Shown here one piece after another: positions 1-64,000 of a DNA stretch of 64,000 nt (position 1 is the first letter of the stretch; each line of letters starts with the position of its first letter). This DNA comes from an uncultured virus (IMG/VR IMGVR_UViG_3300013132_000038) (taxonomy: Duplodnaviria > Heunggongvirae > Uroviricota > Caudoviricetes), in the IMG/VR virus record IMGVR_UViG_3300013132_000038. One strand, given 5' to 3'. The notes under the pieces were generated by a model. It worked only from the letters and a program-made list of their open reading frames with translations. It had not been told where the DNA came from and made no database searches. The position numbers and the translations under genes are program-made.

Positions 1-344
1 AAAAAGTTATATTCTCAATAATTGGGAAAGAGTTAAAGACTGGAGTGATTTAGAGGTTGTTGTGATTCACGGTCCAACAGGAAATAGCACTTATTATTAT
101 TCTTATAAGGAAAAAATAAGAAAAAAAGAATATGGTAGTGGTATGATCTCAGATCTACTTATAAAGTCTGATCGAAAAAGAAAAAGAAACCAAAATCCGG
201 TTTTAACTATAAATGAAGTGGTTCTCGATCCAACCGACGGAGATTTTTCAATTACTATAAACGGAAAACAACACTGGTGGATACAAGACGGGGCCGTTAT
301 AATCATAGCAGACTATATAGAAAAACAAATAGTAAAAGAAGCCA

Positions 345-836
345 ATGAGAAGGAGATATAAAATGTATGGAATTGTTTGCGATAACATAAGTTCTTTACA
401 GAAGGGTGTCCAATTTAGTAAATCGTTGGTTGAATATAGTATAAAATACGGCGATAAAGAACCTTATAAGATATGGGCAAAAGGTGACAAATCCATAGCT
501 ATCTATAATGGAGGAAGCACAAATTCAAGGAGATTCGATGGAAAATACGTGGGTACTATTAACAGGTATTTAGATGAATTAAACAATAACCGGATAGAAT
601 CTGTTTCTTTTTATGAAAAAAATATGGGTGATCAATTAACTTCCATATGTTTACTTTTAGACGATAGGGTTTGGGACACTGAAAAATTTAATGACTATGA
701 TGGCCCGTGGAGAGATAATAATCAGCCTTATCAAATTCCTTATGAAAAATGGAGATCTAAATTTGGGGAGGAAGAGGAGGAGATTGATAGGATATTTTTT
801 CTTAGAAAATTTTTTAATAGATTGAGGATTATATGA
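345..836 (+). CDS. putative peptidyl-tRNA hydrolase (PTH2-like) phage protein
   Basis: Motifs SSLQKGVQF..., IYNGGSTN and FYEKNMGDQLTSICL resemble phage PTH2-like proteins; true start may be ATG 363. Confidence 0.35.
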   Translation: MRRRYKMYGIVCDNISSLQKGVQFSKSLVEYSIKYGDKEPYKIWAKGDKSIAIYNGGSTNSRRFDGKYVGTINRYLDELNNNRIESVSFYEKNMGDQLTSICLLLDDRVWDTEKFNDYDGPWRDNNQPYQIPYEKWRSKFGEEEEEIDRIFFLRKFFNRLRII

Positions 837-839
837 TTT

Positions 840-1859
840 ATGGCAAAAAAGATAAAGACCGAATCGGAGGTCAGAAAAAGAATTAATAATTTAATTAAAA
901 TAACAGAAAAAATGTCTAGGAAGTACAACAGAGATTATAATGATTATGTAGATGAGACGGATTTAGATTCAATAGACACAAACAAACACACACAGTGGTC
1001 TGTTTTACAGAATGATCAGTTTGCACCGTCTTATGTTTCTATACCCAACGTACCATCAGGTCTCTATGAAATGAAGTGGCATAGTCCACTTCAGTGCTGG
1101 GTCTTAGCAAAACAAGCTTTAAATATAGATGAGCTTTATGAACTCCCGTCTCCTGAGATAGAAAGCATAATGACTGATATTAAAATATTCTGGAGAAAAA
1201 GAGAAACATACAAGGATTATAACTTTGTACATAAAAGAGGTATCTTACTCTATGGAGATCCTGGGTGTGGTAAATCCGGTATTATACAGCTGTGTGTTAA
1301 AAATCTTATCGAGGAAGAAAATGGTATAGTTATAAATATAAAAGAGGACGAGGACTTCAAAGCTTTCCTGGAGTTTGTTCCAACTATTAGAACTATAGAA
1401 CCTGATAGACCTCTCATTGTGATATTAGAGGATATAGATTCATTGGCTGGCGAGGACAGATATTCGACTACTAAATTATTAAATATCCTAGACGGTGTTA
1501 AACAAATAGAAAATGTTGTTTACATAGCAACTACAAACTATCCGGAAAAATTACAAGAAAGAATAACTAATAGACCCTCAAGATTTGACCGAAGATATGA
1601 GGTTCAAATGCCTTCCAGAGAAATAAGAGAGGCTTATATAAAAAACAAGCTTTCTGTGGAAGATTTAAAAAATATAGATCTTGATGAATGGCTAGATTCC
1701 AGCGACGACATGTCTCTTTCGCACTTAAAAGAACTTGTAATATCAGTAATAGTTATGGGCAAAGATTTTTATGAATCCCTATCATCCCTAAATTCACTAT
1801 CAGATAAACCAAAGATCAAGGGAGGTAAAAGAAAATCCAGCATTGGATTTGGAAAATAA
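840..1859 (+). CDS. AAA+ ATPase
   Basis: Walker A GDPGCGKS, Walker B ILEDID, sensor TTN, RPSRFDR arginine finger. Confidence 0.9.
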   Translation: MAKKIKTESEVRKRINNLIKITEKMSRKYNRDYNDYVDETDLDSIDTNKHTQWSVLQNDQFAPSYVSIPNVPSGLYEMKWHSPLQCWVLAKQALNIDELYELPSPEIESIMTDIKIFWRKRETYKDYNFVHKRGILLYGDPGCGKSGIIQLCVKNLIEEENGIVINIKEDEDFKAFLEFVPTIRTIEPDRPLIVILEDIDSLAGEDRYSTTKLLNILDGVKQIENVVYIATTNYPEKLQERITNRPSRFDRRYEVQMPSREIREAYIKNKLSVEDLKNIDLDEWLDSSDDMSLSHLKELVISVIVMGKDFYESLSSLNSLSDKPKIKGGKRKSSIGFGK

Positions 1860-1890
1860 CATCCAAGGATATATAATCTAAGACTAACAA

Positions 1891-2955
1891 ATGAAGAGTT
1901 TTAGAGATAAATTTCCGGGGCTTACTGAAGAACAGATAAGAATCAAGTATAAAATCTGGGAGAAAGAGAAGGAGAGAGAAAAACAACTCAGAGAGTCTAT
2001 CGAGAGAAGAAGACGAAATCCTTTTAAAGAAGATGACGAAGGCGACGAGGGAGCATCCTACACAGGCAGTTTAGACGTGGACGGAACACATGGGGTAGTT
2101 TCTGATGCTGCACTAGTTGGTTCTGATATTACTTTTTTCTACCACAACGGAAATAGGGTCTTTACTAAAACAGATTCAAACGGTGCATTTAATGTACCAA
2201 GAAGTTTTGGTGACGGATGCGTTATTGCTAATGGCGGTATAGATTTGGTTAACGGTTTATCTTATATGGGTCAATATAGAATAGATTCCGCATTTTTTCA
2301 TAAGTATAGAGCGATAACACCAATCACACACATTGCAAGTCACATTTGGGACTGCACCCCTACTCGAACCCCCGAGGAAGCAATGGACCTGGTTATTAAT
2401 AATATATCACACCTTACAAGCATAAACATACCTAATATAGACAAGAACTTTTTATTCAACGGAGATCATGTTAAGATTACACTAGCCGAGATAGAAGGAG
2501 CTAAAGAGGTCCAGGCAATAAATACCATCATAGAAATATATTCTGATCTTATAGGAGCTCTAAAATCAAATTTAGAAGGGGAAATAATTCATAATAAAAC
2601 AGAAACATATAAGGAGATAGGAAATTATTTGCTTATGAGGGTGAATGGACAGGAATCTATGAATTACGCCGACGATTTTTTTAAATTTCATGTGTCTAAC
2701 CAGAAAAAAAATCACGAAATGTGCTGTTCTTATTTAATAAACAAGGCAATAAAAAGCATAAATAAGGCTTTAGTTAAAGATCCTATACAAGCAACTAAAG
2801 AAATACAGGCTTTAAACTTTATAGTCAAAAGTGAATGGTGTGATAAATCACTACATATGACAAATGATTCCTGCGCAAGTCCTCAAAAAATCTGGGATAG
2901 CATAGAAGGAAAAAATCCTATTAACTTGATAGATTCTATAAACCTAGGGGTTTAA
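1891..2955 (+). CDS. hypothetical late protein
   Basis: 354-aa ORF preceded by GATATATA motif at 1868. Confidence 0.5.
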   Translation: MKSFRDKFPGLTEEQIRIKYKIWEKEKEREKQLRESIERRRRNPFKEDDEGDEGASYTGSLDVDGTHGVVSDAALVGSDITFFYHNGNRVFTKTDSNGAFNVPRSFGDGCVIANGGIDLVNGLSYMGQYRIDSAFFHKYRAITPITHIASHIWDCTPTRTPEEAMDLVINNISHLTSINIPNIDKNFLFNGDHVKITLAEIEGAKEVQAINTIIEIYSDLIGALKSNLEGEIIHNKTETYKEIGNYLLMRVNGQESMNYADDFFKFHVSNQKKNHEMCCSYLINKAIKSINKALVKDPIQATKEIQALNFIVKSEWCDKSLHMTNDSCASPQKIWDSIEGKNPINLIDSINLGV

Positions 2956-3549
2956 TTACCTGTGGTGATCGAGATCTGTCGGATACTCTTTTAGTTTTCC
3001 CATTATTCTTTTAAGATCGTCATATGAATATGGCTTATAATCGTTGGTATCTACGCCAATATCCATAGTTTTTCTTCTTCCAGATCTAGTCCACCATTCG
3101 TCATCTTTAAGATTATTGTGGCAGTGCCCATATAATTGCCAAGAACCTTTGTGGTAGTTATTCCATATTTTCATAGGCCAATGACTAAGAACTATATAAC
3201 TATCCTCTATCTTTAATTCTAAATATGAATTAACGCTTTGAAAAATATCCTGGCAGTTATCCCTGTTCTTATAAATATTTTCGTCATGATTTCCTAGAAT
3301 TAAATGTATGTTCTGACATATTATTCTTTCTCTGAATTTAAAAACATTCTCAACCCCGCCAAAACTCCAATCCCCTAAATGATATAGAATATCTTCTTGA
3401 CCAACAACAGAATTTATTGAATCTACTATTTTATTGTTGTGATCTTCCAAGTTTTTAAAATCTCTGCATCCCGATTTATCATCCCATCTGCTAAGACCTA
3501 AAACTATGTTTTTATGTCCGTAATGTGTATCTGAAGTAAAGTATATCAT
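2956..3549 (-). CDS. calcineurin-like metallophosphoesterase
   Basis: SDTH, HLGD, GNHD, GHCH motifs. Confidence 0.9.
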   Translation of the reverse strand: MIYFTSDTHYGHKNIVLGLSRWDDKSGCRDFKNLEDHNNKIVDSINSVVGQEDILYHLGDWSFGGVENVFKFRERIICQNIHLILGNHDENIYKNRDNCQDIFQSVNSYLELKIEDSYIVLSHWPMKIWNNYHKGSWQLYGHCHNNLKDDEWWTRSGRRKTMDIGVDTNDYKPYSYDDLKRIMGKLKEYPTDLDHHR

Positions 3550-4069
3550 AATTATTATAGTATGGAACTTTTATAAAATTTCTTGTAAAATTAATATGAT
3601 TTATGAAAAATTTAAAGAGTGTATAGATAATTTAATAACTATGCACAATAAAAATCTAGAAGATCTTCATGTTTATTTAAAAACAAATAACTACTTTAGT
3701 CGGAATGGAGAATGACAATAAATCTATAATAAATTGGGAACTTCACCAAAAGCTTTCTCCTAAAAGAAAAATAGATACCGAATACAAATATAAAAGGCCT
3801 AATGGAAATAAAAAGCCGGGATGTTTTAAAAAAATGGTATCTCATATTAGAAAAGTGCTTAAGGGATTAACTGACTTAATGAAAAACGGACATGCACCAA
3901 GGAGCTAAACAAAATCCTAAAATAGTTATAGATGAAAAAATCTATGTGGTCGAAAAATTCTTTATATCTGAGCTTGGATATCTTATGATGAGATTATATT
4001 CGGAGTCTAATAAAACTTACACTACATACAATTTAGGAACACACGATCCGGAAGAAAACATATTTAAAG

Positions 4070-4579
4070 ATGCAATCAGAAAAAAATAAAGACCTAATAC
4101 TAATAAATGTAGAAGGCCCTTTACTTAAGGTAAAAAAAGCTGATAATGATGATTATGTTCTATATGATTCTGAAGATTCTATAGTAGATATACTAAATCA
4201 TAAAAAATTTGTAGATTTTATATTTAATAATAGTCCGGTAGTTTATACCAACGGAAAAGAAATTCGATATAAAGATTTTGCCCCTGCATCTAGAGCTAAT
4301 AGAGGAGAGCTTGCTAGATTTATGTTTGGTAAATCTGTTAGTACAGGATTTTTGGAATTTAGTAAAATTGATGGACAATGGCTATCTCCTGTCCCAGAGG
4401 AAAGAGAATGGCAAGAGGACGTTTTAAAAGAGGTATTTCCTAGTTACCCTAACGGAGCTCCTAGATGGCAATACCTCAATGGTCTACTTCAGATAGCTCT
4501 AAGATATAAAGAACACGTCGAAGTAGATCATGGTGTTAATTATGAAAATGAAGAATTAGAAGACGAAGAGAATGGCTAA
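4070..4579 (+). CDS. hypothetical protein
   Basis: 169-aa ORF in a tightly packed operon. Confidence 0.5.
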   Translation: MQSEKNKDLILINVEGPLLKVKKADNDDYVLYDSEDSIVDILNHKKFVDFIFNNSPVVYTNGKEIRYKDFAPASRANRGELARFMFGKSVSTGFLEFSKIDGQWLSPVPEEREWQEDVLKEVFPSYPNGAPRWQYLNGLLQIALRYKEHVEVDHGVNYENEELEDEENG

Positions 4580-4916
4580 AAAATTAATCTATATAGCATC
4601 ACCATATACCAATCCAGATGAAAGAATAAGACACGAAAACTACTTGATAGTTACTAAGATAGCGGGGGATCTTGTTTCAAGAGGAGCGGTTGCTATCTCT
4701 CCTATCACATACGGACATGTTATAGCTGAACACACTAAAATGCCAACTGATTGGGATTTTTGGATGGATTTCTGTCTTGTACTTTTATCTAAATGTGACG
4801 AGATTCTTGTATGTAACACTATGGTTGGGTGGGAGGAATCTAGAGGAGTTACTGCAGAAATTGAATTTGCTAAAAAAAATGGAATAGAAATAAAATATTT
4901 AAAACCTATAAAATAA
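4572..4916 (+). CDS. DUF1937 / nucleoside 2-deoxyribosyltransferase-like protein
   Basis: IYIASPY ... SPI ... W..S.GV.AEIEFA pattern. Confidence 0.7.
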   Translation: MAKKLIYIASPYTNPDERIRHENYLIVTKIAGDLVSRGAVAISPITYGHVIAEHTKMPTDWDFWMDFCLVLLSKCDEILVCNTMVGWEESRGVTAEIEFAKKNGIEIKYLKPIK

Positions 4917-4924
4917 GATAAAAT

Positions 4925-5281
4925 ATGTCGAATGTAACTGTGCTGGTGATTGGTATTTTATTTGGGTTTATTGCACAGATCATGACCTTTTTTCAGCTAC
5001 AAGGCCCCCTGAAATATGATTGGTTTAAAAATCACTACTGGCTAACTGTGTTAATGGGTATTCCTATATCGATAGTTTTTATGTATTCTGTCAAAAATAT
5101 GGTTATTGCCTTTGATGGACAAATGTGGCCGTCCAGATTAATAGGTTTTAGTATAGGTGCAATGGTTTTTACCTGGCTTAGTTGGACAATATTTAATGAA
5201 CCAATAAATTTAAAAACTCTTGTGTGTCTTTTGTTATCTGCTGCTATATTAATAATACAACTAGTATGGAAAACACCCTAG
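4925..5281 (+). CDS. small multi-pass membrane protein
   Basis: About four hydrophobic helices, DMT/SMR-like layout. Confidence 0.6.
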   Translation: MSNVTVLVIGILFGFIAQIMTFFQLQGPLKYDWFKNHYWLTVLMGIPISIVFMYSVKNMVIAFDGQMWPSRLIGFSIGAMVFTWLSWTIFNEPINLKTLVCLLLSAAILIIQLVWKTP

Positions 5282-5826
5282 ATATAATAATTGAAAGCAT
5301 GACTGATGCTGAATGGGGGAGGATAAAGCTTAAAGTTGATTCAAACAGAGCACATAGATCCGCTGAAAAATTTAGAGATAAGAGAGAGTCTGCTATAAAG
5401 TTTGGCGATTGGATTCTAAAGAAGAATTTGGTAAATGGTTATGATGAAGACGGATCATCCTGTTGGGTTGTCCCTGACGGAGAGGGTAACACCTACACGA
5501 CACTAGAGATTTATAATATTTATTTAAGAGAGGATTGGGAAGATGTAGGGGATGACAATATAGAAGACACAATATGACAGAAAGAGAGCTACACCTTTTA
5601 GGATTTGAGCAAAAAATACAGAATGACCCAAATTGGGGGGTTTATCACTACTACACCTATGAAGTATCTAAGGGATTAGATTTTATATCTAACGCTAGCG
5701 ATGAAATAAAGGAGGGAGATGAATGGTATGTTGAGTTTTTTGAATCTGATCCCGCAATTAGATTTTATGAATTTGGTCAAGTTCAGGCATTAATAAATCT
5801 TTTAGAAAAACACAAAGTAAATAAGG

Positions 5827-6963
5827 ATGAACAATCTAGATAAAAACTATCAATCACTCCTACAAGACATTCTTGACAATGGAGTAGAAAAGAAAGACAG
5901 AACTGGTACGGGGACACTATCAGTATTCGGAAGACAAATAAGACATAAAATGTCAGAGGGCTTTCCGTTACTTACAACAAAGAAAATGTATTGGAAAGGA
6001 ATTGTAACTGAATTGTTATGGTTTTTACGCGGCAATACAAACATTAAATTTCTCGTTGATAATGATTGTCATATTTGGAATGGGGATGCCTATAAAAGAT
6101 TTACATACTACACTGATGAAGAAACTTCAATGGATAGATTCATTGAATTAATCAAAACAGATGATGAGTTTGCTAAGAAGTGGGGTGAATTAGGGCCAAT
6201 TTACGGGAAGCAATGGAGAGATTGGGGTGGTAAAGAAGTAACCGTGATAGATGGAAATGTAGTAACTATAACGAATGATCAAATTCAAGAACTGATCAAC
6301 GACCTTAGAACAAATCCAGACTCAAGACGATTGATGGTTTCGGCTTGGAATGTAGGCGAATTAGATCAAATGACACTTCCACCTTGTCATTATGGATTTC
6401 AAGTTTATACGAGACCAACTACTAGGGAAGAAAAGATAGTTAATCCTGGTAAGTATAGAGCAATATCTTTAATGTGGAACCAGCGTTCTGCAGACGTTTT
6501 TTTAGGACTTCCTTTTAATATAGCTTCCTATGGCCTACTTCTAGAAATTATCGCTAAAGAGGTAAATATGGTTCCTGATGAATTGATTGGTAACTTGGGA
6601 GATACCCATTTATATTTTAATCATATCGATCAGGCGAAAGAACAGATTGGTAAAAAATATACACCGCAGGAAAGAGAATTGATGCTCAAAGATGCAATGA
6701 GCTGGAGAAAATATAATAAAGCAGTGAATGAATTAGAATCATTCGGAGGAGGTATGAGCGAATATTACGATGCTCACAAGATTCCAAAAACTACAAGAGA
6801 TCCTTACCCCCTACCCAAGTTAAATTTCAATAGCGAATGGTGGGATAAGCCTTTTATGCAAGCAGTCATGTCGAATGCTTTCTGTAAGTGCTTATTGGAG
6901 GAGGATATACAATTGTCAGGATATCAATCACATCCCACTATTAAAGCACCACTAAATAATTAA
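5827..6963 (+). CDS. thyA: thymidylate synthase
   Basis: DRTGTG, FPLLTTKK, LPPCH, QRSADVFLGLPFN motifs. Confidence 0.97.
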   Translation: MNNLDKNYQSLLQDILDNGVEKKDRTGTGTLSVFGRQIRHKMSEGFPLLTTKKMYWKGIVTELLWFLRGNTNIKFLVDNDCHIWNGDAYKRFTYYTDEETSMDRFIELIKTDDEFAKKWGELGPIYGKQWRDWGGKEVTVIDGNVVTITNDQIQELINDLRTNPDSRRLMVSAWNVGELDQMTLPPCHYGFQVYTRPTTREEKIVNPGKYRAISLMWNQRSADVFLGLPFNIASYGLLLEIIAKEVNMVPDELIGNLGDTHLYFNHIDQAKEQIGKKYTPQERELMLKDAMSWRKYNKAVNELESFGGGMSEYYDAHKIPKTTRDPYPLPKLNFNSEWWDKPFMQAVMSNAFCKCLLEEDIQLSGYQSHPTIKAPLNN

Positions 6964-6966
6964 TTA

Positions 6967-7797
6967 ATGAATTATATTAAAATCTACAGTATTTTTAAAA
7001 GGCACAAATATGATCTTTTGTGGATTTATTTTTTCATGTTAATTACCGAACTTTTTATACTTTCAACCCCATTTCTATTGGGTAAAAGCATAGATGGACT
7101 AATTAATGGTAAATGGTTTTGGTTAATTCTGTTAGGGATTTCATATTTAGCATCCACTTTTTTTAATTATAAAAGAATGGTATATGATACCAAAGTTTAC
7201 ACTAAGATCTATAATGGAATAGTTTTTAGATTTTTAAAAAAATCAAATCTGGACACGTCAACTAAAATAGCTAGAACTGACATGGCGCATGAGATAGTAT
7301 CCGTGTTAGAGGGATATGTTCATTATTACATAGCAACCATTGTTACTATAGTGGGATCTATAGGATTTATTTATGGGGAAAACTGGCGGGTGGGTCTTTT
7401 AGTAACTTTAGCTGCTATTTTAATAGTTATTGCTGTTAAAATACTATACAAAAAAATTAGGCAGGCAATAATAATCAGAAATAACCACTACGAGAATAAA
7501 GCAGAGGCTATACAAGGTGGATATCACAGATCAGTTTCTTTTTTTAATAGAAGAAGAAGATTGGATATTTTTGAGTCAACTCTCCAGGGTAAAAATTGGT
7601 TTATCGTTGGATCGATAAAAAACTTTTTCCTATTTCTTTCTATTATACTACTCGTCACAACAACGGAGGATATAACCATCGGAAGCGTTATTACCGTGTA
7701 TTCTTACGTAAATAATTTTTTAATATCTCTTCTTTCAGTTCCAGTTGCAGTAGAGATGTATTCAAGACTTAGCGATATATTAGGAAGAATAAATTAA
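6967..7797 (+). CDS. ABC-transporter-type six-transmembrane domain protein without an ATPase domain
   Basis: PFLLGKSIDGL, R..YDTKVY and several TM helices; no Walker motifs. Confidence 0.65.
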   Translation: MNYIKIYSIFKRHKYDLLWIYFFMLITELFILSTPFLLGKSIDGLINGKWFWLILLGISYLASTFFNYKRMVYDTKVYTKIYNGIVFRFLKKSNLDTSTKIARTDMAHEIVSVLEGYVHYYIATIVTIVGSIGFIYGENWRVGLLVTLAAILIVIAVKILYKKIRQAIIIRNNHYENKAEAIQGGYHRSVSFFNRRRRLDIFESTLQGKNWFIVGSIKNFFLFLSIILLVTTTEDITIGSVITVYSYVNNFLISLLSVPVAVEMYSRLSDILGRIN

Positions 7798-8133
7798 ATT
7801 AATAATATGAAAAATCCAAAAATGTCTCCAGTTATTAGATCTGGAATTAAAATTATCGAAAACACAATCGAAGGAGTTACTGTTAAGATACTAGACGAGG
7901 AAATGTCTAGAAGCGAGCCTAGTGAATTACTTCCATTGGGTGCACTAGGTGTTAATGTTGACATAAATTGGGAAGGAATAGGGTCCAAGAAAGCTTTTCT
8001 TACTACTGAATTTTGTGAGCAAATGCACTCAACGTACGGGGATAAAATAGCAGAAGAGTTTATTCTACCCATGTTTAAAGATGAAATGGAAAAGGTAGGT
8101 GAACAAACTTATGAATAAGATATCAGTAAAATA

Positions 8134-8553
8134 ATGGAACTATTAAATACACATCCTATTAAAAAATCAGACCTTGGATTTCATGGTAATCTATTTGGCG
8201 GAAAACTTCTCGCGTGGATAGACGCTGCCGCGGCAGGATATTGTATGCAGCTATGTGACAGCCCTAGAATGGTAACAGTTTCCATAGATAAGTGTAATTT
8301 TGAAAAGCCCGCTAGAGAAAGTCAACTTCTAAAAATATACGGATTACCTACAAGGGTTGGTAATTGCTCCGTTACTTTATATATGGAGGCTAGAGCACAT
8401 AACGTTTATACAGGAAAACAGGTTCTCGTTTTAAAGACACACATAACATTCGTTCATATTGACGAGGAAGGAAATCCAATACCTATTGGAGAGAAAGGAA
8501 AAAATAGGATAAATAGAATGTTAGAAATAAAAGAAAAAGATGGAGAAGATTAG
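8134..8553 (+). CDS. acyl-CoA thioesterase (hotdog fold, YciA-like)
   Basis: DL..HGNLFGGKLLAWID, TFVHIDEEGNP. Confidence 0.85.
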   Translation: MELLNTHPIKKSDLGFHGNLFGGKLLAWIDAAAAGYCMQLCDSPRMVTVSIDKCNFEKPARESQLLKIYGLPTRVGNCSVTLYMEARAHNVYTGKQVLVLKTHITFVHIDEEGNPIPIGEKGKNRINRMLEIKEKDGED

Positions 8554-8953
8554 AATCTATTTAGATGACATTAGAACTCCTATAGAGAACGATTGGGCAG
8601 TTTGTAGGGATTATAATGATTTTGTAAATAAAGTCTCTGAAATAGGCTTAGAAAACATTTATATGATATCTTTAGATCATGATCTAGGGGAAACTGCAAT
8701 AAGAGAATATTTTAAGAATGTATCAAAAAACTACATCTTAAATTATGATAACATCCAAGAAAAAACTGGATATGATTGTGCTAAGTGGTTGGTAGACCAA
8801 AGCATGGAAAAAGATGTTCAGCTTCCGTTGATATTAACCCATAGCGCTAACCCAATAGGGTCTGCAAATATCATGGGTTACATAAACAATTATCTTAAAA
8901 ATAAAAGATTATCTCAGAATTGTGTGAGAACTAAAATACCTCACACTGTTTAA
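8540..8953 (+). CDS. cyclic-phosphate-processing receiver-like domain protein
   Basis: YLDDIR.P, ISLDHDLG, TGYD..KWL, HSANP.G motifs. Confidence 0.75.
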   Translation: MEKIRIYLDDIRTPIENDWAVCRDYNDFVNKVSEIGLENIYMISLDHDLGETAIREYFKNVSKNYILNYDNIQEKTGYDCAKWLVDQSMEKDVQLPLILTHSANPIGSANIMGYINNYLKNKRLSQNCVRTKIPHTV

Positions 8954-8966
8954 GAATATATACAAT

Positions 8967-9296
8967 ATGGAGTTTATAAAAAAACTTTTTTCCGCTATTG
9001 CTCTTTCTCTAATAGTATCTCTTCCTTTGTCGATGCTAGAGGCTTTGACTGTATATTCTATTGTGGATCTTTATGAAATACCATACTTAATAAAATTTAA
9101 ATATTATCAGATTCTGGGTATAATCTTTATCGTAATGATAACAAGAAATAGGATTAGAATAGAATCAGAGGATGATCGAGATTTAGAGAATGATCTAATT
9201 TCTTCCATCATATCTTTGAGCCTTAATAGATTATTTAGAATAATATTTGTCTGGTCAGTTTCTTTTGCGGTTCATTATATTTTCTTTAACAACTAA
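8967..9296 (+). CDS. membrane protein
   Basis: Three hydrophobic segments. Confidence 0.5.
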   Translation: MEFIKKLFSAIALSLIVSLPLSMLEALTVYSIVDLYEIPYLIKFKYYQILGIIFIVMITRNRIRIESEDDRDLENDLISSIISLSLNRLFRIIFVWSVSFAVHYIFFNN

Positions 9297-9307
9297 AAAA
9301 CAAGTAA

Positions 9308-9850
9308 ATGATAAGCACTCTCTTAACTATAATTATACCTTGTAAAAACTCGGTAACTAAGCTAAAGAAAACTATCGAGGATATAGCACAAAAGACAAAG
9401 ATAAAAGATACAAGAGTTTTAGTACTAGATTTTGGATCTGTTGACGGGTCATATCAATATGCTGCTCAAGCATCACAGGAAATGATAAGAATTATCAAGA
9501 TCGAATCTATAAAAATGGAAGAGGAAGAAACATTAAAGAATGCTTACGATCTAGTAAATACTCCTTACGTGTTAGTTATGACCCCCGGATCAACTTTTAA
9601 AGATCCTGATGTTTTTTTTACATCCGTAAATGAAGTATCTAAAATAAATTATCCCGTAGCTTATTTAAAGAAAGTCAATTTTATAAACGATTTAATGTCT
9701 ACAGTATTGAAAAATAAGAGAAAAATAAGCGCTATATTTTCCAATAAAGAATTGTTAAACATTTTGGACCACGATCCAGCAGATCCTGATTCTGAGATAT
9801 CCTTAGAAAATATGTCTAAAGGAATAAAAGTTGGTGGATTTACTAACTAG
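9308..9850 (+). CDS. glycosyltransferase family 2-like protein, possibly degenerate
   Basis: LTIIIPCKN ... VLDFGSVDGS N-terminus; DxD replaced by TPG. Confidence 0.55.
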   Translation: MISTLLTIIIPCKNSVTKLKKTIEDIAQKTKIKDTRVLVLDFGSVDGSYQYAAQASQEMIRIIKIESIKMEEEETLKNAYDLVNTPYVLVMTPGSTFKDPDVFFTSVNEVSKINYPVAYLKKVNFINDLMSTVLKNKRKISAIFSNKELLNILDHDPADPDSEISLENMSKGIKVGGFTN

Positions 9851-10172
9851 CTATTGGTGATACATTTTTCTTTTTCTGCTAGATCTATCTTCTAGCAAAT
9901 CAAATTCTTCTTTTACGCTATTCCAAAGAATCTCCAGTGGCTTACTAATATTTCCGCCATCTTTCTGGATAGATGCTATGAATTTAACCCAAAGTTTAAA
10001 TTCTTTTTCGTCTCTTACGTTAATTCCCTCTTTCCTGGAGGAACCTTTTGATAACATCTTTTTAAAATTTTAGTTAAACTTATAACTTTTAATAGTGCTA
10101 AATTAACATCTTATTGTTAATAAAAAAAATATAATCAGGGTTTTTTGTATTATTTTCTTAAAAAAACATCAA

Positions 10173-10484
10173 TTATGGATGATTTTGGAAGTGTTCTTTT
10201 GCTTCTTTAGCCATTTGCGCGTACTCGTATAGCTCATTATTGACAAAATATTCTATGGCTTTTTCCATTGCTCTAGGAATATCGCTTCTTTTCATGTATA
10301 TTTTAGAATAAACTTCATCTTCCCACGAGAACTCCATAAAAGATTCTTCTATAAGGTCCTTATTTTTAGCTAAATAAAGAGCAGTCTCAACAGATCTTTT
10401 ATAAACTTTACCAGGATTTCTTGTTAGCCATTCTTCCAAATGATCTGGATCAACTTCGTTTATCATTTCTATTTCTTCAATCAT
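10173..10484 (-). CDS. hypothetical protein with C-terminal UVR-like motif
   Basis: AIEYFVNNELYEYAQMAKE. Confidence 0.45.
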   Translation of the reverse strand: MIEEIEMINEVDPDHLEEWLTRNPGKVYKRSVETALYLAKNKDLIEESFMEFSWEDEVYSKIYMKRSDIPRAMEKAIEYFVNNELYEYAQMAKEAKEHFQNHP

Positions 10485-10728
10485 ATAAAGTTCATACTAT
10501 GCAAAAGATGTTTTGTTCCGAAACTAAAATCGATGCACACAATAAAAACATTATAAATAAGACTATGGAAAATTCAATAATTTTACCTTCATGTATTTCT
10601 CATTTAAATGAGATTAAAATAGAAACATTGGAAGAAGCAATGAAGTTTGAGCTTTTGATGGAAATATACAAGAAAAAAACATATCTTGAAATATCTAATA
10701 TATTAGAACAGGAGGAAACTAAACAATT

Positions 10729-11394
10729 ATGAAGCTAGTATTTATATCGGATACGCATACACTACATAATAGATTTAATATTCCAGATGGGGATTTCATT
10801 ATTCATTGTGGAGATGTTTCTAGTAGAGGATATAGAAGCGAGGTTGAAAATTTTTTAGATTGGTACTGCGCTCTTCCCCATAAGCACAAAATTATGATAC
10901 CAGGAAATCATGATTTTTTCTTTGAAGAATACTACGAAGCTTCAGAAAATTATTGTAACTCTAGGAATATACATTTACTTGTCGACCGCGGTATAGAACT
11001 AGAAGGTATTAAATTCTGGGGATCACCAATAACTCCATATTTTCATAATTGGGCTTTTAATAGATTTAGAGGATCTTCTATAGAACAGCACTGGAATAAA
11101 ATACCGGAAGATACTGATGTTCTAATAACACACGGTCCTCCTGCACACATGGAAAACTATCTATCTATGGTTATAGAAGGAGAAGACGTAGGATGTGAGG
11201 ATCTATATAAAGCTATAAAAAAAAGGGTGAACCCCAAAATAAATGCTTTTGGGCATATTCATGAAGGCTATGGTACTCATGATGATGGTAGCACATTGTT
11301 TATAAACTGTAGTCTATTAAATAGAAGATATAGTCCAGTAAATAAACCTATTGAGGTATTATACGAAGATGGAAAATTCACTCTCAATAAATAA
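10729..11394 (+). CDS. metallophosphoesterase (MPPED-like)
   Basis: SDTH, HCGD, GNHD, THGPP, GHIHE. Confidence 0.9.
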   Translation: MKLVFISDTHTLHNRFNIPDGDFIIHCGDVSSRGYRSEVENFLDWYCALPHKHKIMIPGNHDFFFEEYYEASENYCNSRNIHLLVDRGIELEGIKFWGSPITPYFHNWAFNRFRGSSIEQHWNKIPEDTDVLITHGPPAHMENYLSMVIEGEDVGCEDLYKAIKKRVNPKINAFGHIHEGYGTHDDGSTLFINCSLLNRRYSPVNKPIEVLYEDGKFTLNK

Positions 11395-11766
11395 CATAAA
11401 AAAGGGAACGTCCGAGGTATCTGACAGTTTTAGAAAAAAACTTATAGAACTTGGATATAGAAAATTTGATGGAAAACCCATAAAAGGAGAGATATGCTAC
11501 GATGCTTATTTTAAGGATTTTAGCTCGGAAGAATCTCTAAATTATACCATATATTGCTACTGCTGTGATCTTGATGGAATAGTACCAAATCCACAATTTT
11601 TTGAATTCTCTTTTGAAGTACAATTAAATGCAGGTCCGGGTATTATAGGATTAGAGGCTATACAGTGGGACTTTAAAACTGAGGAAAGTGCTGAATTTAA
11701 TATAATTTTCTTCGAAGAAAAAGTAAAAGATGTTTGGAAAGCTCTAGGCGGAATAAAGTTTCCCCA

Positions 11767-12525
11767 TTAGAAATCAGCCAATCTTTTAATACTTCTAAAT
11801 CCTCTCAACAGGGATTCTTTAAGTTTTGTTATTGATATTTCAAATTCTCTACCAAATACTTTAGGAGCTTCTTTATATGATTCCTGTGATTCGTCATTTG
11901 AATCTTGTGTAAACTGCCAATACAGAGATAATTCTTCAGGAACATTAAATCCATAAAATTCATAGACCTGCTTTTGTGTTTCTAAAACCTGTTCTCCGTT
12001 CCAGTTTTGTCCTATTATAATACACCCAGCATCTATCTCAGAAACTATATTATCTTCACCCAACGTTGTGTGTCTGTTTTCTATCCAATTTAGTCTCTCT
12101 ATAAGCTTCTGATAAAAAGCATTGGCTTGTCCCCATCTTACACTTATAAAGAAAACAACAGCTTCAGATTCAAAAAGCTCTTTGGACACTTTCCATAATT
12201 CGTCATCCTTGTTGTTTAATGATGCCCAACATCTATGATTACCGGAGGGATCTTTTTCTGCATCTTTTAGAAGCGAATCCTTTATTCCACAATTGTTGCC
12301 ATCTACTCCAGATACGTTCCCTTCACAGGGATATATTTTTAGCTTTGGTATTTCTAAAAGGCTGACCTCTGTAGTTTCTGCAAGTCTAGATTTAATATCC
12401 ATAGCTAATAGAGTAGACTTTGGGATTTCTTTGCTTCCTTCCCACCTATTAGATGTTGTTAGAAAGAGAACTTTATTTTTATTAGAGAGATATTCTACTA
12501 ATTCTTGTATTTGATCAGAAACCAT
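11767..12525 (-). CDS. flavodoxin-like / NADPH-dependent FMN reductase family protein
   Basis: LTTSNR, IYPCEGNVS, C...C...DDE pattern of multimeric flavodoxins. Confidence 0.65.
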   Translation of the reverse strand: MVSDQIQELVEYLSNKNKVLFLTTSNRWEGSKEIPKSTLLAMDIKSRLAETTEVSLLEIPKLKIYPCEGNVSGVDGNNCGIKDSLLKDAEKDPSGNHRCWASLNNKDDELWKVSKELFESEAVVFFISVRWGQANAFYQKLIERLNWIENRHTTLGEDNIVSEIDAGCIIIGQNWNGEQVLETQKQVYEFYGFNVPEELSLYWQFTQDSNDESQESYKEAPKVFGREFEISITKLKESLLRGFRSIKRLADF

Positions 12526-12657
12526 ATTTTATATATCGTCTGATGATAAACACCCGTTTTAATGGGGTTTATCATTTGTTAGGAGCAGTGAAATTATTGG
12601 GACTGTGTTTAAGAAAATTTGAGAGAGAGAGAGAGATATATAATAAAAAATCACAAA

Positions 12658-14133
12658 ATGAAACACATTAAATTATTTGAAGCATTCGTTAATATGGGGA
12701 ACTACTCCAAAAGTTCTGTTAAATTCAATATGCCCGATTTATATGAGATGCCTACTGGCTTAGATAGAAATAAGGTTTATGTTGTTAAGCTTACTTATGA
12801 ATGTGAGAATTTAATTTATGCCTTAATGGATTACTCACAGTTGGAAAAAACATACGAGTTATTAAATCTAAATCTTATATCCGAGAAGATACGCTGGTAC
12901 TCACAGATGATTTATCCGGATTTAAAACGAGAATTTTTAAGGGGTCTTTCAAAAAATAAAGAAATGTTTGATTTGGGTGATCCCCCCGTCACGGGAGATT
13001 TTGAATATGCTCAAAAGGTTCTCGCTCGGAAAAGTTGGTCCATTCGAATTCTTGCCGAGGCAGAGAGAAATAGATTTCCTTATTATGTTTATGTCTCTGG
13101 AGGTGGTGAGGCACCTCCAATAATGAAAAAATTAGAGGAACTTACCGGAAAATGTAAAGTCTGTGGAGATGATCCAGATGTTGTCAGCGCCCTACCCGGA
13201 CAGATCACATGTGATTTAGGTAGCAATGATGCTGTTTTCGATCCAGGAATGGAAATGAAATTATCCGATATTATCTATGATGATAGCGGCACTCATGAAA
13301 GTCCGGAAGATGACGATCACATGTATAAACAAAAGGGATACTACATTAGATTTGATTCTTTAGGTGCATTTTTAGCTATACATCACCCTGCACATAGTCA
13401 GTTTGATAGATTCAAAAAGGTGGGAGATAAATTTGTAGTTGATAACTCTAAAATCTTTGAAGTCCTTCCGTATAAACCGGATCTTGTTTGGGTTAGAAAA
13501 TACATCACAGGAGGAGGAGGGGTTCGTGATTTTCTAGACGATATATTTGCTCATCTCATAGATGTGTCTACACCAGTACCAATCATAAATGCTATTAGTG
13601 ACATTTTAAATCCGGATAACTATCAAATTGAAACGATTGATTATTGTAGAGTTGAGATACATAATTACATCAAGAGAATATTATCATGGAAAACTGGGGA
13701 AATATCTAAAACCCCAGATTTTAAAAATTCTAGGTTTTTTCTGGCTCTCCCCAATGATCGATCTCTTGTTGATGCAATTCTCAATAAACTCCCAAAAAAC
13801 TATGGAGAGATATCCGATGGGTTAGATTCCATGGATAGAGCTACTCTACAAAAATACAGGGACGAGTATCCGGGGAGATCTGATTTTCCAACCCTAGATA
13901 GCTTTAAAGAAATGTTAAAAAGTATAATCTATTTAGTTGAAAAAATTGAGTCAACAAAACAAAAAATAAATCTTTACGATGGGAAATTACCATCCGCAGA
14001 TGTTCTTAAAGAGGAAACACATTGCCATTTCTTCTACGGAATATCAAACAAGATAACTATTGATAAAATTAACCGATTAAGTCCAATAGAACTCTATATG
14101 GATGTATTTTATAATGGGAAAAATTGGGCTTGA
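12658..14133 (+). CDS. hypothetical virion-associated protein (MKHIKLFEAF N-terminus)
   Basis: ATG at 12658 follows GATATATA at 12635; carries the shared N-terminal motif. Confidence 0.55.
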   Translation: MKHIKLFEAFVNMGNYSKSSVKFNMPDLYEMPTGLDRNKVYVVKLTYECENLIYALMDYSQLEKTYELLNLNLISEKIRWYSQMIYPDLKREFLRGLSKNKEMFDLGDPPVTGDFEYAQKVLARKSWSIRILAEAERNRFPYYVYVSGGGEAPPIMKKLEELTGKCKVCGDDPDVVSALPGQITCDLGSNDAVFDPGMEMKLSDIIYDDSGTHESPEDDDHMYKQKGYYIRFDSLGAFLAIHHPAHSQFDRFKKVGDKFVVDNSKIFEVLPYKPDLVWVRKYITGGGGVRDFLDDIFAHLIDVSTPVPIINAISDILNPDNYQIETIDYCRVEIHNYIKRILSWKTGEISKTPDFKNSRFFLALPNDRSLVDAILNKLPKNYGEISDGLDSMDRATLQKYRDEYPGRSDFPTLDSFKEMLKSIIYLVEKIESTKQKINLYDGKLPSADVLKEETHCHFFYGISNKITIDKINRLSPIELYMDVFYNGKNWA

Positions 14134-14193
14134 CATTCTCTGAAAGTCAATAATTTAATTGCTCCTAACTATTGGTTTGGAATATATACTTCA

Positions 14194-14451
14194 ATGAAAC
14201 ATATTAAAATCTACGAAAATTTTAGTTCCTCTGCAGAAAGAAAATATTTTACAGACGACGAAATCCAATATTATCAAAAATTATGGGATTGGCTTCCTGA
14301 AAGATATCGATATAATCAGTTTTTCTCGAAGCTTTGGACACAAGTAACCACTAAGAAATACCTTTCTAATAAACAGTGGATACAACTGGAGTATTTACTA
14401 AAAAATGGTAAATCTCAATATGAGGCGGGGATTCTTCCCAGTAATTATTGA
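14194..14451 (+). CDS. small protein with MKHIKIYENF N-terminus
   Basis: Shared N-terminal motif; AATATATA upstream. Confidence 0.55.
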   Translation: MKHIKIYENFSSSAERKYFTDDEIQYYQKLWDWLPERYRYNQFFSKLWTQVTTKKYLSNKQWIQLEYLLKNGKSQYEAGILPSNY

Positions 14452-14497
14452 AACAATCATTAATTTTACTAGTATTATCTATACAATAAAAATTTAG

Positions 14498-15103
14498 ATG
14501 TCTAAAAAAAGAAAATGGGGGATATCTAATCCCTTCTCTGAAGGGCATAGAGAATATCTACCGTCCAATTATTGTCTTTTTGATGTTGATGGTATATTAC
14601 TAAATCCCAACGGGGATCCTGAATTTTTATATGAGAGTAAATACAAGATGTCTTACAACAATTCGGATTTTATAGAAAGTTTCTATAATCCTAAAAATTT
14701 ACAAGCTTTCTTCTTAAGACATATATCCCAAAAAATGGGAGTATACATTCACGAAGAAAAAACAAATAAATGGTGGTTTTTGAAAGATAGAGAACTAAAT
14801 ACATCATTAAATCCTAGACTGGATCTAATAAAGACCGAGGATAGAATCTATATAGAAGATATAGTTTCTGGATATTCTCACAATTTTTCGGGGGTGTTTG
14901 TTAGGACTGAGGGGGAAAAACCTTCTTACATGGAGAGATATGGAGCCTTTATAGCACAAAAAATGAACATACCTAATATATTGGTCAACGATGTGTTCGA
15001 AAGTGATTATATACACTTTAAAAAAGAAAATAACACATATAAATGTGATTCAAAATCCAATTGGGAATTGGTGTGGGAGGAACTAGATATAGTTGAAAAC
15101 TAA
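14498..15103 (+). CDS. putative PD-(D/E)XK nuclease-like protein
   Basis: FDVDG ... YESK pattern. Confidence 0.35.
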   Translation: MSKKRKWGISNPFSEGHREYLPSNYCLFDVDGILLNPNGDPEFLYESKYKMSYNNSDFIESFYNPKNLQAFFLRHISQKMGVYIHEEKTNKWWFLKDRELNTSLNPRLDLIKTEDRIYIEDIVSGYSHNFSGVFVRTEGEKPSYMERYGAFIAQKMNIPNILVNDVFESDYIHFKKENNTYKCDSKSNWELVWEELDIVEN

Positions 15104-15520
15104 GAAACTATATTATAGAATTTCTCTATAAATAAATAAAAAATATGCCTACTAAAAGTCGAGTAAGAAAAAAGAACGGTAAGCCTGTAAAGTATAAACC
15201 GAAACCGAAGGGTTTATCAAAAACACAGATGAATAAGCTTTTGAAGATGATTGAAGATCAGCAGAAAACTTCACAAGAAAACTCCGATCAAATATCAGAA
15301 ACTAGAGAAGGAGGAGGGGAGTTATTAATTTCTCCTGAATTTATAAAAAAATTAAATGTTAACCCATCTGATAGTATAGAAGAGGGACCAGTTTTGTCTG
15401 AAGAAGAGAAAACAGAGGAAGCCACTAGTGAACAGGAGGGAGCATTGGAAAAAGAGGAAGATAATTCAGATTCTGGCCCTATTTCTTCACAAATTTAATA
15501 CATGTTAATACAAAAACAAA

Positions 15521-15546
15521 GTCCCGTCTTAAGGCGGGATTTATTT
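15521..15546 (+). terminator. intrinsic terminator
   Basis: GTCCCGTC-TTAA-GGCGGGAT followed by a T-rich tract. Confidence 0.6.
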
Positions 15547-15587
15547 GTGTTTATATGGTTATATACCATATCAAATAATAAAATCAA

Positions 15588-15908
15588 ATGAAAATTATTA
15601 ACGATGAACAGTTAAATGAAGCGATTCAAAGCGGGGAAAAAACTTTAGTTCTTTTTTCTGCAGACTGGTGTGGACCATGTAAAGTAATTAAGCCTGCACT
15701 CGAGAAAGTTGAAGAAGAACTATCTAACACTATAAAAATAGTAAAAGCTGATGTTGGAGAAGCTGGAGAATCGGCAAGGAAATTTAACATAAAAAATATC
15801 CCAACTTGTGTACTTATAGAGGGTGAAACAGAGATCGCTAGATTCTCTGGCGTAAAAAACGGAGAACAAATTAAAAAATTTCTTGAGGAACATCAGGTTT
15901 TAAATTAA
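15588..15908 (+). CDS. trxA: thioredoxin
   Basis: WCGPC active site. Confidence 0.95.
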   Translation: MKIINDEQLNEAIQSGEKTLVLFSADWCGPCKVIKPALEKVEEELSNTIKIVKADVGEAGESARKFNIKNIPTCVLIEGETEIARFSGVKNGEQIKKFLEEHQVLN

Positions 15909-15917
15909 AACTTTTAC

Positions 15918-15955
15918 TAAATTTGTGATATATTAATAAAACGTTCTTTAACATA
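15918..15955 (+). promoter_or_regulatory. Bacteroidota-type -7 promoter element (TAAATTTG) and boxA-like GTTCTTTAACA
   Basis: TAnnTTTG at 15918-15925; GTTCTTTAACA at 15943-15953 directly before the ncRNA repeats. Confidence 0.55.
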
Positions 15956-15959
15956 CATA

Positions 15960-16171
15960 TTTTCTTGAAGCGGTTTAGAGGGTTACTTCAAATATAAACA
16001 GCGATCGATAAGCAGCTCCGGTTGTTTATTTCAAAGGTCTTAGTACTTCTACAGAAGAGCGCTTCCCTCGGGAAGAAAATTACAGTAGATTGGTTTGATT
16101 CACTAACTAGAAATAAGGGAACGATTACCTCACGTAATGGGGGACCACTCTTTAAAAATTTCTCAAGAAAA
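15960..16171 (+). ncRNA. Y RNA-like RNA 1 (long form)
   Basis: Terminal stem TTTTCTTGA/TCAAGAAAA, GAAGCGG and TACTTCA motifs, second stem, internal hairpins; upstream of the Ro60 gene. Confidence 0.7.
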
Positions 16172-16183
16172 AATTATATAAAC

Positions 16184-16253
16184 TCCGAAGCGGAGTGAAG
16201 AGTTACTTCAAATTATAGAAAAAAGAAAAACGCTCTTCGCTAATATTCTCGGA
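16184..16253 (+). ncRNA. Y RNA-like RNA 2
   Basis: TCCGA/TCGGA stem, AGCGG bulge, AGTGAAGAGT/GCTCTTCGCT stem, TACTTCA. Confidence 0.7.
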
Positions 16254-16261
16254 TTTGATAT

Positions 16262-16340
16262 TTGTTCTGAAGCGGGATTTTGAGATACTTCATATATTGT
16301 TAGACTCGAAAAATCCTCGAAATCAATTTTCTCAGAACGA
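16262..16340 (+). ncRNA. Y RNA-like RNA 3
   Basis: TTGTTCTGA/TCAGAACGA stem, AGCGG bulge, GATTTTGAG/CTCGAAATC stem, TACTTCA. Confidence 0.7.
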
Positions 16341-16344
16341 CACT

Positions 16345-16381
16345 AAGGGGTTTGGACGCTAAGCGACTGAACCCCTTTTTT
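16345..16381 (+). terminator. intrinsic terminator between the Y RNAs and the Ro60 gene
   Basis: AAGGGGTTTGG...CTGAACCCCTT hairpin with T-run. Confidence 0.65.
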
Positions 16382-16407
16382 ATTTAGTAAACTTTTAAAA
16401 CAAATAT

Positions 16408-18033
16408 ATGTCAAAACTAAGTGGTTACGCAGACAAAAAGACAGCAATACAAATTGCACAAAACTCTGTTTATGGTGCTTTTGCAGTAGAGAATTTTATG
16501 GGGGGTACGTCCTATGAGATAAACCCATTAGACACTCTAAGAATCGTAGCAGCATCGTCTATATTTGGTGAGCCTCAATATTATAGAGACGGACTAAAAG
16601 CTCCTAGCAATCTTAGTACCCTTTCTAAATATTCAATATTTACTTCCCTGTACGAGAGCACCTCAACCTCGGTTGAAATTTTCGAGAATGCCATAGAATC
16701 AGCTTTAAGCTATGATTTTAAAGGCACGTTAGATTTAGCTCTCGAATTAAGAACTAAGTTCTTTATGAGGCTTAATCCTGCAGTAATATTCATAAAAGCT
16801 TCACAGCATCCTTCTAGAGTGGAATTTAACGAAGCCAATCCCGGATATATGAAGGGGATAGGAAAATCTATTTCTTTACGGCCTGATGATTTAACAAACC
16901 AGTTTGAATACTATATGTATAAAAACGGGGGTAAAAAAGGACTTTCGTCCTTGGTAAAAAGAACATGGGCTGAGAGACTTGGTGAATTTACTAGATACCA
17001 ATTAAACAAATATAAAGGTAAAAGATTGATTGATCTTGTCCGTATATCCCACGCAAGTGGTGAAGATATTAACGAGTTAATGTCTACTGGCACTTTAAAG
17101 GTTAAAGAGAGTGAAAAAACATGGGAATCACTAAGATCAGAAGGTAAAACGTGGAAGGAAATAACAGATACTATAGCTATTCCACACATGGCTTTGCTTA
17201 GAAATCTTAGAGGTATTTTCAGCGAAATACAAGACGCACCTGTTGCTGCTAGAATACTGACCCAATTAAAATCCGGTGTCGAGAATGGAAAACAATTCCC
17301 TTTCAGATATTGGTCTGCTTTCAATGCAATACAAAATGCTGAGGTCTACCACAAACAACTTTTATTAGATACATTGGAGGAATGTTTAGACATTTCAGTA
17401 GCTAATATGCCTAAACTTAAGGGTAAAACTGTGTGTCTTTCAGATAACTCAGGATCTGCTTGGGGATCTTTCAATAGTGAATATGGAACAGTTACAGTAG
17501 CAGAAATAGCTAATCTTTCCTCTTTAACAACTGCTTTGCAATCCGATGAGGGTATAGTAGGAGTTTTTGGAGATGAACTCTCCTTAAAAGGAGTTTCTAA
17601 AAGAAATGGAATCCTTACTCAATTAGAGGAAACATCTAAAAGAGGTAGAGCCCAAGGAGGGGGAACGGAAAATGGTATTTGGATATTCTGGGACGATGCT
17701 ATAAAAAATAAAATCCATTACGACAACGTTTTTATCTACTCTGATATGCAAGCAGGACACGGAGGATTATATGGACACGCAAGCACAGTAGGAAATTCCC
17801 CTTATGGACATAGCGGTAAAGGAGACGTTCATGTAGATGTACTATCAATGGTTCAGGAATACAGAAGAACCGTTAATCCTAAAGTTAATGTCTTTAGTGT
17901 TCAAGTTGCAGGATACAATAACTCAGTTCTTCCAGAGAATCTATACAGGGGAGCAATATTGGCTGGATGGACAGGTAAAGAACCTATATTTGCCAATGCT
18001 ATAATCGAAGCTTGGGATTCTATCGAATCTTAA
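16408..18033 (+). CDS. Ro60/Rsr-like TROVE + vWA domain RNA-binding protein
   Basis: TROVE features (ALLRNL, KQFPFRYWSA) and a vWA MIDAS-like DNSGS ... GGT ... SDMQ; 541 aa. Confidence 0.88.
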   Translation: MSKLSGYADKKTAIQIAQNSVYGAFAVENFMGGTSYEINPLDTLRIVAASSIFGEPQYYRDGLKAPSNLSTLSKYSIFTSLYESTSTSVEIFENAIESALSYDFKGTLDLALELRTKFFMRLNPAVIFIKASQHPSRVEFNEANPGYMKGIGKSISLRPDDLTNQFEYYMYKNGGKKGLSSLVKRTWAERLGEFTRYQLNKYKGKRLIDLVRISHASGEDINELMSTGTLKVKESEKTWESLRSEGKTWKEITDTIAIPHMALLRNLRGIFSEIQDAPVAARILTQLKSGVENGKQFPFRYWSAFNAIQNAEVYHKQLLLDTLEECLDISVANMPKLKGKTVCLSDNSGSAWGSFNSEYGTVTVAEIANLSSLTTALQSDEGIVGVFGDELSLKGVSKRNGILTQLEETSKRGRAQGGGTENGIWIFWDDAIKNKIHYDNVFIYSDMQAGHGGLYGHASTVGNSPYGHSGKGDVHVDVLSMVQEYRRTVNPKVNVFSVQVAGYNNSVLPENLYRGAILAGWTGKEPIFANAIIEAWDSIES

Positions 18034-18051
18034 TTTTTTAAATCTTTTTTA

Positions 18052-18077
18052 AAGTCCCTAGCGATAGGGATTTTTTT
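18052..18077 (+). terminator. intrinsic terminator
   Basis: AAGTCCCTA-GCGA-TAGGGATTTTTTT. Confidence 0.7.
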
Positions 18078-18555
18078 GTGGTTTTTTTCTACAAATAGGA
18101 TAAATACTTATATGAGAATAATAAAGACATACGAGAACTATAATGTTATAGACATGGGGGGTAACGAGCCCATAAAAAAATACGGGGAACCTTATCCCTT
18201 AACCAATCTTAAAATTGGTGATAAAGTAACATACTTAGGAACTTCTTTTATTGTAGATAAAGCAGATGAGTATATGTTATTATTAAAATCAGTAAAAGAT
18301 GGATCTTATTTAAGAGTAAATCAGAACATGTTTAATCAAAGAGGATTTATTGGATCTATGTAATATTTAAAAATATGCAAGAAGAAATTAAGATATTAAA
18401 TATCCTATCAGAAAAAACTAAAAAAGATATAAAGATGTTCGTTGCTAATTGTTCTATATCAGAAGATCCTGAAAGAAAAAAGAAATTTTACGATATTATT
18501 CAAAAGGTAATAATTGAATCCTCGTTAGGGATGAAAGATAAAATAAATCTAAATA

Positions 18556-18702
18556 ATGGCAAAAATTAAATCTCTAGACTCTTCGAAAAATCACATAAGA
18601 AAAGCTAGAAAAAAAAGACCAGGAATACATTCTAAATGCAAATCTAGCGTTAGTAAGAATGCTAAGCACTATAAAAAGCCCTACAAATCTCAAGGTAGAT
18701 AA
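18556..18702 (+). CDS. small basic protein (48 aa, absent from ORF track)
   Basis: MAKIKSLDSSKNHIRKARKKRPGIHSKCKSSVSKNAKHYKKPYKSQGR; fills the gap between genes. Confidence 0.6.
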   Translation: MAKIKSLDSSKNHIRKARKKRPGIHSKCKSSVSKNAKHYKKPYKSQGR

Positions 18703-18724
18703 AAAGGATATATAAAGTAAAAAA

Positions 18725-19105
18725 ATGAAACACCTCAGAATATACGAAAACTTCCTAAGGGGAGTAGAAATGGATCCGGTTATGACCGACATGGGTACAA
18801 TGCCAAGTGAAATAGGAACGGGGGGAGCTAGCTTTGAAGAAGAATCTACAGACTTCGTTCCAACTCCAGAGGGTCAGGAAGGTGATTATATAGTTAAATT
18901 TATTAATCCAGAGGGAGAAGAGGTAACTGCTACAGTAGGGCACGCAATAGATCCGGAGTACATGGGTAAAAAGATGATCAGTGCTATAGAAATGATACCA
19001 GATTCAAGCTCTGACGGTAGACAATATTCGTTTATAGGATACTATGATGAGATCCCAGATTCCGCAGGAGCTTACGAACTTAAAAAGATTTTAATTGAGG
19101 GATAA
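18725..19105 (+). CDS. acidic protein with MKHLRIYENF N-terminus
   Basis: GATATATA at 18707 and shared N-terminal motif. Confidence 0.55.
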   Translation: MKHLRIYENFLRGVEMDPVMTDMGTMPSEIGTGGASFEEESTDFVPTPEGQEGDYIVKFINPEGEEVTATVGHAIDPEYMGKKMISAIEMIPDSSSDGRQYSFIGYYDEIPDSAGAYELKKILIEG

Positions 19106-19398
19106 TAATGTCTATAAAAATATATTCAGGCTATGATGAATTTAAATACGAAGAGCCTGAATTGTGTGATTGTATAGATATAGAAGGGGATTCAGACGAC
19201 GAGGAACAAGAGGAATCAATCGACGTTTTTTTCTATGACACAAAAACCCCTGATTTTATAGATTCTTCAACTTTTTATGTTGTATCGGATCTAGAGGACG
19301 AAGAAAACGCAGAAGACATATCAGGATACTTAGGTAAATTCAAAAAAATGTATCTCTCAGATTTTCACAAAGTCTTGTTCTGTGTAAGTTAATATAAA

Positions 19399-20328
19399 AT
19401 GAAAAAAATACTAGATTTTAAAGAATTTTCTTTGTTCGAAAATGAAATCTCAGAGGGTAAATCAAACCTCTTTGATTTCAACAATAAATTAATTTATAGA
19501 ACACTAAAGGATATAAAGACAACAACTATAGGAGGAAGAGAATATAATTTTCTTTGTGTGGGAAGTGGAATGAAAACATACGCAGACTCTGTTGCCAAAT
19601 CCAATAAAAAAATAGGGGATATCCTACTAAAAATTGCAGAGAAGAAAGATAAATCATTAGTTTTTACTCCGGATGGAATATACGTAGTTTCTGAGGCAGT
19701 TTCAGATGGATTAATCTCTTTAGCGTCATCTATTTTTTCATACGTAAAAGAAGGCGAGATAACAGCAGGATTAAGTGTTATTTACACTTTTAAAAGAATC
19801 AATACATATTATACGGATAAGGGTGAAGAATCTTTTAATAATATGAAAGAAGATCCTACTGCTTTGTTTAAAACGGTTATTAAAGATCTTTATAAACTAG
19901 CAGACAAATCCCCGAATGCTTCAGAAGCAGTATCTATATTAACTGTTGGAGCTTATAAAGCATCCACCTCATCATTTAAAACAATTCCTGAATTTTTAAA
20001 TTCGTGTCTATACGAAACAGCTAAAGAATTAGGAATAAAATCTGTAAACATAGGGCAGAACATAGAAGATTTTTATAATGTTTGCCAAAACACTCTAGAT
20101 AATTTAAAAGTACCAGTCAATAAAACTATAGAGGAAGGTGTAGAGAAAATGTCTCAGATGATAGATAAGGGTATAAGAAAAGGAAGAATATTAGGAGCTA
20201 GATTAGAAAAAGAAACTCAGGATGCTCTCAAAGCAGTACAAGATAGAATAGCACCAACAGGAAAAGCAATAGCTACAAAAAGCAAAAACATCTGGAATTC
20301 AATTTCAGGAAAAAAAGTAACTAATTAG
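19399..20328 (+). CDS. hypothetical virion protein, paralog of 20361..21521
   Basis: Alignable blocks such as LFDFNNKLIYRTLKDIK vs LFDLNDATTYKAVKNVK and YVVSEAVSDGLIS vs YVVTEAVATGLIS. Confidence 0.6.
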   Translation: MKKILDFKEFSLFENEISEGKSNLFDFNNKLIYRTLKDIKTTTIGGREYNFLCVGSGMKTYADSVAKSNKKIGDILLKIAEKKDKSLVFTPDGIYVVSEAVSDGLISLASSIFSYVKEGEITAGLSVIYTFKRINTYYTDKGEESFNNMKEDPTALFKTVIKDLYKLADKSPNASEAVSILTVGAYKASTSSFKTIPEFLNSCLYETAKELGIKSVNIGQNIEDFYNVCQNTLDNLKVPVNKTIEEGVEKMSQMIDKGIRKGRILGARLEKETQDALKAVQDRIAPTGKAIATKSKNIWNSISGKKVTN

Positions 20329-20360
20329 ATATATAGATATATAAATAAAAAAACAAAGAA

Positions 20361-21521
20361 ATGGAAAGAATATTATCATTCAGAGAATTTAGTCCAATGG
20401 ACGAGGAACTAAATTTCTATAACAATTCCGATTTGGACGATGCAGAAAGCCAAGTTGAAATGTCGGAGGCCGAAATGCTTTCGATATTTTTAGACGGATC
20501 ACTTTATGAAGCCGCTCCTAAGGGAAACACAGTGAAAGGCGGATTATTTGATCTTAATGATGCTACAACATACAAGGCAGTAAAAAATGTTAAGGAGGCT
20601 GTAATCAAGGGTGCTAAATACACATTTTTAACTGTATCCGATGGTATGAAAAATTTGGCTGACAAAGCAAAAAAAGCTGGTAAAGCGTATGCTAATTTCC
20701 TTTTGACCTGTGCAAAAAACGCAGGTAAGGTAATTATATTTACTATGGCAGCAGTTTATGTTGTAACAGAGGCAGTTGCTACTGGGTTAATATCAGCAGC
20801 TACATCTGTAATTAATTATGTAGGAAAAGGAGTAATGGCAATAGGAGCTTCCTTAGTTAATGCTTTTAAAAGTGTAAACGATTACTTTAAAAAATTAGGA
20901 ACTGCAGTTTTTAATACAATAAAATCAGATGCCACCGCGGTAGCTAAAGCTTTTATGACTGGTCTATATGCGGTTTCTAATAAATGTGCTAAAGCAGCAG
21001 AAGCAGTTTCGGCTTTAACTATTTCAGCATACAAATTAACAAAAACTGCATTTAAAAATGTTGATAATTTTGCAAAAAATTGTATTTATGGAGCGGCTCA
21101 AGCTGCTAAAGTAACTGCTGTAAAGATTGGCCAAAAAATAGGAGATTTTTATAATAAAGCGGTAGACACAGCAAAAAAATCAAAAGACTCAATAATTAAA
21201 AATACGAAAGCAGGAGCTCAATACGTGGTAAATAAAGTGAAGGGCGCAGTGAATACGGTTAAAAATGTTGCAGCTAAAGCAAAAACTGCAGTGGTTAACA
21301 CCGTTAAAACAGTAGCTAGTAAAATTGCAAACACTGCATCTGAAATAGGTTCACATCTTTCAGCAGCTTGGAACGCTTTCTGGGATCACGAAACATATCA
21401 AGGAACCGGACAAAGTATATTCGAATCTTATACTATTGTTGAGGGAGAAAAATATTATTTATTACCCGAACCAACTTATACGGAAGAATATTTACTAAGT
21501 GACGAAGAATATAATTATTAG
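20361..21521 (+). CDS. Ala/Lys-rich amphipathic helical virion protein
   Basis: Repetitive AK-rich helices; MERILSFREF N-terminus; tandem GATATATA upstream. Confidence 0.6.
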   Translation: MERILSFREFSPMDEELNFYNNSDLDDAESQVEMSEAEMLSIFLDGSLYEAAPKGNTVKGGLFDLNDATTYKAVKNVKEAVIKGAKYTFLTVSDGMKNLADKAKKAGKAYANFLLTCAKNAGKVIIFTMAAVYVVTEAVATGLISAATSVINYVGKGVMAIGASLVNAFKSVNDYFKKLGTAVFNTIKSDATAVAKAFMTGLYAVSNKCAKAAEAVSALTISAYKLTKTAFKNVDNFAKNCIYGAAQAAKVTAVKIGQKIGDFYNKAVDTAKKSKDSIIKNTKAGAQYVVNKVKGAVNTVKNVAAKAKTAVVNTVKTVASKIANTASEIGSHLSAAWNAFWDHETYQGTGQSIFESYTIVEGEKYYLLPEPTYTEEYLLSDEEYNY

Positions 21522-22008
21522 TATACAAGGACATAAATCCAAAAAATACACCTATTAAATGACCCCAGTGGGATATGCCATCGGGGTCATTTAGTGAAAG
21601 GACCTCACCTAATAGCAATATAAAGAATAACACTAATGTTATCTTATTAAATTTTATTAAATATCTAGTTGCCAAAAAGTAAACTAATCCAGATATTCCC
21701 ACACTCGGTAAAACACCAAATAAAGAAACAACAAAGCAGAAGCACTGGATTAAAAATACAATTAAAATCATCTGCTTTAAATTATATTTGTTTCCACTGT
21801 ATAGGAGTAAAAGAAAAAGGAAAATTATATTAAATAAGAAGTGCATTATATCATGGTGCATAAATCCGCTAACAAAAGGTAATGATACAGCAAGATCTGC
21901 ATTACCGCCTAATAATAACATAAGAATTATTCCCACAGGATAAGCTAATATACATACGCCAATCATTTTTAGCGTTTCTAACGAGGATCTTTTTAAACTG
22001 TCTTTCAT
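21433..22008 (-). CDS. rhomboid family intramembrane serine protease
   Basis: FMH...HFLFN, catalytic GISG, and H.GHLIG motif. Confidence 0.85.
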   Translation of the reverse strand: MKDSLKRSSLETLKMIGVCILAYPVGIILMLLLGGNADLAVSLPFVSGFMHHDIMHFLFNIIFLFLLLLYSGNKYNLKQMILIVFLIQCFCFVVSLFGVLPSVGISGLVYFLATRYLIKFNKITLVLFFILLLGEVLSLNDPDGISHWGHLIGVFFGFMSLYTNNYILRHLVNILPYKLVRVINNIFLPQQ

Positions 22009-22136
22009 AATAATTGTTTTGTTGTGTAATTGTAGAAAAAATCGTAAGATATAAAAAAAGATTCCGGATCTTTTTTATTAATAGAAATAGTCTATATTTG
22101 TGAAACAAAACAAAAAGGACAATATATAGTAATTAA

Positions 22137-22196
22137 ATGAACACAATATCTAACATATTACCTTTAATACTAAGACCGTCGATAAGACGGTCCTGA
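22137..22196 (+). CDS. putative attenuator leader peptide 1 (MNTISNILPLILRPSIRRS)
   Basis: 19-codon ORF after TATATTTG (22093) with an A-rich start; codons match the downstream tRNA set. Confidence 0.6.
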   Translation: MNTISNILPLILRPSIRRS

Positions 22197-22262
22197 AAGG
22201 TCCTGTATTAGTTTAACTATAACCATTAAAAACCGGGACCTTTAAAAAGTCCCGGTTTTTTT
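22196..22262 (+). promoter_or_regulatory. antiterminator/terminator pair before tRNA array 1
   Basis: Terminator AAAAACCGGGAC/GTCCCGGTTTTTTT; AAAGGTCCTG (22196-22205) can instead pair with CGGGACCTTT (22234-22243). Confidence 0.7.
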
Positions 22263-22292
22263 ATGTTCTTTGAAATGTTGGATTATTAAATT

Positions 22293-22382
22293 AGAGGGTT
22301 GCCAGAGCCAGGTTTAATGGATCAGTCTTGAAAACTGACGTAGTGAAAGCTACCGGGGGTTTGAATCCCTCACTCTCTGCCA
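22293..22382 (+). tRNA. tRNA-Ser(TGA)
   Basis: Cloverleaf with long variable arm, CT-TGA-AA loop, encoded CCA. Confidence 0.92.
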
Positions 22383-22385
22383 ATT

Positions 22386-22457
22386 GCCTCCGTAGTTCAA
22401 CGGATAGAACATGTGACTTCTAATCTCAAAATGTGGGTTCGATTCCCGCCGGAGGTA
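22386..22457 (+). tRNA. tRNA-Arg(TCT)
   Basis: Cloverleaf, CT-TCT-AA loop, GGTTCGATTCC T-arm. Confidence 0.9.
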
Positions 22458-22491
22458 CTAAAAAATAAAAGGGTCTATCGATATATAGATT

Positions 22492-23055
22492 ATGGAATAC
22501 AAAAAAGAAGAATTGGAAAAATATCTTTTTCAAGATAAATTAAATTACCGGCAGATTGGCGAAATCTACGGAACATCGGGAGTTTGGATAAGAAGAAAAG
22601 CTTTACAATTGGGAATACAATTAAAAACTAAAGAAAGCAAAAAATATTATTGTTTAAACTGCGATAAAGAAATAAAAAAAATGTCCAAGACACCAATATA
22701 TTGTAACAATAAATGTCAGGGCGATTATAAAAGAAAAAATAATATAGAATATTGGTTAAACAATCAGGATGAATTTTCTGATATTTTACTTAATCATTCA
22801 AAGAGTTATATTAAGTATTATTTAGAGAAAGAGCAGGGAAAAAAATGTAAAATATGTGGATGTAATTCAGTTTGGAATAATAAACCGATGGTTTTTATTC
22901 TGGATCATATAGACGGTAACGCTTCAAATAATAAAAGATTAAATCTTAGATTAATATGCCACAATTGCGATTCGCAGTTACCCACATATAAAAGCAAGAA
23001 TAAAAATTCTGCTAGAACTAGTAGATATAGAAAAAATACACCGCCCTCTACCTAG
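22492..23055 (+). CDS. HNH homing endonuclease inserted in the tRNA array
   Basis: CxxC, LDHIDGN..NN...NLRLICHNCDS. Confidence 0.9.
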   Translation: MEYKKEELEKYLFQDKLNYRQIGEIYGTSGVWIRRKALQLGIQLKTKESKKYYCLNCDKEIKKMSKTPIYCNNKCQGDYKRKNNIEYWLNNQDEFSDILLNHSKSYIKYYLEKEQGKKCKICGCNSVWNNKPMVFILDHIDGNASNNKRLNLRLICHNCDSQLPTYKSKNKNSARTSRYRKNTPPST

Positions 23056-23204
23056 CGCTGGGTATGGATCGAAGATAGAATATGCCTCTACACCGTAGAC
23101 AGGTAGGATACCTCGGTATTCTTTAATGATAAGCACACTTATTCTCCAAATCGTAGGTTGGCACAGTTTGCATGTTCTGGGGATATTAGAAAAACATGCA
23201 ACCG

Positions 23205-23277
23205 CGGGATGTAGATCAGTTGGTAGATCGCCTGGTTTGGGACCAGGAGGCCCCAGGTTCGAGTCCTGGTATCCCGA
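23205..23277 (+). tRNA. tRNA-Pro(TGG)
   Basis: Cloverleaf, TT-TGG-GA loop. Confidence 0.93.
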
Positions 23278-23284
23278 CAACCAC

Positions 23285-23358
23285 AGAGGCGTAGCTCAAT
23301 TGGTTAGAGCACATGCCTTATACGCATGCGGTCATGGGTTCGACTCCCATCGTCTCTA
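23285..23358 (+). tRNA. tRNA-Ile(TAT)
   Basis: CATGC-CT-TAT-AC-GCATG anticodon arm. Confidence 0.9.
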
Positions 23359-23362
23359 CTTA

Positions 23363-23436
23363 GGTCCCTTAGCTCAGTAGGTTAGAGCAACTGACTCATA
23401 ATCAGTAGGTCCACGGTTCGAGCCCGTGAGGGACCA
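23363..23436 (+). tRNA. tRNA with CAT anticodon, probably Ile2 (lysidine type)
   Basis: GGTCCCTTAGCTCAG...GACTCATAATC body resembles bacterial tRNA-Ile2. Confidence 0.85.
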
Positions 23437-23445
23437 CACAAGTCT

Positions 23446-23526
23446 GCCTGGGTGGTGAAACTGGTAGACACGTTCGGCTTAAGATCGAATGCGAAATGCG
23501 TGCGGGTTCGACTCCCGCCCCGGGTA
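23446..23526 (+). tRNA. tRNA-Leu(TAA)
   Basis: CT-TAA-GA loop, variable arm, T-arm. Confidence 0.9.
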
Positions 23527-23531
23527 CATTT

Positions 23532-23634
23532 TAAGAGTGGTGGAAGCGAGACCACTACAAGGATCCGATAGATAGACGCTAGGGTGCCATTCCCCGGAAC
23601 GAAAGTTCATGTTGGTGCAAGTCTAATCTCTTAC
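23532..23634 (+). ncRNA. tRNA-like structured RNA of unknown type
   Basis: Closing stem TAAGAG/CTCTTA, T-arm-like GTTGG-TGCAAGT-CTAAT, three internal hairpins. Confidence 0.45.
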
Positions 23635-23654
23635 TTTTTTTGGATATATAAATT

Positions 23655-24080
23655 ATGAAAATTAAAAGTATCCACGATTTTAATAATTCAATATTAAATA
23701 AACAATATCCTAAATATACACTAATAATAGGGGAAAAATCCGAGGATGTATTTAATTTCTTTGGCGTAGAAGAATTACACGGTCTATATAAAAAAGATTG
23801 CTACGATAATCCAGGTGATGCCTATATAGGCGGGTTATGTAATGTATATCCAGATGATCATAGTAAGTTATTTCTTTTTTTAAATGCAACAAGGCTAGGT
23901 AATGGATATAAAGATGTTTTATTGATTATGCACGAATCTATGCACCTATCTTTAGAAATACACGGAACAGATTTAACTTATAAAGGTGTAGATATAGAAG
24001 AAATTGCTATAACATGGGCAGAAGAAAATGCAGATTCAATTTACAATTTTATAAAATCTAGAGGAATAATAGATATATAA
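23655..24080 (+). CDS. putative zincin-like metallopeptidase
   Basis: HESMH ... EE motif. Confidence 0.45.
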   Translation: MKIKSIHDFNNSILNKQYPKYTLIIGEKSEDVFNFFGVEELHGLYKKDCYDNPGDAYIGGLCNVYPDDHSKLFLFLNATRLGNGYKDVLLIMHESMHLSLEIHGTDLTYKGVDIEEIAITWAEENADSIYNFIKSRGIIDI

Positions 24081-24091
24081 ATAAAAATACA

Positions 24092-24370
24092 ATGAAACAT
24101 ATATTCGAATTTGAATCATTTTCCGAAAAAGTAAACGAGGGATTCTGGGACTCCCTTTTTGGGAGACCAACTGTTGATGATGCAGCTCATGATTCTATGA
24201 GGGGACAAGGATGGAGTCATAGAGGTAAAGACGAAGAGAACTATATTATGTTTCAAGGACAAAAATTCTACCCGGATCAAATCCAATATGATGATGCTTA
24301 TTCAACTAAACCTATTCCAAGAATAGAAAATGGTATGTTAATAGTTGCTAATCCAGCATGGAATTTATAA
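24092..24370 (+). CDS. small protein with MKHIFEFESF N-terminus
   Basis: GATATATA at 24072 and shared motif. Confidence 0.55.
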   Translation: MKHIFEFESFSEKVNEGFWDSLFGRPTVDDAAHDSMRGQGWSHRGKDEENYIMFQGQKFYPDQIQYDDAYSTKPIPRIENGMLIVANPAWNL

Positions 24371-24446
24371 AAAAATTCAGGAATCATTTTTTTAATCAGA
24401 AACTTTTTACTACTTTTGTAATAATAAATAAAGGAACAAAAATTCA

Positions 24447-24521
24447 ATGCAACAATTTTTAAATATCGCACAGGTTCAACTCGATCGTCTTGAGGATATT
24501 GGAAAGTTCCAGAGGAATTAA
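24447..24521 (+). CDS. putative attenuator leader peptide 2 (MQQFLNIAQVQLDRLEDIGKFQRN)
   Basis: 24-codon ORF after TACTTTTG (24411), ending just before a terminator and tRNA array 2. Confidence 0.5.
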   Translation: MQQFLNIAQVQLDRLEDIGKFQRN

Positions 24522-24571
24522 ATTGATATAACGATACAATTGAAACCTCTGATAACCTCAGAGGTTTTTTT
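24510..24571 (+). promoter_or_regulatory. antiterminator/terminator pair before tRNA array 2
   Basis: Terminator AAACCTCTGA/TCAGAGGTTTTTTT; upstream CAGAGG (24510-24515) can pair with CCTCTG (24546-24551). Confidence 0.65.
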
Positions 24572-24601
24572 GTTTTATATGGTCTTTGAAATATTGAAAT
24601 T

Positions 24602-24686
24602 AGGAATAAGGTAACCACAAACCCACTGGTATTAGGCAGTTCTTGAGATGGAATGCAAGATAGAACGTAGGTCCTGCCTTATTCCT
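24602..24686 (+). ncRNA. structured RNA of unknown type
   Basis: 11-bp closing stem AGGAATAAGGT/GCCTTATTCCT with internal hairpins. Confidence 0.45.
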
Positions 24687-24692
24687 TCTTAT

Positions 24693-24764
24693 GGTCGGTT
24701 CATCTAGGGGTCAGGATACAAGGTTTTCATCCTTGTCACACGGGTTCGAATCCCGTACCGACTA
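24693..24764 (+). tRNA. tRNA-Glu(TTC)
   Basis: CAAGG-TT-TTC-AT-CCTTG anticodon arm, T-arm. Confidence 0.92.
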
Positions 24765-24821
24765 CGCAAAAAACATTGGACTGGGTTTCCCTATCCCGTT
24801 TGGGCAGGGTTTTGAAGGTTC

Positions 24822-24883
24822 GGGGATAAACAGTTAGAAGGGCCTTTCCTGAAAGACGGCTTGCTAGGCCCGTGTTTATCCCT
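24822..24883 (+). ncRNA. structured RNA of unknown type
   Basis: GGGGATAAACA/TGTTTATCCCT and GGGCCT/AGGCCC stacked stems. Confidence 0.45.
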
Positions 24884-24889
24884 ATTTTT

Positions 24890-24963
24890 GGTCCGTTAGT
24901 AGAGTTGGTCACAACGCCGCCCTGTCACGGCGGAGGTCATGGGTTCGAATCCCATACGGACCG
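24890..24963 (+). tRNA. tRNA-Asp(GTC)
   Basis: CCGCC-CT-GTC-AC-GGCGG anticodon arm. Confidence 0.92.
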
Positions 24964-24970
24964 CAGATAT

Positions 24971-25043
24971 TGCGGGATGTGGAAGATGGTTATCCGCTCG
25001 GTCTCATAAGCCGAGATCGCCAGTTCGAGTCTGGCTCCCGCTA
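24971..25043 (+). tRNA. tRNA-Met(CAT), initiator-like
   Basis: Unpaired 1:72 (T/T), GCGGGA acceptor, CTCATAA loop. Confidence 0.8.
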
Positions 25044-25047
25044 CTAA

Positions 25048-25128
25048 GCCCAGGTGGTGGAACGGTAGACACGCTAGATTTAGGATCTAGTGCCGAGAGG
25101 TGTGAGGGTTCGAGTCCCTCCCTGGGTA
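25048..25128 (+). tRNA. tRNA-Leu(TAG)
   Basis: CTAGA-TT-TAG-GA-TCTAG arm, variable arm. Confidence 0.92.
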
Positions 25129-25137
25129 CAATAAAAA

Positions 25138-25214
25138 GACCTTGTATCTCCTCGAACTCATAATGCGTAGAAAGGGTAATTGGTTACATGAGGGTTCGAT
25201 CCCCTCCGGGGCCA
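25138..25214 (+). ncRNA. non-canonical tRNA-like RNA (CAT loop, no conventional D-arm)
   Basis: Acceptor-like GACCTTG/CGGGGCC, intact T-arm GAGGG-TTCGATC-CCCTC, CTCATAA loop. Confidence 0.55.
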
Positions 25215-25234
25215 CAGAAAATAAAAAGGAATAT

Positions 25235-26047
25235 ATGATATGCGAAAGATGTAGTATAGAATACCATATAAAATATGGATCAGGAAGGTATTGTTCTAAA
25301 AAATGTGCATTTACGTTAAATGAGAATCAATTATCAGCATTAAGAAAGCCAAAATCCGAGGAGACTAAAAAAAATATGAGTAAACCCAAAAAAGATTCGT
25401 CTAAAATGGGGAAATATAATAAATGGGGTAATAATAATCCAAATTCGAAAAATAAAAAAGGAGATCTGAAATCCAGAAAAAATTCATCATATCATAATGT
25501 ATGCAAATCAAACAAAGATAATGGGTTAAGATGGGACGAGAAAGAAAAAAAGAATCATTCCGAAAAAATGAAAGGAGATTCTAATTGGATGAGAGGAAAA
25601 AAACACACGGAGAAAACTAAAACAAAAATATCAAACACTAAGAAAAACCAATATAAATTAGGTTTGGTGAAAAATAATTCATACTTTATATCAAAAGCAG
25701 AAAAAGAAATAGCATTGATATTAGAAGAGAATAAAATAACATACAAATCTCAGTACCCTCTAGATCGAGGGAGGTATTTTTATGATTTTTATATACCAGA
25801 AAAAAATCTAATAGTAGAATATAATGGGGATTTTTGGCACGGGAACCCGAATAAATATAAAGAAAATGACATAATAGGAGTAGGATCTACCAAAATGGAA
25901 GCTAAGTACAAATGGGAAATAGACAAAAAAAAGATGGAATACGCTACTTCTAAAGGATACAGATATTTAGTGATATGGGAATCTGATTACAAAAAGAATA
26001 AAAATATAATTATCAATCTATATGAAAATTTTGATATTGGATCATGA
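25235..26047 (+). CDS. homing endonuclease-like protein (NUMOD3-type repeats + Vsr/DUF559-like nuclease)
   Basis: GKKHTEKTKTKIS repeat; YDFY...IVEYNGDFWH ... VIWESD; real ATG at 25235. Confidence 0.8.
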   Translation: MICERCSIEYHIKYGSGRYCSKKCAFTLNENQLSALRKPKSEETKKNMSKPKKDSSKMGKYNKWGNNNPNSKNKKGDLKSRKNSSYHNVCKSNKDNGLRWDEKEKKNHSEKMKGDSNWMRGKKHTEKTKTKISNTKKNQYKLGLVKNNSYFISKAEKEIALILEENKITYKSQYPLDRGRYFYDFYIPEKNLIVEYNGDFWHGNPNKYKENDIIGVGSTKMEAKYKWEIDKKKMEYATSKGYRYLVIWESDYKKNKNIIINLYENFDIGS

Positions 26048-26540
26048 TGGGGTGATTTGCCTTGCTAATCAATGGGGAGGACGATACAAGAAGAAGGGAT
26101 ACGATAGTAATCCGGAAACACCTCTAGATATCCGTATGGACAGTTTTGACTCCAAGGCTGTTAAGGTTTTAAAAGAGATTATTGATATAACTGGATGTGA
26201 GATAGTTGTTTCGTCAGATTGGAAAAAATGGGGAAATCTAGAACAAATGCAGAAGATGTATATTACCAGAGGAATTAAGCCTCCAATAGATCTCACGCCA
26301 AACATGAAAGATTTTGACGAGAATGGTTTTGCTCTTTTTAATTGGAAAGGGTTTTATGAAGCTATTCGTGTTACAGAGATCCGAGAATGGCTTAAAAACC
26401 ATCCAGAGGTAACCCATTGGGTAGCTGTAGATGATCTTGACCTTTCCAAGTTAGAAAACTTTGTAATGACCACTCGACCTCATAACGAGGGTATAAAACA
26501 GTCGGGAATCAAGGATAAAATCGTTAAATTTTTATCTTAA
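26022..26540 (+). CDS. HAD-family phosphatase (Swiss-Army-knife RNA-repair-like)
   Basis: LDHDGV, VVSSDW, WVAVDD. Confidence 0.75.
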   Translation: MKILILDHDGVICLANQWGGRYKKKGYDSNPETPLDIRMDSFDSKAVKVLKEIIDITGCEIVVSSDWKKWGNLEQMQKMYITRGIKPPIDLTPNMKDFDENGFALFNWKGFYEAIRVTEIREWLKNHPEVTHWVAVDDLDLSKLENFVMTTRPHNEGIKQSGIKDKIVKFLS

Positions 26541-27059
26541 ATTGAAAAATCTTTTTTTAGGGCCGTTATATTTCACTATTTTTGTGATATAATGTATGTA
26601 TAAGTTTAACATTAAAAATTTTATTATGGAAAAACAAATTTTAAAAAGATTTACTATGAACGTAGATCACACAAACCCAGATGCTAAAGTGGAATTTACT
26701 GTTATTGGAACAGGTAAAACAGAAAAAGAAGCAGCGGTATTTGCTCTTGGTATGTTTTATAAAATTATGGACGGAGAGGAGGGAGATCAAGGCATTCAAA
26801 GATATGATGATGCTTTGGAAATTGTTAACGAGAAATTGAGTGCGGAGGAAATTGATCAAGCAGTAGACTCTTTAATACAGGGAGAGATAGAAAAAGATTC
26901 AGATATTTTCTATAATGCTTATGATTCCACTAAGGTTGAATATAGCTGGAGCGAGGTTAAAGAAGTGTCAGAGTGTGGATATACGGCCAGTATGGAAGTA
27001 ATTGAAACTTATTACTAATTAATTCGAAAAATATCAAAAATCATTTTTAGATATTTTGG

Positions 27060-27089
27060 AAAAGGCTTCGATTATTCGAAGCCTTTTTT
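27060..27089 (+). terminator. intrinsic terminator
   Basis: AAAAGGCTTCGA-TTAT-TCGAAGCCTTTTTT. Confidence 0.75.
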
Positions 27090-27099
27090 ATTTGTTCTT

Positions 27100-27171
27100 T
27101 TTTCCCTCGTCTAATTGGCAGGACATGTGGTTTTGGCCCACAGAATTAAGGCCCGAATCCTTGGGGGAAAA
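27100..27171 (+). tRNA. tRNA-Gln(TTG) with atypical T-loop
   Basis: TGTGG-TT-TTG-GC-CCACA arm; T-loop is CCCGAAT instead of TTCGAAT. Confidence 0.7.
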
Positions 27172-27211
27172 CAAAGATAAATATAATAGACCAGTATGTA
27201 AAAATGTAGTT

Positions 27212-27700
27212 ATGAAAGTGCTAGTATTAAATAATGACTTCACGCCGGTAAGCGTTACCGACTTTGCTCGGGGCTTTAAACTCGTATACAAGGGTAAAGC
27301 AGAGGTTTTGGAGCACGACGAAAATAATCCTATTGTTACGGATCAGAAAATTTACAAAAGGCCCTCAGTTATAAGACTGCTAAAGTATGTTGTTTTGCCT
27401 TTTAAGAAGTTAAAACCAACCAGGGAGAACATATTTAAGAGAGATGAATTAAAATGCTTATACTGTGATTATACAAAGCAACTTACTATAGATCACGTAA
27501 CTCCTAGATCTAGAGGAGGTATAAATACGTGGGAGAATCTTGCCACTTGCTGTTCTAAATGTAACAGTAAAAAGGGAGATAGAACCCCAGAAGAAGCAGG
27601 GATGAAAATGCGACATAGGCCATTTAAACCTGGATACGGGTATTTTATTAGGAAATTTTCCAGCGGTATGGATATTTGGACTGCATATTTACCAGAATAA
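27212..27700 (+). CDS. HNH endonuclease (McrA-like)
   Basis: VLVLN..F.P, RD..CLYC, TIDHV.PRSRGG..TWENLATCC..CN; real start ATG 27212. Confidence 0.9.
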   Translation: MKVLVLNNDFTPVSVTDFARGFKLVYKGKAEVLEHDENNPIVTDQKIYKRPSVIRLLKYVVLPFKKLKPTRENIFKRDELKCLYCDYTKQLTIDHVTPRSRGGINTWENLATCCSKCNSKKGDRTPEEAGMKMRHRPFKPGYGYFIRKFSSGMDIWTAYLPE

Positions 27701-27772
27701 TTTAAAAATCCTTAAGAATTAATGGATTTTTTGTGTGATAAGCTTCTATAACATAAGTAAAAAAATAAACTT

Positions 27773-28837
27773 ATGCTATTTGATTTTGACGACATACTTA
27801 TAGAACCGGAAATACACACAGGAATATTATCAAGAAAAAAAGTGGATGTTTTTGACGAGAAACAAATGCTTCCTCTTTTTACTGCTCCAATGGACACTGT
27901 TATTAGCATAGAAAATTATTCAGTTTTCAATTCTCATAAGATATACGGTATCATACCAAGAAAAACTGAATATGATCTTAATCATGTCTCTATAGATCAT
28001 AAAGTTTGGTTTTCCTATGGATTGGATGATTTTAAAAAAATATTCATTGACAACCGTGCTCCTATAGGATTAGGGGAAAGAGCTTATGCCTTAATTGATA
28101 TAGCTAACGGTCACATGAGGATAGTAAAAGAACTAGTTGAGCAATCTAAAGAGATATACGGAGGAAGTTTAGTTATAATGGTTGGTAACTGTGCTAACCC
28201 TTTAACTTATATGTCACTAGCACAAGCAGGAGCAGATTATGTTAGAATGGGAATAGGTAATGGAGCTGGATGCTTAACAACAGTGCAAACTGGTATAGGT
28301 TATCCAATGGCTTCACTCATTCACGAAACATCTAAATTGCAACAAGAAAGAAATCTCTCTGCTAAAATAGTAGCGGATGGAGGATTTAAAAAATACGCTG
28401 ATGTTATAAAGGCCTTAGCATTAGGTGCGGACTACGTGATGTTAGGAAGTATATTTAACAAGGCTTTGGAAAGCTGTGGTGAAACATACGAAGAAAATAA
28501 GGACTATGGATCTTGGAAGGAACCAGGGGACAAAGTAGATCAGTATTCTATAGATGTCCTTTTACAATTTGAAGCTGGAAGGAAATTTTTCAAGAAGTTT
28601 AGAGGTATGTCAACTAAGGAAGTACAAAAGAGTTTAGGAAAAGATGAATTAAAAACTTCCGAAGGTATTTCTAAGATGCAGCAGGTAGAATACACACTAA
28701 GTGGGTGGTGTGAGAATTTCCAAGATTATCTAAAATCTGCAATGAGCTACACTGACTGTATAACTATAGGAGAATTTATTGGTAAAGTGAGATTTAATAA
28801 AATATCTAAAAATTCATTTGATAGATTTCATAAATAG
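27773..28837 (+). CDS. GMP reductase / IMP dehydrogenase family enzyme
   Basis: APMDTV, DIANGH, GIGNGAGCLT, ADGG, ALALGADYVMLGS, FRGMST. Confidence 0.9.
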   Translation: MLFDFDDILIEPEIHTGILSRKKVDVFDEKQMLPLFTAPMDTVISIENYSVFNSHKIYGIIPRKTEYDLNHVSIDHKVWFSYGLDDFKKIFIDNRAPIGLGERAYALIDIANGHMRIVKELVEQSKEIYGGSLVIMVGNCANPLTYMSLAQAGADYVRMGIGNGAGCLTTVQTGIGYPMASLIHETSKLQQERNLSAKIVADGGFKKYADVIKALALGADYVMLGSIFNKALESCGETYEENKDYGSWKEPGDKVDQYSIDVLLQFEAGRKFFKKFRGMSTKEVQKSLGKDELKTSEGISKMQQVEYTLSGWCENFQDYLKSAMSYTDCITIGEFIGKVRFNKISKNSFDRFHK

Positions 28838-28881
28838 GAAACCTTTAAAAAAATCACCATATAATAAAGAAAATAGCATAA

Positions 28882-29682
28882 ATGAAAAAATTTGGGAGGT
28901 TTAGTGACGTCATTAAATGGACAGCTCAACAGATGTATGATTATTCTTATGTGGTTCACACCGAAAGATGGCAAGGTAAAGAAATCAAACACGATCCCAG
29001 ATATGCTATGATAGAGACTTTAAATCTATCTTTCTCGTGTCAGATGAGTTCAGATTTAGGAGTTATAGGAGAACAAATAAAACCAAACTTTGATTGGGCA
29101 GATGAACACTTCGAAGAAAGAGTTAGCGGTACACCTTTAAATCCACCTCCATCTCATGTTCGCTGGCCTTATGCACAAAAAAATAATGCTGAATTCGGAG
29201 GACATGAAAAATTCTCACATACATATCCAGAAAGAATATGGGGAAAATACGGGGGAGAAGATTCAGCGACTAGGAAATCAGGAGTAACCCTAAAGGGGAT
29301 AAGATACCATTATGGAGATTTTGCAGACGTTATTAATCTTATGGTTAGAGAGCCTTTTACTAGACAGGCATTTCTTCCAATATGGTATCCTGAAGATACT
29401 GGATCTGTCCACGGAGAAAGAGTTCCTTGTACAATAGGATATCACTTTATAAGAAGAGGTGAATGGGTCCATGTAGTTTACTATATTAGATCCTGCGATT
29501 TCTTTAGACATTTTAGAGATGATATCTATTTATGTGCTAAAAAGGTATTTTGGCTTATCGAACAGTGCAAGAAAAAGGATCCTGAAAATTGGAACGACGT
29601 TAAACCAGGTATGCTAACTATGCACATAACGTCCCTACACGCATGGGCTTCAGAAAAACCACTGCTTAAGAATCTGATGTAG
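28882..29682 (+). CDS. thymidylate-synthase-fold pyrimidine (probably dCMP) hydroxymethylase-like enzyme
   Basis: TRQA, VPCT, RSCD...DD, SLH motifs. Confidence 0.7.
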   Translation: MKKFGRFSDVIKWTAQQMYDYSYVVHTERWQGKEIKHDPRYAMIETLNLSFSCQMSSDLGVIGEQIKPNFDWADEHFEERVSGTPLNPPPSHVRWPYAQKNNAEFGGHEKFSHTYPERIWGKYGGEDSATRKSGVTLKGIRYHYGDFADVINLMVREPFTRQAFLPIWYPEDTGSVHGERVPCTIGYHFIRRGEWVHVVYYIRSCDFFRHFRDDIYLCAKKVFWLIEQCKKKDPENWNDVKPGMLTMHITSLHAWASEKPLLKNLM

Positions 29683-29694
29683 GATATATATTAG

Positions 29695-30537
29695 ATGCTG
29701 AGACATCTAAAAGACTTTAAAAGCTTTTCTTTATTTGAAAATGTAAAGGTGGAAAAAATAGATCCCGCCTCTTATAAGATGGAGACTGTTACAGAAGTTC
29801 CTTATATGAGTTACATCAAGGAAAATCGTAATAGATTTTTAAAAAAATTAACAAAGATCTCAGAAGAACTTGGGATAAAACCACAATGGCTCTTGCACAC
29901 TATATTTCACGAAAGCAGGTTCGACCCTAAATATAAAGATGAGGTTTCTGGACAAGTAGGACTTCTAGCTTTTATTCCTACAGTATTAAAGAATTTTATT
30001 AATCCCGATACGGGAAAAAATTATTCCGCGAATGACGTTTTAGAAATGAGCAATGTTGATCAATTAGATCTAGTAAGAGCTTTTTATAAAACGTGGATAA
30101 GCGAAATGAATCTTAAGGGAGAACTATCACCTGGGGATTTTGCATCTATAACATTTTATCCCGAAACAATTAGAAAAGATTGGAAATGGGAATTCCCTTC
30201 GTATGTAGTTGATCGAAACATAGAGACATTTAAAAGTTTTCCTTCTAACGGGGGTAAATCAAAGAAGGATTACTACGAATACATAGATCAGATATTTAAC
30301 AGTGAAGAAGAACAGGACGACAATAATAATTATATCCTTGGAAACTTTACTGGTGCTTTCGCTGATACCCAGTCATATAGATCTAAAAAACCTCTAGAAT
30401 ATTATAAAGGTTTATTAGATTCAATTGAGGATCCGTATCTAAATCAAGAAATACAACAACAAGATTTAGAAAATACTGAAAAATCTAAACAGGTTAATGC
30501 TAACACTGTACCATTAGGAATAAATGCTGTAAAATGA
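29695..30537 (+). CDS. lytic transglycosylase-like virion protein
   Basis: I.HESRFDP ... GLLAF ... QLDLV lysozyme-like motifs. Confidence 0.55.
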   Translation: MLRHLKDFKSFSLFENVKVEKIDPASYKMETVTEVPYMSYIKENRNRFLKKLTKISEELGIKPQWLLHTIFHESRFDPKYKDEVSGQVGLLAFIPTVLKNFINPDTGKNYSANDVLEMSNVDQLDLVRAFYKTWISEMNLKGELSPGDFASITFYPETIRKDWKWEFPSYVVDRNIETFKSFPSNGGKSKKDYYEYIDQIFNSEEEQDDNNNYILGNFTGAFADTQSYRSKKPLEYYKGLLDSIEDPYLNQEIQQQDLENTEKSKQVNANTVPLGINAVK

Positions 30538-30923
30538 AAATAAAAAAGCTAAAAGATTTCGCTATAAAAGAAAACCTAGAATATAGCGGAGAAGACGTAA
30601 CAAAAATGCCCGTCATCGGTAAAGTTATTACTAAAGCTATCGGTCCTTTCGAGGAAGCAGAATATGATGTTGTCGAAATAATAGACGATATGAACGGTAG
30701 GGAAATTTACGTGTGTAATAAATGGTATAAGGAATACAAAAGAATTCCACAGCTAATACACTCTGAACTTGTTAAGGAGTATATTCCGGTACAGAAATTT
30801 GGAAACTTTTATTAATGGGGTTATATAATAATAGAACTAGAGGTTTCTAGTCACTTCCCGGTCAAAAAACCGTAGAGCTTTCAGAAATGGACGCAAAGGA
30901 AGGGGCCAAATAAAATAATCTTT

Positions 30924-31730
30924 ATGTATTATTCAACGCCAAGCGTGAATGTGGGAGGTTGTACCGCACACATCACAAGAAACAGAAATAGATCTAAGAT
31001 CTATGGGGATTCCGTCTACCTCAAAGACGGAGAAAATTTCGAGATTGAATTATTCAATCCCACAACAGCAAGGGTCCTTGCGAAGATCAATCTAAACGGT
31101 AAGTGTATCTCTGAATCTGGTATCGTATTAAGACCAGGAGAGAGGATCTATCTGGAAAGATTTATCGACACAAACAACAAGTTTCTTTTCGAGACTTACG
31201 AAGTTGATAAATCTAATGAAGCTCTTAACGCTATAATTGATAATGGTATATTGGAGGTTTCTTTCTATAAAGAATCGCTACCTTTAAACAGCTCAGATAG
31301 CTATTTTAAAACTTATCCTTCATACAACCCAACCCTTACTATTGGTGGATCAACAGGAATTTATTATGGAGGATATACATCTGATGTATTTACGTCCTAT
31401 TGCTCAGATTCAAACTTTTCCTTAGGCGGATCTACAGTAAACAATCTATTTACTACTACAAGCATGACAAATGATTCAATAAAAGGATCTAATGCTAGTA
31501 ATAGTTTAGAAACAGGAAGAGTTGAAATGGGAGAATCAAGTAATCAAGAATTTAAAAGTATTTCTGCTAATTTTGTAGACACTGCAGAAACAACTATTAA
31601 ATATAGAATACTTCCAGAATCCCAAAAACCATTAGAGTCTTCCTCTATAAGAAACTATTGTACCGGTTGTGGAACAAGGATGAAAAAACAGACTTGGAAA
31701 TTTTGTCCTAATTGCGGATCTAAGATCTAA
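30924..31730 (+). CDS. hypothetical protein with C-terminal zinc ribbon
   Basis: CTGCG...KFCPNCG. Confidence 0.6.
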   Translation: MYYSTPSVNVGGCTAHITRNRNRSKIYGDSVYLKDGENFEIELFNPTTARVLAKINLNGKCISESGIVLRPGERIYLERFIDTNNKFLFETYEVDKSNEALNAIIDNGILEVSFYKESLPLNSSDSYFKTYPSYNPTLTIGGSTGIYYGGYTSDVFTSYCSDSNFSLGGSTVNNLFTTTSMTNDSIKGSNASNSLETGRVEMGESSNQEFKSISANFVDTAETTIKYRILPESQKPLESSSIRNYCTGCGTRMKKQTWKFCPNCGSKI

Positions 31731-31743
31731 ACATTACTACACA

Positions 31744-31770
31744 AAAAACCCAGGAGAGATCCTGGGTTTG
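31744..31770. terminator. bidirectional terminator between convergent genes
   Basis: AAAAAACCCAGGA-GAGA-TCCTGGGTTT. Confidence 0.7.
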
Positions 31771-31776
31771 TAGTTT

Positions 31777-32589
31777 CTATAGATATCTTTCCCAATCCTG
31801 AGACATCTCTGCTTGAGATATTTCAGAATCTGTATAAGGACGAATATTTCTAAGAGGTGTTCCTTGATAAGCCATATAAGCATCCCTAGGAACTGGTATT
31901 TGATATTCAGGGGAAACATTAGTATTTCCTCCGTATCCAGCAGTCGTAGGTGTAGTCGATATTTTAGGCTGATCTTTTGGCCCAAACATCCAATCATAAG
32001 ATTTTTTTGCAAATTTTACCTCTTGTGTAACGCCCCTTACTGATTTGGTTAATTGTTTAACCTTACCTGGATTAGAAGCAAGAGTTGCTAATTTTGAACC
32101 ACCCTTCATTACGAAGTTTTTAAGTGACCCTATCATTTTTCCTATGAATGGACCAATCCCAGAAAATTTAGTCATAAACTTAGAGCTTTTGAAGAAAGCT
32201 ACTATTTTTGGGAAAAACTTGGCAATTAAATTGGTAAGTGGTTTTAGTATAGAAGCTCCAATTGCTTTACCTTTTCCTAAAGCTTTAATTAAAAGTGTTC
32301 CTCCTGCTCCAATATATTGTCCAAAAAGTGGTATAAGTCCTATTGCACATAATCCAGCTAATAGATATTCTCCTTGCTTAGCATATGAAACTAGATTTAT
32401 TCCCTCTGCCACTGATCCTACCCCTGGGATAAGTGCTGCAAAATCTAGAACGGTATTGTACCATGCCTCCATTAATGCGGGATCATTAGAATTAAGGTAT
32501 TCTAAAGACTCATTAATTTGTTCGTTAGTAAAAAATATCGGGGATTCATTCTCAAATAGATAATCCTCTAGGGAAAGAATGTTATTCAT
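31777..32589 (-). CDS. virion protein with pre-toxin TG-like helical domain
   Basis: LDFAALIPGVGSVAEGIN...GEYLLAGLCAIGLIPLFG. Confidence 0.55.
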   Translation of the reverse strand: MNNILSLEDYLFENESPIFFTNEQINESLEYLNSNDPALMEAWYNTVLDFAALIPGVGSVAEGINLVSYAKQGEYLLAGLCAIGLIPLFGQYIGAGGTLLIKALGKGKAIGASILKPLTNLIAKFFPKIVAFFKSSKFMTKFSGIGPFIGKMIGSLKNFVMKGGSKLATLASNPGKVKQLTKSVRGVTQEVKFAKKSYDWMFGPKDQPKISTTPTTAGYGGNTNVSPEYQIPVPRDAYMAYQGTPLRNIRPYTDSEISQAEMSQDWERYL

Positions 32590-32649
32590 ACTTTTTTATT
32601 GTATATATCCCTTCTTTGAAATTTTTAATTCTTAAATAGTATAAGTGAT

Positions 32650-32997
32650 ATGCTTTATAGATCTAATAAAATATATGTAGACGATTCCATAGTTCATGGA
32701 AGGGGGGTTTTTGCAGCAGAAAGAATAAAATCTGGCGAGATTTTAGAAGAATGTCATTATATAAAAGTTCCTAACGACTTTACATATCCACAAATATTAA
32801 CAGATCACTTTTTTAGCTGGCCTAAAGGGGAAAGTGAATTAGTTATATGTTTAGGATTTGGTAGTATTTTTAACCATTCTGATGATCTATATAATGCAGA
32901 TTGGGAAACAGATACAAAGAAAAATAAGTTGATATTTTTTGCAACTAGAAATATAGAAGTTGGAGAAGAAATATTTACAAACTATCAGAAATATTAA
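32650..32997 (+). CDS. SET domain methyltransferase
   Basis: HGRGVFA, FNHS, ATRNI..GEEIF.NY. Confidence 0.9.
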   Translation: MLYRSNKIYVDDSIVHGRGVFAAERIKSGEILEECHYIKVPNDFTYPQILTDHFFSWPKGESELVICLGFGSIFNHSDDLYNADWETDTKKNKLIFFATRNIEVGEEIFTNYQKY

Positions 32998-34005
32998 CCA
33001 GAATCCTTTTTTTTTAAAGAGCTTATACTCTACATTTGGAATATAAAAAACAAAAAACAAAATGGAACCAGAAGAAATAAAAAAGCATTTAAATTTTGAA
33101 GAGGAAATCGATAGAATGTACGACGAACAGTCACGAAAGCTTTATTCTTATATGCAAATAGAGGGAGAAAAAGCCTTCGAAAAAGAAAGTCCATTGCACA
33201 AATTCTTAGACACGGATCTTTTTGAAAGATTAATTTCACACTTCGAATCTACAGAAGAATATGAAAAGTGTGCTTACATTTTAAAATTATCCCAGAGAAT
33301 AAAAGAAAAGATCTCTTAGGAAGAAACTTTATCGAAATTTCCCATATAATATAATATGGGAAAGGGAAAAAGATATATTAAAAAATCTGCTGATGGCAGA
33401 TTTTTTTTGCATATAGAGGAACCTGAGTACTCCATAGACCCGGACAAAAAAAGTAAGTTGTGGCTTTCTTCGCCATATCTTTTAGAGGAATCTTTGAAAC
33501 AAGATCCAGAAGTCACTAACAAGGTATTAAATTATCTAATAAAATGGAACGAGATAAACCAAAATTTCGAGACATGCTCAAGACTTCTTCTCTTAAAAAA
33601 CGATATAAAATAATCTATTTTTAAAACATTTTTCGGACCTAAACAAAAAATCCGAGTATAATAAATGTGTGTAATTAAAAATTAATAATATGAGGGATTT
33701 TTTTATTAATGGGGGATTTAATTTAGGTAGAATAATCTCTTTTTCTAAATCTGGGTATAGAGAAAGATATCCAGATAATGAGGTATATTTTAATGCTAAT
33801 ATTTTTGTTTTAGGTGAAGGAAAAGTTTGGTATGGGGATCTTGATATAACCAAAGAATCAGAATCACTTCAAAACATTGCTAGAGAAACTGGAAAAGATT
33901 TGTATATCCTTAGTGAAATGGACGGAAGATTTGGGAATGAAAATCTAGATGATTCTGAAATCATTAGGAGATCAATGTGTAAAATAACTAAATAATTTAA
34001 TTAAT

Positions 34006-35184
34006 ATGGCTAAGAAGGAATTTTCATTTGCAGAACTTGATAAACAATTATCTAAAATCGACGGATTTGAAATGGGATCTATATTGGAGAACAATGAATT
34101 CTCTGAGGTTACCGAATGGATACCAACTGGAAATTATTTGTTAAATGCCCAATTATCAGGAACACTGTTTGGGGGTATAGCAAATAATAGATCAATGGGT
34201 ATTGCGGGAGACCCACAAACAGGTAAATCTTTCCTATGTATGAACATTGTGAGAGAGGCACAAAGAAAGGATTACAACGTAATCTATTGTGACACCGAAG
34301 GGGCAATAGATAAATCGGGTGCTAAAAAATTCGGCATCGACACAACAAAAGTTAGATATCAACCAATTAAGACTATTTCAGACTTTAAAGTTTTTGTTGC
34401 TAATTTAGTTGACAAGGTTAAAGGATACAGAAAAGAAGGTGCAGATCCTAAGATTGCTCTAGTTTTAGATTCACTAGGTATGCTATCAACAGATAAAGAA
34501 ACAGGAGACGCTCTAAAAGGAAAAAGCGCAATGGATATGGGTATTAGATCTAAAGAACTAAGATCACTATTCCGTGTTATTACTCTGGATCTTACCGCTG
34601 TTAAAATTCCTTTGATTTGTACAAATCATACGACTACGGGTAACATTGGAGGTTTTATGCCAACAAAGGAAGCAGCCGGTGGAGACGGGCCAATCTTTTC
34701 TATGAGCAATGTGATTATGTTATCTAAAGCTCAACTTAAAGAAGGAGACACAAAAACAGGTATTGTTGTTACATCAACACCAAAAAAAGCTAGATTTACT
34801 AGGCCTTATTCTGTTAAATTCCACATCTCTTTTATGAATGGTATGAATCCATATGTTGGATTACAAGATTTTGTTTCATGGGAAAATTGTGGAATACAAA
34901 GAGGTAAATTAGAGGTCGATAAAAAGACTGGAGAAATGGAATTCATCCCGAACGAGTCGTCTCCAAGATGGGCAGTTAGACACTTAGGAAAAACCGTTCC
35001 ATCTACACAAATATTTACCTCTGAGGTTTTCACTGAGGATGTGCTTAGACAATTGGACGAAAATGTCATACAACCTCACTTTAAATTACCAGATTTATTT
35101 GATGAATCAGAATTGGAAGATTTAGTAAATGGTGAAACTGACGAGCAAGAAGTAACAGAGACTAATGGAGAAGAGCAAGCTTAA
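34006..35184 (+). CDS. uvsX: UvsX/RecA-like recombinase
   Basis: GDPQTGKS, YCDTEGA, LDSLGML, TNH. Confidence 0.9.
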   Translation: MAKKEFSFAELDKQLSKIDGFEMGSILENNEFSEVTEWIPTGNYLLNAQLSGTLFGGIANNRSMGIAGDPQTGKSFLCMNIVREAQRKDYNVIYCDTEGAIDKSGAKKFGIDTTKVRYQPIKTISDFKVFVANLVDKVKGYRKEGADPKIALVLDSLGMLSTDKETGDALKGKSAMDMGIRSKELRSLFRVITLDLTAVKIPLICTNHTTTGNIGGFMPTKEAAGGDGPIFSMSNVIMLSKAQLKEGDTKTGIVVTSTPKKARFTRPYSVKFHISFMNGMNPYVGLQDFVSWENCGIQRGKLEVDKKTGEMEFIPNESSPRWAVRHLGKTVPSTQIFTSEVFTEDVLRQLDENVIQPHFKLPDLFDESELEDLVNGETDEQEVTETNGEEQA

Positions 35185-35460
35185 ATTAAAATATCTTCTT
35201 GGGATATGGAAGGATCTTCCTGAATATCCAATCAAAGAAGATATAATTTACGAGCTGAATTCCTATTTAGTTAGAGATGGGAGACCAGATGGGGAATTTT
35301 CAGATCAGACATTTAATTCATTTTTGGAACCAGACTGGAAGAAAACTAATCACGGTAAATTAGTAAAAGAATTGATAGAGACTGGGATATTTGAGAAAAC
35401 AGAGAAGAGTATAGGAAATAAAAATTGGTATAAAATAAAGGACAATCCACATTATTAAAA

Positions 35461-36762
35461 ATGCAGAATCAGCACTTAGAAAATATTTGGTTTAGAGCGG
35501 TTATAGATAACCCCGCTTATATAGATGCTACTGACGTTAGTTTTTTTAAGAACGCTGACTATCAGGAAGCTTTTAAAGTTATAAAATCTTTCTGGAAGAA
35601 ATACCAGCAAATACCAAGTAAAATTCAAGTAAGAGAATCTGCAAAGCTTTTAAAGATAGATGATAAATTATCTGATTCTTTATTAGATTCTATGTGGAGG
35701 ATAAACCTAGAAGATTACGACGTAGAATGGCTCCAACAAAATGTAGAATCATGGATCGAATGGAAAACTCTTGAAAAGAGTGCAGTAGATTCAATAAACT
35801 ACATAAGAAGCACTGATGTAACACCGGATAACATTAAAGACGTAATCAACACCTATAAATCTATCGTAGTCGACAGAAACAAAGTCGATTTTTCTTTTGA
35901 TATGGGTCTGAACTTTAGAGATCCAGATGCACACAAACAACCTAGTAACCTAACATTTTCAAGTGGATATGATTATATAGATTTCTGTTTGGGCGGTGGA
36001 TTTTCAGCAAAAGGATTATATGTGTTTTTAGGGCAACCCAAAGTAGGTAAAACATTATGGTTAGGCAATATAGCAACTCAGGCAATTAGAGCATCTAATA
36101 ATGTTGCTATTATAACTTTAGAGCTTAACGACCGTAAGTACATGAAGCGATTGGGATCTAATCTCCTAGGAATAAGAATGTCTGAATATAAGGACAGTGC
36201 AGAAAATGATGCTTTGATTAAAAAGAAAATCACAAACCTAGCTTTCGAAAACTTAAGAACCCCAGGAGAATTAGTAGTTAAAGAGTTTCCAACTTCACAA
36301 GCATCCGCAATAGATGTTGAAAATTGGCTAACTAAAGTGGAGCAAATAATGGGGATGAAATTTAAAATTGTTATTATTGACTACATCAATATTATGAAGA
36401 ACTGGAGAAATCCAAATTCAGAAAATACATATATGAAGATTAAGCAAATAGCTGAGGATTTAAGAGCTGCAGCTCAAAGAAATCAATGGGCTATTGTTAC
36501 AGCAACACAAACAAAACAAAGCGAATTTGACGCTACCGATTTAAGTATGAACTCTGCATCGGAATCTTCTGGATTGGTTGCTACTGTAGATGGTATGTTT
36601 GGTATCATCCAGGATCCAATGATGTATACGAATAACGAATATAAGCTAAAGCTATTAGCAAATAGGGATGAGGGATATAAAAATTCCTACAAGAAATTTT
36701 TAGTTGATTACAACTTTATGAGGATTTCTGAGGATCCCAATTCTCAAATAATGAATGATTAA
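35461..36762 (+). CDS. DnaB-like replicative helicase (T4 gp41-like)
   Basis: GQPKVGKT, ITLEL, IIDYINIM, TATQT, SESSG. Confidence 0.9.
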   Translation: MQNQHLENIWFRAVIDNPAYIDATDVSFFKNADYQEAFKVIKSFWKKYQQIPSKIQVRESAKLLKIDDKLSDSLLDSMWRINLEDYDVEWLQQNVESWIEWKTLEKSAVDSINYIRSTDVTPDNIKDVINTYKSIVVDRNKVDFSFDMGLNFRDPDAHKQPSNLTFSSGYDYIDFCLGGGFSAKGLYVFLGQPKVGKTLWLGNIATQAIRASNNVAIITLELNDRKYMKRLGSNLLGIRMSEYKDSAENDALIKKKITNLAFENLRTPGELVVKEFPTSQASAIDVENWLTKVEQIMGMKFKIVIIDYINIMKNWRNPNSENTYMKIKQIAEDLRAAAQRNQWAIVTATQTKQSEFDATDLSMNSASESSGLVATVDGMFGIIQDPMMYTNNEYKLKLLANRDEGYKNSYKKFLVDYNFMRISEDPNSQIMND

Positions 36763-37238
36763 TGAAAAAGCAAAAGAAACTGATTGAAGATGAAAAAGAT
36801 GATCTTAACATAGATGGTGAATTAGAGGAGGCAGCTCAGAAAGAAGAGCCTGTGGACGAGGAGTTTGAAACAGATCCTGCTTTAGACTACAGGAGCTTAC
36901 ATTCTGTAGTTACTTATGAAGATGAAGACTACATATACTCTTGTAATTTGAACGACAAGATAGATGCAATATTTCAGGCTTCTAGGTGGACAGTAATAAG
37001 TCCTAGCAAAAAAATCCCCAAGGATTTAATTCCGTTAATCTTTCAAGACATTTTAAAAGAGCTAGAGGACACTGAATTCAGTATGGTAGAAAAATTTGTT
37101 GCTATTTGTGACTATACTGCAATAAATTACCAGAAGGCTTATGAATCTATTCATATGAAATATAAAGAGCTTATAGTTCAAGAAATGGATCAAAAATATG
37201 GTATTTTAGGCAAGAAAGGAATCAAAAAAATATTCTAA
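36762..37238 (+). CDS. hypothetical acidic protein
   Basis: 158-aa ORF coupled between helicase and gp47. Confidence 0.5.
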   Translation: MKKQKKLIEDEKDDLNIDGELEEAAQKEEPVDEEFETDPALDYRSLHSVVTYEDEDYIYSCNLNDKIDAIFQASRWTVISPSKKIPKDLIPLIFQDILKELEDTEFSMVEKFVAICDYTAINYQKAYESIHMKYKELIVQEMDQKYGILGKKGIKKIF

Positions 37239-38350
37239 TGGAGAAATTCCCGGGAATTAAAAGAATAATATTTATTACTGATACACACTTAGGGGTTAGA
37301 AATAATTCCAACGACTGGATTGAGATACACGAAAATTATTTCAAAAATTGGTTTATTCCCTTATGTAAAAAAATATACAAACCCGGAGATTGTCTAGTGC
37401 ACCTGGGAGATGTGTACGACAGCAGGCAATCACTAAATCTTAGAGTACTTAATTTAGGTATAGAGATATTTGAAGAACTCTCCAATATTTTTAAAGATGG
37501 AATTTTTATCATATGTGGAAATCACGACGTATATGGAAAAAATACCAACGAGGTTAATTCTTTAAAGTCTCTAAAATGGATTCCTAGAATAAAAATATAT
37601 GAGGAGTCTGAATCTATAATAATGGGGGAGCGTAAGGTTTTTCTTATGCCATGGAGAAAGGATCACAGCGCGGAGAGAGAAACATTAAGTTCTGTAAAAG
37701 AATCACACGACTATATGTTTTGTCACACGGATCTTAAGGGTCTAATGTTCAATAAGTTTGTTAGGATAGATGAAGGTCTGGAATATACTGATATAGATAA
37801 ATTCGATAGGGTTTATTCTGGACACATTCACTATTCACAAACTTTTGGTAAAATGAGAATGCTTGGGTCTCCTTACCAACTCACAAGGTCTGATACTGAT
37901 AACCCAAAAGGGATAACTGTTTTAGATTTAGAAACAGGATATGAAGACTACTACGAAAATGATTATTCTCCAAAGTTTATAAGAATGACTTTTGAGAAAG
38001 TTATAAATTCTAATCCATCTGAGCTAAATCCCATATTTAAAAATAATTTTATAGACATATTAGTTGATCCTGAATTAGCAGTTAAAGCTCCTTTAGGGCT
38101 GTTGACTGAATATGTTAATCCGCCTTTAAAGATATCATTTACCCCTATAACGAATCCAGACCATGAGGTAGTAGACGAAGGTTTTCATGATTTAGAAGGC
38201 AAAAACTTCTCTATTCTAGATCTTACTAAATTATATCTTGAGAAATGTAATTATGAAGAAGAGAAAAAAACAAAAATATACAGCGCAATAGAAAAACTGC
38301 TACATAAAATATCTGTACAAGTTAAGGAAGATGAAAATCAAGAAGATTGA
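37238..38350 (+). CDS. recombination endonuclease subunit (gp47/Mre11-like)
   Basis: DTHLG, HLGD, GNHD, SGHIH, GSPYQ. Confidence 0.9.
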   Translation: MEKFPGIKRIIFITDTHLGVRNNSNDWIEIHENYFKNWFIPLCKKIYKPGDCLVHLGDVYDSRQSLNLRVLNLGIEIFEELSNIFKDGIFIICGNHDVYGKNTNEVNSLKSLKWIPRIKIYEESESIIMGERKVFLMPWRKDHSAERETLSSVKESHDYMFCHTDLKGLMFNKFVRIDEGLEYTDIDKFDRVYSGHIHYSQTFGKMRMLGSPYQLTRSDTDNPKGITVLDLETGYEDYYENDYSPKFIRMTFEKVINSNPSELNPIFKNNFIDILVDPELAVKAPLGLLTEYVNPPLKISFTPITNPDHEVVDEGFHDLEGKNFSILDLTKLYLEKCNYEEEKKTKIYSAIEKLLHKISVQVKEDENQED

Positions 38351-39998
38351 GTGGAGAAACGTTGCCTCCTATGGTAACAAGATCCAAAAATTAGAATTAC
38401 CAGAAAATGCTGGATTAATACAAGTTGTTGGCGAAAATGGAGTAGGTAAGTCTACCATATCGGACGTAATAACTTTTGGGCTATATGGGAAACTTGAGGG
38501 TAAAAAGTTAAAGGATATTCCAAATAGATCTAATAAAAACGCTTGGATGAAAATATCATTTGAGCAAGATGGTAAAAATTACGAAGTTGAAAGGGGGCTA
38601 GATCCTCCCCTTTTTCAATTATCAATCGATGGTAATATTTACGATCAGGCAGGAAAAAACAATGTACAGGATTATCTTACCGATGACATATTAAAGATTC
38701 CTTATTACGTTTTTAATAATACTATCTCTCTATCAATAAATGACTTTAAAAGCTTCTTAAAAATGAGCACTGCTGACAAGAAGCTTATAATAGACAAGAT
38801 ATTTGGATTCTACATTTTAAATGAGATGCGAGATATACTAAAGGAGGAAAGTAAAAGCATAAAATCCCAAATAGACCAGTTAACTGGGGAGATCTTTGCA
38901 ACGGGTAGATCTATATCTTCATCACAAAAAGAACTAGAGGAATTACAGCAAAAAATAATTGAAAACTCCGGTACAGAAATAGAGAAAACTCAAGAACAGT
39001 TGGAAAACTATAAATCCCTATTAGAACTACACACTGAAAAAATAAAATCATTTAGGACTAAAGAAAATCAAATAAACAAAGCCGTAACTGATTCGTATGA
39101 GAAATATAGTGATTTAGGTGCAAAGATCAAACAGTTAGACGCTAAGATAAATCTATATAATCAGGACAAGTGTCCTACATGTTCTTCAGATTTATCAACA
39201 GATTTTCATAAATCTATATTTGATGATCTTTGTAAGTTAAAAGAAAAATATCAGGACGATCTTAAGAAGTTAAAGGATAATTACGAGAATGCTAAAAAAT
39301 CACAGAACAAGATAGTAGAAACAAAGAACGATCTTTTCTCCAAGGGAAGTAAAATAGAAACTGGTATAAAAACCCTGCAAACTAAATTAAAAGATCTTAA
39401 AACTGCTAAAAACAATGACGAGGCTAATTCTATAAGGAAGCTTCTATCGCAGGCTAACGAGGATCTTACAACATTTAACCAGGAGAAAGCTTTGTTCGAG
39501 GAAAAACAGGGTTGGATAAAAACTTTAGATGAAGTGCTTAGCGAGAAAGGAGTAAAACAGTTAGCGATAAAATCTATACTTCCTTCCTTAAATAATGAGA
39601 TATTAAATACTCTTCTTTCTTTACACCTTCCATATAAGGTTGTTTTTAATGAGGAATTCAATGCTCAAATTTTCCATTTAGGCGAAGAAATATCCCCACA
39701 AACACTTTCCACTGGAGAAATGAAAAAAGTTGATTTTGCGGTACTTATAGCAGTAATAAAGCTAATGAAAATAAGGTTCTCTTCAGTGAATATTCTTTTT
39801 TTGGACGAGATCTTTAGTTCGGTAGATCCTGATGGGGTTCACAGTATACTGAGCACATTAAGAAAACTTTCTGATGATCTTAGCATGAATATATTTGTAA
39901 TAAATCATGCACCAATGCCTACAGAGATATTCGATTATAAAATAGAAATATCCAAGAAGAATAGTTTCTCTGATATTGCTTTTGATAAATTGTCCTAG
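38331..39998 (+). CDS. recombination ATPase subunit (gp46/Rad50-like)
   Basis: GENGVGKST, CPTC zinc hook, LSTGE signature, LDEIF. Confidence 0.92.
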   Translation: MKIKKIEWRNVASYGNKIQKLELPENAGLIQVVGENGVGKSTISDVITFGLYGKLEGKKLKDIPNRSNKNAWMKISFEQDGKNYEVERGLDPPLFQLSIDGNIYDQAGKNNVQDYLTDDILKIPYYVFNNTISLSINDFKSFLKMSTADKKLIIDKIFGFYILNEMRDILKEESKSIKSQIDQLTGEIFATGRSISSSQKELEELQQKIIENSGTEIEKTQEQLENYKSLLELHTEKIKSFRTKENQINKAVTDSYEKYSDLGAKIKQLDAKINLYNQDKCPTCSSDLSTDFHKSIFDDLCKLKEKYQDDLKKLKDNYENAKKSQNKIVETKNDLFSKGSKIETGIKTLQTKLKDLKTAKNNDEANSIRKLLSQANEDLTTFNQEKALFEEKQGWIKTLDEVLSEKGVKQLAIKSILPSLNNEILNTLLSLHLPYKVVFNEEFNAQIFHLGEEISPQTLSTGEMKKVDFAVLIAVIKLMKIRFSSVNILFLDEIFSSVDPDGVHSILSTLRKLSDDLSMNIFVINHAPMPTEIFDYKIEISKKNSFSDIAFDKLS

Positions 39999-40443
39999 AT
40001 ATATAAAACATGGCAGAAATATATCCAGCAGGAACCGAATCTATAAGGAATCTCACTCCAACTTTTAACTACTTTCTAATTATTAAGGGGGATTCTTTAG
40101 TTGATGACATCCCTCAGAAAGAATATTTTGTATATAGATTCAAAGTGCCAGTCAATAAGAATGATGGTATTTCCCAATTGAGGAATTATTTTAAATCTAT
40201 TGATTTCTCTATAGTTTATGAATGTAGAGAGCTCGCTGACATTGAATATTCAACTGGAAATTTTTTTCATCCCGACTACAAAAATTCAGTAAGACAGCCA
40301 TTAAAATTTAAAATGAGAGAAATTCCTATCTATTTACAATCCCAAATAAGAGTTATAGATTTAGAAAAGGATCAATATCAATATGGAAGTAAGCCAATAA
40401 TAAGAGACAACACTTCAGTAATACTCGACAATAACTAGCAATA

Positions 40444-41280
40444 ATGAATTTTTTAGAAAAATATAATACAGACGATGTTTTTTTTAGGGGGGTAATTATA
40501 GGACTTCTAAGTAAACTCAATGAGGTTATAACATACGAGCAAGTAGACAGTGACCAGACAGTTTCTAAAGTCTACATACCCTTCTTTTATTCTATGGTAG
40601 GTGATGAGCCATTCCTACAGGACTTCTATCTTTCTTATGAAGACTGTGACGGTAAACCTGCTTTTGCAGAAGGAAATTATGATGTAATACCAAGGGGTAT
40701 AATAGAAATAGGAACAACAAGGATAGACACAGGTTCTGCTACTACTAAATTCGTTAGGGGTTCTTATGCTAAAGAAATAGAAAAGGAGAATGGTAGCGAG
40801 ATGGTTACATATTCGTCATACTTTTATCCGATTCCTTTGGGTATATCTATTAACGCAAAAATAAAAGCTGACACAACATTAGATGCTTTTAAAATACAGC
40901 AAAGCGTGCTTGAGATACTCTATAAAAGGTTCGTTTATTATTTCTATTATAAAGGATTTAGAATACCTGTACAGGTGAGTTTAGGAGATGCACCTCCGGA
41001 TAAACAGCCTAATAATTTCCAAATGTCATATGGATCACAAAGGGGTGAAGCAATAACTCTTGGTTTTTCCATGGAGTTGGAAACATATTTACCCGATATA
41101 GATCAAACTACGGAAAGATTCAGAGGTAATTTAATGCAAGGTGGTATAAAGCTTAATGTCGAATTAGGAACAGCTCCTCCAGATAATAGCACAATAATAT
41201 CGGGATTGGGAATATATGATATCAAAAAAGATATTACAGGTGCAACCGGTGCAACCGGTGAAGGTCCATCAAATCCTTAA
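40444..41280 (+). CDS. tail terminator / sheath stabiliser-like protein (gp15-like)
   Basis: IPFFY, IPRG, P.P.....I pattern and position in the morphogenesis module. Confidence 0.5.
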   Translation: MNFLEKYNTDDVFFRGVIIGLLSKLNEVITYEQVDSDQTVSKVYIPFFYSMVGDEPFLQDFYLSYEDCDGKPAFAEGNYDVIPRGIIEIGTTRIDTGSATTKFVRGSYAKEIEKENGSEMVTYSSYFYPIPLGISINAKIKADTTLDAFKIQQSVLEILYKRFVYYFYYKGFRIPVQVSLGDAPPDKQPNNFQMSYGSQRGEAITLGFSMELETYLPDIDQTTERFRGNLMQGGIKLNVELGTAPPDNSTIISGLGIYDIKKDITGATGATGEGPSNP

Positions 41281-41621
41281 GAATTTAAAGGTTGATCCTC
41301 AGTTACCTCTTCAGTTTTTGTCTCTTCAACTTCCACTTCACTAACCCTGGAATCTTTAGATTTTCTGTAACCTAATAGAGCAGTACCGATAGATACGAAA
41401 ATGATTGACTGTGTGAGTATATCTACACTTTTATCTAAAAACATTTTATCGATACATCCGAGTAAAAAGCATACCCCTCCTATAAAAACAATATATAATC
41501 CTGCGGTTCCACTTCCCGAGGTTTTTCCGTCCGAGTTAGAAGTAAGTTGTGCAAAACTAAACTTCTCCATAGTAGCTCTAAATTTTTTCATATATTTTTT
41601 ACTGATATATATTAAAAACAT
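41277..41621 (-). CDS. small two-TM membrane protein (holin-like)
   Basis: GKTSGS followed by two hydrophobic helices and a charged tail. Confidence 0.4.
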   Translation of the reverse strand: MFLIYISKKYMKKFRATMEKFSFAQLTSNSDGKTSGSGTAGLYIVFIGGVCFLLGCIDKMFLDKSVDILTQSIIFVSIGTALLGYRKSKDSRVSEVEVEETKTEEVTEDQPLNS

Positions 41622-41630
41622 TGTTCTAAA

Positions 41631-43820
41631 ATGTCAGACATCCCAATAGATTTTTCTGCAATAGGTAATTATAGAATTATATCCTGGTCAGAACCATTCA
41701 AAAACGTAGAAGCTTTTAATGGGTGGGTAATAGACACGAGCGGAGAAAACCCCCCACACATATACCTTTATCTAGAGTATAGGTGGAGTATAAATGGTTC
41801 AAATTGGTCATTGTGGGCTCCTTTAACACAACAATCTATTGGCGATATACCTATCTCATCAGATAATCCATTTTGGATAGAAATAAGATTAACTGCTTCT
41901 TCAGATGAGGATTCAAGCCCTTACTATCCACCTGGAACAACATTGAGCCCCCCAATAGTTTTATTGGATTTTGAATTAGATCTACAATATAAAACAGTCG
42001 ATCCTAGAGATTTAATGACCAATCCACCTGCTCCTTTATGTAGTAGGGAACTGACTAACTATCCAATAGTTTTTTCTGATTGTGATTTCACTTTTAGACC
42101 TTATGATATCAATAGGTCTATAAATATGTACCAGGACCTAAGTAAAATAGTAAATAATGTATTTGGGCACGAGGTTGTTTATTACTCGGTACAGCCACAA
42201 GGAAGGGGAAGGGATGTAGTTCTTAAGGAATATAACTTATTTAATGTAGTAGACGAAAAATGTGTTAAAGTCATGGTTCCCAACAACCAATTCCCGGATG
42301 CAGCTCTCACCTTCGATTCATGGGGATTGAATTTTAATCAACCTTTTGAAATACACATAGACCGAAAATATTTTGAGGGTATATTTGGAAAGGGATCGCA
42401 GCCAAGAAAAAGAGACATTATTTATTTTCCATTAACTAATAGGATCTATCAGATAGATTCGATGTATGTTTTTAGGGATATAAATAATTATCCGGTTTAT
42501 TTCAAGATTCAGCTTACTAAATATGAGGTTAAAAAGAACACTACATTTATTGATCCCCAGGCAGAATCTGCTTTATTAGATTATACAGTTAACACTAAAG
42601 ATTTATTTGGCGAGGAGGTTAAGAATGAAGAAGTAGAACTAACAAAACCTCAGCAGTACGCCATAACATCGCAAAGAAGATTAGAGGATCCAATAAGATC
42701 TTACATAAACAAGGATCTTCCTATAATAGAATATGATCTTAATAATAACTGGACTATAGTATTTAATAATTACTATGATCTTGATAGGATTTTTATCGAT
42801 GCTCAGGCTCAGGTTGATCCATCTTCTCCTTCTTTGCTTGTTATAGAAAGAGACGCAGTAAGATGGAAGGCTAATCCTATTTTAACTGCAAATGAAGAGA
42901 GATCATTTCTATGTTGGTTTAGAATAAGAAATTATTTAGATCGTAGTAAATTAGTTCCCAAGCCTGCTCCTAAAGTTCCAATTAGTATAGATAACATAGG
43001 AACTGGGCAAATAACATACACTACGTATCCTATTCCACACAAATTAAGCATGGGAGAAAATCCAAATGGATTTGTATCAATTTTAGCTGATGGCGTTAGG
43101 TCCGGTGGATTTGAGCTTTTATCTGTGGACGATCAATTCAGGTTTACAATCAAGGACGAAGGAGCAGCAGCACCAGTAACAACCGCTGGTTGGAAGATGC
43201 AAAAAGCGCAGGCTAGAACTCTTTTTGATGGCTATTATAACGGACAAGGAATTCTTATAGATATCATATGGAGCGGATCTAATCCTGTCACAAGCCCCTC
43301 AGAAAATAATTATATACAGGCCGGGAGTTTTAGATTTAGGATAAATAATCTAGAGGTATCTTCTCCTTTTGGTGCTGGCATATCAAGCACTATAGGTGAA
43401 TTTATTCCAACAACAGACGATTGGTATGGCTTTGTTTTTAATTTCTCAAATATATTTAGACAATATTCTATGAAAGTTTGGAGGCTTACATATGATCCAG
43501 ACAATCCAGCAACACAAACTTCTGACTTGAGCTTAGTTCATTCGTTAGATGGTGTTACCACGCAGTCTTATACATTTGACATACCGCCAGTAATAGAAGA
43601 AGACTATGACAGTCCTTTTTATGGAACAAACAACTATTCTTATAAAACTAGATCATGCCCTTTATGGGCAACCAATTATAGATTTTTTAAACAAATGGTA
43701 GAAGAGGAAAAACAGTCCACTATATTGAATCAAAATATAGTAGGCGATGCACAACTTGGTATTATAATAGATAATGCTAAGCCAGTATTAAAACTTCCAA
43801 AAGTTGCCAGAAACAGATAA
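41631..43820 (+). CDS. neck/head-closure-like structural protein (gp14-like central domain)
   Basis: FGHEVVYY, DVVLKEY, P.KRDIIYFPLTNRIYQI pattern; upstream of terminase. Confidence 0.5.
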   Translation: MSDIPIDFSAIGNYRIISWSEPFKNVEAFNGWVIDTSGENPPHIYLYLEYRWSINGSNWSLWAPLTQQSIGDIPISSDNPFWIEIRLTASSDEDSSPYYPPGTTLSPPIVLLDFELDLQYKTVDPRDLMTNPPAPLCSRELTNYPIVFSDCDFTFRPYDINRSINMYQDLSKIVNNVFGHEVVYYSVQPQGRGRDVVLKEYNLFNVVDEKCVKVMVPNNQFPDAALTFDSWGLNFNQPFEIHIDRKYFEGIFGKGSQPRKRDIIYFPLTNRIYQIDSMYVFRDINNYPVYFKIQLTKYEVKKNTTFIDPQAESALLDYTVNTKDLFGEEVKNEEVELTKPQQYAITSQRRLEDPIRSYINKDLPIIEYDLNNNWTIVFNNYYDLDRIFIDAQAQVDPSSPSLLVIERDAVRWKANPILTANEERSFLCWFRIRNYLDRSKLVPKPAPKVPISIDNIGTGQITYTTYPIPHKLSMGENPNGFVSILADGVRSGGFELLSVDDQFRFTIKDEGAAAPVTTAGWKMQKAQARTLFDGYYNGQGILIDIIWSGSNPVTSPSENNYIQAGSFRFRINNLEVSSPFGAGISSTIGEFIPTTDDWYGFVFNFSNIFRQYSMKVWRLTYDPDNPATQTSDLSLVHSLDGVTTQSYTFDIPPVIEEDYDSPFYGTNNYSYKTRSCPLWATNYRFFKQMVEEEKQSTILNQNIVGDAQLGIIIDNAKPVLKLPKVARNR

Positions 43821-43823
43821 TTT

Positions 43824-44594
43824 ATGCCAAGAAGAAAACCGAAAAAACCAAATTTATCCAAAGAACAAGAACTTAATCTTAAGGATAAATTAGACAGTAT
43901 TATACTAGCGGACGAAATGTTATCTGGATTGAGTACCCCGGATATACCCCCAATAAAAGCTCACAGAGAACTAAAAATAGACACAGTCAAAAGCGAGGTG
44001 GAAATGGAAGCCCGTGCAATACTGGAATCTCTTTCTAGATTTTATAACGATTTAGAAAATATTTCTGAGGACTCTTATATTAAACACAAGCAGAAAATAG
44101 ATGCAATGAGCATCTCCACTATGGCTTTTCAGATAAGAACCGCTCAGCATGCGATAGCTAAAATCATAGAAGAGATAGATTCTGGTAGAGTAGAGCCTAG
44201 ACTTTTTGAGGTTTTAGCACAGCTACAGAACCAGATAATGCAAATGCCTAAGAATTTTTCTTCCTATATGACACAAATGGAGAAAAACTACAAACAATTA
44301 AAAGCGGAGGAGGAGGAAATAAAAAGAGGAGGAGGTGATATACAGTTTGACGAGAATGGAAATATAATTCAATCTAAAGAAAACGAGGATCTTTTAAAAG
44401 CTAGAGGGACTAGAAGTCTTATGGAAAATCTCCAAAATGTTATGAAAAATGGCAACATAGTAAAAGATGCTGAGATAGTTAACCCGGATGATAGCTTAAT
44501 AAATCCTCGAACAAAATTTGGAGGAGCTTCAGATATATTAGGGGGAGGCGACGAAGATATAGATTTTGAACTCGATGACGATATATTCGATTAA
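43824..44594 (+). CDS. putative terminase small subunit
   Basis: Helical protein with PRLFEVLAQL, directly upstream of the large subunit. Confidence 0.5.
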   Translation: MPRRKPKKPNLSKEQELNLKDKLDSIILADEMLSGLSTPDIPPIKAHRELKIDTVKSEVEMEARAILESLSRFYNDLENISEDSYIKHKQKIDAMSISTMAFQIRTAQHAIAKIIEEIDSGRVEPRLFEVLAQLQNQIMQMPKNFSSYMTQMEKNYKQLKAEEEEIKRGGGDIQFDENGNIIQSKENEDLLKARGTRSLMENLQNVMKNGNIVKDAEIVNPDDSLINPRTKFGGASDILGGGDEDIDFELDDDIFD

Positions 44595-44596
44595 TT

Positions 44597-46402
44597 ATGA
44601 GTATTAAGGAAGAAAAATCCAGTAATTTCTGGTCCAGTGCAAAAGTAGAAAAATTAGTATACGACGCAGAAGAAAACGGAATAGATTACAAGGACGTAGA
44701 TAACCCATTTCACGAGAATGATCCTGAAATAAGGAAAGGTAATATTCTGTTTGAATATACTGAGTGGGAATTAGAGGAAATAAAAAAATGCGCAGAGGAT
44801 GTTGTTTATTTCGCTGACAATTACTGTCACGTAATGACTGATGAGGGCATTAGACAAATAACACTTAGAGATTATCAAATACAGATATTAAATCAGTATC
44901 AGCACCACCGAAAAAACGTTTTTGTTTCTCCTAGACAATCCGGTAAAACTATTACGTCTTCTATATTTCTACTGTGGTACCTACTCTTTAACTTTGAAAA
45001 AAATGCCATGATTATGGCTAACATTGGGGACACTGCAGCTGAATTGATGGACAAGATAAAGATTATTATGAAGGGCTTACCTTTCTTTTTAAAGCCCGGT
45101 CTGGTCGTTTATAACGTAATGACCATGAAGTTTGATAACGGATGTCGTATAATGGCTAAAACGACAACCAAAACATCGTCTATCGGTTATACAATTCATA
45201 TGTTATACATGGATGAGTTTGCACACATTAATCCTAACTTTATAAACCAATTCTTTAAATCAGTTTATCCTACTATATCATCATCCCAAATTGCAAGAGT
45301 TATTATAACATCCACCCCAAACGGAATGAACAAATTCTTTGAAATCTATAAAGGAGCAGTAGAGGGGGAAAACGAATTTAATCCAATTAGAGTAGAATGG
45401 TGGCAAGTACCAGGAAGAGATGAGGAATGGAAAAGAAAGGAAATTGCAGCTCTTGGATCAGAAGAAGATTTTAACCAAGAATATGGGTGTCAATTTCTTT
45501 CATCCTCAAGGCTTCTACTTGATTCCAACACATTAAAAAGATTAAAAAGCACAGAGGAGCAGTTTATTTTTCATGAATTATCGCCCTTTGAACAAAGTCC
45601 TATAGATTATTCCACCCTATTATGGCATCCTAAGTTTGATCCAGCATCGGTATTTGAAAAGGATGGACAAAAATTTTACATCTCAATAGATACCGCTAGC
45701 GGGGGTGGAGGAGATTATTCAGTAGCTAATATTTTCAAGGTTGCACCGATGCCAACCAGTGCTATAAAGAATAAAAGATTTTTCGAGGACGAAAGCGACT
45801 TCTTCTGTTTACTTCAGGTTGGTATTTTTAGATCTAATACTATAGAAATAGATGAGTTTAAGGCATTTTTAGAAATTCTTATTGTTGAGGTTCTAGGAGT
45901 TGACAATACAAGGATAGTTCTAGAGTTAGACCATAAAGGAGAAATGTTAATGGATAAACTATTAGATTCCGAAGAGTTCTTTGACGAAATGTTTGTTTAT
46001 ACTAAACACTCAGAAGCAAGCACTAAATTAAAGCCTGGTGTCAAGCTAACAGTAAAAAATAAAGAGAAATTTTGCTATGATCTAAAAATAAATACGAGAT
46101 CTTACAAAATAATACCGTCTAATAAGAACGGGATACACGAATTAGCAAACTTTGGAATAAATCCAAATGGAAGTTTTTCTAGCCAAATAGGAAAAGATGA
46201 TGAAGCCATGACGCTAGTTAATTTAAATTGTGTTTTTGATGTTGGGGATTTTCAAGAAACAGTAATGGACCTGTATGATATTATCCCAGAAAAGTTCAGA
46301 AAACTGATAGAAGAAAGGCTTTCCGAAAACTCAGAAGTTGCTCAAAATAAAACTAGTGATATATCAAACTATACTTTCTTAAACGGACTCCTTGATTCTT
46401 AG
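44597..46402 (+). CDS. terminase large subunit (gp17-like)
   Basis: LRDYQ, PRQSGKT, YMDEFA, TSTPNG, FNQEY, nuclease IDTASG..DYS, DD. Confidence 0.95.
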   Translation: MSIKEEKSSNFWSSAKVEKLVYDAEENGIDYKDVDNPFHENDPEIRKGNILFEYTEWELEEIKKCAEDVVYFADNYCHVMTDEGIRQITLRDYQIQILNQYQHHRKNVFVSPRQSGKTITSSIFLLWYLLFNFEKNAMIMANIGDTAAELMDKIKIIMKGLPFFLKPGLVVYNVMTMKFDNGCRIMAKTTTKTSSIGYTIHMLYMDEFAHINPNFINQFFKSVYPTISSSQIARVIITSTPNGMNKFFEIYKGAVEGENEFNPIRVEWWQVPGRDEEWKRKEIAALGSEEDFNQEYGCQFLSSSRLLLDSNTLKRLKSTEEQFIFHELSPFEQSPIDYSTLLWHPKFDPASVFEKDGQKFYISIDTASGGGGDYSVANIFKVAPMPTSAIKNKRFFEDESDFFCLLQVGIFRSNTIEIDEFKAFLEILIVEVLGVDNTRIVLELDHKGEMLMDKLLDSEEFFDEMFVYTKHSEASTKLKPGVKLTVKNKEKFCYDLKINTRSYKIIPSNKNGIHELANFGINPNGSFSSQIGKDDEAMTLVNLNCVFDVGDFQETVMDLYDIIPEKFRKLIEERLSENSEVAQNKTSDISNYTFLNGLLDS

Positions 46403-46472
46403 AGGAAGAATGATATATACATAGAAAAAGAAGTCAAAGGATAACTTCTTAGAATATAAATAAAAATTAAAA

Positions 46473-49400
46473 ATGGCAAAACAAGTCAAACTTGATTTAT
46501 CCCAATTTAAAGCATCTGGTGTTTACACTTTAGAATTCGATGCTAGCGAAAACATTATTATTAATCCTTCCACGATTAGATTGGTAGTAGGTTATTCTAG
46601 CGTTGGACCTTTTAATACACCAGTTTATTGCCCGGATATTACGACTTTCCAATCAGTATTTGGAGGAATAGAGAGAACGATGGAAAAGAAAGGATCTTTC
46701 TTTCACAGATCTTGCTTAGTGTGTCTACAAAGCGGACCTATATTTGCTCTCAACTTAAGACTTCTAAATAATACAGTAGACGAAAACGGGGATCCTGATT
46801 ATGCTGCAGGTGCAGATGTAGCTAGATATAGAGCTTTCTCTATGGATACGGAAGAACAAAACGGGGCTAATGCTACTGGTGGATATTCAGATCCTTTAAC
46901 AAAACAAGATAAATTGTTATCTTCGTATTACAATAAAGAGAAATTTTGGTTCCCTGACACAACTTATTTATTAGCTACAGAGGACACTTCGGGAGCTCAA
47001 CCAGACTCAAGAAAACTTTTTAGCATCGTTAATCTTGGACAAAATCCTGTAAGTATCATAGTAAGAAAGTCCTTAGATTCAAGATTTCCTTTAAGAGGGT
47101 TTGATATTACAGCTAGAGAGTATTTTGGACCAGACAATGTTCCTTCTTATATGAATCAATACGACTATCTTTCGGATTGGTTTATTGATGTGATAGCAAT
47201 AAGCGGAAATTGGACAGATTATCAAGCTCTTGCTAATGATCCAGTTTACAGCCAATATTTTACGTCTAAAGGGTTTATAAAATCTCAAATAGATAATTTC
47301 TTGGCTCTTGATGGTGTTAACATCGCATTGACAGTAACAGGTACTATAATTCCTAACTTTACTGACCAAAACGGTACTCTAAGATACATCCAAACATTAA
47401 TTAACAACCAGACACCAACAACAGGTATTTTCTGTGCAGTTAACGAAGAGGCTTTAGATGATCTAGTTGATAACTCCTCCGTGTTCGACTTAGTGGGTCA
47501 CCACTTAGTAGATGAAATAGGTCCAGATGCTGATATCACTTCAGTACCTAAGAATCTTAACTTCTTGTCATATAGCCAAAACCTATTTGCAGATTACACA
47601 TACTATAAAAATATAGATGGATCTACAGGAGGTACTGAGATAGAGGATAACCTTTCTCCATCCAATCCAGGAATGGATATATTACCGGAGACAGGAACTC
47701 TTCTTATAGATACCTTATACAACGCAACCGGAGATGCTGGTATACCAACAACACTTTGGGACACTTACAATCCAAGTGCTAGAGATGGAGGAGCTATTTA
47801 CATAGACACTATGTTTACCTCATCAACTTTCCATGATGATCAAGTAACAACACTAGATGAATTTGTTACCGTTTCAAATACGGCTCCTGCAGAAAGATGG
47901 GTATTAGGAAAGGTAACATCTAATTTACCTACTCCTGGATATTTAGGATTCTATGAAGGAGATTTGGTTAAATTAAGAATAGTGGAGGCAAAGAATATTA
48001 CTAATTCTACTCTTCCTGTTGGAGTAAGATCTCAGATAAGATTAAGATTAAAGCACCCTCTAGTAGGATCTACGGCTTCAACAACTTACGTTGAGCCTTA
48101 CGAAATAACAAATAAGAGTACGGCTGCTGCTTATCAAATAGGTAATCCAGATTACTTTGATAATGACGATGTTTACTTCTCTCCAGATATACCAGTAGGA
48201 ACAGATAGCTATTTAGCTTATGAAAACTCTGAAATGTACAGAGACTGGGTAAAAGGAAATATTGGAGACGGGGACGTTGATTGGAAGGATGACACAGGAT
48301 CACTACTTCAATATTTAAAATTTGAAGTTAATGTGGACAGAGACGGGTACAATATCCTAGTTTGTAGAGCGTATGCAGACGATACATTTACAACACCAGA
48401 GGTTATTTCAACTTGGGATACTACATACATTAGCTCACTTCCAGTCGGAACAAACCAAACTACAGGAGAAAGCTTTAACATAGTTTCAACTGCGGGTAAT
48501 ATAAGCGACTATGTCGATATTATTACACAGCTACAACCTAACGTTATTGAGTTATCTACTGCTGTTGCGACGTCTTCCGGTATAAAGGTAGGAGATCTAC
48601 TTGTATCTACGGATCTACAGACTTATGATAATCCTTTAACTGAAAATCTTCAGTCTAGATTAACAAGAGTATTAGAAGTAAAAACTGTAGCTTCTGCATC
48701 TTCTCCTGGGGTTTACACTGTACAGGTTAAAACTGAAAGACCTATCAAACTTTACCCTGGTGTAACAACAAGAGTTTGGAAATTTAAAAACATCCAAGAG
48801 TTTGTTAATTCATTTAACTTTACTTATCTTCCAGGTGCAGATATTAAAGCAGCTTCTATGCCTAATGGAACAGATACAAGAATGAACGACATCTTAGATG
48901 TTCTTACGGATACTAATCTTGCTAGAACATTAGCAGATACTGACGTAATTACATTCCGATACATTGTTGATACATTTGACGGAGGTATACAACCAAACTG
49001 TAAATATCAGCTTACTAGACTTGCTAAAAATAGACAAAAATGTTTAGCAATCTGTAATCTACCTTCTATGAAGAAGTTTTCTGAATCGATAGATCCTAGA
49101 TTTACTTCTGCACCAACTGCAACTGATCCTGCTCCACTTTTACAAGCTAGATATATTGCAGACGGAGGTAACTTAAGTCTTAATCCGTCATTTACTTTCT
49201 CTTTACCTGACGAGGATTTAGGAGCTAAATTCTCTGGATTCTTTGCACCGTTCTTAACAATTAGAGAAAATAACAAGAATCTAGACGTTCCTCCTTCAGC
49301 TTATGTTTCTAACAATTTCATACGTAAGTTTATTACAGGAGAACCTTATTCAATCGTAGCTGGTCTTAAGAGAGGTATTATCTCCGCTAGTAACTTAGTA

Positions 49401-49874
49401 GGATTAGAGTACGACTTCGATTTACAAGATAGAGAATTCTTAGAGCCATTCGGAGTTAACCCTATTATTCGTAAGAGAGGAGTTGGTATAGTTATCTATG
49501 GTAACCAAACAAGCTACCAAAGAACAAACTCCGCATTCAACAACTTACACGTAAGGGATTTATTAATTACTGTAGAGAGCGCAATCGAAGAAATACTTTC
49601 TAACTACGTATTTGATTTCAACGAAGATAATGTTAGACTTGAAATTAAAACATTAGTAGACAACTACTTAACTGGAGTAAGATCTGTTGGAGGTATCTAC
49701 AACTACTTAACTATTATGGACTCTTCTAATAACACTCCTGCAATAATCGATCAAAACATTGGTATTATCGATGTAATAATCGAACCTGCAAGAGGTATTC
49801 ATAAGTTCATTAATAGAATGACAGTTACTAGAACAGGAGGTATAGCTTCAGGAGGATTCATTCAATTTAGCTAA
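46473..49874 (+). CDS. tail sheath protein (gp18-like)
   Basis: GVYTLEFD, GPFNTP; C-terminal NPI, YGNQT, LHVRDLL, FDFN. Confidence 0.92.
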   Translation: MAKQVKLDLSQFKASGVYTLEFDASENIIINPSTIRLVVGYSSVGPFNTPVYCPDITTFQSVFGGIERTMEKKGSFFHRSCLVCLQSGPIFALNLRLLNNTVDENGDPDYAAGADVARYRAFSMDTEEQNGANATGGYSDPLTKQDKLLSSYYNKEKFWFPDTTYLLATEDTSGAQPDSRKLFSIVNLGQNPVSIIVRKSLDSRFPLRGFDITAREYFGPDNVPSYMNQYDYLSDWFIDVIAISGNWTDYQALANDPVYSQYFTSKGFIKSQIDNFLALDGVNIALTVTGTIIPNFTDQNGTLRYIQTLINNQTPTTGIFCAVNEEALDDLVDNSSVFDLVGHHLVDEIGPDADITSVPKNLNFLSYSQNLFADYTYYKNIDGSTGGTEIEDNLSPSNPGMDILPETGTLLIDTLYNATGDAGIPTTLWDTYNPSARDGGAIYIDTMFTSSTFHDDQVTTLDEFVTVSNTAPAERWVLGKVTSNLPTPGYLGFYEGDLVKLRIVEAKNITNSTLPVGVRSQIRLRLKHPLVGSTASTTYVEPYEITNKSTAAAYQIGNPDYFDNDDVYFSPDIPVGTDSYLAYENSEMYRDWVKGNIGDGDVDWKDDTGSLLQYLKFEVNVDRDGYNILVCRAYADDTFTTPEVISTWDTTYISSLPVGTNQTTGESFNIVSTAGNISDYVDIITQLQPNVIELSTAVATSSGIKVGDLLVSTDLQTYDNPLTENLQSRLTRVLEVKTVASASSPGVYTVQVKTERPIKLYPGVTTRVWKFKNIQEFVNSFNFTYLPGADIKAASMPNGTDTRMNDILDVLTDTNLARTLADTDVITFRYIVDTFDGGIQPNCKYQLTRLAKNRQKCLAICNLPSMKKFSESIDPRFTSAPTATDPAPLLQARYIADGGNLSLNPSFTFSLPDEDLGAKFSGFFAPFLTIRENNKNLDVPPSAYVSNNFIRKFITGEPYSIVAGLKRGIISASNLVGLEYDFDLQDREFLEPFGVNPIIRKRGVGIVIYGNQTSYQRTNSAFNNLHVRDLLITVESAIEEILSNYVFDFNEDNVRLEIKTLVDNYLTGVRSVGGIYNYLTIMDSSNNTPAIIDQNIGIIDVIIEPARGIHKFINRMTVTRTGGIASGGFIQFS

Positions 49875-49919
49875 TAAATTTGTAGAGAATTCTTGAATGT
49901 AAATATATAAAATAAAAAC

Positions 49920-50492
49920 ATGGCAGGATTACCACATTATACAAGTTCTAAAGCTTCGATTAACAAGTTTGAACCTGTTTTCCTTAACCAGTTTGAGGTT
50001 ATCATTACACCTCCAGCTGCTATTCCGGTCCAGGCTGGAAATCCAGGAAGTTCTAATATATTGTTAGAGCAGGTAACAAACGTGACCGGATTACAGGTAG
50101 ACCAGAACCCTTCGGAAGTTACTCAACAGTATAAATTTGCTAAAAGGTACTATTCTGGAGCAGCTCCTCAGAGGACTGGATTAGATGTTGGTATGGGATT
50201 TGAAATTAACCTTAACGAAAATAACTCCATGTACGTTTTTAAAACTCTTCGCCAGTGGTCTGATTTAATTTACAATCCACTAACTGGAGCTATGGGACTT
50301 AAAAAAGATTATACTGGAAATATATTAATTAATGTTTTCAACAAGCAGGGAGATATTTTTAGAAAGATAAATCTTAGAGATTGTTTCCCGATGTCAGCTA
50401 TACCAGAAATGGCGCTCAACTATACTCAAACTGCTATTTATAAAATAGATATCACTTGGGCAGTTGATTATTTTGAAGACGTGTTTATATAA
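49920..50492 (+). CDS. tail tube protein 1 (gp19-like)
   Basis: EPV.LNQFEV, WSDL.YNPLTG, CFP; follows the sheath gene. Confidence 0.8.
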   Translation: MAGLPHYTSSKASINKFEPVFLNQFEVIITPPAAIPVQAGNPGSSNILLEQVTNVTGLQVDQNPSEVTQQYKFAKRYYSGAAPQRTGLDVGMGFEINLNENNSMYVFKTLRQWSDLIYNPLTGAMGLKKDYTGNILINVFNKQGDIFRKINLRDCFPMSAIPEMALNYTQTAIYKIDITWAVDYFEDVFI

Positions 50493-50503
50493 AAATTAAA
50501 AAA

Positions 50504-51082
50504 ATGGCAGGATTACCACATTTTACATCGGCAAAAGCAGCAGTACAACTATACGAACCAGTATATCTTAACCAATTTGAGGTTATTATACAACCTCCTG
50601 CTGGTGTTGTGAATGAACAAGGAAACGGAGGTAGAACACTTTTAGTAGAAAACGTTTTATCTGTTACTGGTTTAAGTGTTGATAAAAACCCACAGCCAGC
50701 AGAACAAAGATACAAATTTACCAAAAGAAGATACGCGGGAGGTATGGTAGATGATACTGGGGTTAGGGTGAGAATTGAATTCGAAACAAACCTTAATGAT
50801 AATAATAGCAACTATGTTTTTAAAACATTACGTCAGTGGTCTGATTTAGTTTATAATCCACTAACAGGGGCTATGGGAATAAAATCTACTTATGCTGGGG
50901 GAACTTATATTCTTGTCTCTATATTCAATAAGCAGGGTGATGTATTTAGAAGAATTAAATTACTAAACTGCTTCCCTGTTGATCAGATCAAATCTTTAGA
51001 TCTTGATTACAGTAACGGTACCACTCCTTATAAAATAGCTTTATCCTTTAGAGCTGATTATTTCGAAGACGTTTTTAATTAA
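50504..51082 (+). CDS. tail tube protein 2 (paralog)
   Basis: Clear paralog of 49920..50492. Confidence 0.8.
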   Translation: MAGLPHFTSAKAAVQLYEPVYLNQFEVIIQPPAGVVNEQGNGGRTLLVENVLSVTGLSVDKNPQPAEQRYKFTKRRYAGGMVDDTGVRVRIEFETNLNDNNSNYVFKTLRQWSDLVYNPLTGAMGIKSTYAGGTYILVSIFNKQGDVFRRIKLLNCFPVDQIKSLDLDYSNGTTPYKIALSFRADYFEDVFN

Positions 51083-51103
51083 TTTTATTTAACTTAATAT
51101 ATA

Positions 51104-51133
51104 AATGGAGGCTCAACAAAGTCTCCATTTTTT
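51104..51133 (+). terminator. intrinsic terminator
   Basis: ATGGAGGC...GTCTCCAT followed by T-run. Confidence 0.65.
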
Positions 51134-51423
51134 GTTTTTGGTTAAAACTAGAAATGTTAAATTAAAATAATATGGACGACGATTGTGAATCAAAAAAGCA
51201 GAACAAGAACGGCTTCAGTTTGTTTAGTTTTAGCAACTTTCTTCAATCCCTTCGGATTCGACATCCTTTTCGCTGCGATAATGAAATGGACAAATTCCTA
51301 CTGGCATACGGTAGCAATTTTCTACTTCCTTTCGGGACTTTTCTTTGGGCTTTATTTCTTTTTATCCTCAAGTAAGAAACTAAACACCAAAGAAAAGATA
51401 AAAGAGATATAAGAAGAAATAGT

Positions 51424-52461
51424 ATGGAACATAATATGGACGACGAATTGCTTAATCAGCTAGGCAGAAAAGAAGCGGAATCTAAATTTCAATATGATCA
51501 AGATCCAGACGTTGGATCATACACAATACCAGATTGGATAGATAAGGAAGTAAATGCCTCTCAGAATACTCAACCGGCTCAAAATCAAACAAATAACTTA
51601 GGAAAAGTAAATGTTACTAGAACCCCTATGGGTCTAGAGAATGATTGGAAAAACATACCAGTTAATAATTTACCTTCTAAGGGATTTGGATACCCTGAAG
51701 GATTTGAAATTGCTATAAAAGCTGCAGGCGTTAAGGAGATAAGACAATTCTCTACGGTTGATGAGGATGATAGAATAGATTTAGATGATAAATTAAATGC
51801 TATTCTTTCTAAGTGTATGAAGATAAGATGGAATGGGGGATTTTTAGAGCCATATGATCTTTGGTATGAGGATCGATTCTATATCATAATGTCTATCAGA
51901 GATATTACTTTTATAAGAGGAGAAAATAAAATATTGCTTCCTGTAACTAAAAACTGTACAAAGCCTGACTGCAATGTACCGGATATGTTAGAATTAAGAT
52001 CTAACCTATTAGATAGCTTTGTGGTTGATCCTGAGATTCTTAAAAGATATAGCAGGGAAAGCTATTCGTTTAAATTTATACCTAAAGATGGAAGCCAAGA
52101 AATGGATCTTTATATTCCTACCGTCGGTGTTACTACTATATGTAGAAAAATACTAGCGGACAAAAGAAGAAAGGGAAAAAATTTCGACGAGAGTTTTGCT
52201 AAGGTTGCTTCTTTTATAATACCAGATTGGAGAGGATTAGATGAATCACTATACGATCAATATGAAAGGGCATCTACAGAATGGACACCACTCCAGTTTT
52301 CTATAGCTGACCAAATAACAGAGAAGATAAATTTTGCTACAAAATCAAGAATTTATAGTAAATGTGAGAGCTGTGAGGGGGAGGTCACAGCAGATATATC
52401 ATTTCCCGGAGGGTACAGATCTCTTTTCGTTATTTCAGATATCTTTAGCCAACTACTTTGA
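51424..52461 (+). CDS. baseplate hub assembly protein (gp26-like)
   Basis: LPSKG..YP, CxxxxC and CxxC, and G.RSLF end; follows tube genes. Confidence 0.6.
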   Translation: MEHNMDDELLNQLGRKEAESKFQYDQDPDVGSYTIPDWIDKEVNASQNTQPAQNQTNNLGKVNVTRTPMGLENDWKNIPVNNLPSKGFGYPEGFEIAIKAAGVKEIRQFSTVDEDDRIDLDDKLNAILSKCMKIRWNGGFLEPYDLWYEDRFYIIMSIRDITFIRGENKILLPVTKNCTKPDCNVPDMLELRSNLLDSFVVDPEILKRYSRESYSFKFIPKDGSQEMDLYIPTVGVTTICRKILADKRRKGKNFDESFAKVASFIIPDWRGLDESLYDQYERASTEWTPLQFSIADQITEKINFATKSRIYSKCESCEGEVTADISFPGGYRSLFVISDIFSQLL

Positions 52462-52639
52462 TATTAAGTTTAGGCTGTGGGAAGAATTTAAACTTTCTAT
52501 AGACACTTTAGAATCTCTTCCATTCTATGAATATCAGCTATTCATAGACAAGCTAAATGAAAAAATAGAAAGGGAGAATAAGAAAAACGAGCAAGGAGAC
52601 TTGGTAGAAGCATTTTCATTTTCAAAGCCAAAAAGATAG
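52424..52639 (+). CDS. baseplate hub assembly catalyst-like ORF without ATG, possibly reached by +1 frameshift
   Basis: SLANYFDIKFRL...LESLPFYEYQLFI resembles the small ORF after gp26 in T4-like phages. Confidence 0.5.
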   Translation, partial: FSLFQISLANYFDIKFRLWEEFKLSIDTLESLPFYEYQLFIDKLNEKIERENKKNEQGDLVEAFSFSKPKR

Positions 52640-52677
52640 CTTTTTGGCTTTTTAGGTATATAAAATAAAAATAAATT

Positions 52678-54471
52678 TTGGCAGGAGAAACAGGAATAAC
52701 AGGAGGATCAGAAGAATTTCCAGTATTTAAATCATCAGAGGGAGCTTTTGATAGAGCGAAGTATGATGAGCAAGAAAAAGCAATGGTCGAAAGTGACGGG
52801 GTAACTGCAAGAGCAACCGGAAAAGAGATAGACGATGATTTAAAAAAGAAAAAGGTGTCTGCAGAGGATGCTATAAAAAAAGCTAACAAATTTTACGATG
52901 ACTCATTCGATAAAAATTTAAAAGAAATAGATTCTGCTATATCTGATGAAAAAGATGTTTATTATGACAACGCTTACTCCGGTGCTCAATCAGATAAAAA
53001 TAAGATAAGGAGAACAATAGAAAAGGGAGAAGCCATAGACGGAAAAGAAATCTTTGAAATGTCTAAGAATTCTGCTAACAATAAAATAGGTAACATAAAA
53101 AAATTAAAAACTGGGAACGTAACGGAGATAGTACAGAATCTAGGATTTTCAACTATTAAAGAATTTGATTTATATGCGGATGTTAAAAGTGATTTCGATA
53201 GTAAGATCAAGGATGACAAATTAAAATTCGATGCTATGCTCGATAAATTATCTCCATTACTATATTATTTTAATGACAAGGGACCTACGGCTAGTCAGAA
53301 TTATTCTAAACTTTTTACTCCAGAAAACAATGCCATATTATCTGCTCTTGCTAGGATATTAAAAGAAGAAGGATTTGAAAGTGAAAGTGTTGTAAAGATG
53401 TCCGATAAATACAAAGAAAATTTAGACATACTTGCAGAAAAAGCTGTACCTCTCGAATCCAAAAAAATGGATAAGGACGGAAATATAGTTTCTGCTACCG
53501 GAGCTACTGGAGCTACTTCAGAACAAAAGTTAGAGGAAAAAAAACTAGCATCTGAAGCTGGTGCAACTGGTTCAGCTACGCTAGGAGAAACAGGTAGTGC
53601 AACTGGTGCAACAGGTCCAGTATCTACTGTAGAGAGCATTTCGTCGACCGGACCAAAGGCGGAGACATCTATGACTGGTCCTACTGCTACTACAAGCACA
53701 GAAAATTTAACAGCTAGAGGAACTACAGGTACTGCAGGTACTACGGGAACGGTAGGAACCACCGGTGCAGGAAACCAGGGAAAAATAGAGGACGTTAAAA
53801 CCGGTAATAACAATAAGGGTGCAACGGGAGGAGGACTTTCTGAACTTAGCCAATCCGCTAAAGGAATACTAGAAATGCTGGGTATAAAAGCACCTGCGTC
53901 TAAGGGAGGGGAGGGAGAAACTGGAGGAACTGGAGGAACTGGAGGAACTGGAGGAACTGGAGGAACTGCTGGTAATTCAAAAGCAGATAAAATTTTAGAG
54001 GAATTAGGAATTACTAAACCTAAAGATGCCGGAGGAGGGAAAACTGAGAATAAACCTAAAACTGAAAATAAAGAAACTAAGCTAGAAGAAAAAATTTCGG
54101 GAAATATGGACAAAAAAACCGAAACTTCTGTGGTTAATACGCCTATAAAAGAAACAGTAACACAAAACTTATCTAGTGTAGCGACACAAGGTACAGAAGC
54201 AAAGAATGAAAAGAAAGAAGAGGTAAAAACAGAAAACGTCGCAACTACTGAAAATAAAACGGAGGAGAAAAAACAAGAAACAACAAACGAAACAAAAACT
54301 GCGGAAATCCAACAAAAAGAATCTGAAGATAAAACAAAAAAAGAGGATCAAGATAAAATGAATAAAGAACTGGGAGACAACATGAAATCTATGGTAGCAT
54401 TACTAACCCAGTTAAATAACACTTTAAAAAATCCTCTAATGGTTATTTCTAACGATAAAAAATTCCATTAG
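52678..54471 (+). CDS. low-complexity tail-associated protein (tape-measure-like position)
   Basis: TTG start; G/T/A-rich and K/E-rich tracts. Confidence 0.45.
   Translation: MAGETGITGGSEEFPVFKSSEGAFDRAKYDEQEKAMVESDGVTARATGKEIDDDLKKKKVSAEDAIKKANKFYDDSFDKNLKEIDSAISDEKDVYYDNAYSGAQSDKNKIRRTIEKGEAIDGKEIFEMSKNSANNKIGNIKKLKTGNVTEIVQNLGFSTIKEFDLYADVKSDFDSKIKDDKLKFDAMLDKLSPLLYYFNDKGPTASQNYSKLFTPENNAILSALARILKEEGFESESVVKMSDKYKENLDILAEKAVPLESKKMDKDGNIVSATGATGATSEQKLEEKKLASEAGATGSATLGETGSATGATGPVSTVESISSTGPKAETSMTGPTATTSTENLTARGTTGTAGTTGTVGTTGAGNQGKIEDVKTGNNNKGATGGGLSELSQSAKGILEMLGIKAPASKGGEGETGGTGGTGGTGGTGGTAGNSKADKILEELGITKPKDAGGGKTENKPKTENKETKLEEKISGNMDKKTETSVVNTPIKETVTQNLSSVATQGTEAKNEKKEEVKTENVATTENKTEEKKQETTNETKTAEIQQKESEDKTKKEDQDKMNKELGDNMKSMVALLTQLNNTLKNPLMVISNDKKFH
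53920..53964 (+). repeat. tandem repeat (ACTGGAGGA)x5 coding Thr-Gly-Gly
   Basis: Read directly from sequence. Confidence 0.9.
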
Positions 54472-54770
54472 GGGGTTTACTTTTTGGTATCGATTTAATA
54501 TATTTGTGTAAAATAAACCTAAATAATAAATTATGAGTAAAAATTATGAAATTACGAAGGAGCTCAGATCAACATTGGTCGAGTTCTTAAATGCCTATGG
54601 AGGCTACAAAGAATGTTTGGAAAATTTAGAGAATGAAGAAAAAACAAATTTCACAGAGGACGAAGTAAATCAGTTACTTAATCTTCTTGGGGTATTTAGA
54701 CTTATGGACACTTTCCATATTGTAGAGAGATTCAAAATAGAAGTTACACCTCTTAAATCCCAAGAATCTG

Positions 54771-55208
54771 ATGATCAACCAGAGCCTATATCAGGACAAG
54801 CAGAATAAAGTCGACTCTCTCTATTTAAGGATGGCCAATGTTTGGTCAGAGAACTCTCACTGTAAAAGGAATAAAGTAGGATGCTTGATCATAAAGGACA
54901 GACAAATAATATCAGACGGATATAATGGAACACCCTCTGGATTTTCTAATGAATGTGAGGACTGCAATAACAACACGCTTCCTACTGTGTTACATGCAGA
55001 AGCCAACGCCATAACTAAAATAGCTAAGAGTACTAATAGTGCGGAGGGAGCTACTCTCTACGTGACTCTGTCCCCCTGTTTTGATTGCGCTAAGTTAATC
55101 ATACAAGCGGGAATAAAAAGAATTGTCTATTCTGAAACATACAGAAATACAGATTCTTTTAAACTTTTTGAGGAAGCAGGTATAGAAATAAAGAAAATAA
55201 GCATTTAA
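54771..55208 (+). CDS. dCMP deaminase
   Basis: GYNGTP, HAEANAI, LSPCFDC. Confidence 0.93.
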   Translation: MINQSLYQDKQNKVDSLYLRMANVWSENSHCKRNKVGCLIIKDRQIISDGYNGTPSGFSNECEDCNNNTLPTVLHAEANAITKIAKSTNSAEGATLYVTLSPCFDCAKLIIQAGIKRIVYSETYRNTDSFKLFEEAGIEIKKISI

Positions 55209-55222
55209 AAAAATAAGGTATT

Positions 55223-55846
55223 ATGGCAGTAAAAAATATTCAGGAATTGGCAGAAAGTTTTATGAGAACGTCTTCAGAGAAAGATTTTGTTGAATTATAT
55301 AAAAGAATTAAACCAGGACTACTAAATCATTGTAAGTCTATACTAATAGAGCAAGAAGCTGCAGAGGATGCTGTTTCTAACACTATGGCTAAAATATGGA
55401 CTAAAATATCCCAGTATGATCCCTCTAGAGGAAATTTTTCTACATGGGTATACAACATTGCAAGAAACGAATCACTCGGAATTAAAAAGAACGAGGATCG
55501 ATATTTACCAATGATACATGAAGTGGTACGGGGTAATGAAGAGTCAGAAGATTCATCGTATCCATCTATAACTTCGTCTCCAGTAACACTAGAAGCTGAA
55601 TTCGATTATATTAACACAGAGAATGATGAAATGGAAAATCTATACGATAACGTTATAGAGAAAATGGGAGATCTTCCAGAAATCTACAAAGACATTCTTT
55701 TCGATAGAGAAATTTTAAGAATGAAATATCAGGAAATAGCTGATAAGTATGGAATGAAAAAAAGAGCTATCGCAACAAGAATTAGAAGGGCGAGGTTAAA
55801 AGTTAGGGAGATGTTTCCTGGTGTTAATTTAACTTTTAATGATTGA
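55223..55846 (+). CDS. ECF-type sigma-70 factor
   Basis: AEDAV, YDPSRGNFSTWVYNIARN, region-4 YQEIAD...TRIRRAR. Confidence 0.88.
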   Translation: MAVKNIQELAESFMRTSSEKDFVELYKRIKPGLLNHCKSILIEQEAAEDAVSNTMAKIWTKISQYDPSRGNFSTWVYNIARNESLGIKKNEDRYLPMIHEVVRGNEESEDSSYPSITSSPVTLEAEFDYINTENDEMENLYDNVIEKMGDLPEIYKDILFDREILRMKYQEIADKYGMKKRAIATRIRRARLKVREMFPGVNLTFND

Positions 55847-56328
55847 TCGTAACTTTTCCTTATAGATAAATATAATTGATATGAAATATCCATTTAAAAG
55901 AGTTATAACGGACATTAAGAACTATTTCTTTATAAGAAAAACTATAAAGAAAAACAGAGAATCTATTGAGTGGGAAAGATTCAAACTAAGGGTAGATTGG
56001 ATAGGAAGGATATACACTGTGGTTAATCTTCCTCCTGAGGTTATTTATTCCCCAGATTCCCCTGAAGAGATTAGGCCTGCTTATATTTTAGAAGAGTCTA
56101 GACCCCTGAATGAATATCTTACCAAATTGAATCTTCAAGAGGTAATAATGCCAAATATATCTCCGATCCCTAATTCTTTTTCTTATCTGATAGTATATAG
56201 TCCTTATTTTCAAAGACTTTCAATCAGATGGATTATTTATAGGGTGATACTAATGCTCCTCTTAATTTGGCTCCAATATAAGTTTGGATTTATAAGCTGG
56301 ATTTTTGGGGGAATTAAATACTTATGGA

Positions 56329-57084
56329 ATGTTATCTTCTGACATACAAATAAACAGACAGGCTTTTCCTTGGGGTAGAGCTTATGTTGTAGAAGGAGCT
56401 GGTGAAGCTCCTTTAATTTTGCCCTCCGTTACAACTATCTTAAAATTAGTAAAGAACGAAAAATACGAAAAACTAAAGGATCAGTTTGGAGAAGATAGAT
56501 GGAATAAAATATTATATGATGCAGCAGAGAGAGGAACTGTTATGCACAGAATGCTTGAATTGTTTTTATTAGAATGGGCAAAAGAAGGAGATGTTGATAG
56601 ATCATTAAAAAAGGCACAGATATTTGCTATTGAGGAATCTAGGAAGGATGACGGAAAATATGCTAAATATGTAAATAAAGGTAGAGACCTGTTTTGGAAT
56701 TTTTATCACACTAACTTTTGGGAAGAAATAGAAGAAGTAGTAGACAATGAGGCTTTTCTTTACACAACGTTTAAAGGAGGATGGGCAGGAGCATGCGATT
56801 TTGTTTATAGAAATAAGGAGAACTATTTAATAGTTGACGATTTTAAATCATCTACATCACTTAAGGAAGAGGGTGATATATTAAGTTATAAATTACAGAT
56901 AGCTGCATATATGTTCATGTGTGCTGAAAAATATAACGAAATTCCTAAATTGGGCAGAATTAGAATTGCTAATGAACAAACTTCTGATATACAAACATTT
57001 ATTGTCCATGACTACGAATTGAAGGATTATTTAGCACAATTTATAGATCTTGCTAAAAAATTCAGAGAAATCCACAGTATATAA
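56329..57084 (+). CDS. PD-(D/E)XK exonuclease
   Basis: PSVTTIL, RGT.MH, AGACD, DDFKSS, QIAAY. Confidence 0.85.
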   Translation: MLSSDIQINRQAFPWGRAYVVEGAGEAPLILPSVTTILKLVKNEKYEKLKDQFGEDRWNKILYDAAERGTVMHRMLELFLLEWAKEGDVDRSLKKAQIFAIEESRKDDGKYAKYVNKGRDLFWNFYHTNFWEEIEEVVDNEAFLYTTFKGGWAGACDFVYRNKENYLIVDDFKSSTSLKEEGDILSYKLQIAAYMFMCAEKYNEIPKLGRIRIANEQTSDIQTFIVHDYELKDYLAQFIDLAKKFREIHSI

Positions 57085-57642
57085 GAAACTTATCAATTAT
57101 TAATCACTATAAAATAAAAAATAAAAATGGCAAATAAAAAATCAGAATCAGTAATGGAAGCTCAAAATGAAGCAGTACTTGAAAAATTTATTAGTAATGT
57201 TGATACTGAAAAAGTAGATTCCATTAAAAAAGACTTAGAAAATTATAAAAGCAGTCTGAAGGACAAAGAATATGCTGTCTCTATGAGCAAAGAACTTTTA
57301 AGAAGATTCCAGAGGTTCATGAACGAGGAAGTAGAGTGGAGATCTAAAGAAGCCCTTGGTGTTATTGAAATTCTAAAAAGAATAGAGGCGGTAAAAAAAG
57401 AAGGTATCAAAGATGGTGTGGCATATTTTACAAACCTTGAAATTGAAGCCTCTCATTATTTTTTAATGAAATGGAGCAGCAAAGGATCATCAGACATTAA
57501 CGACTTTATTTCACTATGGAAAACGTTTGAAGAGAGTCTTACACTAATTCAGCAAGATAATATTGTTCTTAAGGATCTAGAAAAACAACTAGCTGCAGCA
57601 GAGCAAGGAATTGAACTGGAATAAAAAACCATAAAATAGATA

Positions 57643-57673
57643 AAAAGACCAGGATTACACCTGGTCTTTTTTT
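57643..57673 (+). terminator. intrinsic terminator
   Basis: AAAGACCAGG-ATTACA-CCTGGTCTTTTTTT. Confidence 0.75.
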
Positions 57674-57691
57674 GTGGATATATACTTAAGT

Positions 57692-58924
57692 ATGAAAAAT
57701 AAATTATTACCTTGGATAATAGCATTATCTGCTTTATCTGTTTCTGGATCGGCTGCTTTTTATTCAGTATCTGGCTTGGGTAAAATGTTTGCCGGAGCAT
57801 CTTTACAGGTTATGGTTTTAGCCGGAAGTTTAGAATTTGCAAAACTAGTTACTGCTTCCCTCCTATATCAATATTGGAGAAAGCTTAATTTGGGACTAAA
57901 GGTTTATCTTTCCTTAGCAACTGTTATATTAATAATTATAACATCTGCTGGTATATATGGGTTTCTATCTTCAGCTTACCAAGAAACATCATTCAAAGTT
58001 CAAAACCAGGATAAAAATATAGAGATTCTGGATAAAAATATTTCCATAATACAGACCGAAATAAAGAACTTCGAATCCCAAATAAATCAAAAAAGCGACA
58101 GGTTAGGTCAGTTAACAACAATAAGGACAAATCTTCAATCGACGCAAGACGTTCTTATAGAGAAATCAAAATCAACTAATGCTGTTAGACAACAAATAAA
58201 AGAAGTCGAATCTGAAATAAAAAGAATGGATTCAGAAATATCAGTGTTAAATGATTCAATATCATCTAAAAATACAAGAGTATCATCTATAGAACAACAA
58301 AAGTTAGGGATATCGTCCAATGCAGATCTTGCTAAGGAGGTAGGTCCTCTAAAGTATATTTCAAAATTAACAGGGAGTGACATAGACAATGTGGTTAACT
58401 GGTATATAATTGTGTTAATGCTTGTTTTTGATCCGCTAGCTATTGCTTTAGTTATTGCAGCAAACTTTGCATTTGAGATAAATGAAAAGAGAGATAAAAA
58501 AGAGGAAGAAATGAAAGAAAAAGAAGATGGAGTGATAAAAAGACTATGGTCTAAAATAACAAGATGGAGAACTAAGAGTAAGGACACAGAAAAAGAAATT
58601 ATTGTGTCTCAAGAAGTAAAAGCACCAGAAGAAGATCGGATCGATACAAATACTGATGATATAATAGCTTCTGATAATCAGTTAGATTTATTTGATACTA
58701 CTCCAGAAGTCACTGTTCAAGAAGTTAAAGAAAAAGTATTGGATAATGATGATAAAAATTCAGGGAATAAAATAGAGGAACAGGATAAATATAATACTGA
58801 TCAAAACAACAGCGAGAGAGTAAAAAGTAGCAGAGATAAATTCAGGGGAAATCCTGATATTAAAAGCTCTAGAGAAGGAATCAGAAATAATACAGGGGAC
58901 ACAAATCCCTTAAATTTAAGATGA
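57692..58924 (+). CDS. membrane-anchored coiled-coil protein
   Basis: N-terminal TMs (AAFYSV.GL, LE.AK, TSAGIYGFLS), coiled coil, EVGPLKY, VFDPLA. Confidence 0.65.
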   Translation: MKNKLLPWIIALSALSVSGSAAFYSVSGLGKMFAGASLQVMVLAGSLEFAKLVTASLLYQYWRKLNLGLKVYLSLATVILIIITSAGIYGFLSSAYQETSFKVQNQDKNIEILDKNISIIQTEIKNFESQINQKSDRLGQLTTIRTNLQSTQDVLIEKSKSTNAVRQQIKEVESEIKRMDSEISVLNDSISSKNTRVSSIEQQKLGISSNADLAKEVGPLKYISKLTGSDIDNVVNWYIIVLMLVFDPLAIALVIAANFAFEINEKRDKKEEEMKEKEDGVIKRLWSKITRWRTKSKDTEKEIIVSQEVKAPEEDRIDTNTDDIIASDNQLDLFDTTPEVTVQEVKEKVLDNDDKNSGNKIEEQDKYNTDQNNSERVKSSRDKFRGNPDIKSSREGIRNNTGDTNPLNLR

Positions 58925-59505
58925 TAGGAAAAGTTTATACAACAGATCAAAGGTATGTAAAATATCTAGAATGCAATCCTGCTGTTTATAGGAGGGTTTA
59001 TTTCCAGTCTTGTAATTTAGACGTAAAAGAGGGTTCGAATATTCTTACCACTGTCTCCCTCTGTGATTTTAAACTAGAATCGCTAGGAAGCTCAGAATTA
59101 GGTGGATGTGGAGGGTCTGGTAAAAAAACTGCAACTTTAGGTCCATTAGGAACATACACGTTAACCTCTCCTGAAATCGGGCAAGCACAAGGAGAAGTGC
59201 AAATGATAGTAGTTAAAGTCAGGTATGAAAAATCATGGGTAGAAGAGGAAAGATATTTAAACTGGGAATACAAAGGAAACATATATCCTTTGCACACCTT
59301 GATGGTGCTAACCGGAAGAACTGAGGCAGAAATACCATGGCAAGGATGGGATCTTAGCTATTATTCAAATAACCCACCTAGCCCAGATTTTAGTCCTCAG
59401 CCATACCCAGTAATAACTTCGCCTAATCTTTCTTTTGGGGGAATACTTTTCAGCAATCCCAATGATTCAAAAAGTGCTGAACTAGAAATATTTATTTTTA
59501 ACTAA
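58921..59505 (+). CDS. hypothetical structural protein, paralog of 59505..59996
   Basis: Shared FQ.CNL, SLCD, LTG, GWDL, GG....NP motifs. Confidence 0.55.
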   Translation: MIGKVYTTDQRYVKYLECNPAVYRRVYFQSCNLDVKEGSNILTTVSLCDFKLESLGSSELGGCGGSGKKTATLGPLGTYTLTSPEIGQAQGEVQMIVVKVRYEKSWVEEERYLNWEYKGNIYPLHTLMVLTGRTEAEIPWQGWDLSYYSNNPPSPDFSPQPYPVITSPNLSFGGILFSNPNDSKSAELEIFIFN

Positions 59506-59996
59506 TGGCTACACCACCCCTAGTATGTGATCCAATCCAATTTGAAGGAGCTATTTTTCAAAGATGTAATCTTCAGGTTATTAGAGGAACAACTGTTATT
59601 AAAGAGATGAGCCTCTGTGATACAATCATCGAAATTGGAAATTACTCAAGTTTTAGTGGATGTGTGTACGGAAATTCAAGTCTAGTTTTAAACTCTGAGG
59701 GAATGGGGGAACTCTGTTTTATAATGATTAAAGCATCATATCCTACTACACTACCAGTTTCTAGTAGATTTATAAACATAATATACAATGGTGCATACCT
59801 TCCTATGTCAAATCTTACTATATTAACAGGAAATCCTTCCGATTTATCACCATATACGAATAACAGGGGATGGGACTTAGATCCGAACGGTAGCGACATA
59901 GAATCGCCATTTTTTAGCAATGGAGGGATGATTCTTTATAATCCGCATTCGGTTAGAGTAAACGTGGATGTTATTTTAGGCGGGAGTATTCAATGA
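59505..59996 (+). CDS. hypothetical structural protein, paralog of 58921..59505
   Basis: Same shared motifs. Confidence 0.55.
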   Translation: MATPPLVCDPIQFEGAIFQRCNLQVIRGTTVIKEMSLCDTIIEIGNYSSFSGCVYGNSSLVLNSEGMGELCFIMIKASYPTTLPVSSRFINIIYNGAYLPMSNLTILTGNPSDLSPYTNNRGWDLDPNGSDIESPFFSNGGMILYNPHSVRVNVDVILGGSIQ

Positions 59997-60057
59997 GAGA
60001 TAAAAATACATAGAAAGTTTAATTAAGTAAGATATATACTAAAAAAGCGAATAACAA

Positions 60058-62376
60058 ATGGAAAAAAATATTAATCCAGAGATCAATAGATTAAATATGG
60101 AGACTTCTAGAAACGCAGCAGATTCTCTTAGAGAATGGGCTGGTTTAGGATCAGAAAAAAAACCTGTTGCATCTACTTTCCTTGGCGGATCAACAGCTCA
60201 AATGCTTAAAGAATCGCAAAACTTTGATATTTCAGGACGATCTAAAAGTAACGTTGTTTTTAGTTTTGGACTAATCAATACTGTTTCTGCCTTAAAAAAT
60301 TCTTCATTAGGGGATCTTCCTGCAGGTAAGATCCTTCTCGAAAAATATGAGCACCTATTATTAGGAAAAGGTATTTCAGAAGCTTTTATAATTGAAGGAC
60401 TTTTAAATGATCTTAAATCTTTCTCCTGGGAAAATTCAGTAGCTCCAGTTTTAGAAAATTTAGAAAGGATCTTTGAAAACAGAAGAAGAGAAATAGAGGT
60501 TGTTAAAGCATACGAATCTATTAAAAATGCACCAGGAAGAGAACTTTTTTCTGATGCTACTGGGCAAATGAAAAATTGGTTACTTGCAGAGAACAAATCA
60601 AGCGATACTCTTATACATGGACTTAAAAGCTTTGGATTTAATCCAATGGTTAGAAATTTAGTTAGCTTTTTATCTCTTTATGAAAACGATAACAGCGGTA
60701 AATTCCATGTGGGATTTGATAATAATGTTTGTAAAATAGATAATCTTTACTCGCCAATATCAGTTAGTGAAAGCGAAACATTATTTTATTCTTCTGGTAA
60801 ATTTTTAAAGATAGAACACGAATCGGGAATTATCCAAGAATGTAACATTGACGAGATCCCAGACGAACTTGCAGATAAGGCTCAAATAGTTAGCGATAGA
60901 GACGTAAAAATTGAAGACAATAAGATTTCATTAAACATTGGAAACAACAAGGTAGAGATCACATTTACAAACGAATCTAAAGAGATTTATTTTGATGGTA
61001 AAAGAATAAACGAAGAGGATCTTCCAGTTGCAGTTAGTGTTAGTACTAACAATCTTTTAGAAAGCTCTAATCATAAGATTAATAAAGCAGTTTTCGTAGC
61101 TAAATCTGCTGAGGAAATCGTTGATATAGATTTTGGTAAAAAAATAAGATCTAAAGTATACGAAAACGTAGAGGTTAATCTATTTAAAACAGAAGCTGGT
61201 ATTTATGTTCAAACTGTTAATCCAGCTATGAGATTAAATAAAATCTACGAGGCAAATGCAACTCAAGCAATTAAAATTGTTAAGGATTTTATTAAATATG
61301 ACATCTCTGAATCTTTAACAGAATTCTTAGAAGGAGAACAAGCTTTCTTAAGCGTAATGAAAAACGACAAGAACGAGATAGTTAAAAACGTAGAGATTCT
61401 AGAAAACCAGCTTAGAAAATTAGATATAGCTAAAAGAGAAAATCCTTTACTTGCTAACTCAGAAGAACTTATCACATTAGAAGAAGGTATTCATAATGAG
61501 ATTTCAGCTCTTCAAGACAGATGGAATCAAATTAACCTTGAGATCTCTAGATTTGAAAACAGAGCAAAAGAGGTTCCTTCGGTTAATGAAGATTTAGGTT
61601 ATCCAATCGATACTGAGGTTAGAATTAAAAGAAACGGAAATAAAGGAAGAGTGATTGGAGTAGACGGAAGCTCTAAAACTTATACTATTCTTTTTAAGGA
61701 AGGTAAAACTGGAGAATACTTTTTCTCCGATGTAGAAGACTTAGACGATGAGATTGACCGATATGACATTAAAGCACCAGATCTTGATTTAGAATACACT
61801 AACGAGTCTAATCAAAACTTTGCTAATGCTCCAGGCAACAGAGGCGGATCACACAAAGATTCTAGAATAGAAGCTCTTTCCAAAAAACACATGGCACATG
61901 CTCCAGACAAAAAAACTGGATCTTCGTCTAAGTTTATAAACAACGAGAAAGGAACTATGGCAGGTTTACCTAAGAGTGGTAAATCAGCTCCATTAACAGG
62001 AAGAGGAGTTAATTCTAAATCTGCTAATATGGCAGATCTTCCTAGCAAAGGAAAAGGAGGAAGCGGTAAAAAATTCATAGACAATCTAGAAAATTTAGAT
62101 CTTGCTAAAGCACCGAGTGCTTCTTTAAAAGGGTCTGCTAAATTTATTCAGGATCTTAAGAATATGAATTTAGCTACTCTTAAGGAGAGCCAAAAGAATT
62201 CACACGTAGAAAAGGCACCTAAAGGTAAATCTGAAAAGTCTAAGAAATTTATCGAAGACGAAGACGATTTTAACTTTGCAGATGCTCACGGAAACAGCAA
62301 AAAGAATGGAAAAAGATTTGCAGAAAATGACAAAGTAGCAAATCTTTCATCTGCACCGAAGACAAAAAAAAAGTAA
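60058..62376 (+). CDS. large late (head-associated?) protein with basic repetitive C-terminus
   Basis: 772 aa; GATATATA at 60031; repeated N/D-(F/M/L)A.(A/L)P motifs. Confidence 0.6.
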   Translation: MEKNINPEINRLNMETSRNAADSLREWAGLGSEKKPVASTFLGGSTAQMLKESQNFDISGRSKSNVVFSFGLINTVSALKNSSLGDLPAGKILLEKYEHLLLGKGISEAFIIEGLLNDLKSFSWENSVAPVLENLERIFENRRREIEVVKAYESIKNAPGRELFSDATGQMKNWLLAENKSSDTLIHGLKSFGFNPMVRNLVSFLSLYENDNSGKFHVGFDNNVCKIDNLYSPISVSESETLFYSSGKFLKIEHESGIIQECNIDEIPDELADKAQIVSDRDVKIEDNKISLNIGNNKVEITFTNESKEIYFDGKRINEEDLPVAVSVSTNNLLESSNHKINKAVFVAKSAEEIVDIDFGKKIRSKVYENVEVNLFKTEAGIYVQTVNPAMRLNKIYEANATQAIKIVKDFIKYDISESLTEFLEGEQAFLSVMKNDKNEIVKNVEILENQLRKLDIAKRENPLLANSEELITLEEGIHNEISALQDRWNQINLEISRFENRAKEVPSVNEDLGYPIDTEVRIKRNGNKGRVIGVDGSSKTYTILFKEGKTGEYFFSDVEDLDDEIDRYDIKAPDLDLEYTNESNQNFANAPGNRGGSHKDSRIEALSKKHMAHAPDKKTGSSSKFINNEKGTMAGLPKSGKSAPLTGRGVNSKSANMADLPSKGKGGSGKKFIDNLENLDLAKAPSASLKGSAKFIQDLKNMNLATLKESQKNSHVEKAPKGKSEKSKKFIEDEDDFNFADAHGNSKKNGKRFAENDKVANLSSAPKTKKK

Positions 62377-62624
62377 ATAGACAATCAATAAGTGAGTCTA
62401 TTGCCAAAGACCCAGACGAGGGAGTTGGTAATAGACTCAATTTTGTTTTAGATGATTTGAAAAATTGTCTGGAAAAAATAAAAGAATTAGAAACTTCTAG
62501 TGAAGAAAACGGTAAGATAGGTATAGACACAATTAGAAATTCGAGGAAAAATTTGGAAGAATTAAGGGTTAATTTAGAACAACAAATAGAAAAGCTCCAA
62601 AATAATATCCCCGAACAAGAATGA
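62373..62624 (+). CDS. -1 frameshift extension (83 codons) of 60058..62376
   Basis: Open -1 frame lacking ATG, begins at the A9-G slippery run and ends overlapping the next ATG (ATGA). Confidence 0.6.
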   Translation, partial: VNRQSISESIAKDPDEGVGNRLNFVLDDLKNCLEKIKELETSSEENGKIGIDTIRNSRKNLEELRVNLEQQIEKLQNNIPEQE

Positions 62625-62977
62625 TATACGTAAAAAACAAAGAGCTAAAAAGAGCTCTTCTTGAAAGCAAAGAAAAAGGTCAATTAACTGACGAGACCGT
62701 TAAAATGTTTACTCTTATAGTAAACGGTATGTCCAAGACACATTCCTATAGAGATAACGAAGACAGAGAAGATTGTATATCTTCCGGACTAGAAGACTTA
62801 GTTAAATACTGGAATCGCTATGATCCCGCTAAATCTGATAATCCTTTTGCCTTTATATCTCAGATAGCACACAATGGAATGAAGAAGGGATGGAAAAAAA
62901 TACATCCGCCAAAATCACCTAAGACTATTCCATTTTCGAGAATAGTTAAGGAAGAGAATTCCAATTATAATGTATAA
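62621..62977 (+). CDS. late sigma factor (T4 gp55-like, short)
   Basis: YVKNKEL, DREDCIS, YDPAKSDNPFAFISQI. Confidence 0.75.
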   Translation: MIYVKNKELKRALLESKEKGQLTDETVKMFTLIVNGMSKTHSYRDNEDREDCISSGLEDLVKYWNRYDPAKSDNPFAFISQIAHNGMKKGWKKIHPPKSPKTIPFSRIVKEENSNYNV

Positions 62978-62979
62978 GT

Positions 62980-63465
62980 GTGGATATAAAAAAGCTAAAG
63001 CCCAACGGTAAATGGGATTCTGGTAAATATTCTCCAGTTAATCCGGAAAAATATATTGGGGATATACATAGTATAATTTATAGAAGCTCTTGGGAAAGAA
63101 AGTTTTGTCAGTATTGCGACATTAATCCAAACATAACTAAATGGAGTTCAGAGCCCACTAGTATTCCGTATTGGTCTCCTATCGACAAGAAAGAGCACAA
63201 ATATTTTGTAGATTATTACATTCAAGTAAAAAAAGAGGATGTATTTGAAAACTGGTTAATTGAAATAAAGCCAGAGGACCAATATGCTCTACATAAGAGA
63301 CCTAAAGAACCAGTAGGAAATCTAACAGAGAAAAAAATAAGGTCTTATAACGATAAACTTAAAACCTGGATAACAAATAGGGCTAAGTTTGAAGCGGCAA
63401 CAAGATTTGCTGAATCTAGAGGATATAAATTTGGGGCTATCAACGAAAGCTTTATATTGAGATGA
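62980..63465 (+). CDS. head completion nuclease (gp4-like, TnsA fold)
   Basis: NPEKYIGD, IYRSSWE, WSSEP, YFVDY, IEIKP, NRAKFEAA. Confidence 0.88.
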   Translation: MDIKKLKPNGKWDSGKYSPVNPEKYIGDIHSIIYRSSWERKFCQYCDINPNITKWSSEPTSIPYWSPIDKKEHKYFVDYYIQVKKEDVFENWLIEIKPEDQYALHKRPKEPVGNLTEKKIRSYNDKLKTWITNRAKFEAATRFAESRGYKFGAINESFILR

Positions 63466-64000
63466 TGCAGCCATTTAGAAAAAGCTTCGAGGAATATAAA
63501 CTTTCAGTTTCAGGTTTATCCTCTCTCCGGGAAGAAGCTTTTATGCACTGGGTAAAAAATTACATCAATAAGAATTCACAGTTTAATCCCCTAAATTTTT
63601 TACAAGGAAAAGTTTACTCCTTTGCTTATAATGATAAATTAGAACATGGAAAAAAATTCATAAACAAAAGACCTGTAATTTTTTTTACAGGATATGATAA
63701 TTATGAGAAAAAAAATCTATTCAATGGACTAGATCTTGTTTTAATCTCCCCTATTTTTAGACTATCTTTTTTTGAAAGACTGCAAAGTGTATTCCATGAT
63801 CAGATAGAAAGAAACTTAAAAAAAGAAGAAAATGGGGAGGGAAGAGATCAAGTTCCACTTAGGACGGAGTATCAAATAATGGAAACAATCCTTAAGGGTA
63901 TTCCCTATAAACATGCCTACAGATCATGGGATTTAAAAAAAGTTAGGGATGTTATGGAAATTCCTTTTGAAGATTGGACTAGAATAGTATATCTGGATAC
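63462..64000 (+). CDS. DNA end protector (gp2-like), truncated by window end
   Basis: ORF from ATG 63462 open to the end; GKVYSFAY, RPVIFF, NGLDL...SP. Confidence 0.55.
   Translation, partial: MMQPFRKSFEEYKLSVSGLSSLREEAFMHWVKNYINKNSQFNPLNFLQGKVYSFAYNDKLEHGKKFINKRPVIFFTGYDNYEKKNLFNGLDLVLISPIFRLSFFERLQSVFHDQIERNLKKEENGEGRDQVPLRTEYQIMETILKGIPYKHAYRSWDLKKVRDVMEIPFEDWTRIVYLD

Follow-up and report, generated by a model that had tools for sequence, protein, structure and literature searches.

Candidate leader-peptide attenuators upstream of the tRNA blocks of an uncultured phage lineage

Leader units and tRNA blocks

The window (the whole 64,000-nt stretch of DNA that was analysed) belongs to a freshwater phage lineage in which three paralogous units of the same layout precede three tRNA blocks in the relatives; of these, units 1 and 2 are present in the window itself, and unit 3 is reduced to a remnant. 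Unit 1 and the block that it precedes comprise the following features.

22093..22100, forward strand: unit 1 promoter −7 box TATATTTG, TAnnTTTG type, kept in 12/12 aligned relatives
22101..22136, forward strand: unit 1 5' untranslated leader, without a Shine-Dalgarno sequence
22137..22196, forward strand: leader ORF 1, 19 aa, MNTISNILPLILRPSIRRS and stop (ATG at 22137, TGA at 22194-22196)
22174..22192, forward strand: hairpin within leader ORF 1, GACCGTC-GATAA-GACGGTC (arms 22174-22180 and 22186-22192)
22196..22205, forward strand: unit 1 antiterminator 5' strand AAAGGTCCTG, its first base being the last base of the ORF 1 stop codon
22228..22262, forward strand: unit 1 intrinsic terminator AAAAACCGGGAC...GTCCCGGTTTTTTT, its 5' arm (22234-22243) being the antiterminator partner
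22264..22276, forward strand: unit 1 boxA-like motif TGTTCTTTGAAAT
22293..23527, forward strand: tRNA block 1
22293-22382: tRNA-Ser(tga), block 1
22386-22458: tRNA-Arg(tct), block 1
22492-23055: HNH endonuclease ORF, inside block 1 between tRNA-Arg(tct) and tRNA-Pro(tgg)
23205-23278: tRNA-Pro(tgg), block 1
23285-23359: tRNA-Ile(tat), block 1
23363-23437: tRNA-Met(cat), block 1, put down as Ile2-like in the earlier note
23446-23527: tRNA-Leu(taa), block 1

An earlier note on this DNA had described the promoter, leader ORF, hairpin, antiterminator, terminator and boxA-like motif of unit 1, and all of these were found again in place. Its tally of the leader codons was likewise reproduced, with Ile, Ser, Leu, Pro and Arg accounting for 15 of the 18 non-start codons, including ATA four times and TTA and AGA twice each. 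The TAnnTTTG box is of a type which we take to be the Bacteroidota promoter consensus, and directly 3' of it stands TGAAACAAAA, invariant among the 12 aligned relatives. A sigma-70 scan gave no enrichment (35 found against 41 expected), and a pattern joining an upstream AT-tract to TAnnTTTG was found 7 times against 3.3 expected, with 0/7 at leaders. Within the 5' leader, AATATATA lies at 22121-22128, with GATATATAA in the relatives; the GATATATA motif is tied to gene starts (16 found, 6.7 expected), and a Shine-Dalgarno sequence precedes just 4 of 54 phage genes. It should also be noted that L050-L054, from another phage group, carry the same promoter and 5' leader ahead of an ORF of about 55 aa, an ordinary small protein gene.

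The unit 1 leader folds better than its shuffles (z=−3.97), and folding of the spacers at 23056-23204, 23528-23654 and 24593-24692 was no better than that of shuffles. The terminator has 93.7% of its cells paired across the alignment. The hairpin inside ORF 1, which is possibly an RNA polymerase pause hairpin, has 88% of cells paired in 12 sequences. The perfect GACCGTC/GACGGTC pairing reported in the earlier note is present here but is peculiar to the window as a 7-bp stem, since 10 of the 12 aligned relatives carry a central C.A mismatch. A search of Rfam with the leader gave no match to T-box, riboswitch or other leader families other than a sub-threshold hit to Thr_leader (RF00506) on 22146-22265, whose 24.7 bits (E=0.34) fall below the gathering score of 55; the leader is not a sequence member of any Rfam leader family.

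The boxA-like motif, which resembles what we take to be the E. coli boxA consensus, follows every leader terminator in the relatives and lies 20-35 nt ahead of the first tRNA. Of 20 rRNA loci picked by Bacteroidota name and small contig size, 12 carry a related 15-mer, TTCTTTGACATAYTG, on the sense strand of the spacer that separates 16S from 23S; there it follows the spacer tRNAs and precedes the 23S gene by 54-172 nt. No printed Bacteroidota boxA sequence was found in the literature. As in rRNA-operon antitermination by boxA and Nus factors, a short U-rich motif stands immediately behind the regulatory region and is followed by long untranslated RNA genes. It differs from that system in serving tRNA arrays and in lying directly behind an attenuator, with binding of NusB/NusE here being putative. 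By this analogy the element is probably where Nus factors of the host load. The finding also indicates that phages borrow the boxA signal of host rRNA for transcribing long untranslated arrays. In two other loci (L014 and L016), boxA-like motifs were observed ahead of tRNA blocks with neither leader ORF nor terminator.

The remaining units of the window are arranged as follows.

24411..24418, forward strand: unit 2 promoter-like box TACTTTTG
24447..24521, forward strand: leader ORF 2, 24 aa, MQQFLNIAQVQLDRLEDIGKFQRN and stop; ORF in 10/10 loci
24509-24515, forward strand: unit 2 antiterminator strand CCAGAGG, within leader ORF 2
24542..24568, forward strand: unit 2 terminator GAAACCTCTGA-TAACC-TCAGAGGTTTT
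24579..24592, forward strand: unit 2 boxA-like motif ATGGTCTTTGAAAT
24693..25129, forward strand: tRNA block 2, Glu(ttc), Asp(gtc), Met(cat) and Leu(tag)
27057..27099, forward strand: unit 3 remnant, consisting of a terminator (27057-27090) and a truncated boxA-like motif TTTGTTCTTT, abutting tRNA-Gln
27100..27172, forward strand: tRNA-Gln(ttg), the last block 3 tRNA in the relatives

Unit 3 of the window lacks the leader ORF and 14 tRNAs that the relatives carry.

Conservation and codon content of the leaders

Unit 1 was found in 34 related phage or metagenome contigs, representing 20 distinct leaders, with the ATG and reading frame intact in all of them. The conservation of the leader ORF in related phages, on which the reading of the earlier note depended, was borne out: 34 of 35 homologous leaders retain the ORF, and only L002, whose array is decayed, has ATA instead of ATG. 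The alignment contains zero indels within the ORF, and indels abound in the spacer that separates the antiterminator from the terminator. An exact 31-mer of the terminator had 0 matches in IMG/VR. A metagenome scan returned 25 matches, of which 3 were by chance, and a viral scan for region 2 plus terminator returned 12 contigs already known and 14 chance matches in GC-rich phages. The flanking proteins (20361-21521 and 23655-24080) had no relatives in IMG/VR or among GenBank phages, and blastn of 21400-24700 against phages gave matches to tRNA and HNH sequences only.

Thirteen of the 18 codons of leader 1 are cognate to block 1 tRNAs, against a phage-gene background of 0.231 (binomial P=1.4e-5), and this count was reached by 0 of 13,480 windows of 18 codons drawn from phage genes. 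The other two frames hold 0 cognate codons and are interrupted by 3 and 1 stops. The codon match of leader 1 is beyond chance. ATA, TTA and AGA are also the codons that the phage uses most often for Ile, Leu and Arg.

Across the 20 distinct leader 1 sequences, codons 7-17 and 19 fall within the block 1 set in 232 of 240 cells, and codons 2-6 do so in 17 of 100. Codon positions 10 and 11 switch among Leu, Ile, Ser and Pro. Of the variant codon types, 20/28 stay in the block 1 set, compared with 36% expected for single-base neighbours (P=1.7e-4). At the level of the aligned sequences, what is conserved in leader 1 is the class of codon and not the peptide.

The proposed link between leader codons and array anticodons mostly held. 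Codon class is conserved, and Pro and Leu codons track the tRNAs in two divergent lineages: both Pro codons are gone from the leaders of L012/L233 and L231, which have no tRNA-Pro, and in L231, where Leu(tag) and Leu(gag) replace Leu(taa), CTG/CTC replace TTA in the leader. In L235 the two Pro codons have shifted in position but are retained. Against this stand several exceptions, namely L012, which lacks tRNA-Ser(tga) yet keeps three TCN codons, L010, without Leu(taa) yet with both TTA codons, L231, without Ile(tat) yet with ATA twice, and L059 and L060, which carry a full leader 3 ahead of decayed blocks.

Leader 2 of the window is not significantly enriched for block 2 codons (5/23, P=0.49; under strict counting 3/23, P=0.80). 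A dense Leu/Glu/Asp cluster is present in leader 2 of some relatives only, as in L008, where 8 of 10 codons belong to it, a density matched by 5 of 13,070 segments. The ORF of unit 3 is kept in 22/22 homologues among the relatives (8/8 and 14/14). Under strict wobble, 27 of the 34 codons of their leader 3 belong to block 3, which was reached in 11 of 12,824 phage-gene windows. This leader has a codon for 15/15 block 3 tRNA species and 0/12,824 windows do; in the divergent version of L011 the full 15/15 coverage is retained despite reshuffled positions. Because leader 3 carries AGT/AGC codons, block 3 was searched for tRNA-Ser(GCT), and a tRNA-like gene with this anticodon, missed by ARAGORN, was found there.

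Alternative pairing in the three units

In unit 1 the antiterminator (22196-22205 with 22234-22243) comprises 10 pairs, one of them G-U, with a computed duplex energy of −16.1 kcal/mol, and has 95.8% of cells paired in 12 sequences, including one compensatory A-U to U-A change. An intrinsic terminator is present in all units of all examined loci, and every unit of the relatives has its own terminator with a matching antiterminator at the ORF end. Over seven loci and three units, duplex energies were −10.6 to −19.4 kcal/mol within the same unit and −3.9 to −10.2 kcal/mol between units; in unit 2 of the window the antiterminator is weak and pairs with the terminator 5' arm at −10.5 kcal/mol. In L011 and L028 the unit 2 terminator differs and the ORF end is changed to match. 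The covariation of stems anticipated in the earlier note is seen between units, where the antiterminator is unit-specific across the three paralogues with compensatory changes, but little of it occurs within unit 1, whose sequence is nearly invariant and whose observed covariation score was met by 34 of 500 shuffles.

In equilibrium folds containing the whole terminator, the terminator wins at any ribosome position in units 1 and 3, so that the switch would have to be kinetic. Since such folds cannot discriminate between ribosome positions in these units, 11 leaders were folded up to the terminator loop with the ribosome absent, stalled upstream or at the stop. In the folds without a ribosome or with one stalled upstream, the probability that the 5' arm of the terminator is sequestered is 0.84-1.0. 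A ribosome at the stop lowers it to 0.04-0.58 in 9 leaders out of the 11 and barely shifts it in unit 2 of the window (0.84 to 0.79) and unit 2 of L011 (0.72). In the full-length minimum free energy structure of unit 1, ACCUUU (22160-22165) and AAAGGU (22196-22201) pair and enclose the internal hairpin; when folding stops at the terminator loop, the antiterminator prevails. No clear conserved 1:2 anti-antiterminator was found across the leaders.

Probable attenuation and competing explanations

It is considered likely that in this phage lineage a ribosome-mediated leader-peptide transcription attenuator stands ahead of every tRNA block and exerts feedback control over tRNA supply. The comparison with related phages supports the attenuator reading of the earlier note through the retained ORF, the unit-specific stems, the conserved codon class, the tracking of tRNA content and the coverage by leader 3. 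Transcription would start from the TAnnTTTG promoter and we infer that the short ORF is translated while it is being made, with ribosome and polymerase coupled. The last bases of the ORF, or those just past its stop, would pair with the 5' arm of the terminator and so block it. A fast ribosome reaching the stop would mask the antiterminator strand, allowing the terminator to fold and halting the polymerase before the tRNA genes, whereas a ribosome delayed at any earlier codon would let the antiterminator form and permit read-through. The polymerase would then pass the boxA-like element, where Nus factors may bind, and transcribe the tRNA block. The expected direction of the response is that a shortage of decoding capacity for the codons of the block turns the tRNA genes on and sufficiency turns them off, which would amount to a negative feedback loop because the leader uses codons read by the block's own tRNAs. 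To our knowledge, transcription-translation coupling is not established in hosts of the Bacteroidota type that lack Shine-Dalgarno sequences; the units suggest that ribosome-polymerase coupling does operate in such hosts.

Alternatively, the leaders could be coupled to translation and sense only its general state, such as ribosome availability or the slowdown after host shut-off, the codon match being in part a by-product of AT-richness and of the stems. This would fit the lack of a significant match for leader 2 in the window, the standing of ATA, TTA and AGA as the phage's commonest codons for their amino acids, the constraint that hairpin and antiterminator place on the final codons of leader 1, and the several exceptions to covariation. 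It is nevertheless judged unlikely, as 0/13,480 phage-gene windows equal the leader 1 match and 0/12,824 the leader 3 coverage, codons 10 and 11 lie outside the stems and vary in amino acid but not in codon class, and in two lineages the Pro and Leu codons change along with the tRNAs present. Codon class rather than amino acid being conserved also speaks against a micropeptide, and an sRNA would have no need for the conserved ATG, frame and stop seen in 34/35 copies. These are the two forms of a further explanation, in which the short ORFs or the promoter-to-terminator transcripts of about 150 nt are independent small genes, expression of the tRNAs is separate, through read-through or other promoters, and complementarity to the terminator arm is incidental. 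The small protein gene behind the same promoter and 5' leader in L050-L054, the very stable predicted terminator and the boxA-like motifs without leader ORF or terminator in L014 and L016 would all agree with this. Three different terminators, however, each have a matching copy of the 3' arm exactly at the ORF end, and the interval from terminator to first tRNA contains a boxA-like motif only and no promoter-like element, making independent small genes an improbable account.

An RNA-only sensor resembling a T-box, in which codon-like triplets pair with anticodons and translation is not needed, appears very improbable. The leader does contain triplets that complement anticodons of the tRNAs behind it, and the products of the regulated RNA genes could bind the leader, but Rfam gave no T-box or riboswitch match, and the conserved ATG, open frame and stop at the antiterminator would be left unexplained; moreover, we know of no precedent for sixteen different specifiers in one 100-nt leader. 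T-box riboswitches bind uncharged tRNA directly and are untranslated. They share with the phage leaders the coupling of translation-apparatus genes to a specific tRNA state through the choice between antiterminator and terminator, and differ in that a conserved ORF is central to the phage leaders.

Textbooks have described leader-peptide attenuation for about fifty years, with trpL, hisL, leuL, thrL, ilvL and pheL in amino-acid operons and pheM of pheST. The phage units share with these a promoter, a short ORF, which in units 1 and 3 is rich in diagnostic codons, an antiterminator competing with an intrinsic terminator, and a stop codon whose position means that termination would be favoured once the ribosome finishes. 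What would be read out in both is decoding speed and hence the supply of charged tRNA. In contrast to amino-acid operons, the phage units would regulate the tRNAs themselves, so that the loop senses its own product, and their leaders present one or two codons from each of 5 to 16 families and not a run for a single amino acid. They are carried by a phage, lack a Shine-Dalgarno sequence and have a boxA-like element behind them, and no conserved 1:2 anti-antiterminator was found in them.

Returning to attenuation by the leader peptide, an on-demand tRNA supply could conceivably counter anticodon-nuclease defence, as the earlier note had conjectured. A tentative and rather doubtful extension is that the three leaders form a codon-addressed alarm, with unit 1 serving homeostasis of the readers of AT-rich codons (ATA, TTA, AGA, TCN, CCN) and unit 3 an inducible, self-limiting counter-defence. 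The unit 3 leader, with one codon for each of 16 ordinary tRNAs, would be silent while host tRNAs are intact and would fire on depletion or cleavage of any one of them, for example by anticodon nucleases, by defences of the PARIS, retron or Schlafen type, or by the host shut-off that the phage itself imposes. If true, unit 3 would be a sensor of tRNA damage made from just a 35-codon ORF and two hairpins.

Phage tRNA clusters have been discussed as codon compensation or counter-defence, with large arrays supplementing or replacing host tRNAs; the abstracts of these studies deal with the roles of the tRNAs and mention no cis-acting transcription sensor (eLife 2023, PMC10264068; Nature 2024, PMC11464382; Nat Commun 2024, PMC11555353). 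In a full-text literature search, attenuation was always described for amino-acid biosynthesis or synthetase genes, and no case of a tRNA gene or phage tRNA array was found. Under attenuation the sensed quantity would be the regulated product, giving a direct feedback loop on decoding capacity. Phage tRNA arrays would then be a regulated on-demand resource instead of constitutive ballast, which bears on the debate between codon compensation and counter-defence. A leader polling 5 to 16 codon families could be put to new use in reporting how available tRNAs are, and the presence in a single genome of three paralogous units that differ in codon set supplies ready-made controls for experiments.

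Among RNA-labelled sequencing data, four runs (X21-X24) cover tRNA-like pieces only, mostly from other organisms, with zero cover of the leader. In a cDNA contig of one relative, from which no conclusion is drawn, the promoter region is joined directly to a boxA-like motif and a tRNA.

Leader units and the tRNA blocks behind them

The window is an AT-rich piece (about 33% GC) of the genome of a large myovirus, with a gene content that includes a UvsX-like recombinase, a DnaB-like helicase, the large terminase and a tail sheath. It is present in DNA sequencing runs of lake and other freshwater samples. Eleven tRNA genes were predicted on the + strand (ARAGORN). An earlier note had proposed a leader-peptide attenuator at 22093..23526 with codons mirroring the downstream tRNA array, and every element that it listed for this unit (unit 1) was recovered at its place.

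Elements of the leader units in the window
22093-22100, +, promoter box TATATTTG, unit 1
22137-22196, +, leader ORF 1, 19 codons, MNTISNILPLILRPSIRRS
22174-22192, +, hairpin inside leader ORF 1
22196-22205 with 22234-22243, +, antiterminator, 10-pair complement
22228-22262, +, strong terminator, unit 1
22264-22276, +, boxA-like TGTTCTTTGAAAT
from 22293, +, tRNA-Ser(tga), first tRNA of block 1 (ARAGORN)
24447-24521, leader ORF, unit 2
24542-24568, terminator, unit 2
24579-24592, boxA-like motif, unit 2
27057-27099, remnant of unit 3: only the terminator and a cut boxA-like motif, fused to tRNA-Gln

The unit-1 leader folded better than shuffled sequences (z=-3.97), and its sole match in Rfam was Thr_leader, below threshold (24.7 bits vs 55). 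The genes flanking unit 1 had no relatives in the collections searched; relatives were gathered via gene 16408-18033, 4 kb upstream, which gave 49 IMG/VR loci (related contigs carry L-numbers). The tRNA array opens with a Ser, Arg, Pro, Ile, Met, Leu block in 11 of these, and in 10 of the 11 the 200 bases ahead of tRNA-Ser are near-identical base for base; L007 has kept the unit-1 leader farther upstream, separated by an insertion. A metagenome scan gave 25 matches, 22 of them true leader-1 homologues.

In each complete relative the boxA-like motif occurs behind a T-run in exactly three copies, each 20-35 bases upstream of the first tRNA of a block. The 5' side of every copy holds a TAnnTTTG box, then a short ORF starting with ATG, then a terminator. 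Units 1 and 2 are present in the window.

tRNA blocks behind the three units
Unit 1: Ser(tga), Arg(tct), Pro(tgg), Ile(tat), Met(cat), Leu(taa)
Unit 2: Glu, Asp, Met, Leu(tag)
Unit 3: Phe, Lys, Trp, Arg(acg), Cys, Ile(gat), Val, Asn, Tyr, Gly, Ala, Met, His, Thr, Gln

Three HNH or homing-endonuclease ORFs are scattered through the tRNA array of the window (22492-23055, 25142-26047 and 27176-27700). In L007 and L002, inserted DNA of another kind separates the first tRNA from the boxA-like motif. A 100-base insert (24593-24692), common to L001 and L003, separates the unit-2 motif from tRNA-Glu in the window and contains a long-range stem AGGAATAAGG/CCTTATTCCT; its fold was not significantly better than shuffles (z=-1.6) and it had no Rfam match. 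In the other relatives tRNA-Glu directly follows the motif. A window spacer of ~150 bases (23056-23204) between an HNH ORF and tRNA-Pro had neither a family match in Rfam nor a significant fold against shuffles; relatives have a ~165-base spacer from tRNA-Arg to tRNA-Pro, with none in L003, L011 and L028. In L221, 29 bases from the 3' end were all that was found of tRNA-Leu(taa), ~860 bases past the tRNA before it; an insertion or intron may interrupt the gene. ARAGORN also called a TTA-anticodon tRNA ('tRNA-Stop') in several related phages (L028, 17787-17858; also L031, L033, L039 and L047). It is a possible ochre suppressor, and thereby a hint that some members of the phage group reassign or suppress stop codons.

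Codon content of the leaders

The ATG and frame of leader 1 were intact in 34 ORFs, 20 of them distinct, which bears out the conservation expected of a translated leader; the only exception was L002, with ATA in place of ATG and a decayed array. In an alignment of unit 1, indels abound in the stretch that separates the antiterminator from the terminator and are absent from the ORF. The proposed mirroring of the array holds for leader 1, as block 1 reads 13 of its 18 codons, a count reached by 0 of 13,480 gene windows. The background in the phage's own genes is 0.231 (14,177 codons; P=1.4e-5). With strict wobble the count was 10/18, reached by 3 gene windows. Among the 20 distinct leaders, 232/240 cells for codons 7-17 and 19 fall within the block-1 set, against 17/100 for codons 2-6, and positions 10 and 11 vary between Leu, Ile, Ser and Pro codons, always inside the set. 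Variant codon types were inside it in 20 of 28 cases, compared to 36% expected for single-base neighbours (P=1.7e-4). Leader 1 is under selection for codon class and not for peptide, partly outside the stems.

Leader 3, which reads MKNCSKHNI[IN]RM[NI]SQINGCYQTVAFWAKGKEPDRS in relatives, has all 15 block-3 tRNA species represented by a codon, Trp, Cys, His, Met and Tyr included (0/12,824 gene windows match); all 15 are kept, with shuffled positions, in the divergent leader of L011. This match is independent of that of leader 1. Since leader 3 also carries AGT/AGC codons, a tRNA-Ser(GCT) was sought; block 3 proved to hold a conserved tRNA-like gene whose anticodon is GCT and whose variable arm is long (L055, 5736-5822; also L004, L006, L008, L010 and others). 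ARAGORN missed this gene in most relatives, and in L057 its position coincides with an ARAGORN call of Ser(gct); the best Rfam match of the gene was the tRNA-Sec model (38 bits, E=1.6e-5), below the gathering score of 47. With this gene counted, codons 2-30 form 29 consecutive block-3 codons, matched by 20/13,029 windows. Leader 2 of the window was not clearly enriched in block-2 codons (5/23, P=0.49; strict, 3/23, P=0.80). In some relatives leader 2 has a dense run directly before the antiterminator, such as LHKEDDLLED, where 8/10 codons match (reached by 5/13,070 segments); no more than 5/10 codons match in the window (equalled by 1,948/13,275 segments).

The correlation of leader codons with array anticodons across related loci, as predicted in the note, was upheld in part. 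Both leader Pro codons are gone in L012, L013, L233 and L234, whose block is without tRNA-Pro, and in L235 both are shifted with two retained. In L231, protein genes come after a block of Ser, Arg, Met(cat), Leu(tag) and Leu(gag); Pro codons and TTA are missing from the leader, in which CTG and CTC are present. Against this, L012 lacks tRNA-Ser(tga) and retains three TCN codons, L010 lacks Leu(taa) and still has TTA twice, L231 lacks Ile(tat) and still has ATA twice (its CAT tRNA might be Ile2), and L059 and L060 have a full leader 3 ahead of decayed blocks.

The proposed antiterminator-terminator switch

In all three units the final ORF bases, or bases touching the stop, repeat the 3' arm of the terminator and thereby pair with its 5' arm. 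Duplex energies for seven loci and three units were -10.6 to -19.4 kcal/mol within a unit and -3.9 to -10.2 kcal/mol across units, with a narrow margin for L011 unit 2 only. The anticipated stem covariation is seen as unit-specific pairing and in L011 and L028, where a different unit-2 terminator is accompanied by a matching change in the last bases of the ORF. There is little of it in unit 1, whose two helices are kept with hardly any variation (92-96% of cells paired) and show one compensatory pair; 34/500 shuffles scored equally well.

When the whole terminator was included in equilibrium folding, it was always favoured in units 1 and 3, so that any switch must be kinetic, as it is in classical attenuators. 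RNA was also folded only up to the terminator loop, with the ribosome absent, stalled upstream or on the stop. Without a ribosome, or with one stalled upstream, the 5' arm was sequestered (P 0.84-1.0); a ribosome on the stop lowered this to 0.04-0.58 in 9 of 11 leaders tested, with little change for unit 2 of the window (0.84 to 0.79) and of L011 (0.84 to 0.72). According to folding, a stall would cease to help at the last two codons in leader 1 and at the final five or six in leader 3, and these are mostly non-block codons. No conserved anti-antiterminator was found in the leaders examined, therefore the untranslated state would be read-through.

Under the proposed mechanism, the promoter would fire and the leader would be translated, whereupon a fast ribosome reaching the stop would cover the antiterminator, allowing the terminator to form and the polymerase to stop. 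A ribosome delayed at any block-served codon would leave the antiterminator free, and the polymerase would read through, gain Nus factors at the boxA-like site and transcribe the array. The outcome would be negative feedback on the decoding capacities supplied by the block itself. The commonest Ile, Leu and Arg codons of the phage are ATA, TTA and AGA, so unit 1 would secure their decoding; unit 3 would be an insurance for ordinary tRNAs, lost in the phage of the window. The mechanism class is that of classical attenuators, and what is new in the phage units is the tRNA target, the multi-codon leader and the link with a boxA-like site. Searches of full texts outside subscription journals found no attenuator of the leader-peptide kind in front of tRNA genes or within tRNA arrays of phages, and the words attenuator, leader, terminator and promoter are all absent from one published account of phage tRNAs.

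The boxA-like motif, promoter signals and host

The 15-mer TTCTTTGACATAYTG was present in at least 121 stretches of genome contigs. From the matches listed, twenty loci were picked for having either a Bacteroidota name or a small contig. In 12 of these the 15-mer lies on the sense strand, 3' of spacer tRNAs and 54-172 bases upstream of the 23S rRNA start, with no rRNA match in the remaining eight. This location is that of the spacer boxA of rRNA operons, as established for E. coli. The more distant phages L014 and L016 have the boxA-like motif ahead of tRNA blocks without leader ORF or terminator, from which it follows that the motif is older than the attenuator, which was added in this clade. 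The occurrence of the motif in Bacteroidota rRNA spacers, the TAnnTTTG promoter type and the lack of Shine-Dalgarno sequences (found at only 4 of 54 gene starts of the phage) together point to a Bacteroidota host.

A further motif, GATATATA, was found 16 times in the window against 6.7 expected, 14 times on the + strand (examples at 1868, 18707, 20328, 20336, 22480, 23643, 24072, 29683, 39998 and 60031). For almost all copies an ORF starts no more than about 30 bases downstream, and the motif may serve in translation or as a (middle or late) promoter specific to the phage. In leaders of the relatives, GATATATAA is found downstream of the TAnnTTTG box and ahead of the ATG. It should also be noted that in another phage group (L050-L054, contigs of 70-88 kb) the same promoter and 5' leader, TTTGTGAAACAAAAC ... 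ATATAA ... ATG, occur from position 1501 onward, in front of a lysine-rich ORF of about 55 aa.

Follow-up and report, generated by a model that had tools for sequence, protein, structure and literature searches.

A candidate ribosome-mediated attenuator in front of a tRNA gene array in an uncultured phage

Leader 2 is a short promoter-proximal unit in front of the second tRNA array of an uncultured virus of the class Caudoviricetes. We read it as a ribosome-mediated (leader-peptide) transcription attenuator gating the Glu, Asp, Met and Leu tRNA genes of that array, and give this reading a probability of roughly 55%. The window is the whole stretch of DNA analysed, 64,000 nt in length. An earlier sequence-only reading of it had listed a promoter, an open reading frame (ORF), an antiterminator, a terminator, a boxA-like box and downstream tRNAs, and each of these elements was located as described. 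Its core claim, a translated leader whose mutually exclusive antiterminator and terminator gate array 2, is supported by an open frame that relatives conserve. Features of the leader and of array 2 all lie on the forward strand.

In the proposed mechanism, transcription would begin near 24423 at a Bacteroidota-type promoter, and the 24-codon ORF would be translated while RNA polymerase advances. A ribosome arriving in time at the final codons or the stop codon (24519-24521) would mask the strand CAGAGG (24510-24515) with its footprint. With CAGAGG masked, the terminator hairpin (24542-24568) would form and a transcript of ~150 nt would be released at the T tract. A ribosome delayed within the ORF would leave CAGAGG free to pair with the 5′ arm of the terminator, and polymerase would read through. 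Delay would be likeliest at the Leu/Asp/Glu codons at 24480-24497, which end 12 nt before CAGAGG. After read-through, the boxA-like box (24579-24592) would probably recruit NusB/S10-type factors, which would carry polymerase across the untranslated array. Such a switch would close a feedback loop in which slow decoding yields more phage tRNA, and the phage probably makes array-2 tRNAs mainly when ribosomes are slowed.

The predicted promoter (24387-24418) consists of a T-run upstream element (24387-24393) and a -7 box, TACTTTTG (24411-24418), with transcription predicted to start at ~24423. GAAACTTTT and TAnnTTTG are unvaried in 11 of 11 aligned relatives, and the composite of T-run and TAnnTTTG also stands upstream of leader 1 and of genes at 26552-26584 and 33007-33038. 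Excerpts of two papers give the Bacteroidota promoter consensus as TTTG/TANNTTTG with a G at -5 (PMC6847099, PMC9723704). From these motifs we infer that 24387-24418 is active as a promoter. The assignment to a Bacteroidota-type host rests on the promoter motif together with the lake or freshwater source of the DNA containing the relatives. Leader 2 had been called sequence-unrelated to leader 1, which holds for the ORF and the switch; the T-run + TAnnTTTG promoter, an A-rich 5′ UTR, the T-run and the box are common to both.

The leader ORF (24447-24521) begins with ATG, comprises 24 codons and encodes the peptide MQQFLNIAQVQLDRLEDIGKFQRN, with its stop at 24519-24521. It contains five Gln codons and a run of candidate sensor codons, L-D-R-L-E-D (24480-24497), five of six of which are read by array-2 tRNAs if tRNA-Leu(UAG) reads CUY. 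The antiterminator strand CAGAGG (24510-24515) falls within codons 22-23, 3 nt upstream of the stop codon. The interval from stop codon to terminator is taken up by an inner hairpin, P (24521-24541), which is stacked within the antiterminator and possibly acts as a pause hairpin. The intrinsic terminator (24542-24576) is composed of a hairpin at 24542-24568 (11 pairs, loop of 5) and a T tract, and is followed by the boxA-like box ATGGTCTTTGAAAT (24579-24592).

Promoter, ORF, antiterminator strand, terminator and boxA-like box are retained in all 34 complete copies of the unit, which comprise the window, every one of 13 viral contigs and each of 20 complete metagenome copies; two more metagenome loci, one cut by a contig end and one of another leader type, were left out. 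These copies hold 17 distinct ORF sequences of six lengths (75-96 nt), each a multiple of 3. The leader frame contains no stop codon in any of them, compared with one to four stops in each other frame. Variable columns number 8, 17 and 18 at the three codon positions, without third-position bias. Amino-acid changes occur in 23 codon columns and purely synonymous ones in 8, so the peptide is not conserved. From an open frame in which the peptide is free to change, we infer that the leader is translated without encoding a functional peptide. The sequence-only reading had counted an ORF not conserved in relatives as grounds for refutation; this comparison was run and does not refute the attenuator, the frame being open in 34 of 34 copies.

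The relatives come from viral and metagenome contigs. A search of public phage genomes matched 632 records, each confined to tRNA genes and to at most 5% of 22000-27400, and found no annotated close relative. The nearest virus record (G001, 17 kb) does not reach the leader 2 region, and a scan of the genome contigs for an IMPDH-like protein found no relative.

The open frame bears directly on two other explanations. The unit could be an untranslated RNA switch whose ORF is a chance frame and which senses a protein, a metabolite or, like a T-box, uncharged tRNA. Its two alternative structures are well supported, as such a switch would have it; against this stand a frame kept open through six lengths and 17 distinct sequences with both other frames closed, no conserved structure found in the variable part of the ORF, and no T-box or other Rfam family between 24400 and 24600 at E-values up to 5. 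We regard an untranslated switch as very improbable. An ordinary small gene for a micro-protein, or a small RNA of ~150 nt, with a terminator and a function of its own, would leave the tRNAs to constitutive leak-through, and a promoter, an ORF and a strong terminator do form a self-contained unit. Several leader types also have in common an N-terminal motif with N-I. The poorly conserved peptide (23 versus 8 codon columns, no third-position bias) speaks against a small gene, and box and tRNAs follow the leader at once with no other promoter between.

RNA-library contigs touch on the same explanation. Contig X16 (152 nt, from a relative) covers 24442-24576, about the promoter-to-terminator unit that a small RNA would occupy, though it is not proof of transcription. 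Contig X17 (151 nt, also from a relative) covers 24476-24592 and continues beyond. Because both are assembled and such libraries may contain DNA, we draw nothing from them on transcript ends or on transcription. A small gene or RNA is also at odds with covariation between the ORF tail and the terminator arm and has no role for a match between codons and arrays across leader types, both described below, and we consider it unlikely.

The switch on which the attenuator would depend consists of two overlapping structures. Folded alone, 24542-24572 reaches -13.9 kcal/mol (z -5.27; none of 200 shuffles as good), and 11 terminator-like sites lie within 21000-28500 against 4.7 ± 2.5 in shuffles. CAGAGG pairs with CCTCTG (24546-24551) in the terminator and encloses hairpin P, and the antiterminator with this inner hairpin reaches -10.0 kcal/mol (z -5.15; 0 of 200 shuffles). 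For the duplex of CAGAGG with the terminator's 5′ arm the energy is -10.5 kcal/mol, and 29 of 3000 shuffles do as well. Antiterminator and terminator overlap at 24546-24551 and are mutually exclusive. The fold of the whole leader (24420-24600) is unremarkable (z -1.23), and only these two sub-structures stand out.

Ribosome position decides between the two structures in nascent-RNA folds, an in silico test with an assumed footprint size. With RNA made as far as 24556 and no ribosome, the antiterminator is the minimum-energy fold, and a ribosome stalled anywhere among the codons of 24480-24497 does not change this. With a ribosome on the stop codon, the antiterminator is prevented from forming. 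At equilibrium the terminator wins at every ribosome position, so the switch needs a kinetic argument. No upstream partner of the antiterminator strand, which would take the role of trp region 1, appears in the nascent-RNA folds; untranslated transcripts should therefore read through.

Relatives preserve this pairing through sequence change. The terminator occurs in three variants (window/L006, L012 and L060), each matched by the 3′ tail of its own ORF, with 29, 12, 142 and 20 of 3000 shuffles as good. In L012, a T-to-G change in the 5′ arm is answered by A-to-C changes in the 3′ arm and in the ORF strand alike. An 11-sequence alignment of the antiterminator plus P pairs in 93.5% of cells, compared with 29-55% when the partners are slid, and four pairs change on both sides; no shuffle of 500 reaches these measures, and L012, which is off by one column there, has unreliable cells. 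One pair of the P hairpin is G:C in three sequences and A:U in three. Across seven leader types, a Fisher combination for the antiterminator complement gives p = 1e-5, although certain other types fail to reach significance for it (857 of 3000 shuffles in T7 and 451 of 3000 in T4).

A second structure named in the sequence-only reading, an internal hairpin CTCGA/TTGAG, is present in the window and fails as a conserved element. A 12-nt insertion splits its 5′ arm in the longer relatives, and its covariation measures are equalled in 233 of 500 shuffles. No conserved structure was found in the variable part of the ORF.

Which codons the leader would sense is less plain for the window than for the family to which it belongs. 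Of seven leader types, six fit their own array better than any other, and when leaders and arrays are permuted the true pairing ranks first of 5040. The suggestion that the amino-acid bias of the leader shifts with its array thus holds family-wide, in six of seven types. The match extends to synonymous choices: Ile is encoded by ATA before tRNA-Ile(tat) and by ATC or ATT before tRNA-Ile(gat); Arg by AGA before tRNA-Arg(tct) and CGC before tRNA-Arg(acg); and Leu by TTA before tRNA-Leu(taa) and by CTN, in the leader-2 cluster, before tRNA-Leu(tag). The fit between leader and array is a codon-level one across leader types, judged from codon counts. Leaders do not always track arrays: in L002 and L005, leader 3 is unchanged though the array holds 6 tRNAs compared with 15 in L006.

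Leader 2 of the window is the sole exception of the seven types, and the array that it matches best is not its own. Its cognate codons number 3 of 23 under strict wobble (P = 0.79) and 5 of 23 under loose wobble (P = 0.48), and tRNAs of the third array type, not those of array 2, decode 15-16 of its 23 codons. Counted over the whole ORF, cognate codons stay at background level in 15 of 17 leader-2 variants (P = 0.10-0.83), with L047 and L069 at P ~0.02 under loose wobble. The local cluster has five of seven cognate codons (P = 0.04) if tRNA-Leu(UAG) reads CUY; under strict wobble, CTC and CTT go unread by that tRNA and the count falls to three of seven, a chance level (P = 0.45). Clusters in L060 and L063 are weak (P = 0.26 and 0.23). 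In the L006 type all seven cluster codons are cognate, and none of 20,000 random segments equals this. The distance from the end of the cluster to the antiterminator strand is 11-12 nt in the window, L006, L012 and L060 types despite their differing spacer sequences. GAGGAT within the cluster is near-invariant and repeats the core of the antiterminator strand, so it could be retained for RNA reasons.

These counts admit an explanation in which the unit, with an identical translated leader, antiterminator, terminator and box, senses translation in general and not the tRNAs of its own array. Host shut-off, a shortage of ribosomes or global damage to tRNAs could slow or abolish leader translation, and any such slowing or loss would admit polymerase to the array; the Leu/Asp/Glu cluster would then be either incidental or preserved at the RNA level. 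Background cognate counts in 15 of 17 leader-2 variants agree with it, as do the reading of most codons of the window's leader by third-array tRNAs, the overlap of GAGGAT with a repeat of the strand core, and a switch in which a stall anywhere in the ORF, or no translation at all, frees the antiterminator strand. It fits poorly with six other leader types whose codons, even among synonyms, suit their own arrays, with the fully cognate L006-type cluster, and with a cluster that always ends 11-12 nt before the strand, at the last stall site that leaves the strand free. We give a general sensor about one chance in four in our own judgement, behind the leader-peptide attenuator gating array 2.

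Array 2 itself comprises four tRNA genes called by both ARAGORN and the Rfam tRNA model: tRNA-Glu(ttc) at 24693-24765, tRNA-Asp(gtc) at 24890-24964, tRNA-Met(cat) at 24971-25044 and tRNA-Leu(tag) at 25048-25129. A degenerate tRNA-like remnant (25139-25214) follows, called by neither ARAGORN nor Rfam; alignment makes it a degenerate copy of the relatives' second tRNA-Met. Between the box and tRNA-Glu lies a structured spacer (24596-24692; -24.9 kcal/mol, z -1.78), an insert common to L001, L003 and L004 only. It is missing from L006, L008, L010, L013, L046, L047 and L049, and in these tRNA-Glu begins 4 nt downstream of the box. With so short a distance in many relatives, transcription of the array must cross the terminator.

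A tRNA-Gln(ttg) called by ARAGORN at 27100 had also been linked to leader 2 through the Gln codons of the ORF, and this link finds no support. The number of Gln codons drops to two in relatives, and tRNA-Gln is part of a third array, which in relatives stands behind a leader of its own; both findings speak against sensing of tRNA-Gln by leader 2. In the window, array 2 is separated from tRNA-Gln by three protein genes and a terminator, and an orphan terminator is retained upstream of tRNA-Gln.

The boxA-like box is tied to tRNA-array leaders. In seven related contigs (~1.08 Mb), the combination of a T-run and then TCTTTGAMAT is confined to places behind such leaders, at 17 distinct sites that all lie on the tRNA strand behind array-leader terminators; a reversed-pattern control gave no sites. 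One T-run with a box but without tRNAs stands at 32590-32622 of the window. As quoted in part of one source, the B. subtilis rrn boxA consensus, which binds NusB, is AUGAUCUUUGAAA and that of E. coli is UGCUCUUUAACA (PMC13753749). ATGGTCTTTGAAAT agrees with the B. subtilis form at 12 of 13 positions. A further consensus, GYTCTTTAANA, appears in an excerpt of another paper (PMC5725501), and the box of the window matches this form at 9 of 11 positions; relatives whose position 2 is C or T reach 10 of 11. The box would probably recruit NusB/S10-type factors.

The pattern may extend beyond leader 2. We tentatively propose, with somewhat less confidence than we have in the attenuator, that large Bacteroidota-type lake phages carry their tRNA genes in modules, each with its own cognate-codon leader, switchable terminator and boxA, and that each module acts as a homeostat of tRNA supply. 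A set of tRNAs would then be expressed only if the cell ran low on tRNAs for those codons, for example after host tRNA cleavage or depletion during infection, and ribosome-mediated attenuation would be regulating tRNAs themselves. If leader 2 is an attenuator, it would explain how tRNA-rich phages avoid making tRNAs when these are not needed and would tie phage tRNA expression to the decoding state of the host, including tRNA-targeting defences. It would also provide a compact modular part (promoter, programmable codon sensor, terminator and boxA) whose input could be altered by recoding a frame of 20-30 codons.

To our knowledge, the textbook cases of ribosome-mediated attenuation control amino-acid synthesis and a synthetase operon. 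Creative-Commons PubMed Central and bioRxiv texts yielded no description of leader-peptide attenuation of tRNA genes, and a query with a fragment of the box returned only unrelated papers. At the gathering threshold, Rfam reports only tRNAs, and no leader family matches 24400-24600 at E-values up to 5. Over leader 1, the Thr_leader model reaches 24.7 bits where the cut-off is 55, so leader 1 is not a member of that family. The T-box model has no match at the gathering threshold or at E-values up to 5. T-box riboswitches resemble the proposed switch in that terminator read-through rises when a specific charged tRNA is unavailable; they differ in binding tRNA directly and in having no ORF. Leader-peptide attenuation is likely in a flavobacterium, according to part of one report (PMC9723704).

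Like rrn boxA and Nus-factor antitermination, the box of leader 2 heads an untranslated multi-gene RNA operon; unlike rrn boxA, it precedes phage tRNA genes and lies directly behind the terminator of an attenuator. The pheST-type attenuator controls an aminoacyl-tRNA synthetase operon through a run of one codon type, and leader 2 resembles it as leader-peptide control of a component of the decoding machinery. It differs in that pheST is a protein-coding operon of a cellular genome, sensed through a single kind of codon. Enterobacterial leader-peptide attenuators include those of the trp, his and leu operons and the multivalent thr and ilv leaders. With these amino-acid operon attenuators leader 2 shares a promoter-proximal short ORF, a terminator and a mutually exclusive antiterminator, with ribosome position as the predicted arbiter, and with the thr and ilv leaders it shares candidate sensor codons of more than one kind. 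No region-1-like partner of the trp type was found for the antiterminator strand of leader 2, so absence of translation should give read-through and not super-attenuation; trp region 1 defines the trp type and not the attenuator class as a whole. In further contrast to the amino-acid operon attenuators, its antiterminator strand lies in the last codons by the stop codon and a boxA-like box stands 3′ of its terminator. Finally, the genes that leader 2 would regulate are tRNAs and not enzymes, and the product would therefore be the sensed molecule itself.

Leader 2 is a real and conserved unit, most likely a translated attenuator ahead of tRNA array 2 (Glu(ttc)-Asp(gtc)-Met(cat)-Leu(tag)), with a probability of about 0.8. 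The elements proposed by the sequence-only reading were all found where it had placed them: a -7 box TACTTTTG (24411-24418), a leader ORF in the ORF listing that encodes MQQFLNIAQVQLDRLEDIGKFQRN (24447-24521), a terminator hairpin followed by a T tract in the terminator scan (24542-24568), and a boxA-like box ATGGTCTTTGAAAT (24579-24592). The terminator has a folding energy of -13.9 kcal/mol (z -5.27), equaled by none of 200 shuffles. In the antiterminator, CAGAGG (24510-24515) pairs with CCTCTG (24546-24551), enclosing an inner hairpin (24521-24541); this structure folds at -10.0 kcal/mol (z -5.15; 0 of 200 shuffles equal). Both structures use 24546-24551 and are therefore mutually exclusive.

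The promoter composite of leader 2, a T-run plus TAnnTTTG, is also found upstream of ordinary genes in the window. According to two papers (PMC6847099, PMC9723704), Bacteroidota promoters carry TANNTTTG as their -7 element, its G at -5; these bacteria lack Shine-Dalgarno sequences and favor A-rich upstream regions. Transcription is predicted to start near 24423 from the position of the -7 element, and the A-rich 24-nt 5' UTR fits a Bacteroidota translation context.

Fifteen viral contigs carry relatives of the 92-aa gene that immediately precedes leader 2 (24092-24367). Copies of leader 2 were gathered with a degenerate pattern for the post-terminator stretch, which matches 14 viral and 22 metagenome loci. 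Apart from the window's own, complete copies come from 13 of 13 viral and 20 of 20 metagenome contigs; two metagenome loci are left out, one that ends at a contig edge and one of a different leader type. Each complete copy keeps the same order: T-run and TAnnTTTG promoter, A-rich 5' UTR, ORF, antiterminator strand, hairpin, terminator, box, and tRNA-Glu. In seven related contigs (L006, L008, L010, L013, L046, L047, L049) only 4 nt separate the box from tRNA-Glu, which leaves no space for a second promoter, so transcription of the array must cross the terminator.

The window and contigs L001, L003, and L004 have a structured insert, about 100 nt long, between the box and tRNA-Glu. This insert (24596-24692), in which one stem has paired substitutions, and another between tRNA-Glu and tRNA-Asp (24766-24889) measure about 100-120 nt, match no Rfam family, and could represent stable small RNAs or mobile insertions. 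Most relatives lack both and space these tRNAs by 4-10 nt. A tRNA-like remnant at 25139-25214, called by neither ARAGORN nor Rfam, retains a recognizable T-arm and CCA-proximal end where relatives have a second tRNA-Met.

Covariation supports the switch. Across an 11-sequence alignment, 93.5% of antiterminator and inner-hairpin cells are paired versus 29-55% with slid partners; four pairs changed at both sides, and none of 500 shuffles reaches the alignment measures. The most divergent row, contig L012, is off by one column and was examined separately. There are three distinct terminator stems (window/L006, L012, and L060 types), and in all three the final ORF codons are complementary to the terminator 5' arm, with duplexes of -9.4 to -11.8 kcal/mol; shuffled ORF tails do equally well in 29, 12, 142, and 20 of 3000 trials. 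In L012, where T has become G in the 5' arm, both the 3' arm and the ORF strand have changed from A to C, exactly what a three-strand switch would predict. The internal hairpin CTCGA/TTGAG that had been proposed within the ORF is not conserved in relatives.

The collection pattern lies outside the ORF, and the sample is therefore unbiased as to frame integrity. Some metagenome contigs may duplicate viral ones, so the sound count is 17 distinct ORF sequences. These have six lengths (75, 78, 84, 90, 93, and 96 nt), each divisible by three. All 17 frames are open, with no in-frame stop, and the refuting case named by the sequence-only reading, an ORF not conserved in relatives, is not observed; the other two frames carry one to four stops each per sequence. 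The peptide itself is not conserved, with 8, 17, and 18 variable columns at codon positions 1, 2, and 3 and 23 amino-acid-changing versus 8 synonymous-only codon columns. An open frame with a freely varying peptide is how a sensor ORF should appear, and it speaks against both a functional micro-protein and a chance frame.

Seven leader types were scored against the tRNAs downstream of each, the background being the 43 long ORFs of the window: leaders 1 and 2 of the window, the relatives' leader 3, one from a 343-kb phage, two from a 38-kb contig, and one from a 202-kb metagenome contig. For six of the seven, the best match is the leader's own array (binomial P 3.7e-8 to 0.019), and the true pairing has the top total score among 5040 permutations under strict and loose wobble alike. 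The match extends to synonymous codon choice: ATA precedes tRNA-Ile(tat) and ATC/ATT precede Ile(gat), while AGA precedes Arg(tct) and CGC precedes Arg(acg).

Leader 1 (22062-22276) has a like design before Ser-Arg-Pro-Ile-Met-Leu(taa); its ORF has 19 codons, of which its array reads 10-13 of 18 (P = 3e-4 to 1e-5). Its stop is lost in L001 and L004, where the frame continues through the antiterminator strand. In the 343-kb distant jumbo phage (L078, G006; 5540-5837), leader codons 7-25, 19 in succession, are all read by the following array of Ser, Thr, Cys, His, Leu, Leu, Ser, Met, Asp, Ser, and Glu tRNAs.

The proposed shift of amino-acid bias with the array holds for six leader types. Leader 2 is the exception, with 3 of 23 cognate codons under strict wobble (P = 0.79) and 5 of 23 under loose wobble (P = 0.48). 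These whole-ORF counts fit a less likely reading, in which leader 2 would sense translation in general. The signal is local. The L-D-R-L-E-D cluster (24480-24497) is 5/7 cognate (P = 0.04) if tRNA-Leu(UAG) reads CUY and 3/7 (P = 0.45) if it does not. The L006-type cluster is 7/7 cognate, equaled by none of 20,000 random segments; those of L047 and L004 are 6/7 (P about 0.008), and those of L060 and L063 are weak (P = 0.26 and 0.23). Although the four spacer codons vary, the end of the cluster lies 11-12 nt 5' of the antiterminator strand in every case; judged by footprint size, this is presumably the last stall position that leaves the strand free. The near-invariant GAGGAT of the cluster repeats the strand core and may be conserved for the sake of the RNA. 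The likelier reading, with moderate confidence, is that leader 2 would sense array 2's own tRNAs rather than translation in general.

ARAGORN finds 11 tRNAs in the window: Ser-Arg and Pro-Ile-Met-Leu(taa) (22293-23527), array 2 (24693-25129), and tRNA-Gln (27100). The proposed link between the Gln codons of leader 2 and tRNA-Gln is rejected. The Gln count drops from five to two in relatives, and there tRNA-Gln closes a third array of 15 tRNAs, preceded by its own promoter and a 35-codon leader containing every amino acid of that array. In the window remnant (27020-27172), the promoter and ORF are gone; what is left is a terminator (27057-27090) and the box's first half, which directly abuts tRNA-Gln. 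Two deletions seem to have cost the window the third leader ORF and 14 tRNAs.

The window is an AT-rich phage genome (31-37% GC) in which almost every long ORF is on the + strand, and it codes for a tail-sheath-like protein, HNH nucleases, and an RNA-repair-type HAD domain. The latter, of the 'Swiss Army Knife' type (Pfam HAD_SAK_2, E = 1.2e-21), is encoded within the tRNA region (26022-26537), adjoined by HNH-type nuclease genes (27212-27697). Cys-rich ORFs at 22492-23052 and 25232-26044 split the arrays and have no Pfam match. Among public runs, lake and freshwater metagenomes are the best holders of window DNA; no close annotated phage genome was found, as 632 records match at tRNAs only, each over at most 5% of the query. 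Relatives carry tRNAs whose tta anticodon would read the stop TAA (L012, 7927-7998; L011, 4036-4107), and ARAGORN reports a tRNA with a four-letter anticodon (ttta) in L067 and L071; suppression or frameshifting may be the role of such tRNAs.

A search of seven related contigs (about 1.08 Mb) for the composite T-run plus TCTTTGAMAT gave 17 distinct sites, each located 3' of a tRNA-array leader terminator and on the same strand as the tRNAs; a reversed control pattern had no hits. The box agrees at 12 of 13 positions with the B. subtilis rrn boxA consensus, which binds NusB (PMC13753749), and is close to the boxA sequence GYTCTTTAANA (PMC5725501). The sole other T-run plus TCTTTGAAAT in the window (32590-32622) sits between divergently oriented genes, has neither a terminator hairpin nor tRNAs, and is probably chance.

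The ribosome was modeled as a 30-nt footprint, its usual size, on nascent RNA folded to 24556. The antiterminator is the minimum-energy fold without a ribosome and remains so whichever codon of 24480-24497 carries the footprint. Once the stop codon occupies the A site, the footprint (24504-24533) prevents the modeled antiterminator from forming. The full leader always favors the terminator at equilibrium in the fold model, so the decision would have to be kinetic. No upstream pairing partner for the antiterminator strand was found in the leader 2 folds, and untranslated transcripts should therefore read through. No published description of leader-peptide control of tRNA genes was found among Creative-Commons PubMed Central papers and bioRxiv. 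In classical attenuators the decision is likewise kinetic; leader 2 differs from the trp attenuator in the expected fate of its untranslated transcripts.
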